A DNA stretch of 64,000 nt from Eledone cirrhosa. Its lineage: Eukaryota. The stretch covers positions 254,200,001-254,264,000 of the forward strand of contig OZ024740.1 of the NCBI GenBank assembly GCA_964016885.1, written 5' to 3'. Made by a program: the position numbers and the translations under genes. Under the pieces are notes generated by a model, which was given only the letters and a program-made list of their open reading frames with translations, was not told the DNA's origin and searched no databases. Of this stretch, positions 1 through 64,000 are shown in pieces (the first letter of the stretch is position 1; the number at the start of each line of letters is the position of its first letter).

Positions 1-59
1 CTTCTATTCCACTCTTTCTTTCTTTGTCATTCACCTAGACTGACAGATACTAAATAAAC

Positions 60-480
60 TTCAATTATCCTATATAGTGGCGCTCTTGTTGGTTAGTATT
101 AAACAAGGTATAAATAATGTAGTATGTAATACACAACTACATTAAACACAACCACAAGGATATGGTGAGAACGTGGAAGAGCCGAACTCCCACTGTCATC
201 ACCTCCATCTCTCTCACCCTCCCCATCTCTCTGTATGGTGAGCAAATGGGGTCCCATGTGCTGACCTTCCCACAGCCGCGGCGCACAGAATGGAGAATGC
301 GTTTCCCTGGAGGATAGTAAGGGAGATGCGCTGGAAGAGCCATTCCAACTCGCGAGGCTTACACCTGCGGCTGGCCAGCTCAACACCTATGGTGGTGAGT
401 AGGGATGTAGCCCTAGGGCCAAGGACACCAGAAGTCTCCACTGTCCACTATCCTATATTATCAGTGGGCGAGGGAGTTTA
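60..480 (-). mobile_element. 3' fragment of CRE-clade (restriction-like endonuclease) non-LTR retrotransposon
   Basis: ORF 214..441 ETSGVLGPRA...WLFQRISLTILQGNAFSIL matches the ET-G-G...QRIS-AIQRGNA C-terminus typical of CRE-like RLE LINEs; boundaries approximate. Confidence 0.7.
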
Positions 481-604
481 AGTCAAAGATGGCCAGAAAC
501 CAGAAATTATTTTGTATGCTGTATCAGCCGTACTCAGTGTAGCTGAGATCAAAGGCTTGCCTTTTCCGACAGCTATATAATGGTGAGCCCCATGGCTCAC
601 CATT

Positions 605-1294
605 ATATAGCGAATATATAGCGAATAGATGTATTCTTTGCAGGGTGAATCATAAAAGAATAAAGAATTGTGATGTTGACAACGTTTATTTTGTAATAAT
701 AAAATTCACTTGTTGGTACATCGAATATTGAGTAATAAAATCGTGACACAATTATAACTACATTAATTGTTTTACTAGCTACTTCGAGCTAGCGTAAATG
801 CATGTATCAAATAAAACGATACAGTAGAAGTTGTGTTGTATTTTACAGCAGTAGAGAAATGACAGGAAGTCGAAAGGATAGATAAAGTGTAGTAGGGAAC
901 AATATAAGGAAACCTACTCTGTGTGTGTGTTAATCCTTAGCCTACTTGTTTTCTGTAGTAGCGGTCAATCTGTCGAGCGAGTAACAGAATCTATAGCATT
1001 AATAGAACTGTTTTTTCTGTCGTCTGAAGTAATCACTATCTCTGGTTCGGTTCTCGAAGCGATTGTATTTATAAGAATACTATAGCTAGAAGGATGTGTA
1101 TATGGTTTTTGAAACAATAGTGGCCATGTGTCTATCATCTGTCAAGTGTCTGGGGTCACAGGTCAAGTGGTATATATGTTGTCTTTTGACGGGACAATGG
1201 TAAGAAAACCTAACAATAGGTGCTTTTAGAGGCGTGAAATTTTAGATTCGATTTCGAATCTCCGCCAGGTAAAACATAGAATAATTCTGTTACA
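605..1294 (-). mobile_element. Solo or orphan LTR (family A)
   Basis: Minus strand starts TGTAAC at 1294 and ends ...CGCTATA followed by TAA-TGGTGAGCC (PBS-like); homologous to 3460-4190, 4750-4940 and 10020-10730. Confidence 0.65.
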
Positions 1295-1854
1295 GTAGAA
1301 TCGTTTTTGATTCTGGTTCATTTCATACGATTATTTGGTACTGTAGATTATATACGGGACATTTGGTGACTTTAATGTCATATCAAAAATTCCTTTTTTT
1401 ACTGTTTTAAGACCCAGATTCAGTCATGTGACCACTACCCAGAATTTTTTCTTGACAGTTCACGCTTCAAGTGTAAAAGAGTAACCGTTGAAATTTTAGT
1501 GATTAAAAAGGTAAAGTTTTCATTCATTTATTCATTCCAATACTTTAAAATTCAATATTCAATATATCAAATTATTTTTTTTAAAGTTCCGTAAAAAAGT
1601 AAACTTGCACATTTTTTTTTCTTTCTTTTTTTATTAAAAAAACTATATCCCTTTAACATTTTTCACATTTTCATTCACCTACATGATGGCAAAAGAGTCA
1701 ATTAGCTCAGTTTCCTCTCTACTTTCCCGATCTTTTGCAATGAGAAGCTTCGAAGAGAAGAAGAATATTATCATTTTCAGAAGAGAGAAACCGAAGCTTG
1801 AACTGAAAACCAAAACCAAGGTGGGTAGCAAGGAATGTTATCATTATTTTGATT

Positions 1855-1966
1855 CCAGTATCGGTAGAGGGTTGGACGCTATGCTTTCTAGCATAGTTAC
1901 GGCCTGAGTTCAAATCCCGTCGAGGTTAACTTTGTCTTTCATCCTTACGGGGTCGATAAAACAGTA
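1855..1966 (+). mobile_element. tRNA-derived SINE, partial copy
   Basis: GAGTTCAAATCCC B-box plus ctttcatccttacggggtcgataaa core shared with copies at 7085, 25344, 25980 and 27290. Confidence 0.75.
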
Positions 1967-2139
1967 TGAGTGAATGATGGGTGTCCCGTTCTGAATAAAT
2001 TGTTCTGTTTTCCATGTCTGTTATTTTTTCAACTTAAGAACACATGGGCAACTAACGGCTATTGAGATTTGAACATTTTGATTACAGCTTTGACAGGACA
2101 AAATATCTCAGAACCATCTCATGTAATTGTTCTGAAAAC

Positions 2140-2790
2140 CTTTGGCCGTCAATGAATTGATACAGAGATCCATCACTGGAAAGCAGCTTCGATTCAGCTG
2201 CATAATAGATCTAAAATGTATTGTACAGAGTTGGCCGCAAAAACATTCACCAGCAATAGCCGGCTGTGGTTGGACTTCATGTACTTTTGCATGTCGTTTG
2301 AGCCCTCCTGCTGATCTACAGTATTTTCCACATGCTTGATAGGTATGGTGAGCAGCATCTCCGACAGCAGCCTGGTAGTCACACCACTGGTCTCACTTTA
2401 TGACTGCGAAGATGACTTTCAAGTCTAGCTTTGCTGAGGCAGAGTCTCGCACAGACGCTGCATGTCAGCACCATAGGAGGACCTTCGCTGTCTGGAAATG
2501 TAACAGCAATGCCTTTCCTGGCATCCCTTTTTACTTTCTCGTATGCGATTCGAGATGCTTCAAAAGCAACTTTCCCCTCATGTACAGTCTTTCACCATTT
2601 ATTACGATCAGCAGCTACACTTTCCCAGGTATCAGCAGAGATGTTAGCGTCTTTCAAGGAGGCTTTCAACGAATCCTTATATCTCTTTTTTGGTTTATGT
2701 GGAGGTCGTTTTCTTTTAACTAACTCTCCATAAAAGAGTTGTTTCGGTATTCTAGAATCCTTCATCCTGGCAAGGTGACCAAAATCCACC
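2140..2790 (-). mobile_element. RTE-clade LINE, 3' end fragment
   Basis: GHLARMKDSRIPKQLFYGEL...RPPHKPKKRYKDSLK...WESVAADRNKW is the RTE/BovB-type C-terminus. Confidence 0.8.
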
Positions 2791-2981
2791 AAATATAATA
2801 GTATCAGAAAGCCTGGGGTTCCACTGTACATATCATGTTAATTAATGTCTGCTCTTAGCCAAAGGCTCATCAGGCCACTGCTTATAATTTAATTTTTTTT
2901 TTCAATCATTGTATATATGTCGATCAATCACATTATGTTTTGTATTTTCATATATAACCGTGTCAGCATTTTAATATATTT

Positions 2982-4745
2982 TTGAGTACTAACATGACTG
3001 CCATTTCAAGTGAAAAACATGCAAATATCATCCTTCTTCATGAGGAAGGCTATTCCCAGCACCAAATATCTGTACAATTTGATGCATCTAAGACTGGTGT
3101 TCAAAAAACACTTGCTTGTAATGCAACAACATGCACTCTTAATCCAAATAAGCTGCCTGGAAAACCATGCAAGATAGTGTTCAAACAGTTCACATGATAT
3201 GCCGACTTGCAGTGTCAAATTCAACTGCTTCCAGCTCATATATCCAAGCCACCCTCACCCCACCCTAACTTCCTCGTGACACAAACATATCATTTACCAT
3301 CTGACGATGCTGTGTTGTTACGGACTTTAACCCTTGGGCTTTCAAGCCAGCTGCTAAGCTTCAACTTTCAAATAAAATCATCAAGGAACGTCTATTGTTC
3401 TACAACACTTATCATCACTAGACTGCTGCTCAATGGGGTCAGGTAATGTTTAGTGATGAACTATAACGGCGGTAAGATTCGAAACCGAATCTGAGCTTTC
3501 CCGCCTATGGGACAAGCCGTGGTAAGTTGTTTCGCTCGACAGACCAACCCCTTGGGAGATGCTAAACACAGGTCAGAGGTGTTTACGCCTGACAGAAAAT
3601 AGTTCAGAGGATATATCCATCTTTCTGAGTTGTTTACGCCTAGAAAACCAACCCCTTGGGAGATACTAACCAAAGGTCAGAGGATATATCTATCCTAACT
3701 TCAACCCTTATAAATACAAGTCTTGTATTTATAAGAAAAGAAGTGATATACAAACAAGACAAGTCGCATTTACAAGCTCTCGTCACGAAAAACCAGTCTG
3801 TCACTAATTTCTCACCGGCCTGGCTGATCGCTTACTACTACTGCTAAAACAAGAAAGTATACTGATACGCACACACGCATTCATAGTAAGTTCACACTGT
3901 TTGCATTTTTACACGCACCATTTCTGTTTATTCATATTGTATCTTTCGGATACAGTATAAATTATATTATAATCGTATTCTGTGATACTTGTAATTACGT
4001 GGCTCGAAAAGCCACCAAATTATTGTACGAATATTTCGTGTTATAGATTTTATCATTCAATATTCAAATTGAATATTGTTATAATAAAATAAACTTTGTA
4101 ACAACACAATCCTGGTATTACTTTTTACATTGAGACCATCTTACCAACAAAACCATCATACCAACAATTCCATCTATCCACTTATCTTTACAACCACAAA
4201 TATTTCGTTACAAAACATTAATTAGACAATTTGCCCCTTATAAGAAGATCACTTGGACAGCGTTATAATTCTCGTTATGTCAAACCAACAATTAAACATT
4301 CACAATCATTGATAGTCTTGGTATCAATAAGCATAAAAGGATGTGCTGCACTAACCCTAATCCCAGCTGTAAATGCAAACATGTATTTGGAAGTCATACA
4401 AGAAAAGGTCTCATTATGGATGGAGAAGTATGGTTGCAAGATATATCAATAAGACGGTGCTCCTTGCCATACGGCAAAAACCATTAACCAATTTTTTCGA
4501 GAATCTGGTTTTGAAGTGCCCTGCACTTTGGCCAGGTTCAAGTCCTGACTTAAACCCAATTGAAAACTGTTGAAAATTGATGAAAGACAAAGTTGCCAAG
4601 CTAAATCCCAGCTCAATTACTGATTTACAATAAAAATAATTCTAACTGTATGGACACAACACATTACTCCTGAATATTGTGCCTCCTTGGTAGAATCAAA
4701 GCCTCGCAGAATTGCTGCTAAAGCCCATCAAAGAAAGTACTGTAA
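2982..4745 (+). mobile_element. Tc1-like transposase pseudogene, interrupted by insertions (~3200-4200)
   Basis: N-terminal HTH (IILLHEEGYSQHQIS) at 2982-3197; catalytic remnants KPTIKH, Q*DGAPCH and WPGSSPDLNPIEN at 4230-4740. Confidence 0.85.
3460..4190 (+). mobile_element. Diverged LTR (family A-related) inside the Tc1 element
   Basis: Starts with the gattcgaaaccgaatct motif seen at 1245-1260 (rc) and 11500; later catagtaagttc and AATAAA motifs are shared with family A. Confidence 0.5.
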
Positions 4746-4749
4746 TAAT

Positions 4750-5007
4750 TGATACATGCATTTACGCTAGCTCGAAGTAGCTAGTAAAACAATTAATGTA
4801 GTGACAATTGTATCACGATTTTATTACTCAATATTCGATGTACCATCAAGTGAATTTTATTATTACAAAATAAACAGTCAACAACATCACAATTCTTCAT
4901 CATTCTTTTTATCATTTATCCTACAAAGAATACATCTTAACAGTTACATGGACGTGATCCTAGTCGCCACATAATGGTGATCCTAGTCGCCACATAATGA
5001 TGACCCC
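4750..5007 (+). mobile_element. 3' part of a family A LTR plus repeated PBS-like modules
   Basis: Reverse complement of 628-810; followed by 2x gtgatcctagtcgccacataatg. Confidence 0.65.
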
Positions 5008-5119
5008 TATCACTACAGTACTAATTCGGAATAGAGAATTGTAACATAATGCTTTGTGTTGTATGTTCGTAATAATATACTATTTTTATCTAATAATTGT
5101 ACCTTGTTCAAACCCATAG

Positions 5120-5360
5120 GATGTGATGTGCAGCCGATTGTCGCACTTGGTGGTGAATTGCACCCCCATTTTTTCTTCTTTTTTTTTGTTTTTTATCTCT
5201 CCTTTTGCGCTTATATTTGTATGTATTATGAGTTTGTGTTTTCGTTCTGTAAGTATTATATTATTATATCAATACATACATTATTTGTGTGTATATTTTC
5301 TTTCTTTAAAAATCATAAATACTTTGTAATGTTATTTATACAATTATGAATAAAGATTAA
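5120..5360 (+). mobile_element. 3' UTR of CRE-like LINE
   Basis: gatgtgcagccgattgtcgcacttggtggtg...cacccc-T-rich resembles 8955-9020, which follows a CRE-like ORF end. Confidence 0.5.
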
Positions 5361-5734
5361 TACTTGTATATTTAACCTAATCTAATAAAATTATAGGGGT
5401 GGTCTCTGAATTATGAACAACACTGTATATCTCTTTCTCACTTCCATTCTCTTACTCTCTGAAAGAAATCTGCATATTCAGACCTGGAGAGGAGATTGGC
5501 TTCGCCGGGTTTTAAATTGTCCTAGAAACGTTGTATATCAAGATGGCGTATTTATGACTCTATCAGGAGTTATGGGAAAAAAGAAGGAAATGTCATAAAC
5601 ATATTCCTCCATTTATCCTTGTTTGCTGTCATTACATTCAGTTCTGTTCGTGAAACCATTTTAGTATCAGGTATCTCCCTTTACTTTTGGTGTCTTCTTG
5701 GTTTAAATTTCCAAGTATCATACCTCCCCAGACC

Positions 5735-5805
5735 GGGATGGAGTTGTCTTCCCGCAGATGCGAACCCCTCGAGGTGGAGTGGCTGTTCCACCGCGTCACC
5801 CGACG
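5735..5805 (+). mobile_element. Small CRE-like RLE fragment
   Basis: GMELSSRRCEPLEVEWLFHRVT is similar to GVELASRRCKPRELEWLFQRIS at 214..441. Confidence 0.55.
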
Positions 5806-5949
5806 TTTGAAACTGTATAGGAAGATTATAGCCATAATATTTGTAAATAGCGATCAAAAAATAATTGTACCGTTGGGCATCCATAAATAATTTGTTCGAT
5901 TGTAGTAAGCTCGCTAAAATGACACGTTAAGAACCAGGATTGGTTAATA

Positions 5950-6500
5950 TGGAGCAAGAGAGAGTTAAAAGGAAGAATTCACAGAGATGGAGAGAGAGAA
6001 GGACAGAGAAAGAAAGAGGGGGAGACAGGTAGTCATGAGAGAGGGAGAGAGAGCAGCATGTAAATACGAAATTTGGGTGGAGAAGAGACAGATAGAAACG
6101 AAAGAGAGAGGCGGGCAGGTGAGCACGAGAAGGAGGGGAGCAGGTAGACAGGGAAGAAGGAGAAAGAGAGAAGCAGACGGAAGCGAGGGAAAGAAAAGAA
6201 TGAAAGAGAGGGGCAGGTAAAAACGAAAGGGAGAGAGGCGTGGACAAAAATTAAAACTGGAGGGAGGAGAGTAAAAGAGAAAAAGTAAAACAGAGAGAGA
6301 GGGGGCTAGAAAGGGAGAGTGTGACAGAAGGGAAATAGAGAAAAAGAGAGAGGCTAATACAAAGAGTGTCTGACAGATGAGAGATAGAGAAAGGGGAAGA
6401 AATAGATTAACAAACTGTAAGACAGAGAGAGATAAAGAAAGTGTAAACAGAAAGAGAGAGGGAAAGTGTAAGACAGAAAGAGAGAGAAATGATTTATGCC
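5950..6500. repeat. Degenerate GA-rich low-complexity tract
   Basis: Purine-rich decayed (GA)n. Confidence 0.85.
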
Positions 6501-7084
6501 TGTCTATAGAATTGTATCGAACACCGTAATGCAAAAAATATGCCCTCGTCCCTATATTGGCTAACGGGCTATATTTTATAACTTAACACCATTACAGAAG
6601 ACATCAACATCGGGAGAAGTTTATCTCTTTATATTTAAAACCATGCTCCTATAAAACCGGTTGTATTGGTCGAACATGCATTTTTTTCTTCTTTCAGATT
6701 TAATCACTGTGATTATTATCTTATAAACAAATATACGATATTCTTTTACTGGTTTCTGTCAATGGGTTTTAGTTGATCATATTGACCCCCAATACGTATT
6801 TTTTCAAAGCCTGCAAATTAGTTCATCACTGGCGGCTTATAGCGAGAATTTGATGGTCATGTTGGTAGTTGATTGTGTTGTGGTGTTGATTCGTTTGTTG
6901 CGTGTGTGCTCACTTGTAGCTTGCCGTTAGGTGTGGTCACTGTTGTGTGATACAGTGTGACCAGAGGTTGCATGTGTGCAAGTAAGTAAGTAAGTGTTCA
7001 ATAAGATGATGATGGTATGATAGTTCCTTGATCACGCAGAAAATGAATATATATAAATGAACCACGATGACACCAAACCGTTAT

Positions 7085-7190
7085 CCCGCCGAGGTTGACT
7101 TTGCCTTTCATCCTTACGGGGTCGATAAAATAAAGTACCAGTAATGCACTGGGTAATTGCTGACCTTGTGCCTAAAGTAGAAACAATTAT
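7085..7190 (+). mobile_element. SINE, 5'-truncated copy
   Basis: gcctttcatccttacggggtcgataaaataaagtaccag...gtagaaacaattatta. Confidence 0.8.
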
Positions 7191-7204
7191 TAATTTATTG
7201 AAAA

Positions 7205-8432
<1,228 letters not shown>

Positions 8433-8799
8433 TAGCTCACGCCGAAGCTTTATAAAAAATACACAAGAATTATGGACGTTATGTCTTTGTTTGTAAAAGT
8501 AGAATTAAATTGTTTTTACCAAGAAAACTTCATGAACTTCACTGGCTTGGTTGAGAGAGACCAAGAGACAGAGATTGAGTGAAAGAGAGAGATTAAGAGA
8601 AGGTTAGAGAAGGTAAGAGTCTGGAAGACCCCATGGCGTCTGTAAAAAGCAAATGTTTACATGTTTACTCTATCAAGAATCGCTCCGAATTGCCTGGCTT
8701 GATCTAAGGCAGGCTATTTATCTATGTCGCTCATGTCGCCAAGACTTGAGAATAAAGGGCTGACCTTTCGAGGTTGTCCAATCTCAGACCTGTTGACGC

Positions 8800-9210
8800 C
8801 TGAAAGGAGATAACCCAGAAAATGACCCTTACTGAGGTGTTAGGTAATGCCCATGAGGGTGCTTGGTTATTTCAGCGCCTTAGCCTCGCCATCATCTATG
8901 GTAATGCTGCGAGCGTGTTGGCTTGCCTCAAGTGTGTAATTAACTCCTAATGTGAGATGCAGTCGATAATTATCGCACTTGGTGGTGGGTCCCCACCCCT
9001 TTTCTTCTTTTTTCTTTCCTTTATCCTTTTTGTTCAATGAAATTATATTATTATATTTGTATACACCGTTTAGACATTATATTTGTAATGTCCTTGTGAA
9101 CGAATTGCAAGCAATTTATGATGTTTTTTACGCATTTGTAATGTTTTTTAAAACGTATTTGCAATGTTATTCTACTTTAAATTTATACAATTGTAATAAA
9201 GGTTTATCAA
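8800..9210 (+). mobile_element. CRE-like LINE 3' end with UTR
   Basis: Translates EGAWLFQRLSLAIIYGNAASVLACL*; UTR homologous to 5120-5360. Confidence 0.7.
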
Positions 9211-9294
9211 TCTCTTTTTGTCAAACCGCTATGTTGATGGACATAAACACAGACACATACATACAGCATACAGCTATATACATACATGCATATA

Positions 9295-9625
9295 TACAGG
9301 TTGCGTAAGGTATTTGAGGAGGTACCTTTTTTTTTGGGGGGGGGGGGGGGTTATTGCCGAATTTTACTAAACTTTAAGTCATCTTTTTTCAGAAAACAAT
9401 AATGGCAGACACTCAGCTTACTCCAGAAATGAAAAGGTATGCTATAATTATGGCTTTAAAGGCTGGGTATAGCGATTTAGAGATATCTCAAATTTTAAAA
9501 GTCGCCATGATCACAAAACTCCTAACATTTGGCCTCCTAACTCCCCAGATCTCAATCCATCAGACTATTTCATGTAAAGCGTTGTTGAGCGAGAGGTCAA
9601 TGAACACCCCCAAAACACCAAAGAT
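9295..9625 (+). mobile_element. Internally deleted mariner/maT-like element
   Basis: TA-CAGG start, N-terminal ORF MADTQLTPEMKRYAII and a WPPNSPDLNPSDY remnant. Confidence 0.65.
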
Positions 9626-9627
9626 GC

Positions 9628-9757
9628 TACATATATATATATACACACATATATATGGCGTGGTTATTTGACGTTGTTGGAAAGAGGAGTGGCCTTTGAG
9701 GAGTGGCAATAAAAACTGGAGACAAAATTCATTATTATGAACCAAAAACAAGGCGTG

Positions 9758-9836
<79 letters not shown>

Positions 9837-9837
9837 C

Positions 9838-9893
<56 letters not shown>

Positions 9894-10018
9894 CTTGTTT
9901 TTGGTACAGAATGAATTTTGTCTCCAGTTTTTATTGCCACTCCTCAAAGGCCACTCCCCTTTCCAACAACGTCAAATAACAACGCCATATATATATGTGT
10001 GTGTATATATATATGTAT
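9628..10018. repeat. Fold-back inverted repeat with (CA)n/(TG)n core
   Basis: 9628-9834 is the near-perfect reverse complement of 9838-10018. Confidence 0.9.
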
Positions 10019-10019
10019 A

Positions 10020-10730
10020 TATAAGTTGTGATTCTTTTGATGGGTGTTTGATGAAAAGAATAATGCCATGATTGAGTTGTTAACAATGTTTATTTTATAA
10101 CAACAGTATTCACTTTGAACATCGAGTAATAATATTTATCACATGAATTATCACTACATGGATTAGCTGACTAGCTTCTACGAGCTAGCGTAAATGTATG
10201 TATTAATACAACGTTACAATATCACAGTGAGACGGAAGAATAGAATGAGCGTAGAATGTAAACAATATGAACTTACTATGTGTGTGTGTGTATGTGTCTA
10301 TTCTTAGTATACATATTTCGTCTCAAGGACTGCTGCTTCATGTCTGGCTGTCTGGCTGTCCTCTATGGCCGAGAAGGTGGGAGCCAGTAAGGGCCAGGAG
10401 AAAGAAAGAGTAAAAGGTCTGCTGATGCCTACATCGTTATCACTTGCTGACTGTTGCTTCGGATCTCTCTTGCCGTTAGATTCCTTAATTCCTTGTATTT
10501 ATAATAATGTTATAGTTAGCAGGGTGTGTATATGAGGTTGATTTATGATCAGCCATGTGGATATCGTCTCCCAGGAAGCTGGGATCACAGGTCAAGTGGT
10601 ATGTACGTCTGTCGTCGTTGTCTTGACAGGACAATGGTGGGAACCTTCCAATAATGGGTGGTCCCAGCGACGAGAAACCTCAGATTCGGTTTCGAATCTT
10701 CGCCGGTAAAATATAGGAGTATTCCGTTGA
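10020..10730 (-). mobile_element. LTR (family A), diverged copy
   Basis: Homologous to 660-1290 (gagctagcgtaaatg, ggtcaagtggtat, agattcg.tttcgaatct). Confidence 0.7.
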
Positions 10731-11929
10731 ATATATATATATATATATATATATATCGTTTCTAAATTTGTTTAGCAAGATTCTTTATCTGAAATCGTGT
10801 GTTGAAACCGATATTGTTATACTTTGGGAGGGTCATGTTGCCAATAAGAAACACACGCACCAGTTGCTTTCACTCCAATTTATTATAAATTTTAAAAAAC
10901 ATTTTTTTTATTTTTTCAAATTTTTTTTATAAATTTCCGGTTGGTTGGTTCCACAACCGGACGGTTGTTCATATATTGTCAAAGTTCTTTCGTCACACAT
11001 TCTGTGACCTCTTCAGTGACTGGGGATTCTTTTCTTTGTTTTGTGCCTCTCCTTTGTTCTGTCCTACGCCATCTTGTTTTTGTGTGTGTTGTGTGCTTAG
11101 TTTGCGCATGTGTTACATCCGGGTGTCTGTGTGTGTTTATATTCATTTATTTATTTGTTTATTTAAATGTTACTGGTTGGTTGTTTGTTCCATGTGTGTG
11201 TGTGTTTTCATTTTGTCCTTAATTGTAAGTTGTGATGTTGCTATTCAATTCATGTTTTCCAACCAGAAATTTATTAAAAAAATTTGAAAAAATAAATAAA
11301 AGTTTTTTAAAATTTATAATAAATTGGAGTGAAAGCAACTGGTGCGTGTGTTTCTTATTGGCAACATGACCCTCCCAAAGTATAACAATATCGGTTTCAA
11401 CACACGTTTTCAGATAAAGAATCTTGCTAAACAAATTTAGAAACGATATATATATATATATATATATTCAACGGAATACTCCTATATTTTACCGGCGAAG
11501 ATTCGAAACCGAATCTGAGGTTTCTCGTCGCTGGGACCACCCATTATTGGAAGGTTCCCACCATTGTCCTGTCAAGACAACGACGACAGACGTACATACC
11601 ACTTGACCTGTGACCCCAGCTTCCTGGGAGACGATATCCACATGGCTGATCATAAATCAACCTCATATGCACATCCTTCTAACTATAACATTATTATAAA
11701 TACAAGGAATTAAGGAATCTAACGGCAAGAGAGACCCGAAGCAACAGTCAGCAAGTGATAACGATGTAGGCATCAGCAGACCTTTTACTCTTTCTTTCTC
11801 CTGGCCCTTACTGGCTCCCACCTTCTCGGCCATAGAGGACAGCCAGACTGCCAGACATGAAGCAGCAGTCCTTGAGACGAAATATGTATACTAAGAATAG
11901 ACACACACGCACACACACATAGTAAGTTC
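10269..11929. repeat. Large inverted duplication (~675-bp arms, ~315-bp spacer)
   Basis: 10269-10944 is the reverse complement of 11259-11929 with few mismatches. Confidence 0.92.
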
Positions 11930-12747
11930 TCTGATGATCTTTGTTTTTCCATTAATATCCATGTGATATCTAATGTTTTGCAAAGTGAAACTGTGCAGTA
12001 AGGGCCACTTGAATAGGTAAATATTTATATTATATTTTTTAATTTTGATTAATTTTAATTGTAAATTAATTTTGATTTACTTTGAAAAATTGGTTGAATT
12101 TTACTTGTTCTGCTTATCTTGATATTAAGTTCTGGTATATAAAATTATTACCATAGAACCACCTTGAATCATCGACAACCTATGTATTTCTAGGGGTACA
12201 TTGTACCCTCAGATATATTAACTTTATTCATTATTCTCCGTTATGTAGAGAAAAAATCTGTCGTTCTATCTAGCTGCTAATTTTTTTTTTTTTGGTGGCG
12301 AATATAGACAACAAGTCTACGATTTCTCGCCTTCACTTTACACCAGCGTATTTATGGGTCCCTTTCAGACCTGTATTAGTAGGAGTGAGGTCATATATTT
12401 TATCGTTCCTGAGGTTTTTAACCCTAGGAAAGGAAAATGCTTCTCTGATGATCTTTGTTTTTCCATTAATATCCATGTGATATCTAATGTTTTGCAAAGT
12501 GAAACTGTACAGTAAGGGCCACTTGAATAGGTAAATATTTATATTATATTTTTTAATTTTGATTAATTTTAATTGTAAATTAATTTTGATTTATTTTGAA
12601 AAATTGGTTGAATTTTACTTGTTCTGCTTATCTTGATATTAAGTTCTGGTATATAAAATTATTACCATAGAACCACCTTGAATCATAGACAACCTATGTA
12701 TTTCTAGGGGTACATTGTACCCTCAGATATATTAACTTTATTCATTT
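11927..12747. repeat. Partial tandem duplication (514-bp period) ending in (TA)n; PLE pseudo-LTR-like layout
   Basis: 11927-12232 is repeated at 12441-12747. Confidence 0.85.
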
Positions 12748-12774
12748 ATATATATATATATATATATATATAGT

Positions 12775-13730
12775 GGTGGAACACTGGAAGGTAATATCCG
12801 TAGTGGTAGAGCACTCAGTCCAAGGGACGAGTTAGGTAGAAGTGGTTACACAACAGTTAGTTCACCATACCGAGAACAATTGTTTCACCTTCGCGGATCT
12901 TCAGCTCGGGATGTGTAAGGTTATAGGGTCAGGAAGGACAACCGTACGAACGCGCATACGCAGAAACTCGGTCACTTCACACAGGCAATACTAGACTGCG
13001 TGCGGGGGGTGTAAGGGAGAAAACTGCCAAAGTGCGGAAAGTTTTTAGGTTGAAATAAAATTTAAAAAATTAAAAATAAAATTACAAAGAATCAGTCCGG
13101 AGCCTTGTAGTTATTCAATCGATGTTTGGTGACGTGTGGACAACGTGTGAAAAATTCACTTCTCGTGTTTAGGCACTCACTATTGCGTAATCTCTTTAGG
13201 ATAGTTATTCGTTCGTCGATACATAAGCCACACGTCGGATTTCCCCTTGCGTATGGCTTGGACTTAGTGATGGCTTTCCATTGAATGGAATAGCCTCTAC
13301 TTGAGTCCTTGAGGCACCATACGTAGCTCACGAGTTTCGTGGATGAACGTCTGTCCGGGTATCTGAAGGTAGACTGATGGTTCAGGAAACGCTCCTTGAA
13401 TCGGCCCTCCGACATGCCCACATAGGATTTGACCTCCTGTGGTTCGTTTGGTCGGTTGGAAGTGACCACAGCTTCAGAGATTACAGCTGGTGTGTTGCAT
13501 TGCTGTTGAAGGGGACAAGCTTCAGGCTTACGGCAAGAGCACCCTGGTGGGGTGTTGCTCCTAGGGCTGCTGGTGATGTGGGCCTTCATGTTCTTAGCTC
13601 AGGAGTATCGTAGTTTAACTTTGTGTCGGTTAAAGATGGAGCGGTATTTATGACATATGGGGAAGTGTCTATCTAAGAGGGCTAGAAACTTTTTTCCTAC
13701 ATTGGTTTTAACGTTGAGTGAGAAGGGGGG
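12775..13730 (-). mobile_element. Penelope-like element, 5'-truncated (thumb, CxC linker, GIY-YIG)
   Basis: [17 protein letters not shown]...IFNRHKVKL; CSCRKPEACPL; SYVGMSEGRFKERFLNH; CGLC..E; CPH. Confidence 0.9.
12870..12909 (-). ncRNA. Minimal type-I hammerhead ribozyme motif
   Basis: ccgag-CTGAAGA-tccgcgaaggt-GAAA-CAATTG-TT-ctcgg; stem I ccgag/ctcgg; palindromic stem III. Confidence 0.75.
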
Positions 13731-13732
13731 AG

Positions 13733-15120
13733 AGAACTGTAATTGTAGGAATCGGGTTGACTGCCCCCTATTCGGGAAATGCCTCTCCAATAACATTGTC
13801 TACAAATGTAAGATCGAAACACCCACGTCCCGTAGGGCCTAGATAGGGTTAACCGCCAATAGATTCAAGCAGTGTCTTTACATGCACACCCATTCTCTTC
13901 TTAACCCTTTAAGAAGGAATATGACGTCACTTTCAGCTTAAATCTGGAGTCTAAAAGACAACCACACCCAATATAGGTTACACTGGGAGATCCTTGCTAA
14001 GGCTAGATCGTATAATGGAAATAAAAGACCATGTGATCTTTGCGCCGCTGAAGCCTTGGAAATACTATACGCCAATGACCACATCTTAAACAAAAAATCT
14101 GAGGCAATTTCGGCTTGTAAACATAAATTGCATAACAATTTCCTGTATTACAACCCAACATTATACCCTAACAGATAGTACGAACAATACGCGGATAATT
14201 TACGTCTTGATGTGGTAGCTAAGTATATTTTATGTTTATACCATTACTTATTTGCATAGGTAAGTATACCTTACCAGTATGTTTTGTGAAGGTACGTATA
14301 CTTTCTCGTACGTATTTTTGCTTGTATTTGTTATAGGTGTATATATTATATATATACTGGTATGTGTATATTTGGTTATGTGTATATGTGTATTTTGTGT
14401 TTGTGAGTGTATGCGTGTTTGCACGTATGTAAGGTGTGTATATGTGTACTTTGTGTTTTGGTTGACGTAGTTTAGTGAACATATGTGTATTTACCTGTAG
14501 GTATGTGTGTGCGTGCGTTATATACGTATTTATGTGTGTATATTTATATACGTTTATAATTATATGTATACACACACACATATATATTTTTTATATGTAT
14601 TTGGTGTATACGTTCGTATGTGTGCGGGTACAGGTGTCATGCGGGTTTATGTATGTGTGCGCGTGTTTATGTGTACGTGCTTGTATATGCATACCATGGC
14701 GTTTTCGCGTATGCATGTGTATGTACGTTGGATGCGTGTATATATTTAATTATTGTTGATATCAATAGCCTCTGTCATTTTCGTTTTACTAATTTATTTA
14801 CATTATTCTTAACTCTGAAGCCGAGAATCATTCGGTTTCCTAAATAGAATATTAGTCTACGACTTCATTTATACCATAAACGTGGTTTTGTCTTTGCGTG
14901 TAATTGTTCTCATCGATCCACATAATGACGTATTATCTTCGCTTTTTTCCGTTCATTGCCAAGGAACGTCTTCACGAACCAAAGTATTGTCTTCCTGTTT
15001 TCCTTCGGTTGCAACGTTTCTCGAAATATTTACTTCTGCGTTCAGAGATTGATTTTTTTTTAGTTTCAGGAGATCCCGTTAAGGGTGAAAGCAGCGATTC
15101 TTTGCTTAAACTTTAACCTG
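13733..15120 (+). mobile_element. Second Penelope-like element (GIY-YIG remnant to ~14170 plus 3' tail)
   Basis: [25 protein letters not shown]...IGLTANRFK...CDLCAAE...ACKHK; extent of the tail uncertain. Confidence 0.8.
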
Positions 15121-15369
15121 TTATTTAATAAATAAATATATATATATAAATCTACATACATATATACATATATACATACATGCATTTACGTATGTATATA
15201 GCTATACATTTATATATGTGTATATATGCATGCTTTTATATTTAAGGATGTTGACATGATTTATGTTTTTTTGGTAAGGAGAGAATTTCGTCTCCAGATT
15301 TTATTACCTGGGTTACCACAGTTTTTCAACCTCATCAAACACCAACGCCGGCCTGTGTGTGTATATATG

Positions 15370-15476
15370 TGTATGTATGTATGTATGTATGTATGTATGT
15401 ATGTATGTATGTATGTATGTATGTATGTATGTATGTATGTATGTATGTACGTATGTATGTATGTATGTATGTATGT
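15370..15476. repeat. (TATG)n microsatellite
   Basis: Direct reading. Confidence 0.95.
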
Positions 15477-15900
15477 ACAAGTATACACCCACACCTTTCA
15501 TCACCATTGCTTCTTTTTCTTGTCATTTCTGTTGAAGTTGTTCTTGTAACTGTTGTCATAGTTGACCTTGCCCTTATTTTCATTTTCTTTGATGTCTTTC
15601 GTTTTTCTTTTATCTCCCGAGGGAATTCGTTGATAAGCTTCTTTTATTTATTTTCTTCGTTTTCTTCATTCAAATGCATTCACACTGGCTGTCTCAGACA
15701 CGTGCAAATATGGCTTATAAAATTTAAGTAAAGAGCCTTCCAGCATCCTCCAGAGCTTCAAATGTCCCCCTAACGCCCCCTTGCTCCAAAACGTCCGCTG
15801 GAGCTCCGAAACGCCCCCCGTTGAGAACCTTTGATATAGATCTTTCTGGATTCGTTCTACCTTTCTGTCAGCCTAAGGTTTATCTGTAATGTAACCCTTT

Positions 15901-15981
<81 letters not shown>

Positions 15982-16189
15982 AGTTCGTTTGGTCATATTT
16001 GTTTATCTTTCGTTTTTCCGTTGGAAATATTTGTCCTAAGGTCCCTTTTAGTGTGATTTAGTTTTATTCATATTTATTGTTTGAAAATAACGATTGAAAA
16101 TATGCTTCATCTCCTGAAGTCACCCATTTCCCTCACGCCCACCCCCACGTACCACCATAGTTATTTGGTCCAATCAAAACTCAGCGGTT

Positions 16190-17720
16190 TGAAATGAAAT
16201 GAAATAAAATTTATTAAATGAAATTATTGTGTGCGGTGCTCAGGTGCACTACAAACCATCAAAGGTGCATGTATAGTACATAGAATAATGTCAGGAAAGT
16301 GAACAGGGCATGAGTCATGATATACATGTGTGCGTGTGTATGCAGGGGGAATATCAGGTGTAGTGTTTGCGAATTTTATCAAGCATGGAGGTTTGAAAGG
16401 ATGCAGTGTCCCGGCAGCTAGTCCCGGCAGGTAGTTTGTTCCATGCTTCAGCAACTCTGAAAAAATGTTTCCGAAAGTCATGGGAGCTGTGCAGCTATTA
16501 AGCTAGTAAGACTGGTTGGACAATAGTTGACAGACGACGTGCGGTCACCCTTTTTGAACAGAGGAATGACACTGGCAGTTTTCCACTGCTCTGCAGTAAC
16601 ACCATTGTTTAGACAGGATTGAAAGAGTGAAAGCTGGTGCAGAAGAAAGTACCCCCCATGTTTGAGAAGCAGTCACGTAACACCATGAAGACCAGGAGAG
16701 GCATAATTGCGCTTGTTCTTAAGGTGACGTCGCAGCATTGTAGGTGTAAATTCCATAGTTGTGATAGAATTTGATGTCAGAAGTGGTGGAGATGGTACGT
16801 TTTGGTTTTCAACAGTAAAAATGCCTGCATGACATTCAGCAATGAGTTCTGCGCATTCTTTGGGATCGTCGGTAATCTGGCTTGTGTGGGGATTGCGAAG
16901 AGGACCAACTGGAGAGTGAAGTCACTGCTTTAAATGTATATATTTCCAGAACACTTTACTGTCAGGGTTGGTGGCTATGCGCTGTTCAAATTCAAGCACA
17001 GCCTTTTTTGTTACCTGCTTGAGATAGTTAGATGATATATTGCACATTTTTCTATTAATATTTTATCTATGCAGTTTGTATTCCCGTTCAGCATTACGAC
17101 ATTCTTTCCTGGAAAGTCGGACAGCTGCAGTCTCCCAAATTGCACTTTGGGGATGTTTTTTGTGCTTACATGGTACTGATGCTGCACATGCTGTCCATAT
17201 TTAGTTCAGGATGTTCTGAAGTATTGTGTTCACATCTCCAGAGACGTAGAATTCAAGCCAGTTTGGGTGCTGTAGCTCTGTGCAGTAAGAGTTTCAGTTT
17301 GTTTTATCCCAGCCAAAGCGAGCAGTTTGGAGATGGTTGTGGTTTTTGCTGCTGCCCATAAGAGACAGATTGGCAATAATCATAGCAAGATCAGAGTCAC
17401 CTAAGGTTCCTCAGTAGTGACACTAATAACCGTTTCAGGACTAGTGGTAAAGAGCAGATCCAAAGTGTTGTCAAGTAGACCATCACACCACCACCACAAT
17501 GATTAATGCGGTTTTTGTGAAACAAGTTGCAGCCAGCTATGCTAAAAACCACACCACAGAGTAAAGAATGTGCCATGTTTCCGTGACTCTAATGAAATTG
17601 GGGTCGATAATTTTTACGTAAGAATCAAAAAGATGTATCTTGTTGCATAAACTACGAGCATTTAAGGACAATAATTTGTACCTTGATTTCAGTTTATGAT
17701 GATGTATAGGGAATGGCAGG
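16190..17720 (-). mobile_element. CR1/L2-type LINE, internally deleted
   Basis: APE motifs LNARSLCNK...VTETW, NTLDLLFT and LGDSD; RT N-terminal remnants; (ATTTC)n-like 3' tail at 16190-16225. Confidence 0.75.
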
Positions 17721-17821
17721 TTGTTCTGATTTAGTTTCCTAAGGTTTATAATAAGGTTTATAACTTTGCCTTTCATCCTTACCAGTAATGTATTGAGTAA
17801 TTGCTAATCTTGTGCCAAAAG

Positions 17822-18650
17822 GTCTCCATGCGCATCACATCCATACCATCTCAGCCTTCTCTCCTGCACACCATAACTTATCTCTCTTATACCCAGTTTC
17901 TTTCTTAACTCGTCTATGCTTGATCGTTCACGCACATTGACATTTCACATCCAACGGAGCATACTTGCTTCATTTCTCTCCAGCCGTCGCATATCTTCTG
18001 CAGTTGCTGCCCATGTCTCGCTACGATGCAGCATCGCGCATCTCACACAGGCATCATATAACCGTCCTTCCGTACGCAGGGAGAAACCCTTCTTTGTCAA
18101 CAGCAGCTCCCTAAACTTCTTCCAACCTGTCCTTATTCTAGATACTATGGCCTCGGAACACCACCCTCCCATGCTAATCTGATCACCAAGGTACCGGAAG
18201 CTATCCACCACTTCTATAGCACCCACCTGTATTGGAAAAATGTGTCACTGCGATTACTACTGCCAACTTTCCCTGTACATCTACTGCTTACATAGTTTTC
18301 CCTACCTGTTAGTTTGCCTGCTATTCCACTACATCTCTTGTGTATACAAGATCTGCATGGCGTACATTTTATGGAATTTATGCCAGTTCCTTTCTTACAT
18401 ATCGAACATGGCCATTTCCCTGATGGAATCAGAGTATTGTCCTCTCTTTTACTTATCAACACTTTTGTTTTAGCTATGTTCACTCAGAGTCCTCTTGATT
18501 CCAACTTCTGTTTCCATAGCCAGAATTTATTCTCTAGCTCCTCTACTGATCCTGTTATAAGAACCAGATCGTCAGCATAGAGAAATTCCCATGGCCATCC
18601 AGTCTTAAACTCCTCTCTTATGGCTTGGAGGACTATAATGAACAAGAGCG
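17822..18650 (-). mobile_element. RTE-like LINE RT/C-terminal fragment
   Basis: PLLFIIVLQAI...EFLYADDL; KWPCSICKKG..C..C..HKRCSG; FRYLGD. Confidence 0.9.
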
Positions 18651-18833
18651 GGGTAAAACCATACGTATATATATATATATATATGTGCATGTATGTATAT
18701 ATATACATACTACTGTACGTCTGTACACATATGTATGTACGTATACATACTTACATTTACGTATCAACCGTACTAAGAGTGAGAAATGAAATTTCGTTTC
18801 ATTCTTATTCTTTTCCATATATATATATATATA

Positions 18834-18883
<50 letters not shown>

Positions 18884-18888
<5 letters not shown>

Positions 18889-19568
18889 AGTATAGAAATT
18901 ATTGTGAGCAAGAAGCCAACAGTATTTCATAGTATATAAGTGACTATAGCGTCAAAATGGAAAAATAGCTAACGTAAGATGTGGGGAAATAATTCAAACT
19001 CAATTCAAAAAGAATCAGGACATAGATTCATCCACAGAATTTAGTGAAATCCAGGGAAAAATCAATAAAGCCTTAATTCATGATAAAATAAAGTTTAAAA
19101 TACTCATCCTTCAATTTGGAAAAACTACAAATGCTCTGTATAGTCTTAAAAAAGACTATTTCACGAAACTTACAGTGGGGATGGTCACGGTTGGAGTCAA
19201 TCATCAGCAGAGCTCAAAGACACGATAACCAAAGTACCACTGTTTATAATATGCCAAAAAGGGAATTTCAAATCAGGCTAGTTCAACATCACGCGTAATT
19301 ATGAAAATAAACGCACATGTAGAGACAGGGCTGGTGACGTCAGAATGAGATAAATGTCTGTTTACATGAAATAACAGTCAAAAACATTCCGAAAAAAACT
19401 CTACAATATAAGGAGTTCAGCAAAAAAGCAATATTATCGCGGTTTTAAAAAAAAAAAGACCGGGATTAGTCACAAATAATGTTAAGCACTCTAGGAAAGA
19501 AATCCGAATATAAATATAAATGAAAAGTATAAAAATTATTGTGAGCAAGAAGCCAACAGTATTTCATA

Positions 19569-19575
<7 letters not shown>
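18884..19575. repeat. (TA)n-flanked non-coding element with ~55-bp terminal direct repeats
   Basis: atgaaaagtata.aaattattgtgagcaagaagccaacagtatttcatagtatata at 18883 and 19520. Confidence 0.75.
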
Positions 19576-19606
<31 letters not shown>

Positions 19607-19610
<4 letters not shown>

Positions 19611-20060
19611 TCATTAGTTAAGCAAAACAAGACCACAAATTTCACAAGGAAGACATTATTAAAAGATTGTCAACATATTTTAGTTTGATGTAAGGAATGT
19701 AGAGAATAATAATAATATTAATAATAATAATGTCCGTTTACAATTGTTTCGTTACTCCATATAATATTTCTGGATCAAATGACTATATATCATTATTGAC
19801 CTGATTCAGTTGAAAATAATTAACATATTTAAAGACAGAGTGGCTCATCGGAACTTCAAAGGAATATAAATCAAAATAAGGAAATAATGTTACATAATGT
19901 AATGTTCCATATATTGGTATTTCACTATGGTGTCCTGGGTGTATCAATTGTCTGCATTGTGTGAGATCTGCCTATCATCAAACAAAAATATGTTGACAAT
20001 CTTTTAATAATGTCTTCCTTGTGAAGTTTGTGGTCTTGTTTTGCTTAACTAATGAATATT
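19607..20060. repeat. PLE-like non-coding element with ~85-bp inverted arms and a degenerate hammerhead
   Basis: 19607-19690 is the rc of 19976-20059; minus strand CCGATGA...GAAACAATTGTA at ~19736-19855. Confidence 0.7.
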
Positions 20061-20229
20061 TCCAGCTCTGCGCGCCTAACTTCTGCATGAACCCACCCAC
20101 CTAGCCGCTTTCTACTGCATATTGCACATTGAGCACATGCCTTTACGCTTTGGCTTCTAACTAATTCACCAATCTCTCCTCTCCTATCTCCATCTCTCTC
20201 ATTAAGATTGGTTACTCTTGAACTGTATA

Positions 20230-20323
<94 letters not shown>

Positions 20324-20329
20324 TATATT

Positions 20330-21135
20330 CGTGTACAGATATTTTTGCATACACAAAAGCAAAATATAAACAAAGGTATTTATTTCACGAAAGCGCAGAC
20401 GGCTTATCGTCATTGTTACTGCCGATATGCCACCCAAGATCAGATTTTCCAGAAGAAAAAATGTTACTAGAGCAACAGAGAGACTAAGCTTCGCGATTAC
20501 CATCAACAAAGCTCAGGGTCAAACCCTAAAAGAAACCTACAATGAAAGAACATCTTAAAGTTTACCCAAGCCAAATGATGTATTTATTAACATTTCTATC
20601 TGCAGATTCTTAGCAAGCTTACTGGCGCTTTAGTATGGTATTCAATTCTCATATCCTTTTTTATTGATATGATGCATATATCGCAGCTATTCATATGTTT
20701 TAAACATTAGATAACGATTGCTGATGTATATTGTACGACAGAATTAGCTGAAAAATATTTTGAATGGATAAATAAAGGAGATATAAAAGAGAGATGTTTG
20801 TTGGTTTGTTCCTTCACGTATCACACGAAAAAAATGAAAAGTGACAATCGGAAAGTATGTACAGGATTGGGATAAGAGTATATCCAGGAAAGTTTATTGA
20901 TACTAATTTTATAACACCAAAGAAGAAGAAAGACATACCACCTGACTGCTATTTCTAGCAGGTTGGGAATCAACCATAAGTTCGTTGTCAGTGATGATCG
21001 TGTTTCGCGGCCTATGTCTCCTATTCCAACGGTGGTTTACACACACACACGCACACGCGCACGCACGAACACAGGCACACACATACACACACATATATAT
21101 ATACACACACACACGAACACACACACACGAACACT

Positions 21136-21201
<66 letters not shown>

Positions 21202-21337
21202 AACACACACAAACATAAACACACACACAATACACACATACTGTAAACAAGACAATGCATTCAATACAGACATTTTCTCTTCTGCCGGTCTTCTCTTACC
21301 ATTTGTTAACCTTGGCGAAGCTGGGAATCTCAGCTAG
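20330..21337 (+). mobile_element. Helitron remnant
   Basis: FAITINKAQGQTL (Pif1 helicase motif) at ~20490-20530; 3' ggcgaagctggg hairpin and CTAG|T at 21334-21338. Confidence 0.75.
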
Positions 21338-21358
21338 TATATATATAATAAACATATA

Positions 21359-21430
<72 letters not shown>

Positions 21431-21758
21431 ATACTTGGGGAGGGTCATATTGTTGTAATAATATTGCCAGAACACACTCACTGTTTGGTTGATTTTCGCT
21501 TCTGTATCTTTTATATCAGTTAATTTATTCCGTTCTCAATGTTTCCCATTGACTGACCAACGGTCAAAATTACAGATATAATATAGACACAAACACATAT
21601 ATATGTCTAACAAAGTTCTTTCGTTGCACGCCAGACAACAACATGACGGTAACATAGACAACATAGAAATTAAAATAATATCTAAACATAGAAATGACCC
21701 AGCAGATAGGCAAATCAGCCAGGCCAGTGAAATAGAACTTAGAAGGCTGAGGATCCGA

Positions 21759-22498
21759 TAGCGATATATATATGAATGTATATATAGTGTATTTTGCAAT
21801 ACACTGTATGCTTAATTAAAAGCATTTTGAAGACCTTACACTATTGTTTTAAAGTAGTGACTATATATATATCGCTATTTCAGAGCACCAATTCTAATTT
21901 TCAATTTTTGCTGAACCGGCAACCGCTCTGTATAATCAGTTCCTGATTATTACTGGAATTCTATAAGAATCCAACATTCATAATATTCAGAAAACAAAGG
22001 GAGTGATAAGCTCTGAGGAGTATCAACAGTACAAAACAGAGATCTGTCAGCTTATCTCCCTTTGTTTGCTGAAAAAAGAAGTAAGTGACATAGTCACTAC
22101 TTTAAAACAATAGCGTAAGGTCTTCAAAAATGCTTTTAATTAAGCATACAGTGTATTGCAAAATACACTATATATACATTCATATATATATATCGCTATT
22201 TCAGAGCACCAATTCTAATTTTCAATTTCTGCTGGACCGGCGACCGCTCTGTATAATCAGTTCCTGATTATTACTGGAATTCTATAAGAATCCAACACTC
22301 ATAATTTTCAGCAAACAGGAGGGGTAGTGAACTTTGATAAGTACCAAAAAGTACGAAACAGAGCTCTGTCAGTTTATCTCCCCTGTTTGCTGAAAATTTA
22401 AATAAGTGACATTGTCACTATTTTAAAACAATAGCGTATGGTCTTCAAAATGCTTTTAATTAAGCATACAGTGTATTGCAAAATACACTATATATACA

Positions 22499-22502
<4 letters not shown>
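21759..22502 (+). mobile_element. Retrozyme-like non-autonomous PLE: inverted 5' piece plus two 321-bp tandem units, each with a hammerhead
   Basis: cgctatttcagagcacc at 21873 and 22194; 21759-21863 is the rc of the unit end; HHR motifs at 22009-22052 and ~22330-22374; ends in (TA)n. Confidence 0.8.
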
Positions 22503-22555
<53 letters not shown>

Positions 22556-22561
<6 letters not shown>

Positions 22562-25135
22562 TAATAAAAACAATGAATAAAAACAAAGAAACAGTTCCTT
22601 ATATTTAAAAATTCATCATTTTACGATCGTTTCTAGGATATATATGTGTGTGTTGGTATGCATATCATATAGATCTATGTAAAAATTTTACAAACTATCA
22701 GAGAGAATATACATACTTACACATATATATGCTGTCTTCAGAAATAATGATATTTGTTTATTGAAAAAAAAAAAAAATTTTATATAATAGGTCTGTTTGG
22801 GAACAGGTTTTGAATTGATCAATAGAAAAGTAGTATGTGATCAAGTTGATATAATAGAAGTAGTAGAAATTTAAGGGTAGAGGAATGCAGACTTTAGTTT
22901 TGAATGGAAAGAATACTTTGAATGAAAAGATTACTTTGGGGATAAAAAGAGGTCAATCCAATCACCCTAGATCTATCCTTAAAAACCTAGCATATAATAT
23001 CTCACTCAGAATTTCTAACCTTTCATCTAACCAGGATGTATTCGATAAAAATGCGACCTTTTATAACAAAGCTTTAGCTTGAAGAGGCCACAAAATCAAA
23101 TTAGTCTAAATACCTTGTACCAATAATACTACAAACATACAACCCAATATTACCAACAAACACCAAATGAAAAATACACACCTAAGTGCCACTCACACTA
23201 TACCCAAAAATACCAACTTAAAACTTAATTTCTCTACCTCTTCTCACATACAATATAATAACTTTCAAAAAACCATTCATGCTAATACTCCAATATATGT
23301 TAATAACATTACTAACAAAATTCCTAATAATCAGACTAAAACACCTAAATAAGTGAATCTAACTAAACCCATATATAATAAATTCACTAATACTAACTCT
23401 CTTAGTAAACATCAGGATACATCGTATAAAAATAAAAAAACAGCATCGAAACCGTAATAGACGAGTTACTTGGTATAATGCTCCATTTAATCTACAAATT
23501 AAAGATAATATCCCTAAAAAAATGTTTAGTATCCTAGAGAAAAACTTCTCGCCAAACCATAAATACCATCAAATTTTAAATAGATCAACAGTCAAATTCT
23601 CCTACTCCACTACCAAAAATATACAACAAAATATAAGTGCCTACAATGCATATAACTGTAAAAAAAACATGAATATACCACCAACACATCAAACTAACCA
23701 TAATACTAAAATAAACCGCAGCAAACCACCATCTCCTTCACATACAACAAGTCGAGTAAATTCCACACCTAATTTGACTAACTCCCCTGATATAATATTC
23801 ACGAATGGTTGTAACTGTAGAAACAAAGCAAATTTCCCATTAAAAGGAAATTACCTTATTAATAACATAGTATATAAATGTAAAATTGGCACTAAGGACT
23901 CAACTTATTCATATATAGGAGCTACTTCTAACCAATTTAAAGTAAGATTTAATACCCAGAAACACAGTTTTAAAAATGCCGCATTAGCTAATACAACATC
24001 CTTGGCTGAAATAATTAATAATTATAGAAAAAAGAATATCGATTATAACCTGACCTGGAGTGTGCTCAAAAGGGCCACCCCTTATCAAAATAACAGATAT
24101 GAGTGTAGATTATGTTCCCAGGAACTTATGAAATGATGAAATCTAAGGATATCCTATTAAATAAGCGACAAGAATTAATTATATCGTGCAATCATAGAAT
24201 TAGAAGAACTTTCAAATATTATAAACCTAATTAATATACACTTATATTTTACAAATTATTATAATTAGTTTTCTTTAATTTAGTTAACCTATAATTAGTA
24301 TTTTACTACTGAGAACTTCATAATTTTATTTCCCTTTTACAGCTATCTTTTCCTTCGTTTTTAACAACATTCTTTAATAACATCTAACTCTTATTTATCA
24401 CATCTATATGAATTAATATAAATTTATCCCTATAAGTATACCTATCAATTAAATTAATTTAATTTCTTTTTATAGATCTAAATTCCTTGTGTTTTAAATA
24501 AGATTGGTATTTCTCACTAACACATTTACCCTAAAATTTTATTCTCCTTCGATTTTAACATTAGCATTATTCTTTAATAACATCAAATTTTCGTGTACCT
24601 TTCACCGGCTTGACCTCTTTTCACCCCCAAAGTAATCTTTTCATTCAAAGTATTCTTTCCATTCAAAACTGAAGTCTGCATTCCTCTACCCTTAAATTTC
24701 TACTACTACTATTCTATCAACTTGACCACATACTACTTTTCTATTGGTCAATTCAAAACCTGTTCCGAAACAGACCTATTATATTAAATCTTTGTTGGTT
24801 TTTTTTAATAAACAAATATCATTATTTCTGAAGACAGCATATATATGTGTAGGTATGTATATTCCCTCTGATAGTTTGTAAAATTTTTACATAGATCTAT
24901 ATGATATACATACCAACACACACATATATATCCTAGAAACGATCGTAAAATGATGAATTTTTTTAATATAAGGAACTGTTTCTTTGTTTTTATTCATTGT
25001 TTTTATTAATTTATCTTGACTCTGTTTTCCTGTGATTTTCATCGAAAATATTTTTGAATACATCTTCTCTTTTCATGATATTTGGATTACATTGAGTTCT
25101 TCATACGGCTTGGACTACCGTATATTTTGGTAGAT
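22556..25135 (+). mobile_element. Penelope-like element with inverted pseudo-LTR (arms 22556-22956 / 24610-25014)
   Basis: SNHPRSILKNL...; WYNAPFN; CNCRNK..NIVYKC; SYIGATSNQFKVRF; CRLC; flanked by (TA)n. Confidence 0.9.
24819..24956 (+). ncRNA. Type-I hammerhead with ~100-nt extended stem II (inverted copy at 22613-22750, minus)
   Basis: tcattattt-CTGAAGA...GAAA-CGATCG-TA-aaatgatga; 9-bp stem I with one G-U pair. Confidence 0.75.
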
Positions 25136-25138
25136 TTA

Positions 25139-25237
<99 letters not shown>

Positions 25238-25256
25238 TTTATATATATAAAAAATA

Positions 25257-25343
<87 letters not shown>

Positions 25344-25344
<1 letters not shown>

Positions 25345-25517
25345 GTATCGTTGGGGGGTCAGATGCCGTGCTTTCCAGCATAGTTACGTCCCTTTACGGT
25401 CTGAGTTCAAATCCCATCGTGGTTAACTTTGCCTTTCATCCGTGCGGGGTCGATAAAATAAAGTAGCAGTAATGTACAGTTAATTGCTGGCCTTGTGCCA
25501 AAAGTAGAAACAATTAT
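25344..25517 (+). mobile_element. tRNA-derived SINE
   Basis: Same family as 27290-27482. Confidence 0.85.
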
Positions 25518-25979
25518 ATATATTATATATATATTATTATATTATATATATATATATATATGTGTGTGTAAATAACACGTGACAACGAAATGATTGAAGG
25601 TTGTCTGTTGTAGCGGTCGCATGGAGTTTAAGCTCACACCCGTTTGAGGCAAAAGAACGAAATGCCAGTCGATGAAGTAAGTCCCCTGTTCGATCATGGA
25701 ATACCACAAGCTTGCGTGTTACGCAAGTGGGATTTATGGTGACGGATTCATAGAAACATATCGGACGTATTGCAGAATATCGTTCGAGCTGTCCAGGTCT
25801 GTTGTTTTAACCTCATTAGTTCTTTCGTTGATTTGGTACTGTATGGTTGGGTTTTGCCTACCGCAATTTTCAATTTTGCTTTGCTACTCATTCCTTATTG
25901 TAGGTCGACTTTGCTTGGCCACAGCCAAAGCTTCGATTTTACTAAGCTTCCACTTCTATATATATATATATTATATATA

Positions 25980-26167
25980 TAATTGTTTCTACTTTAGGCA
26001 CAAGGCCAGCAATTACCAGTGCATTACTGGTACTTTATTTTATCGACCCCGTAAGGATGAAAGGCAAAGTCAACCTCGGCGGGATTTGAACTCAGATGGT
26101 AAAGGGACGTAACTACGCTGGAAAGCATGGCGTCCGACCCTCTACCGATACTGCCAATCCACCGCCC
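25980..26167 (-). mobile_element. tRNA-derived SINE, full length
   Basis: ggcggtggattggcagtatcggtagag (A-box)...gagttcaaatccc (B-box)...core...AT-rich tail. Confidence 0.88.
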
Positions 26168-26238
26168 TAATATAATATATAATATATATATATTATTATA
26201 TTAGAAGAAATTAAAAGATGATTAAAAATGTTCCATAT

Positions 26239-26308
26239 ATTTTATTATGCGCATTTCAAAAACAAATATCATCCTGGGACGATAGTTGCGTTCTCATCAA
26301 ATAAAATA
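26239..26308 (-). ncRNA. Degenerate hammerhead in pLTR (second copy 33041-33110, plus)
   Basis: Consensus tattttat-CTGATGA...GAAA-TGCGCA-TA-ataaaata; each copy carries a different core mutation. Confidence 0.65.
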
Positions 26309-26470
26309 AGGTAACATGATATGATGCCTAAAAAACATTTGTGAACAAGGAAGTGTCCAGTCAACATATGATAAATAAATGTAAAAGGATATAGAAGATT
26401 GGAAAAAAAGAAAGAAAGAGGAAAAAAGGAAAAAGACGGAGAAGATAACGGAGGAAAAATTTAAGAAGGA

Positions 26471-26558
<88 letters not shown>

Positions 26559-27289
26559 GAGAGAGAGAGGGAGAGAGAGCGAGAGAGAGATTTAAACTGG
26601 AAACGCTGTCAAAACTGAAAAACAGCTGAATAACGGCTGGAAAAAATATATACGGCTACTAAATAAATAAATTAAAAAATTGATGAGGTTTATGATTGAT
26701 GATGTTTATGATTACAGATATAGAAACTAGGTATATTATTTAATTAGGGTTTATATACTAAAAGATTTATTAAGAGGTGTGAAAATGTATTATTAAAATA
26801 AAATAAAGTAAAATAAGATAAAATAAAGTAAAATAAAGTTAAATGATTTATAAGCGTAAAAGACGATATAAGGTCCTAGTTTGTTTAAATAGAATGTAAT
26901 TGAAAAAATATTTCTGTGAAAAAGTATATATGTGTAGAAGAAAATAAATAAGAATAGACCGATAATGTTAAATTAAAAGTTTACTATTAAAAATTACAGA
27001 TTATATATAAAAATTAAAGATTATATATAAAAAAATTAAATATAGATTGTATATAAAAGAACTTATATATGTGGGAAAACTATTTAAATATTTAAATATT
27101 AAATTAATCCACAAGCAAATAAAGGAAAATGTTATAATTATTTAAGCGTAGAAAAAAGCGTGGCGAGAGCGAAGAGAAAACGAAGAAGAAAAACATATGA
27201 CGTCACAATTTGTTTACAAAATCAACGAATGTTTATACTGATTAAATTGATGTGATAAATGGGGAAAGTGAGCGGCTTAAAATAAATAT

Positions 27290-27482
27290 AATAATTGTTT
27301 CTACATTTGGCACAAGGCCAGCAATTACTCCAGTGTATTACTGGTACTTTATTTTATCGACCCCGTAAGGATGAAAGGCAAAGTTAACCTCGGCGGGATT
27401 TGAACTCAGTCCGTAAAGGGACGTAACTGTGCTGCAAAGCATGGCGTCCGACCCTCTACCGATACTGCCAATCCACCGCCTT
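27290..27482 (-). mobile_element. tRNA-derived SINE, full length
   Basis: A and B boxes plus gcctttcatccttacggggtcgataaa core. Confidence 0.88.
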
Positions 27483-29351
27483 AAAAAAAATATAATAATG
27501 AGAAAAAATAATATAAAGAAACATTAAATATGAACTATCTAAATAATATTTTGTATCACCAAGTAGATAAAGGAATTTGCTAGAGTGATTTAAAAAGTAG
27601 AGGACCAAATAACGTCATAGTATGTTTAAAACTTTGTAGAATGTACTGAAATATGCGAGATAAAAAGGTATTTGTGTAAAACCCCCCCAAAAATATGTGT
27701 GAAAAAATGTTTAATCTTAATCATGGAATAAGATATAGGGTATTAGCTGTATACTTCGTGAGAGATTTATGGATGCAGAGAGCAAATAAATCGGTGCGCC
27801 TATTTATTATAAATTCGCGATAATGGTAAATTGTTCAGCTAGATATAAATTACAAGCCCTAGATATGGAAGCGTTAGAATATGGAGAAGCATTGCATATT
27901 TTTCTCCAAGAAATTTTGTAATTAATGTTTTTGTCTTTTAAGGACCAGATGAGTTCTGAGAGTGCAGTGTTTGTTCTTTTAATTGGATATTTAAAAGATG
28001 AAGAATAGTTATATAGTCTTGCCTTAAAGGAAGTAGAAGTAGAGCCAATATAGGTGTAAGCATTGGTACTAGTTAGCACCTTACATTCGTATACTAGATT
28101 TTTATCGAGACAGAAATTATTAAGAGGACATTTAGCAGTTGCATTTACGATTAATCTTATTAACAGAGTTATTTGCAAGTGGCCCAGGATTATTTATAAT
28201 AGGAATTGTAGTGGTGGAATTAGCTAAAGGAGGTGCTAATGTTTCCTGATTTAGATTACTATTAGAAGCATTCATCAAAATTACGTTTGACGTCGTATTT
28301 ATATTTAAGTTATCTTGTCTAGAGTTTACATTGACGTCGAGCCTTACAGTGTTATTATTATGACGCTCACGGTTGGATGCATATGAGTTATTATTTAATA
28401 TTTTAGAATTATGTTTTGAGATAATGTTAGAAATGTTGGAAGTGGTAGAATAAGAGAATTTAATTGCATGCTTATTAAAAATCTTACTATAAATATGTGA
28501 AGGGGGGGGGAAGCTGTTATCTAAAGCCCTAAAAAATAATTTAGGAATATTACTAATAATTGAAAGAGAGAATGGAGCGTTGTACCAAATAATATTTTTA
28601 TATCTAGGTCTCCTCTTTATGTTATTGGTATGCTTATAACTAGCTATATTACTATAAGTTCTGCCAAGATTGGTTTCTTTAGTGTATTTAATTTTGTCTG
28701 GCTATCCAGCTCCAGATAGCGCATTATTGTAATAATTGGCGTTGGCATCAAAGATAAGTTTATTAGAAGATAGATTAGAAATTCTTTTTTCAACATTTCT
28801 GACTATAGCAGTTTTAACATTAATAGGGTGGTTTGATTTAAAATTTACATAATTTAGGTTCTCATTATCCTTATGGTATGGGTAATTTAGGCCGGTATCT
28901 AGATTAAAGGATATATCTAGGAAGCTAGCTAATTTAACGTTGTTCTCAAATTCGATTTTTAGGTTAAGGCGCTTAAATAGTTCAAGTATATTATTCTTGA
29001 TAATATTAAGGTTTACTATGTTACAGTTTAAGACAGTAAAAAGAGCATCGTCACGATATATTCCACCGCGAAGTTGAGGAATTTTCCGATTTAAAGAGTT
29101 CAAGATGAAGATTCCAACCAAGTCTGTCAATTGCGCTGAATCCGACGAACCCATGGTGATGTCAAAATTGTTGGAAGTATCAGCTCTTGTCCAATGTTCG
29201 TTGTTGAATTCCAGGATAGTTTTTCTTGCGGTGAGAATGATGTTCAATTCATCTGTAGTGATGTCCGAGTATTAAAACGCATAGGAGAGAGCCTTGTTGA
29301 GGAGTGAAGGAGAAATAGAAGAATAGTAATTGGCAATGTCAAACTGAATAC

Positions 29352-30430
29352 ATATCCGCAAGGCTATACGGAGGGAGGGCCTCGACATCCACCTGGCCCA
29401 CTCGGGCCCCTCCCTGCGAAGATGCCTCTCCAGAAAACCCGAAAAATCTACTGACGCATGCTCCCTCAGAGACTGCCCGATACGCCATGCTAACTGTTGC
29501 CTACGCACATACGTCGTGTATAAGATAGAATGTGACAGGTGCAACCAATACTACATAGGTAGCACAATTCGACCTTTGCACATCCGGATCAAGGAACACA
29601 TTAAAACCAGGGCCTCGTCTTTCCGGAAACACATAGACAAATGCGGAAACAAAGACGGAAGGCCCATTGTCACAATTCTAGCGACTGAAAGAAACGTCGG
29701 CACGTTACGTATTAAGGAAGCGCTTCTTATCAAACAACTGCAACCGCAAATAAACAACCGATTAGAGAGAAGCGAAATGAAATGGCTGGTTTAAGTTAAC
29801 AAGCGATGCAACAACACACAACACACGCAAACGAGACAACTACACACACACACACACACACACACAGTAGCATTCCACCATACGAACATACTACACTGCC
29901 AATACAGATGAACAAGGCAACAACACACGCACACACACACACACTCAAGCGAGACAACAACACACGCACACACACACACACAGTAACATTTAACAAACAG
30001 GCAGAGAATGGACTGACAGCTAGCGCCATCCCACTCCCTCATCCGGCCGCTGACCTCTGTACGACCGACCCCATTTCACGCGCACGCGCGCTCGGCCGAA
30101 TACCTCAGATATTCAAATCAACAGACAGCGAAAGACGCGTTCCGAGTTGTCCGACAGACAACCTTTTCCCCCACCCCGGAAAAAACCCCAGTTGATGGAT
30201 GTGAATCCGAAATATATAGGGACTATTAAATCTCTCCCAAGGTAACTCTCTCTCTTGTGTTGTTATTATTATTTTTATTCTTTTACTCTTCCCTTCATTC
30301 TACACATCTCACACATCTTATACACACCACGCATCTCAACGTACAGCCATTTACATATCTCTCTCTCCACCACCGGACCTTGTTACCCGGAGATTTACCC
30401 ATTTGCATTGTCGAGGCTTCCAAACGACTT
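29352..30430 (+). mobile_element. Nested Penelope/Poseidon-type PLE 3' fragment
   Basis: YKIECDRCNQYYIGSTIRPLHIRIKEH...KEALLIKQLQPQINN; degenerate HHR at 30186-30221; splits host RT between KIFI and QFD. Confidence 0.85.
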
Positions 30431-30826
30431 ATAAATATTTTGTTTTTGTTTTTATTATTCAGATCATTGAACTAGTCTATCACATCAGAGGTACCCAACT
30501 ATAAATTTAGTTGAGAATTAGAGCAAACCTGTGGGATAACTCTATCCAAGATGGATTTACTAACAACCCCAAGATCGGATTTAGAAGGAGAAATTAGTCT
30601 TACAGGCAATTCAGTTCGAAAATTTGTTTTGTGATCTTTCAGATTAATCCTCGGAATTCTTGGGAAGAAGGGTTCAGTCTTTTTCTCAATACCAAGTTTT
30701 GAAATAATCTCAAAAGCTTCGAAATTAATAGACTCAAGATTATCATGGGTAGTTTTGCGATAGTTTTTTCCTTAGTTCTTTAAGGATAAGGTTATTATAT
30801 TTATCTTTAGTTATGCCGTAAGGTTA

Positions 30827-31681
30827 TCTATATTAATTTCAACAATGTCATTATTCCGTGTGTCATAATTCTCGATTATCATTGGTTCATAGGTTTCAAA
30901 CGACTCCGCCCACCACAACGACGCCAAACTTAAATTAATATGCATAATGCCATTCAGGGAGTGAGAGGGGAGAGCAAGAAACAGAGAGGCAAAGTGAACG
31001 CTGTAACTATTACCATGTGTGCGTGTGTATGTACGTGCGCGTATGTTTACGTGTGTGTGCGTGCGTGCAGCGTTCCACAGAAAGTAAAGGCAATTCGACT
31101 TTATCAAACAGTGAACTACAGCGGCGACAGCGTGCAGCCAGGAATGAAGAAAAACGGGCCGAACAGCGCAATCGGAACGCCGAACTTCAGAGGCGAAGAC
31201 GTTCCGCCATGAATGGAGAGGAGCTGGCTGAACAATGCCAACGAAACACTGGAGCCAAGCAGCGACGGCGTGCTGCGATGGTTGAAGACGAACTGGCTGA
31301 GCATCATATTTTATATTAATTATCTATATCTATATCTACATATAATATAAAAGATTGGAACTTCCATCATCCTTTTGAGAAACGTGGAAGAACCACGTCT
31401 ATGCAATGATACACGTTTTACAGTCTGGCAGAAGATGAACCATCTCCTAGAGGTCATTATTCTAGGTGGGAGCACCTAGAATTGTTCATATACTATGCAC
31501 AAACAGTACAACGAAGAATCTGGTATATCTGGAAGATTTTTTTAACTGTTTTCTGTATTACACAGACACCACGGACTCGCCTCATACTGTAACCAGACAA
31601 ACATCCAATACAGTCATTTTCTCTTTTACCTGTCTTCTCTTATCATCTGTTTACCCGGGCGAAGCTGGGTACGTCAGCTAG
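30827..31681 (+). mobile_element. Composite Helitron remnant
   Basis: A|TC start; charged N-terminal repeats (31090-31300); second TCTATATCTAT start ~31323; IILLRN..PRLCNDTRF Pif1 motif; hairpin and CTAG|T at 31678-31682. Confidence 0.8.
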
Positions 31682-31971
31682 TTATATTTATCTTTAGTTA
31701 TGCCGTAAACATTCGTTGATTTTGTAAACAAATTATGACGTCATATGTTTTTCTTCTTCGTTTTCTCTTCGCTCTCTCCACGCTTTTTTCTACGCTTAAA
31801 TAATTTTAACATTTTCCTTTATTTAATTGTGGATTAATTTAATATTTAAATATTTAAATAGTTTTCCCACATATATCATTTCTTTTATATATAATCTATA
31901 TTAAATTTTTTTAATATATAATCTTCAACTTTTATATATAATCTGTAATTTTTAATAGTAAACTTTTAATT

Positions 31972-32379
31972 TATAACAGGGTTACTGGGGTTGTATGAAT
32001 ATAACAAGAGACTCGGTTGTATGTACAATGTTTATTTAACAAGGTTGAGTTATGTAGAGAAGAATAGTTGACATGCCAAGAGAGATGGAAGAATGAATTA
32101 AAGTTAGTTGTATTACCGTTTTGAAGTCATCTCGCAAGAGACCAAGTGGTCTTTACATTACCATGTTCAGGTTGCCAGAGAGTATAGCCTCGGCGAACGC
32201 GAGCCTGGCCGAAGGGCCAGGCAGGTTAAAAGAGAGGGAGAAAGCTGAAAGCTCTCTCCTTTATATGGTTCCCTGGACGGAAGTGACAAAGAAGACTCTG
32301 CCACCTCAACGGGAAGTAACTCCAGCTACTTCCTGTCTAGAGAGCGCTACTGGTGATAAGGGAGGCAACTCTTGCTACA
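31972..32379 (-). mobile_element. Solo LTR with 4-bp TSD (AATT)
   Basis: Absent from the opposite pLTR arm (26960-26985); TGTAGC...GTTATA ends; AATT at 31968-31971 and 32380-32383. Confidence 0.88.
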
Positions 32380-32758
32380 AATTTAACATTATCGGTCTAC
32401 CCTTATTTATTTTCTTCTACACATATATACTTTTTCACAGAAATATTTTTTCAATTACACTCTATTTAAACAAACTAGGACCTTATATCGTCTTCTACGC
32501 TTATAAATCATTTTATTTTATTTTACTTTATTTTATCTTATTTTACTTTATTTTATTTTAATAATACATTTTCACACCTCTTAATAAATCTTTTAGTATA
32601 TAAACCCTAATTAAATAATATACCTAGTTTCTATATCTGTAATCATAAACATCATCAATCATAAACCTCATCAATTTTTTAATTTATTTATTTAGTAGCC
32701 GTATATATTTTTTTCAGCCGTTATTCAGTTGTTTTTCAGTTTTGACAGCGTTTCCAGT

Positions 32759-32829
<71 letters not shown>

Positions 32830-33412
32830 TCTCCCTCTCTCTCTCTCTCTCTCACTCTCTCTCTCTCTCTCTCTCTCCTTCTTTCTTAAATTTTTCCTCC
32901 GTTATCTTCTCCGTCTTTTTCCTTTTTTTTCTTTCTTTCTTTTTTTCCAATCTTCTATATCCTTTTACATTTATTTATCATATGTTGACTGGACACTTCC
33001 TTGTTCACAAGTGTTTTTTAGGCATCATATCATGTTACCTTATTTTATCTGATGAGAACGCAACTATCGTCCCAGGATGATATTTGTTTTTAAAATGCAC
33101 ATAATAAAATATATGGAACTTTTTTAACCATCTTTTAATTTCTTCTTATATATACTCCAGTCCAATAAACTGTTGAGTGCTACTTATCCGATATATGCAT
33201 AGTTTTATTGTTCTACAATAAAACTCACCTCCTTCATTATTATTATATTATATATATACATTTATCAAGTAAGAATATTTTCGAAACAGCGAGTGGGTTT
33301 GAAATTATTAGAAATGTAAGCTATATCCGTATTTTGACTAAAGAAATTAAAGAAATTATTTAGCCTGATAGTGGGGTTAAGAACCCTCGGAGAAATGGAA
33401 AAAAATGAGTAT

Positions 33413-33483
33413 TGACGTACATGGGAGTCGAACCCACATCTTTGGTTATCCGGACCACTGTTTACCATTTACACCAACACATC
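33413..33483 (-). pseudogene. tRNA-like sequence (pseudo-tRNA or SINE head)
   Basis: GATGTGT..GTACGTCA acceptor stem, TGGTGTAAATGG A-box, GTGGG-TTCGACT-CCCAT T-arm, T7 run 8 nt downstream; non-canonical anticodon loop CCGGATA. Confidence 0.6.
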
Positions 33484-33535
33484 ACATATATATATATATA
33501 TGTGATGTGTTGGTGTAAATGTGTTGGGGTAAACA

Positions 33536-33890
<355 letters not shown>

Positions 33891-33897
33891 ATTCCAA

Positions 33898-33929
<32 letters not shown>

Positions 33930-33956
33930 ATATATAAATATAAATATATATATATG

Positions 33957-34620
33957 TGTTATTGCTCGCACCAACCTGAGGTATATGATTTTTAATGCGA
34001 TGAAATACCAATGATGGTTGGAAAATCACTGACGAAGGACTATTTTTATCATATGTAACCCATGTGCAACCACGCAGTATTCTTCTTTCTTCTCATGTTT
34101 TTTATATATATTTACCTCGGCTGCATTTGTCTGTTTCTCTCTTACTGCTTCCCCGTTCTCTCTGTTTCTCTCACCTTGTTTCGTCCCGTCTGTCAGTTAC
34201 ACTTTCTCTCGACTGACCGCTTCCTCGCACTTCCACTCACTCACTCTCTGTTTCTCCCCTTCACACTTCCTCCCGTTTGGCTTACAGTGGATCTCTTCTT
34301 GCTTACATCTCACTCACGTTGGACGTCTGTACCTTTCGCTCATGAAATCCACCCAGCTTATGCTGATCAAGACTACCATGTTGCTTGTTTTTTTCCTTTC
34401 TTTGGTTTGCTTTTATCCTTCTATGTTGTTCACTTGTCCCCCTCGCTTTACGCGATTTACTGGTCCCAATAACTTTTTTTAGTTATTGCTCGCACCAACC
34501 TGAGGTATATGATTTTTAATGCGATGAAATAACAATGATGGTTGGAAAATCACTGACGAAGGACTATTTTTATCATATGTAACCCATGTGCAACCACGCA
34601 GTATTCTTCTTTCTTCTCAT

Positions 34621-34625
<5 letters not shown>
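33957..34625. repeat. (TA)n-flanked element with ~145-bp direct repeats (525-bp period)
   Basis: gttattgctcgcaccaacc...cttctcatgttt at 33958 and 34482. Confidence 0.8.
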
Positions 34626-34697
<72 letters not shown>

Positions 34698-34842
34698 ATA
34701 TATATATATTTATATTTATATAATATATAAATATAAATATATATATATGTGATGTGTTGGTGTAAATGGTAACACAGTTAAGTTATATATATATATATAT
34801 ATATATATTTATAGTTATCGACTGGTTATATATATATATATA

Positions 34843-38065
<3,223 letters not shown>

Positions 38066-38079
38066 ATTTGTTAATATAT

Positions 38080-38166
<87 letters not shown>

Positions 38167-38197
38167 GTATCATATATATATATATATATAACCCTTT

Positions 38198-38293
<96 letters not shown>

Positions 38294-38389
38294 AGCCACC
38301 TATCCCATACCTATTACCTCCCCATCTCTTCCATTCATCCCTCACTCATCTTGAGGTTCTTCAAGAGATAAGACACACTTGATTCTGAA

Positions 38390-41300
38390 AGGCTATAATG
38401 ATTCACTAGAACTGCTAAACCATGTAGCAGCCATCCATGCTGGCCAGTATGACTGTCTCTACTAAGTCATCTACTCCCTTCCTCTCTCTTACATTATTAC
38501 TATTGTACTATTTATCATTTCGCTGGCCCCTTCACAACACATATTTATTCTTTACCCTTGCTTTTGGCCAGTATGACTGTCTCTAACTGTCTCTACGAAG
38601 TCATCTACTCCCTTCGAAATCCTAACATTTCGCCTTGTCTTATATAGGTACTCGTATCGGTTTATTTCGCGGAAATCACCTGAGATGCTATAGACCATGA
38701 TGGCTACCTATCTCACAATTTCCCTCCCATTCATCCCCTCACACCACCATAGCCTATTCGACCAATCAAACCTCAGCATGTCCCTCTACCCATTACCAAC
38801 CTCAACAAACTCTGCCATTACTACTACTACTATTATTACCTCTCTCCTCACCCATCCCAGCCCCAACAAACCCTGCCATTATTACCACCACCACTCTTCT
38901 TCTAGCCCTGTATTCTCCTACCGTTATGTATGGATGAGCTGAGAATAAATGGAGCAACCCCGAATGAATAAATGAAAATAAATATGAATTCGCGAGCTAC
39001 CAAGCACCATGTGAAGCTTCAATTCAGAGACAGGAAGCATACACACCCCTGCAAAAATTTACCCTTTCCTACGAATGTTGACAAATGCCCAAAAACTCCG
39101 AGTTGGAACCATCAATGTAAGCACCATGAAAGGAAGAGCAGGAGAAATCGTAGAGGTGCTAGAGCGAAAAGAAATTGATGTATGCTGTGTGCAAGAGACT
39201 AGATGGAGAGGAGAGTCTGCTAGAGTTCTTGTAGGAAAAAGTCAGTGCTACGCGTTTTTGTGGGTGGGAAATGACGATGGGATGGGTGGTGTAGGTATCC
39301 TACTAGCTGACATAGTGGGTAGATCAGGTAATCTCAGTGAACAGGGGGAATGCAAGAATCATTAAACTCAGACTAGTCCGGAATAAAACAATTACCACAA
39401 TAATATCAGCTTACGCACCCCAATCGGGGTTGCCAGACGAACTTAAAGATAGGTTTTACGAGTCCCTAATGCACACTACTGCTCTAACAAACGACAATGA
39501 CTTCCTAATCATTGCAGGAGATTTTAACGGACACAGTGGCGGCTTTTATAGAGTCCATGGAGGCCATGGGGTTGGCACAAGAAATGAAGAAGGCTTCAGG
39601 CTTCTAGAATTCTGCAGCGCCAATGACATGTCGATATGTAACACAAACTTAAAAAAACCCGACAACCATTTGATCATAGTCAGATAGATTTTATCCTCAT
39701 CAGAGGACGTGACAGATGGACGGTCGTAAACACAAAAGCTTTCCCTAAAGATCTGGAAGCTGAAAGACCCCTCAGCCAGTAACAGATTTAAAGATATTTT
39801 ACTCAACGCCTACGACAGTAAAGAAGAACAGATAGAGACATTCAATGTAGAAGAGCACTGGGAGTTCCTAAAAAATAACTTACTAGAGGCGACGGATGAG
39901 ATCTGTGGCTGGAGTAAGACCACAAGCAGGAGGAGAGTGACTTAGTGGTTGAACAATAAGGTAGATGAGGCAGTTAAGGGCAAGAGACAGGCATGGAAAG
40001 AATGGAAGAACGGGGGAAGCAGGGTACATTACATAGAGACCAGGAGGGAAGCTAGGTGACAAGTATACTTAGCTAGGAGGGAAGCAGAGGATAGAAAATT
40101 CAAGCATGTTTTGCAACGCGAGGACCAGAAACAGGAGGTGTTCAAGATTGCGAGGCAGTGTGTAAGAGAGAATTGTGATGTCATTGGAGAGAAGTGTATC
40201 CAGAATGATAAAGGTGAGATTGCCCTCACATGTGCCGAGAAGAAAGCTGTGTGGAAGAGCCATTATGAAAGATTACTAAATGAGGAGAATGCATAGGGAA
40301 AAGAGACCCTACCCCAAGCGGACCCTATAGAGGAGCCAGCAGTACAAGTCAGCAGCAGCGTAGTAAGTAAGGCAATCAAAGATATGAAGACAGGGAAGGC
40401 AACCGGTCCATCGGGTATAGCTGCCGAGTTGCTGAAGGCATCTGGGTGGGTAGGTCACACCGTAACCACACGTATTGTTAACCAGGTAATACTAGAGGGT
40501 ATCGTACCGAAGGATTGGTGCAGCATCATCATTGTCAACTGTTTCAACAGTAAAGGTGATGCATTAGATAGAGGAAACTGTAGAGTTATAAAGCTGATGG
40601 ACCAGGTCATGAAAGTAACGGAAAGAGTTGTAGCGGTTGTCTCCCTTGTTTTGATTAGGATCTAGACGGGAAGTGGAACCCTTTCTGCAACTTCCGGTCA
40701 GAGCCCTATAAAACTAACAACTTTAAGCTTCCTTTCTCTCTTTGCCTTTTCGGCACCAGGTCAAGAATCTTCTCATTTGGCTCTGCCATTAATTTGGCCA
40801 ACAGGCGCCTGGCCTTAGCCAGGCGCCCTCTGCCAGCCGCGTTTGCCTGGCAATCAAAACGGTAACTACTAACTTTGTTTCATTCTAACATCTATCTTTG
40901 ACATGTCAAGTATTCTATCTACCGTTAATTAAATATTATACACACAAACCATGTCTCGTTTTGTTACATTCATACACCCAGTATCCTCGTTATATTGGTA
41001 ACCCTGACGTGATACGAACACGCAGCCGTTCATCGCTATAAGTGGTCACCCCCCAAAAAAAGAAAAAAATAGCACATCTGGTTTTGTGAGTAACATTACG
41101 AATACACAGCAAATTTAGCGACAAACTATGAAAATACTCAAGGACACGCACACACGCACATGTGGAATTCGCACAGACATACTTTTTCTCTCACGCATCA
41201 ATTAACTGTCGCATTTCACCAATATATATATATATGTTTCTCGTTTCTTACAACGAACACTTTCAAAACAAAAAAAAACATTTCACGATATATATATATG

Positions 41301-43110
41301 TTTCTCGTTTCTTACAACGAACACTTTCAAAACAAAAAAAAACATTTCACGATATATATATATGTTTCTCGTTTCTTACAACGAACTCTTTCAAAACACA
41401 CAAAAAAAAAAAAAAAAGAAATTTGATATTCTTTAAAAAACATTTCAACAGGAACATTTATTTTCGATGAACCATTGCCTTTTGTTCTTCGTTTTCTTCA
41501 TCGTTCAAGTTTTTTGTTTTTTTCCAAAGTTCACACCTATAATTATGCTGATTGAAGCCTTTCTTTTTCATCATTGTCACTTTCAAAATTGCACTATCAT
41601 TTTCTCGCGCGTTAGAAATATTTTTTTTTCAACCTTGTATTGGCACGTGTAGGCAGCATAAATTCTCGATTCACTGAGATGTCTCTACTCACAGACAGCC
41701 GCACGCCATTTATCACCAGGGATTCTTCAGCCTTAAGCTATATTCTTCTATTTGCCGGTTTATAAATTTACAATGTAAATTTACCGTTGATAACCGCGCA
41801 TTTATTAAGAATGCTTATTTCTCTGGTCGCTGGCCTCTTGACCCTTCCAGGTCAACGCATTCTCAACATCGACCATCAACTTCGGCTGCTATTTCTAGCA
41901 CTTTGCGCAACTCATTTTTTTTCTAAAAAAAAATTTTTTACTGTGAATTTAAACACCGAATACGCTCACTCAGCGAGACAACAGCAGCAGCAACAGCAAT
42001 ACATCAATACAGCTTCACCAAAGCCAAAGAATTCATTTTTGCAGCACTCTTCCTGTGAGAAAATCCATTCGGAGGTTGGAAATTTCACGATATACCACAG
42101 AACAGAAACCACCTGCATTCATTCTCTGGAACACACTTTCTTTCCTGCTGTCATGTGATTGCACACCTGTGAACTATATTTTGAACTTTGAGCTCTTCTA
42201 TTACTTTTACTTTATTACATTGTATCTTTGGGTGATGGATAGATGGATGTCCAGTCGTTCTCTGGCCAAGAGCGGTTGGCTACCTTGATATCTATCATTG
42301 ATTTTTCCAAACATTCTTTTGTCGTAATTTTCATGCCTGTTACAACATTCTCGCCAACTTGCTACATGTTTTCATTTCGATTTTTATACACTAAAATTCT
42401 GGCGGGAGGTTATGTAGCGGTTGTCTCCCTTGTTTTGATTAGGATCTAGACGGGAAGTGGAACCCTTTCTGCAACTTCCGGTCAGAGCCCTATAAAACTA
42501 ACAACTTTAAGCTTCCTTTCTCTCTTTGCCTTTTCGGCACCAGGTCAAGAGTCTTCTCATTTGGCTCTGCCATTAATTTGGCCAACAGGCGCCTGGCCTT
42601 AGCCAGGCGCCCTCTGCCAGCCGCGTTTACCTGGCAATCAAAACGGTAACTACTAACTTTGTTTCATTCTAACATCTATCTTTGACATGTCAAGTATTCT
42701 ATCTACCGTTAATTAAATATTATACACACAAACCATGTCTCGTTTTGTTACTTTCATACACTCAGTACTCTCGCTATAGAGTTATAGCACAGTTGATTAG
42801 GTTTCGGGGGAAACTAGATGCGATGCAATTTGGGTTTGTGCCAGGAAAAGGCACCACTGATGCCCTCTTCCTTGTGAGGCAATTACATGAAAAGTTCTTA
42901 GCTAAAAGCCGCTCTATCTGGCATTCGTCAATCTGGAAAAAGCCTTCAACAGAGTACCCCGTGCTACAATCTGGTGGGCTCTTAGAAAATTAGGAGTAGA
43001 TGAATGACTTGTGAAAGCTGTACAAGCCATGTATAGAGGAGCAGTCAGCAAAGTCAGGGTTAGCAATGAGTATAGCGAGGAATTTAGCATACAGGTTGGT
43101 GTCCACTAGA
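38390..43110 (+). mobile_element. RTE-like LINE pseudogene (APE+RT), interrupted by an LTR element
   Basis: VGTINVSTM, VQETRW, SAYAPQ, AGDFNGH, KATGPSGI, QFGFVPGKGTTDA; frame KVTERV|IAQLIR is restored on removing 40629-42782. Confidence 0.92.
40629..42778 (+). mobile_element. Non-autonomous LTR retrotransposon (TRIM/LARD-like): 366-bp LTRs, 1.4-kb non-coding interior
   Basis: LTRs 40629-40994 and 42413-42778 nearly identical; TSD GAGT; tRNA-Trp PBS at 40996; PPT ggcgggagg; 3x ~63-bp internal tandem at 41210-41410. Confidence 0.93.
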
Positions 43111-43278
43111 TCCATACAAGGACCATGACTCGAGCTACATGCCGGCGAAACATTTGTAACACGAAATAAACTAAGTCCAGATGCATCACTGATTTTTCGT
43201 TTTCTTTATAATATAATGATATATATATATATCTATCTATATATAATGATATATATATAATGATATATATATATATAC

Positions 43279-43680
43279 GGCATCCAGCCGTAGAAAACCT
43301 GCCAGATAGTCCTATATGAGCGAGACACAGTTACCCGACCAGACTTGCCTCAAGTGGGACAACTCCCGTCTAACCCATGCTAGCGTGGAAAATGGATGTT
43401 AAACGAAGATGATGATGATGATGATGATATATATATATACATATATATATTTTATATCATCATCATCATCGTTTAACGTCCATCTTCCACGCTAGCATGG
43501 GTTAGATGGGAGTTGTGCCACTTGAGGTAAATTTGGTCGGGTGACCGTGTATCGCTCATATAGGACTATCTGGCAGGTTTTCTACGGCTGGATACCCTTC
43601 CTAACACCAACCACATTTACAGTGTGGAACTGGGAACTTTTTACCGTGTTACCTACACGGGCACATTACAGTGTGGACTG
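43279..43680. mobile_element. Two RTE-type 3' tails, tail-to-tail
   Basis: ggcatccagccgtagaaaacc...acccatgctagcgtggaa...(GAT)n and its reverse complement across a TA tract. Confidence 0.8.
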
Positions 43681-45120
43681 TGAGTTTTTTTCTTTTTTTT
43701 CCTTTTTCTTTTGTCATGCCACCTACACGATCTCGATCTCATTATCTCATTTATTTGGACTGGATGTTGTGGTACCTACTTGGTGTTGGTGGGAGTGGGA
43801 GGATAGGGTAGGGGTAGTGGATTGGGGTGTATATTTGGGTGTATATTTGGTTAGATTGGGGTGTATATTTGGTTTATCGCAGCTTCAATGGGAAAAGCTC
43901 AATCTCTGTAAATGACAACCCTACAAAAGAACAGGTTGAGAGCTACTGGAGATCTGTATGGGAAACGAATGACGGACTTAACAAACTAAATGGCTAAAAA
44001 AGCTGGAACAGGAAACTGCCAGCATGGGTCAATACTGGAAACAGCTCTACAGAAAATGTTGAATAGGAAATCCCCAGGCCCAGACCTCATAACAGAATAC
44101 TGGATGAAGAATTTCACCTTCTATCGTCAAGATCTCATATGGCTGTATAGAGAAACCAACAAAGGCACACAAGAACTGCCACTACTCTCCTCATCCCCAA
44201 AAATAGCCAAACCACCCTTGTTAAAAATTACCGCCCAATAGCCTGCCAGAACATCATGTATAAATTATACACTGGGTGCCTAAAACTGTTCTTACAGGAT
44301 CATTGTGCCACCAACATTATAATACCTGAGAAAGCTGGTGGAAAGGTGATGTGGGGCTGCATAGATCACCTATTAACCCTTTAGCATTCGCATTAATTTT
44401 CAAATGTCATGCTTATCTGTTCGCATTTATTTTGAGTTAATCATACTCAATTTCATTTGTTTGTAATTTTCTTTATTTTCTATGTGCAGACTTAAAATTT
44501 TGTCAGTAGATGTTAAAATATCAATAATTTACAATTGTATATTTATACCGATTTTTTTTTTTTTTTTGTTAAATTTGACTTTTATGGGCAGGTGAAATTA
44601 ATTAACAGGTGTAAAAGTAATGACTTTATGGATAAGCACAAAAATTAAAACTTTATCTTACTTACCTGCTAGATTTGTTACAAAGAATATCCAACAATGA
44701 CCTAGATGTTGACTTCCAACAATTTTAGCACATTTCTGAACAGGTGAATTAATTTAAAATGCAGGTATAATCAGTACACGGTTTTAGTCTGTCTCTACAT
44801 TTCATGCAAATATTTTAATTGAAAAAAAAATGTATAAAACTCTTTCACCAGTCAAAATAATATTGGCAATGTCTCTTACACAATGTACTGAGTAGATTTA
44901 TATAACAGAATGTGCCCAATATATAAGTTCATTAACAGGTGTGACACAGGTGAATGCAGGTGTTTTTGTATCTAATGTGTTCCAATATATTTTTTTTATA
45001 TTTTTTACAATATTGTCAGACAATATTTCTATCATGATATTGGCCAAACAGCCTTTACATAATGGCACTTTGCAAAATGAACACATAAACGTGGTTTGAA
45101 TTGCATAACCTTTAACAGTT

Positions 45121-48100
45121 TGTAGCGGCCCCTTGCGGCTGTAACTCGGCACGTATAGGAGTTGCGACCCTTTGTGACGGTCGTGACTCCCAGTGGCAGA
45201 TACGTATAGGAGTTGTGTCCCAGTGGCAGATCCATGTATTAAATGGAGTTGCGTCCCCCTGGGGACTATATATTTGAGGACATCAAGGCATTACTCTCTC
45301 ACTTCCTTCACCGGCAGCCGAAAGAAACACTTGAACCTTACCAAGAGAAGACTTCTGTTCTTCTCTACACACTCCAGTCTGGGAGTTGTGACCAACTGAA
45401 CATCAACATGTGGTAAAAATTATTTCTATTAATTTATTTGACTTCTGTGAAGTAAAACCATGTCACAACACTCACCTGCATTTATTGTCATTCTTAATAA
45501 TATATATACACTGATACTAACATTCTAAATTGGTGACCTGACGTTTAAAAAAAAAAAAAAAGAATGGGAAACGGTACCATGTGTATATAACAAAAAAAAG
45601 AGAAAGAAAAAAACATTTAATACAGAACAACACGCTTCATTCTGATCTGGCTCTATTTTACTGATTTCAGCATCTTTATCTGTAACGTTTAACAATCAAA
45701 CTCCTCATATGTGCAAAGCGAACATTCCATTTATTTACACACAAACACAAAACAACAATTGTATGAATGTTTTTTCTTCTTTTCTTCTCTTCTTTTCTCT
45801 GGCTAAAATTTTTGAGGATGACAAGGTGGCGGCTTTCTTCTCCATCAATAGTGTTTTTGGCGCGAAATCGTCCGCCATATGAGTTTTAGTTTTAAATTCC
45901 CTGCCTATACATTGTTAATGACATTGCTCGGTTAGTCGCTCCTTTACATGTTGTCTCGGGTGCATTCTTTTTCCTGTCCAGTTGTTTGGCAGAGAAAAAC
46001 AAGCGATTTTGTTTTCCTTTTCCCTTGTGTTGGAGATATTTTTCCAAACGGAGATGATTTTTTGCAGATTACCTATAGTATAACAATGACATCTCACTCA
46101 GCCATTATGGCGTTGCAGAAGTCCATTCAGGAACTCACCCTGGAGCTCCAGAAGATGAAGGTCTGGTGTGGTGCCTGTTCGCGCCTGCGCAGCCGCGGGA
46201 GATCTCAATCTTTTAGACGTCACTCCAGGTCACCAGCTTCATCTTTGTGCTGGTACCACGAGCGATTTGCTGAGAACGCGAATCACTGCGTGCAACCTTG
46301 CTCGTTTCATAAGGCGGGAAACGCCAAAGAGGTCCGCTGATGGGGGCAGTTGACCTCAACATAAAGCCACCAAACCGCCATTTCTTCATTAAGGACCTTA
46401 TGTCGGGAACAGGTTTCCTCGTGGATACAGGAGCCTCCTGTAGTATTTGGCCGGTCGATTGCCTGAAAAATACCCCCGTGGAGTCATCCGTTACTCTGCA
46501 GGCCGTTAATCACTCGTCTATAAAGACATACGGACAAATTTCGCTTCCTCTCAAATTCCTAAATCTTCGTAGGGATTTTAAGTGGATTTTTACGGTTGCC
46601 GATTTGCCATACCCTATCTTAGGAGCGGATTTCCTCCACAACCGGTTTTTCAATTCGTAGCCGGAAAGCCAATGTTCCAACGGTCAGCCCCATATTCTTC
46701 ATCGCTGCCGCTGGAGACGCCTACCATTCGTTGTTAGGTTCCCGGAGCTCACCAATGGAAATTTTTGAGTCACTGAACCAACACACTCAACTGAACATTT
46801 CATTTCCACCACCGGTGCTCCAGTGTTTTCGCGTCCACGCCGCTTACTGGCAGACAAATTAAAGGCAACATGGTCCGAGTTCGACCATATGCTGCAGCTG
46901 GGCATTATTCGCCCATCTACGAGTCCTTGGGCTTCACCGTTACACATGGTGCCCAAGACTTCCGGCGACTGGAGACCCACTGGGGATTACAGGAGGTTAA
47001 ATGCTACGACCGTCTCGGATAGGTATCCCATTCCCCATCTCCAGGATTTCGCATCTTCATTGCAGGGGTGTAAGATTTTCTCAAAACTAGATTTAGTGCG
47101 AGCTTACCACCAAATTCCGGTCAGGAAGGAGGATATTCCGAAAACGGCATTTACAACTCCTTTCGGACTCAGGAACGCCGCTAGCACTTTTCAGCGGTTC
47201 ATAGACGAGGTCACTCGTGGTCTGGACTTCGTTTATGCTTACATAGACGATATTCTCGTCGCTAGTTCCTCTCCGGAAGAGCATATGCGCCACATGCTTC
47301 TCTTATTTCGGCGACTTCAGGATTACCGTGTTCGTGTGAATCCAGCAAAGTGTGTTTTCGGTTCCACTTCCCTAAATATTTTAGGCCACCTCATCGACGC
47401 CGAAGGTATTAGGCCGCTCCCTCAGCGAGTTCAAGCCATACAGGAGTTACCTCCGCCTACTACACTTCACCAGTTGCGTCACTTCTTAGGCCTAATCAAT
47501 TTCTATAGGCGTTTCGTTCCTCATTGTGCTAATTTGCTATCTTCCCTTACTGACATTTTTAAAAATCGTCGTAAGAAGAATGAGGATATTTCCTTGACAT
47601 AAGGACAGCTTAAAGACTTCCAGACTGCCAAGACAGCACTTGCTAGTTCATCTTTGCTAGCCCACCCGGTACCAGAGGCCAAGCTTTCGCTTTGTGTTCA
47701 TGCATCTGATACCGCTGTGGGAGCAGTTTTACAGCAGTACAACGCTGGAAACCAACAACCTTTGACATTTTTCTCAAGGAAGCTGAAACCAGCAGAAACG
47801 CGTTACAGCACGTTTGGGCGGGAATTATTAGCCATATATCTGTCGGTGAAACATTTCTCTCATATTCTTGAGGGGATAAATTTTACAGTTTTACCGACCA
47901 CAAACCTCTGACCTTCGCTTTGAGGGCTTATAACCGACAGATATTCGCCCAGAGAGACAAGGCATCTGCATTACGTTTCGCAATTTACAAGTGATATCCA
48001 GCATATTGCTGGCTCGCTTAGCATAGCTGCAGACGCATTGTCACGTTTGCCAATCAGCTCCATCTCGTCATCCCAGGAGATCGACTTAAGTCGTTTAGCT

Positions 48101-49688
48101 GCAGACTAACCTGCACTCCAATCGTTGGATACTCTGTCTGCCGAGTTTGCAACTTGCATCTTCAAATATCTGCCCTTGTCCACCACCGACAGGCAGATTC
48201 TATGTGATGTATCTACGGATTCACCACGACCATTTGTTCCTGAGACTCACCGTCGAATTGTGTTCCTTGCTTTGCACAGCATTTCTCACCCAGGAATTTC
48301 TGCCACAGTAAAGCTTATAACGGCTAGATTTTTCTGGCCCAATATGAGGCGAGAAATTACTGTCTGGTGCCGTTTCTGCACACAGTGTCAGAGATCTAAA
48401 GTCCACAGACACATCCGGACTCCACTTGGTACTTTCAGTACTCCAGATGCTCGGTTTCAACACATCCACATTGATATCGTTGGACCTTGGCCATTCAGTA
48501 GTGGATATTCGTACCTCTTAACCTGTATCGATCGTTTTTCGCGATGGCCTGAAGCCATCCCCTTAAAAGATATTACTGCTGAGACTGTAGCGCGTGCCCT
48601 GGTATCGGGGTGGATTACCCGCTTTGGGGTACCAACTACAGTCACCCCAGACCGTGGTAGACAATTTGAGTTTTATCTTTTCTCTGAGCTCACAAAGATC
48701 ATTGGTGCTCAACGGATTCGGACCACAGCTTATCATCCTGCTTCAAACGGAATGGTGGAACGCTCTTCGCGCCTATCCAGACTCTCAACGTTGGAGCGAG
48801 TACCTTCTTATTGTGTTGTTAGGAATTCGGTCATCAATAAAGGAGGACCTTGGGTTCTCCCCGGCCGAATTACTGTATGGTGCTCCTCTAGCGTTGCCTG
48901 GGCAAATGCTTGCCCCTGTTGATCTTGCTTTCCGGGGGCCTGTTTCCTACGTATCTCGTTTGCGCTCCTATTTTCAGGACTTACAGTCCATGAATACTAG
49001 GAAACAAACTATTAAATCTGCAGTCCCGAGGGATATTGCCTCTTGGACACGTGTATTCGTCAGAAACGATGCGGTTACTGCACCCCTCACACAGCCGTAC
49101 TCTGGACCCTACCGTGTGTTAGCACGTACTGACAAACATTTCACAGTAGACATTAAGGGGTCCAGAGAGACAATTTCGGTGGATAGACTAAAAAGGGCAT
49201 ACAATGACGCTCATACACCCGAGCCACAAATACCCCAATCTTTCTCTCTTGTGCATACACCTGCTCCTTCTGCCCCACCTTCAGTACCCTACCTGGAGGA
49301 GGGTACTGTAGCGGCCCCTTACGGCTGTAACTCAGCACGTATAGGAGTTGCGTCCCTTTGTGACGGTCGCGACTCCCAGTGGCAGATCCATGTACTAAAT
49401 GGAGTTGCGTTCTCCTTGGGAACTATATATTTGAGGACATCAAGGTATTACTCTCTCACTTCCTGCACCGGCAGCCGAAAGAAACACTTGAACCTTACCA
49501 AGAGAAGATTTCTGTTCTTCTCTACACACTCCAGTCTGGGAGTTGTGACCAACTGAACATCAACATGTGGTAAAAATTATTTCTATTAATTTATTTGACT
49601 TCTGTGAAGTAAAACCATGTCACAACACTCACCTGCATTTATTGTCATTCTTAATAATATATATACACACTGATACTAAAATTCTAAA
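45121..49688 (+). mobile_element. Ty3/Gypsy LTR retrotransposon, CsRN1-like (gag largely deleted, pol degenerate)
   Basis: LTRs 45121-45529 and 49307-49688; TSD AGTT; tRNA-Trp PBS at 45531; CHCC gag knuckle CWYH..C..PC; protease DTG; RT YIDD; RNase H; integrase HPG..C..C, HIDIVGP, GPY; PPT ggaggaggg. Confidence 0.95.
46316..46357 (+). promoter_or_regulatory. Programmed -1 ribosomal frameshift signal (gag/pol)
   Basis: G GGA AAC in gag phase, 6-nt spacer, hairpin gaggtc...gacctc; protease ORF 46340 lies in the -1 frame. Confidence 0.75.
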
Positions 49689-52600
49689 AGTTTTTCTCTT
49701 TTGCAAAGAACACATTCGGAAAACCTTCTTCCCATTAATTTTTTCCACTTTGTGAAAATCAATATTTTCCGTGTTTACCTCAGATAATTTCGACTTTCTC
49801 CCAGCTTTGTGTTTACGAGAAGAATATCCTTCATGTAGATGAGAGGCCACTTCTACACGAAATTTCATGAGGCAGTAGTCCTTTGGTGGTGGCAGATTCT
49901 TGTGGCTTTTAGTGAATACAATAAAAGAATTCACAATGGTTAAATTCACTAAATATACCACAAGATATATCTCCATTTCTTCCCAGAGCATCCAACTGGG
50001 TAGTAGGCGCAATATTGGTCGGATTTGTCAACCCCACCCGTATATTTATTATAGGAGAGGTTGACTAAAGGTTTACCTTCAGCCTCAACCTCTCTCTTTT
50101 TAAATTTTGTGATTTTCATTTCTTGGGGTAGCCCTTTGCGATTCCCCATTATTGTACCGCAGGTGTACGTATTTACGAGGGCAAGATCCTCTTCTAGACA
50201 CACTGAAAAAAAAAGCAATTAAAATATGTGTCTATGTTGAGAGTGAAAGGGTTCAGTCAGAGACCACACATCATCGTACACCCAAGCCATATTTTCTCTC
50301 TCCGTTGTGTTTCTTTCCTGTGTAAACATCAAAGTTTACACAGTAGCCTGTGTCCGATTCACAGAGTTCCCACACCTTGATGCCCCATTTAGTGGGTTTA
50401 GCTGGTATGTATTGTCTAAAATGAATCCTACCTTTATACCCAATCATAGCTTCATCAACACTAAGATTTTTCCCAGGTATATACACTGTTTTAAATTTTT
50501 CCGAGAGCATTTTAATTACTGGTCGAACTTTATACAGAGGGTCATAATTGAAATCATTTCTACCAGGGGCATTTGAAGTATCAACCAGATGCAAATATTG
50601 GTTTAATTTCAAATACCTTGTTTTGGGCATAATACTCGATATATAAGGGTCGCTAAACCTAATATCAGTGCTCTAGTAATTCCACAATCTTGGAAATTGT
50701 TTTATACCAAACATGTTTATGGTAAAAAACGCTTGCATCTCCGCAGCATCTGTAGGTCGCCATAACTGATCGGGTTTTCTTCGATATGAAATCTGCTGTT
50801 GGGGATATTGATTTGTTTCTTTTGCCACAACTTCGAAGAAAGTTTGTGGCAAAAGCAAAAAGAAATAATCCAGTGCTTTCGCATCAGGAGGTAATATATG
50901 CTGTGGACCAGTATTTTCAACAAAATCAGGAACATGTATTGGTGTGGTATTTTTCGACCATGTTGCTGAAATATCTTCAATGGCGCCCTGGAGATCTGCT
51001 TCACTTTCACTTTCAAAATAACAATCTTCGTCGGACGAAATTTCAGAAATATAAACATCAGATTCATTTGATGATATATCACTAATATTACCTTTTGTTT
51101 CTTGTTCATTTTGAATGTCATTGTGTGTAAAACCTTCAAAGTCGGTATCGCTACTTTCAGAAGCCATGTTGATACAAAAAAAATTTGTTGCACTTCCAAA
51201 GTTAAAAAAAACACGTGTTGCTTTAACTTGTTTCACTATATTAATGTGTTAATTTTTGCGGTAAAGGCCTAATCTCGCAGTAGTCTCGAATTGACGAGAT
51301 TTTGATGGTTTGTTTATTTTTAGAACGATATTTTAGTGTCGCTTTCGGGCGGTTTGAACAAATGAAGGGAAATAATTTCGGGCGTTTTGAACACTAAAGG
51401 GTTAACAAATAAAATGATACAGGAAAAAGCAGCAAAAGAATTGCAGGAATATGACTGTGGTGTGGCTGGACTAGCAAGGCTTTTGATAGTGTACCTCATA
51501 AGTGGATCATTAAGGCTTTACAGTTAGCCAAAGTCCCACAACCACTAGTAGCTGCTGTTGAACGCCTGACCAAGAACTGCAACACGAATTTGATCCTTAG
51601 AGGTGAGGAGAAAATTGAGACTGATACGATACACTACCAGAAAGGCATCTTCAGGGTGATAGCTTATCAGTGCTGCTCTTCGTCCTCTCACTAAACCCAC
51701 TATTTTACCTGCTCACAAAACAAAGTGGTCATAGAAGTGGGTCCAGAAGTATTTCTGATCTTTTCTTTGTTGAAGACCTGAAGTTGAATGGGCCAAATAC
51801 TAACTATATCAAAAAACAATTGGACCTCATTACATAATTTTCTGCAGTCATCAGAATTAAATTTGGTGAGACCAAATGTGCATATTTGGCAGTAAAATGT
51901 GGAAGGATTGTGCCCTCCTCTAGAAATGAACGACTTGACAATACAACCTCTACAGTCAGGTGACAACTACAGATATTTTAGACAGGATGAGAATGTCAGA
52001 TATGATGGACCCATAAATAAAGAGAGAACCAGAACTGAATACTCCAGGAGAGTAAAGAAAATACGGTCCTCAGAACTCTCAGCATACAACAAATTCATTG
52101 CACACAATACTTATGCTGTGTCAATCCTAACACCAACATTTGGCCTGCTTCAGTGCAAGAACTAGCTTCTCAATGTTACTAGAACAAGCTTCTCAATGTT
52201 ACTAGAAACTTTTAACATCAATGGTGATGCAGATAGGCTATACTTCTCATGCAAGGAAGGCAGCTGAGGGTCTAAAATCCACATTAACATCATATGAGAC
52301 CCGAATAGTAACACTGAAGCAACATTTTCAGCAGAAGAAAAAGGTCAGCAACCATCTTGCCCAGGTTTTTGAACATGAAGGAAATATTATTAGGATAGCC
52401 ACTGATCTGGAAGAGAGATATGGAATAAAACCAGATATAAATCTCTCTTCCAGGGAAATTGGAAGATCCTATTCAATGCTTGACAATTAAAAAAAATGGA
52501 CCAATTTACAGAGAAAGTTGGGTACCTGAGAAGAAAAAGACCATATAGGGGATTAATCATTCAAAAAGCCTGGCATAGAGTTCTGACACAAGTTTATGAC

Positions 52601-53253
52601 ATCCCACCTTGAAGGATATCTCTATGCAATACAGGAACAAGAAATCCCTACCAAATATCTGTTATACAAAAGAGAAGAGCCATCGGTTGACAATAAATGT
52701 AGGCTTTGTAAAACAAAGATCAAAGATGTTAGCCACATTGTTGCCAACTGCAAAAGAATGTTGTCTCACTACTACCTCCCTATGAGACACAATGTGATAG
52801 CTAGAACCATCTGGAACGCACTTAGGAAAAAAAATTAAAAACAAATGAGGAATATGTTGAGCTAGATGGCACTAAAGAATACTGGTCGAATTAGGTATAA
52901 GAGGGATCAGATGCAGTTTACGAGAGAGGAGATTGCATTGGTATGGTCATGTGATGCATATGAAGGATGACAGCTGTATAAAAAGTGCAGAGCAATCAAG
53001 ACCTGGGGCGACGTGATAAAAGCTGACCTTGCACACTTGAACTGCTCCAAGACAATGAAACAGGATCGAGATCTTTGACGCTATACTTTCCCTTGTGCAC
53101 GGACTTAAACTCAGTAGGCATCTCTTAATCCAATATACACCCTACACCACCCTTACTCTAAAGTTATGTTGGTACCACAAAACACTGTAAAGTGGTCGTG
53201 TACGTGTCATGACAAAAAGCACCTAGTCCATACTGTAAAGTGATCGTGTAGGA

Positions 53254-53440
53254 CAGGCATGTCAAACATTTCGGCCCGTGGGTTGCATGTGGCTCTTTAC
53301 AAGCACACCTGCAGCCCGCACAAAGGTTTTTACAGAACGAGCATGTTTTATCTTCGTAATATAAAATAAAAAATATTAGTAGTAATGTGTGCAATTAGTT
53401 GTCATGTGTGACCCATTTGGCCCTCAGTTTTACATGCCTG
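53254..53440. mobile_element. hAT-type MITE
   Basis: TIR CAGGCATGTCAAAC / GTTTTACATGCCTG; 8-bp TSD GTGTAGGA on both sides. Confidence 0.9.
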
Positions 53441-53448
53441 GTGTAGGA

Positions 53449-53770
53449 GACAGCAAAAAGCATCCAGCACACACTGTAAATATGGTTGGCGTTAGGAAGA
53501 GCATGCAGCCAGAAAGTCCTATACAAGCGAGATACGGTCACCCGATCAAACTTGCCTTAAATGGGACAAACCCGTCTAACCCATGCTAGTGTGGAAGACA
53601 GACATTAAATGATGATGAGGATACATCATCATCAACATTTTACGTCTGCTTTTCCCTGCTTGCAAGGGTGGAACGGGAACTGATTCTGGCTTGATTTCTA
53701 CAGCTGGATGCCCTTCCTAACACCAACCTCATTTACAGCGAGTGCTGGGTGCTTTTTTGCTGTGGCACCT
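53449..53770. mobile_element. RTE-type 3' tails, tail-to-tail
   Basis: ggttggcgttaggaagagcatgcagcc...acccatgctagtgtggaa...(GAT)n followed by an inverted (CAT)n copy. Confidence 0.7.
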
Positions 53771-53814
53771 CCACGACCACTTTGCAGTGGAATGATATGG
53801 ACCCCAGTCCCTAT

Positions 53815-53959
53815 CTCATTTCTACAGCTGAGTAAACTGGAGCAATGTGAAATAAAGTGTCTTGCTCAAGGAAACAACACATCACCCAGTCTGAGAATTG
53901 AACTCACAACCTTACGATTGCAAGGCCAATGCTCTAACCACTAAGCCATGTGCCTCCAC
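53815..53959 (-). mobile_element. tRNA-derived CORE-like SINE (partial copy also at 55220-55300, plus)
   Basis: tggcttagtggttagagc A-box, gagttcaattc B-box, ccttgagcaagacactt core. Confidence 0.8.
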
Positions 53960-54129
53960 ATATGTGTATATATACATACATGCATTCTTGAGTTTTATAT
54001 CGAATATTATAAATATTCGATTCATTTGCAAGCAAACAGCTTGATAACATCATGTGGCTTAGACGACAACAGTCATCCTTTTATTCTAGTGATAGCAATC
54101 GAAACAATCGACAATTGTTTTGGGGTTAT

Positions 54130-54540
54130 TTTGTCATGGTTGCGTATCTCCTTTTCTGCTACACACTAGATTTCTTGATTATAATTTTTGGAAAAGCCAA
54201 AGGGTTTTCAGAGTAATGTTACGCAACAGAGTGCTTAACTTGGAGATCAGAAAGTCACTCTGGGTAGAGCTGCTACTTCTCCAAATTGAGAAATCACAAC
54301 TCCAATAGTATGAGCATGTGGTTAGAATGTCTCAGGAAAGAATCACTGGACAGATTTTACAGGCAAAACCAACTGGTGGCAGACCCTGAGCAAGATGGTT
54401 GGATAACATCCATTCCATGAGCTTGGCGATCCAGCCAGATCAGTTGGCAACAGTTGCTTCTGACAAGACCTGCTGGAAGGAATGTTTGAGGACTCTGTCC
54501 CCACAACCCTCTCGGGAATAAGTAGACAAAGAAGAATTTA
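54130..54540 (+). mobile_element. RTE-clade LINE 3' fragment
   Basis: RNRVLNLEIRKSL...IEKSQLQ*YEHVVRM..ER...GRP..RW.DNI. Confidence 0.7.
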
Positions 54541-54810
54541 AAAAGAGAAAGAAAAAGAAAATCAAGTTAAAGAAAAATTTATTTCAGTATATCACAATAC
54601 ATCTACACAGTTGAAATTATATTTTCTCATTCAATTCATTTACACCAAGCCCTTTCTCTTCCTTTTTTTGTGTTCTTGACAAATTCTTTTGAAAAATGTT
54701 TAAATTGATATTTCAAAACCTTTATTCACTTATGTTACACTGATAATCTACAGTGTATAATAATAACTAAATAAAATAACACTAGGTAGAAATCTGTTTC
54801 TGCAGAAATT

Positions 54811-54960
54811 TTACTTTTTATCAACAAACCGCTTGATTCCATTGAGGAAGGACAAATATCTCTTGTGTTCATATACTGTACAGAAATCCATCAATTGGTT
54901 AATGAAATCATCATTAATTCCACGTTCGTCAAGCATATCCATTAAGAGGTCATACAGATT
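54811..54960 (-). CDS. C1QBP: Last coding exon of C1QBP/p32 (mitochondrial acidic matrix protein, MAM33 family)
   Basis: tttttaatttctAG acceptor, then NLYDLLMDMLDERGINDDFINQLMDFCTVYEHKRYLSFLNGIKRFVDKK* (50 codons), similar to human ALYDHLMDFLADRGVDNTF...EHQEYITFLEDLKSFV; AATAAA at 54721-54726 and 54578-54583 (minus). Confidence 0.9.
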   Translation of the reverse strand, partial: NLYDLLMDMLDERGINDDFINQLMDFCTVYEHKRYLSFLNGIKRFVDKK

Positions 54961-55751
54961 CTAGAAATTAAAAAGTAGAATCCAATAAACATCTTGTAAT
55001 AAAGGTGTCAACATTGTAAAATCATTCAATTTATTCATGTGATTGGAGTGATGTTAAGGACCGAAAGACTTGCCTGAGGGGGGTTCTTATCTTATGACCT
55101 TCTACTGTCCAACTCTCCTGAGAGTTTCTTACAACTGATGTTTGGAGAAGAATTATCTGGAGTGACATTCTTGAGTCGTTTAGGATTGTCTGTATTGAAG
55201 TGAAGGTGAGTGTAAATTAGATTCACAATTGTAAGGTTGTGAGTTTGATTCCTAGGTTGGGCAATGTCCTTAAGCAAGACACTATTTCTTGAGCAAGACA
55301 CGTTTCTCTTTCTGCCAGGAGTTGAGAGCGGTAGATAGTATTATCAATTGGAAAGACCAATAGAAACATTGTTTCCTGGTCCAACCTGACGAGTTCCATC
55401 ACACTCAGTAAGCAAATGAGATCTGGGATCTTGTTGAATCATACTTAAGTATCTTATAATGATGGTGGTACAGTTAAGATGTGTGCAATAAAACTGGTGG
55501 GAGTATGTGATAATCCACAGCTCACCATTCCCAACCCAGGCACTGCCCATTTGCTACAAGGCCAGCCTCATGACCCAGCAATTTCTCTTCCATGGTGGGA
55601 TGCTCCTACCCCTTAACAAATAACAGGGGAGTGAAACAATTATACAAGGTGGGGAGGGGGACAATTGGCCATTGTCCTCCAGATGTTTGCTTTGTCCTGC
55701 GGAAATGGCAAGGCGGATCTCTCTCTCTCTCCCCCTTTCTATATATATATA

Positions 55752-56556
55752 TAAAATCAAGGGAAAGCAACTAGAGAAAAAATTTTAAAATAAATTTCAA
55801 AAAATTCACTGTACTTACTATGTGTGCCTTTACCGCGGTTTCAGATCCCAAACAAATAGACAATCCAAGCAGATTTCCATTGAGAAAGAGATCATCGTCA
55901 GAAGTACAGTGAATTTTTTGAAATTTATTTTTAAATGTTTTCTCTATTTGCTTTCCCTTGATTTTATATGTTCTGGCTTGTCAATTTATTAACTTGCCAT
56001 TGAACGACACTGGCATACAGTTGGACAATACTTGTATCCCTATGTGTATTATTTACATGTAGGAACATACTTTTATTATTATTCTCCCCAACAGTAGAGA
56101 AACGTTTGGTCGTTTGAACGGCTGCTATTTTTAGTAGCACGGGATTGACCTGTCCACCTCGCTTTCTGTCTTTGCACATGGTACTAGGCAAAATTGTTTC
56201 ATCATTCATTCACTCTCATTCTGGAACAGTTTTGTATGGCACCAGTCTGTAATTTGAACTCGGGAATTATATATTCTCAGAGTGAGAAAAGCCTTCTGAC
56301 GATGATTGTTCTCAATGGAAATATGCTTGGATTGTCTATTTGTTTGGGATCTGAAACCGCGGTAAAGGCACACATAGAAAGTATAGTGAATTTTTTGAAA
56401 TTTACTTTAAAATTTTTTCTCTATTTGCTTTCCCTTGATTTTATATGTTCTGGCTTGTCAATTTATTAACTTGCCATTGAACGACACTGGCATACGGTCG
56501 GACAATACTTGTATCCCTATGTGTATTATTTACATGTAGGAACACATACTTTTTTA
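55752..56556 (+). mobile_element. Retrozyme-like non-autonomous PLE (inverted 5' piece plus 477-bp-period direct repeat) in (TA)n, inside the C1QBP intron
   Basis: 55752-55904 is the rc of 56293-56445; 55902-56075 is repeated at 56379-56555; no ORF. Confidence 0.85.
56291..56369 (+). ncRNA. Type-I hammerhead ribozyme, intact core, extended stem II
   Basis: gcctt-CTGACGA-(50 nt)-GAAA-CCGCGG-TA-aaggc; predicted cleavage after 56364. Confidence 0.85.
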
Positions 56557-56730
56557 TATATATATATATATATATATCCAGGGGGTGTAACTTGGAGTTA
56601 CTGCAGGTTCACCCGGGAGAGCACTCGATGTTTAGTTCACTTCTGTGTTGAGGTGTAGAGCTATACAACAGAGTGTAATATATTGAAAGGATAACAAGGA
56701 TTGATTACTCCTTCATTGCATTTATTGATA

Positions 56731-56813
56731 GGTGACGCGCGTTTCGCCACTGATCAGCTCAAGGTTCGATCTGTATCGATCCTAGCCGACTCAATAATCG
56801 GCGGCTCGACGCC
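56731..56813 (-). ncRNA. Degenerate hammerhead of another PLE tail
   Basis: gccgccgat...atcagtggc stem II, then GAAACGCGCGTC; CUGANGA box decayed. Confidence 0.5.
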
Positions 56814-58544
56814 CCCTTTTAAAATGCTATAAGAAAATGAAATACATGCTACGTGGTAAAGTCAGAGTTTCAAGAGTTTGACAAAATGAGTCGTTTTGAT
56901 TGGTGGGAAGGATCAAGGGGATGTACTGGCCTGTAGTGTATGTGGGGGTGGATGTGATGGTGAGATGTTCGTGACGGTCGGTGGATGTGATGGGCTGTGG
57001 TGTGGTGGTGGCGGGTTGGCCTTGGCCTGTAGTGTATGTTGGGGTGGATGTGATAAGATGGTGGTTATGGTCGCTTACTGGGATGGGCTGTGGTTGTGGT
57101 GTTGTTGTTTATGGTAGTGGCGTTTATGGTGGTGTCGAGTCCTTGCGGAGATACATAACTAGACGCTCTTCGTCTGACAAATACGTTGTATATATGTATA
57201 CACACACATATATGTATACATGCGCATATATATTGATGTATATACACACAGGAACACACCCACACACCAACACCCTCGCCCACACTTATCCACACACACA
57301 GCCATATGCATATATACACACATAAGGAGAGTGGGGGAGTATCGGTGGGGGTGGCGTAGGACAAAGATGGAGGGAAGGTGAGAGGCAATGGAGGTGTTAT
57401 ACATATATACATACACATACATACACTCATACGGATATACGCACACACACGTATACATAAACATACACACACATATATATACACACACACACACACACAC
57501 ATACACGCACACATATAGATTCACTTATATACATATATATAAATATATACACACATATATATACATACACGCACGCATATTTATACGCCCGTATATATAA
57601 AAAATACTTACACACAGACACACACACTTGCATTGGTTCGGGAGGGGAGGTATGTGTTGGCAGTGTTGATGAAGTATGGAGTTGTCTTGTGGTGGTGGAG
57701 TTGTGAGCGACAAAAATATACAGGATCGAATAGTGCTATGGGTTACAGGTTAAAAGGTGACATAGGGAACGCGGGGGAAAAGAGTTTATGGACGTATGGC
57801 GATGTGTGTTGTGGTCATGGTAGTGGTGCTGGGGTGATATGTTTGACAAAATGATTACATGATCAGAAGTTACGGTGGGTTACAGGGTGAAGCAGACGGG
57901 GGGGGGGGGGAATATAACACAGTCGATCTGGGAGTGAGGGATGATATGTGTTGATGATGTTAATGATTGTTGAAGTATGTGGATGTATCTAGTGGTGGCG
58001 GTGGTGGTGTGTGTGTGCCACAGTACATTTACAGGGTCAAATTTAGCGTTGGGTTGTAGGTTAGGGTAGACAGAGGGAACATCGGGGGATAAGGTTGCGG
58101 GTGTGTATGGTAGACATATGACGATGTGTGGTGTGGTGGTGGTGGCGATGGTGTGATATGATCGACATTGCATTTACAAGATCCCATGTTACTATGGATT
58201 GTAAGGTAGGAGACCGATCAAACACAATGTTGCAAGGATGAGGGGTGTATGGCGATGTGATTTTTGGTGGGGGTGATGTATGCGGCATGATATACAAAAT
58301 ACAGGCTTAGAAATGGTTACATGCAGTACAATAAAATAAATTCGCTGAGATGGGCGATGGTGAGACGGGGCAGAGGTGGTTATTATTATGCTGGGTCATG
58401 GTTAGTGTGATTTTTGGTGGGGGGTGATGTATGCGGCATGATATACAAAATACGGGCTTACAAATGGTTACATGCAATACAATAAAATAAAATAAAATAA
58501 ATAAATTCACTGAGAAGGGCGATGGTGAGATATATATATAGATA

Positions 58545-61500
58545 TCATCATCGTTTAACGTAATCTTCCACGCTAGCATGGGTTAGGCGATTTTGTTCCA
58601 TTTTGATGCAGGAGTGGTCGGGAGACCATGTCTCGCTCATACGGAAATGTCTCTGGCAGGATTTTTACAGCTGGATGCCTTTCCTAACACATTTAGTGTG
58701 GACTGGGAGCTTTTTGCCGCGTCTCCTACACGACCACCTTACAGTGTGGACTGTTATGTCATCAACACAGTGGACGGAACGGGAAAGGGAGGATGGGTTA
58801 GTGGTGGGGTGTACATTTGGGTTAAGAGGTGCCTACTGACTGTAGGTTTGTATGCAATGGCAGTCGGGTCTTCTGTACAACTGCATGGCGCCAAAGATCT
58901 CAACCCATTTTCTTAGAGAGGTGTAAGCAAGGTCAGTTTTTATCACCTTGTCTCAGGTTTTTCTTGGTCTACCCACTCCGTAACTTCCATCAATTTTCAT
59001 TGCCCTGCACTTTTTTATACGCATCAGATGGCCATACCAATGCAATCTCCTCTCCAGAACACAACATTTGATACCTCTTATTCTTAGTCTCTCTCTCAAT
59101 TCATTTAAGCTTCACCATTCATTCATATTACTATTACACATCCATCGGAGCATGCAAGCTTCATTTCTTTCTAATCTACGCAAGTCTTCAACACACAACG
59201 CCCACATCTCACTACAATGTAATATCGCCGTTTGTATACAAGCATCATACAATCTGCCTTTCACTTTTAGAGAAAAACCTCTTGTGGCCAACAGCGGTAT
59301 TAACTCTCTGAACTTTTTCCATCCTGCTCTAACTCGGCTACTACACTTTCAGAGCACCCTCCTCCACTGCTGATTTTGTCACCCAGGTAACGGAAAGTGT
59401 TCACTATTTCTATTGATCCACCTGGGCAGTTGAAGGAGACAGCATCCAGTGGGTCCTTGCTACTTACTGCACCTGAGCATCGGCCACATATAAAATCTAC
59501 ATTCTTAGATAGCTTACCTGTGATCCCACTACATCTTTTATGTACCCATAGTTTGCATTTGGGACATAGAATGGAATTTCTACCTACCCCTTTCTTACAC
59601 ACTAAGCATGGCCATTTCCCAGAGGGCACCTGTGCCCTATTCTCCTTTCTACATACTAGAACTTTAGTCTTAGACAAGTTGACTCTAAAGACTTTTGATA
59701 CTAGGTCATACTTCCATGTTTGGAACTTCTCTAGTTCAGCCATGGATTCAGCTATGAGAGTTAGATCATCTGCATATAGGAGTTCCCATGGGCAGTCAGT
59801 CTTAAACCCTTCTATTATAGCCTGTAGGACAATAATAAACAGGAGGGCTCTAAGGATAGAGCCTTGGTGAACCCCTACTATTATGCTAAATTCATCACTA
59901 TATTCATTGTTAATTCTAACCTTGCTGACTGTTCCTCTATACATGGCTTGTACTTCTCTCAAGCCACTCATCTACTCCTAGTTTTTGAAGAGTCCACCAG
60001 ATAATGGAACGGAGGACTTTTTCAGAGACTTTCTCCAAGTCAACAAAAGCTAAGTAGAGGGGTTTACTTTTAGCTAGGCACTTCTTCTGCAGTTGCCTCA
60101 CCAAGAAGAGAGCATCTGTGGTACTTTTACTTGGCACAAATCCAAACTGCATTTCATCAAGCTTAACTCAGTAATCAGCTGTACAATAACTCTTTCTAAG
60201 ACCTTCATCATCTGGTCAACCAACTTCATCTCTCTACAGTTTTCTATCTAGAGCATCTCTTTTGCCCTTGTAGCAGTTGACGATGATGCTGTTATGCCAG
60301 TCATTGGTATGACACCATTTTTTATTACTTGGTTTACAATATGGGTGGCCATGGCATGACCCACCATTCCAGATGCTTTCAACATCTCTGCAACTATCCC
60401 TGAAGGTCCAGCTGCCTTGCCTATCTTCATATATTTGATTGCCTTACTTACTATACTTCTGTTAACTTGCACAACTGGTCCTTGTTGGGTCAACTTGAAT
60501 TTTTTCTCTAATTCTGCCATAAATTCAGCTATTAGGGTTAGATCATTTGCATACAGAAATTCCCATAGGCAGATAGTCTTAAAACTCTTCTGTTATAGCC
60601 TTTAGGGCAATAATAAACAAGAGAGGACGAAGGACAGAGCTCTGATGGCTACCTACCTGCATGTTAAAATCTTCACTATAGTTATTGTTAATTCTAACCT
60701 TGCTAACTGTTACTCTATACATGGCTTGTACTCCTCTCAAGCAATTCTTCCACTCCTAGTTTTCTAAAAACCCACCAGATTAAGGTGCATGGAACTTTGT
60801 CAAAGGCCTTCTCCAGGTCAACAAAAGTTAAATAGAGGGGTTTACTGTTAGCTAGGTACTTCTCCTGTAGTTGCCGTACAAGGAAAATAGCATCCATCGT
60901 ACTTTTACCTGCATTTCATCTAGATCAATTTGGTCCCTAATCAGTTGAGTAATAACTCTTTCTGTGACTTTCATGACTTGGTCAACTAATTTAATGTTCC
61001 TATAGTTTGCTCTATCCAGGGCATCTCCTTTGCCCTTGTAACAGTTGATGATGCTGCTGCTATGCCAGTCATTTAGTATGACCCCGTTCTGTATTACTTG
61101 GTTTACTATACGAGTGACCATAGTATGTCCTACCATTCCAGATACCTTGAACATTTCAGGAACTACCCCCAAAGGCCCAGCTGCCTTGCCTGTCTTCATA
61201 TCTCTGATTGCCTTACTTACTATACTAACATTAACTTGCACAGCTGGTCCTTCTGTTGGATCAATGTGGGACAGGCTATCTTTATTCCATTCATTCTTCT
61301 TATTCAGTAGTCTCTCATAGTGACACTTCCAAGCTACCTTCTTATCACTGTCAGTGAGGGCAATATCACAATTCTCCTTGACATATTGCCTCGCAATCCT
61401 GAACACCTTACGTTGTAGAATATGCTTGAACTTATTATCCTCTGCTTCCCTCTTTGCAAAGTATAGTTGTTGTCTAGCCTCTCTCCTAGCTACCTGATCG

Positions 61501-62355
61501 AGTTCTCTATTGCCCCCCATCCTGCCATTCTTTCCAAGCCTGCTTTTTGGCCTTGGTGGACTTCACCTTACTGTTCCACCACCAAGTCACTCTCCTCCTG
61601 CCTAACGGTCTGCTTCAGCCACAGATTTCATCTGTCACCTTCAGCAGGTTAACTTTCAGGAATTCTCACTGTTCCTCTATATTGTACATCTCTAATTGCT
61701 CTTCCCTACTGTCAAAAGCATCAAGTAACATGCCTTTAAAATTTTTACTGGCTGTGGGGTCCTTCAACTTCCATATTCTTCTCCTCAAAGTAGTCCTCCT
61801 CTGTAGTCGAGTACGTCTAGTCCTGATTATGCGGTCACTAGCTATTAGGCTTTGTTGGGAAGTGCATTCTTCACGGGGGAGGGACTTAGTGTTTACAACA
61901 GACACTTTGTCACGTCTTCTGATAAAGATATAATCCATCTGACTGGCGTGCTCCCCTGATCTATAGGCGATCAAGCGATTATCTAGTTTTTTGAAGATTG
62001 TGTTACAGATAGTTAGGTTACTGGCATCACAGAATTCCAGGATCCTGAAGCCTTCCTCATTTCTAGTACCAAACCCATAACCTCCATGGATCCCATCATA
62101 GCCATCACAACGTTGTCCAACATGACCATTAAGGTCGCCAGCAGTAATTATGTAGTCACTGTCAGTTATTTGGGAGGTAGTGAGCATTAGCGACTCATAG
62201 AATCTGTCTTTTATAAAGTCTGGTAGACCAGATTGGGGTGCATAAGCGGATATTATTGTCACAGTTGTTCTATTTAGAACTAATCTTATTTTAATTATCT
62301 TGTCATTCACTCTATTTACGGCAATTACTTTATCTACCAATTTTTCAGCTAACAT
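58545..62355 (-). mobile_element. RTE-like LINE pseudogene with internally duplicated RT segment
   Basis: APE at 61666-62355; RT block KAAGP..G / QFGF / DLEKA present twice (59730-60480, 60490-61250); (GAT)n tail at 58545. Confidence 0.9.
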
Positions 62356-63074
62356 AATTCAGGGAGGGGTGTGGGAGACGGAATTATGTTGGTCTTGGGT
62401 TTCCATATCTGATATAAAGAGGAGCGTTTGCATACTCGTCCTGAAACGGGAGGTGAATTTATCTCTGTCGTTGTCATTGTGAGTGTTCATGTTCCCCAGC
62501 TCTGTAATCCGTTTATCATAGCGAACAATACCTAGGTCTAAGCTTAAGAAGTATCAGCCTCGCGAGAGAGATTAGCACTAGAAGCCTTACTATAAAACCG
62601 CTGAGTTTTGATAGGCCCATAACTATGGTGGTGAGTGGGGTGGGTGTGAGGGAAAAGGTGACTTCCGGAAGACATATGTGCTTAGCCAACCTGGGAGATA
62701 CTGGAAAAACAAACAAAAGGCAACGAACTGTAACGGAACTTCTAACTAAAAGTGGCATAGTGGCATAGCTAACTTTTAACAGATTTACTAACGATAAACT
62801 TAAATTAAAGGCGACTTCTGGAAGACATACGTATTTAGCCAACCTGGGAGATACTGAAAAAACAAACAAAAGGCATCAATAGCTTCTTTTCTAACAGGGG
62901 TACTCAATTCTAAATGGATTTACAGGCAGGAAAAATATTTTAAATTACTACATTACAGAATCGGCCAACAGCTAAAATCCATCGATTGTATAACTGAAGT
63001 AATTTTACAACAGCGTACAGAACAGGGAAATATATATATTTAGAGTCATTCACATTGCATCTTTCTATTTTGTT

Positions 63075-64000
63075 GTTACTACTGTCTAGCTGAGAAATCA
63101 ATAGATGAGGTGAATGAGGTAGTTAGAATAAGTGACAGAATCATCAAGTTTAGACTTACTCTAATAGACTGGTGATAATCACATCTACCTATGCTCCGCA
63201 GGCAGGACTGGGTAAAGAACAAAAGGACAGGTTCTATGAGGAAAGTTTACAGACAACGCCTGGCAGGCGACTTTAATGGATATGTGGGACAGTACCAGGA
63301 TGGATTCAACAGAGTTTCATGGCAGCTATGGTTATGGCTAAAGGAATGAAGAGGGCCTGACACTTCTGGAATTCGGTGATACAAATGAACTAACCATCTG
63401 CAACACAATTTCAGGAAACCAGCCATGGCGAAGGATTCACTACCCAACACAAGTTAGTTAATAGTGACATCAAAATAAAAGACAGAACAAGACACATAGG
63501 AAAATATGGAGATGGAGAGTGAGGAAGCTTATGAACCTCTCGGTTGAATATAGGTTTAGAAAGGCCCTATATAGGTTTAGAAAGGACCAGCTATTGAAAT
63601 TGATAGTTTTAGGGTCTAGGACGCAATCAAAATGAATGGTCAAGCTGCGAGACCAGAAATAGTTGCTGAGATGCTAAAAGCATCAGGAAAGGTAGGAGTC
63701 AAACTAGTAACCTGTATAGTAAATCAAGTAATACACGACAGAGTTCTACCCAATGACTGGCGCAGCAGTATAATCATAAATTGCTACAAGGGTAAAGGTG
63801 ATGCTCAGAGGAATAAAAGTTACAAAAGTGACAGAGTTATAGCGCAGCTAATTAGGGAAAGAGTCAAAATAGATGAGATACCCTTTTCCTACAAGAGAAG
63901 TTCCTAGCCAAAAATAAACCACTATATTAGCTTTTGTTGATCTAGAGAAGGCCTTTGACAGAGTACCTCGATCACTTATCTGGTCTTTAAGGAAATTAGG
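63075..64000 (+). mobile_element. Heavily deleted RTE-like LINE running off the window
   Basis: YAPQAG, AGDFNG, AEMLKASG, CYKGKGDA, FVDLEKAFDRVP. Confidence 0.85.

Follow-up and report, generated by a model that had tools for sequence, protein, structure and literature searches.

The last intron of C1QBP in the octopus Eledone cirrhosa carries a short repeat with a hammerhead ribozyme core on each strand, one of them sense to the gene, which raises the question of how such a two-strand layout arises and whether the C1QBP pre-mRNA is cut there. Here, we analysed this repeat in a stretch of 64,000 nucleotides (hereafter the window, from whose first letter all positions are counted, positions beyond its end being given as window-equivalent). 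We regard it as very probable that this insert represents a single copy of a multi-copy, non-coding hammerhead repeat, likely inserted by the enzymes of a Penelope-like element (PLE), and that its gene-sense hammerhead, as predicted, is silent in the C1QBP pre-mRNA.

A preliminary description of the locus had placed the insert inside the transcribed region of C1QBP, and the exon matches, the GT..AG intron ends and a spliced contig all bear this out for the last intron. The last coding exon of C1QBP/MAM33, including the stop codon, lies at 54811-54960 on the minus strand, as delimited by Pfam, protein and structure matches and by the splice joint; its stretch 54814-54960 (-) matches Pfam MAM33 and three solved C1QBP chains, together with cephalopod and other mollusc proteins, the best of which is an octopus protein (98%). 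Further upstream exons map to window-equivalent 66716-66808, 72041-72163, ~75.0 kb, ~126.5 kb, and ~130 kb. From this exon mapping, the last intron (minus strand, 11,755 nt) occupies 54961-64000 in the window and continues to window-equivalent 66715, with GT..AG ends over 54961-66715. The contig in question, from run X4 (a sequencing run without an RNA record), joins the last C1QBP exon straight to the previous one at a depth of ~150. With its start ~790 nt upstream of the splice acceptor, the element is thus intronic, and it is the hammerhead of its inverted copy that is sense to C1QBP. In the same run, four contigs that are short and have a depth of 3-5 map within the element or next to it, three of which show 0 differences from the window and one of which shows 1 (contigs drop rare variants); none of these four bridges 55831.

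The insert sits between two remnants of a (TA)n target read directly from the sequence (55740-55753 on the left and 56555-56577 on the right), TA-rich flanks being common in the family, and a target-site duplication is unreadable within such a tract. Three copies of a repeat unit follow one another between these remnants: an inverted arm on the minus strand (55749-55904, monomer positions 214-367), which forms a 5' inverted pLTR-like copy sense to C1QBP; a 5'-truncated direct copy on the plus strand (55902-56079, monomer positions 300-477); and a full, non-coding monomer of 477 bp, also on the plus strand (56080-56556). This amounts to 1.37 direct units, in a layout that combines a partial tandem with an adjacent inverted copy and a 5' truncation within (TA)n. 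At the junction, the inverted arm and the truncated direct copy have a 3-nt microhomology in common, and the insert's own repeats diverge by ~5%. The ~65-bp hairpin reported earlier is real, with measured arms of 68 nt (55749-55816 and 55902-55969) that are 96% complementary, and this hairpin of 65-68 bp exists because the truncated direct copy overlaps the inverted arm. What had been overlooked is a longer inverted repeat, the longest of the insert, whose 156 bp at 94% identity (55749-55904 and 56293-56446) span both ribozymes; on the pre-mRNA, its second, plus-strand arm (56293-56446) lies upstream of the sense hammerhead and is complementary to it. The remaining tail of ~110 nt (56447-56556, +) extends between the two 3' ends preferred by the family and begins with a conserved short hairpin.

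The hammerhead cores claimed for both strands can be located base by base. The sense one, of the type I minimal kind, lies at 55826-55904 (-), with C3 at 55901, GAAA at 55842 and a predicted cut after 55831; the one antisense to C1QBP lies at 56291-56369 (+), with C3 at 56296, GAAA at 56353 and a predicted cut after 56364. In both, the CUGANGA, GAAA, and UH boxes follow the type I order, stem III is an 8-nt palindrome, and U.U stands at 10.1/11.1 instead of G10.1-C11.1. A custom descriptor of type I hammerheads whose stem III is palindromic recovered 4 hammerheads in the window versus 0 in each of 20 two-letter-block shuffles of it, and Rfam models at gathering score returned no hammerhead family in the window, the only match there being a tRNA-like one elsewhere. 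The core of the sense copy is intact and its stem II has 6 bp above the U.U mismatch at 10.1/11.1; its stem I is indeed cut to only 3 bp, as had been described. The plus-strand copy had been called complete, which holds for its core and its 5-bp stem I but not for its stem II, which private changes have reduced to 4 bp, versus 6 bp in the sense copy. Nine columns differ between the ribozyme-bearing arms, 8 being private to the antisense copy (four of them in one cluster) and 1 to the sense copy. This lower decay of the sense copy (P 0.04 when counted by columns, 0.12-0.22 when counted by events) weighs weakly against silence, and the two arms may stem from different units of one multimeric template.

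From a genome-wide perspective, the insert is anything but singular. A search with the monomer gave 2601 candidates, 40 of which were scored, and the other copies proved 84-93% identical to it; an 18-nt core pattern had 252 exact matches in the genome and a tail-hairpin pattern had 1602, with 0 for the reversed control of each. The family size is hundreds to thousands of copies, and the name retrozyme given to the insert in the preliminary description finds support in this short non-coding hammerhead unit dispersed in many copies. We assembled 60 loci, comprising the 30 best-scoring ones and the first 30 by position for the core pattern, from which 11 duplicates were dropped to leave 49 insertions. 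Arms are present on both strands in 31 of these 49 insertions (head to head in 30), the whole ribozyme span is on both strands in 16, and the exact core is on both in 3, all of these fractions overstating the share of ribozyme-bearing copies since the loci were picked by likeness to monomer or core. It is because both-strand arms (31/49) and both-strand ribozyme spans (16/49) recur in this way that we attribute the two-strand layout to the insertion mechanism.

Among the 79 outer 3' ends of the 49 insertions, 40 fall at monomer positions 468-477, 28 at 361-370, 7 at 311-325, and 4 elsewhere, so that two preferred ends, at positions ~367 and ~474-477, hold 68 of the 79; their spacing is 100-112 nt in most measured copies, across three related families, and a TA-rich flank follows 53 of the 79 ends. 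The 72 5' breakpoints are widely scattered along the monomer, and one copy (L029) breaks at position 214, as the C1QBP insert does. They do not cluster significantly at stem I (4 vs. 1.9 expected, P 0.13, n = 72), so that a targeting of the inversion junction to stem I finds no support; nor do ribozyme-cut RNA ends as the source of the 5' ends, the breakpoints at the cut site being near expectation (2 vs. 1.5 expected, n = 72).

Head-to-tail arrays with at least two ribozyme-bearing units are present in the family and absent from the C1QBP copy. One locus has two cores on one strand (L011), and another (L155, G000:C1:149205000-149210900), of a subfamily ~73% identical to the family monomer, has ten head-to-tail units of 485 bp on one strand plus an inverted dimer. 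All units of this array share the same stems and cores, with a G10.1-C11.1 pair and, as stem III, a palindrome of 10 nt, and the array is likely young and cleavage-competent. Across 29 distinct stem/core variants, drawn from 54 matches, stem II positions 2-6 are paired in 26-28 variants versus shuffle means of 16-24 (the variants are related and these figures are not probabilities), positions 2 and 5 of stem I covary within the same 29 related variants, and stem III is a perfect palindrome in 20 of the 29. Because stems I and II covary and stem III stays palindromic among variants, the hammerhead fold is maintained at the level of the element family. Positions 10.1/11.1 are U.U in 14 of the 29 variants, G.U in 8 and G-C in 4. 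As a side observation, U.U at these positions recurs in two related families. Related families differ by a compensatory C-G/U-A change in the hairpin at the start of the tail; nhmmer found no match of the monomer to the two sister units, whose kinship to it rests on shared motifs.

We propose that a PLE RT/GIY-YIG protein acting in trans would nick both strands of a TA tract, that reverse transcription would start at two preferred sites on a multimeric or circular RNA, and that a short microhomology, here of 3 nt, would serve to join the two resulting cDNAs head to head. Whenever the second cDNA ran past the ribozyme, a ribozyme would end up on both strands, and the overlap of the adjacent arms would create the hairpin; the presence of ribozymes on two strands, the clipping of stem I, and the hairpin would all be by-products of insertion. 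The ribozyme would serve the element itself: in head-to-tail arrays, the palindrome of its stem III would let it fold as a dimer. On the C1QBP pre-mRNA, the lone sense copy, with its 3-bp stem I, would pair with the 156-nt complement made earlier, and the intron would be spliced uncut, the duplex being likely an incidental ADAR substrate.

The mobilising enzyme is a matter of deduction, since no autonomous PLE sharing the pLTR was found. GIY-YIG PLE ORFs are numerous in the genome: a GIY-YIG search gave 10,597 candidates, 150 of them scored, and 30 GIY-YIG loci and 20 long-ORF regions, followed later by 32 further loci, were compared with the monomer; neither the 50 GIY-YIG loci nor the 32 further ones include an autonomous PLE with the same pLTR. 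Hammerheads with palindromic stem III do occur in several of the 20 long-ORF GIY-YIG regions; in L118, an inverted pair bears such hammerheads on both strands. The sole similarity seen (L104, E 1.7e-6) was set aside as that of a sister non-coding element adjoining a PLE, not a shared pLTR. Separately, the 3' end of the RT/GIY-YIG PLE at L104 (~5590-5640) shows a hammerhead-like motif with a U3-A8-type core, recognized by eye at this locus only, with the same 4-bp stem I as the C1QBP element and a 6-nt palindrome; the PLE family of L104 also comprises L103, L108, L111, L112, and L114.

Whether the sense hammerhead could act in the pre-mRNA was approached by equilibrium nearest-neighbour folding, without kinetics, tertiary contacts or proteins, the folding cost being the energy needed to impose stems I and II while the core is kept open. 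Taken alone, the sense ribozyme shape is predicted to cost 6 kcal/mol, a figure that rises to 12 when the 65-bp hairpin is included and to 108 over the whole element; the plus copy is predicted to cost 9 kcal/mol alone and 110 in the element. The hairpin had been said to compete for the ribozyme strand: its 68-nt arms do sequester the 5' strand of the sense stem I in the predicted fold, but the dominant structure is the 156-bp repeat. On the C1QBP pre-mRNA, the upstream 156-nt complement is transcribed before the sense ribozyme, and minimum-energy folds of the growing transcript predict that 11 of the first 12 ribozyme bases, and 69 of all 74, are paired with this upstream copy. Stem III would have a 2-nt loop as a monomer and would form as a dimer a duplex predicted at -14 kcal/mol. 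No second family copy was found within the gene over window-equivalent 54,000-131,000, which leaves the sense copy without a cis dimer partner of its own family there. The palindrome of the neighbouring element (56745), also considered as a partner, differs from stem III and is not complementary to it.

By prediction, the sense copy fails as an active monomer, given its 3-bp stem I, the 2-nt loop of its stem III and the penalty of 108 kcal/mol, and it is likely silent because, as predicted, double-stranded RNA keeps it locked. The sense hammerhead would most likely be silent and tolerated, within what is probably an ADAR substrate. Repeat-directed RNA editing has been reported in coleoid introns and 3' UTRs (PMC9068888). 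Two readings had been left side by side initially: that of a tolerated, disarmed ribozyme now gains support from the 3-bp stem I, the dimer-type stem III deprived of a partner, and the burial by the 156-nt complement, whereas that of a conformation- or editing-dependent switch does not, the layout being family-wide, the motif of a dimer type without partner, and its capture predicted.

In a more specific form of that switch, the sense hammerhead would be a latent C1QBP cut site, activated in trans once free retrozyme RNA provided the other half of stem III, PLE protein acted as its chaperone, or ADAR editing loosened the duplex. We consider this very unlikely, even if the sense copy retains its core and the full stem II of the family with fewer private changes than the antisense copy, even if its stem III duplex as a dimer is predicted at -14 kcal/mol, and even if published work describes a PLE hammerhead that is protein-assisted in vitro (PMC11167929), widespread repeat-directed intronic editing in coleoids (PMC9068888) and, with CPEB3, a precedent for an intronic ribozyme that affects its host gene (PMC10919898). 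Indeed, ~108 kcal/mol are predicted to separate the duplex from the ribozyme fold, a gap that would presumably not be closed by a few I.U pairs among 156 bp; stem I has 3 bp, the layout is explicable without selection (16/49 insertions), and the excess of conservation is not significant by events. Similarly slim are the chances of a sensor, in which activity of the family would supply trans retrozyme RNA or PLE protein that, helped by ADAR editing, would complete the ribozyme and have the pre-mRNA of C1QBP, an essential mitochondrial-protein gene, cut. If true, such a switch would be a first link between retrozyme activity and host pre-mRNA cutting.

The ribozymes could also be irrelevant, and the 156-bp duplex, lying 0.8 kb away from the acceptor, could affect the splicing, editing, or nuclear retention of C1QBP, effects of which inverted repeats are capable. 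A long duplex at 94% is indeed predicted on both strands, and coleoid ADAR edits intronic repeats (PMC9068888); however, this duplex is self-contained and excludes the acceptor and the pyrimidine tract, many similar inverted pairs populate the window, and a normally spliced contig exists (run X4), all of which makes such an effect improbable in our view. As for the plus strand, its full 5-bp stem I and full monomer might suggest that the insert is a source copy, antisense to C1QBP, whose cut at 56364 frees retrozyme RNA. We find this scarcely credible: the plus strand has one ribozyme only, when two are the stated requirement (bioRxiv 10.64898/2026.07.22.740005), its stem II is damaged, and the same duplex is predicted to bury it (~110 kcal/mol).

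The reading that we prefer, namely a PLE-inserted and silent hammerhead repeat, can be set against what has been described elsewhere. Metazoan retrozymes have been defined, and their derivation from PLEs argued (PMC7229834; bioRxiv 10.64898/2026.07.22.740005). The C1QBP element is like the metazoan non-LTR retrozymes described in PMC7229834 in being an intronic copy of a unit that is short, AT-rich and non-coding and has a single type I hammerhead, and its family, like theirs, includes monomers, partial tandems, and multimers; 42-44% of Xenopus retrozyme copies are given as intronic (bioRxiv 10.64898/2026.07.22.740005). Nevertheless, the octopus unit measures 477-485 bp versus the 150-450 bp first described for metazoan retrozymes, and it departs from the latter, as they are described, by a minimal PLE-type ribozyme, a long loop II, a frequent U.U at 10.1/11.1, and frequent 5' inversions. 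The C1QBP copy is moreover without two ribozymes in tandem, unlike active retrozymes, for which two are stated to be required (bioRxiv 10.64898/2026.07.22.740005).

Minimal PLE hammerheads were defined in PMC4209133, which gives opposite-strand pairs 100-700 bp apart, reports no detectable cleavage for a single minimal motif and low cleavage for dimers, and terms G10.1-C11.1 highly conserved, not obligatory; the dimer dependence of such hammerheads has been reviewed (PMC6765202). PLEs are described with a pair of direct pLTRs and a third that is inverted (PMC3846280) and with an inverted 5'-truncated copy, a tail, and (TA)n targets (PMC8557442), and in an anole PLE two RT start sites bound the tail, both strands are nicked at AT-rich DNA, and the ribozyme cuts only with protein in vitro (PMC11167929). 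The C1QBP element is like the pLTRs of endonuclease-containing PLEs, so described, in its palindromic stem III, 5-bp stem I, and two direct plus one inverted repeat, and like PLEs in its 5' truncation, its two alternative 3' ends, its AT-rich/(TA)n target, and its opposite-strand ribozymes a few hundred bp apart. It is unlike them in having no RT/GIY-YIG ORF, and its tail is ~110 nt long here versus the 30-40 nt in print for PLEs (PMC3846280, PMC8557442). Only in this ~110-nt tail, a minor novelty, does the element depart from PLE anatomy as published.

The amniote ultraconserved hammerheads and the CPEB3 HDV-like ribozyme are single-copy and conserved across species. The sense copy in C1QBP is unlike these intronic ribozymes in belonging to a repeat of hundreds to thousands of copies, with ~5% decay between its own repeats, a dimer-type stem III, and a predicted burial. 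What it shares with the intronic ribozymes proposed as host regulators, as reviewed in PMC6765202, is to be a self-cleaving motif, intronic and sense to its host gene.

Taken alone, the C1QBP insertion matters little, as one among hundreds to thousands with a layout already in print, and it calls above all for caution: two-strand hammerheads, a clipped stem I, and a flanking hairpin can all arise from PLE-type insertion without selection. The value of the family for transposon biology is modest. Its two sharp 3' ends ~110 nt apart provide a genome-scale test of the two-start-site model of the anole PLE, and the conserved hairpin that follows the inner 3' end in three related families may mark the signal recognized in trans by a PLE protein. 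We found no octopus retrozyme family in the literature, as covered by titles and abstract openings, and the family may already be catalogued in repeat libraries.

Other elements of the window deserve mention in their own right. A related-family hammerhead partial tandem with a 514-bp period occupies 11927-12746 (+), with cores at 11931 and 12445; it is accompanied by inverted arms (10269-10944 and 11259-11929), and its first ribozyme is clipped 4 nt before the core. A compact hammerhead at 33797 (-), whose stems I and II measure 6 bp and 5 bp and whose stem III is palindromic, lies between TA runs, and the tRNA-like Rfam match (33413-33483, -, 32 bits) is inside a TA-flanked inverted repeat. 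Adjoining the C1QBP insert, a high-copy repeat of ~2 kb (56578-58540, -), sense to C1QBP and again between TA runs, has near its end a GAAA box, a palindrome, and AAUAAA, with no CUGANGA box within reach; this could be a further PLE derivative whose ribozyme is non-canonical or decayed. Two translated fragments, at 13611-13763 (-) and 35618-35737 (+), resemble what we take to be PLE (Naiad-like) protein motifs. Finally, the translations of 46213-49556 (+) contain broken frames that can be recognized by eye as those of a Ty3/Gypsy-like protease, RT, RNase H, and integrase.
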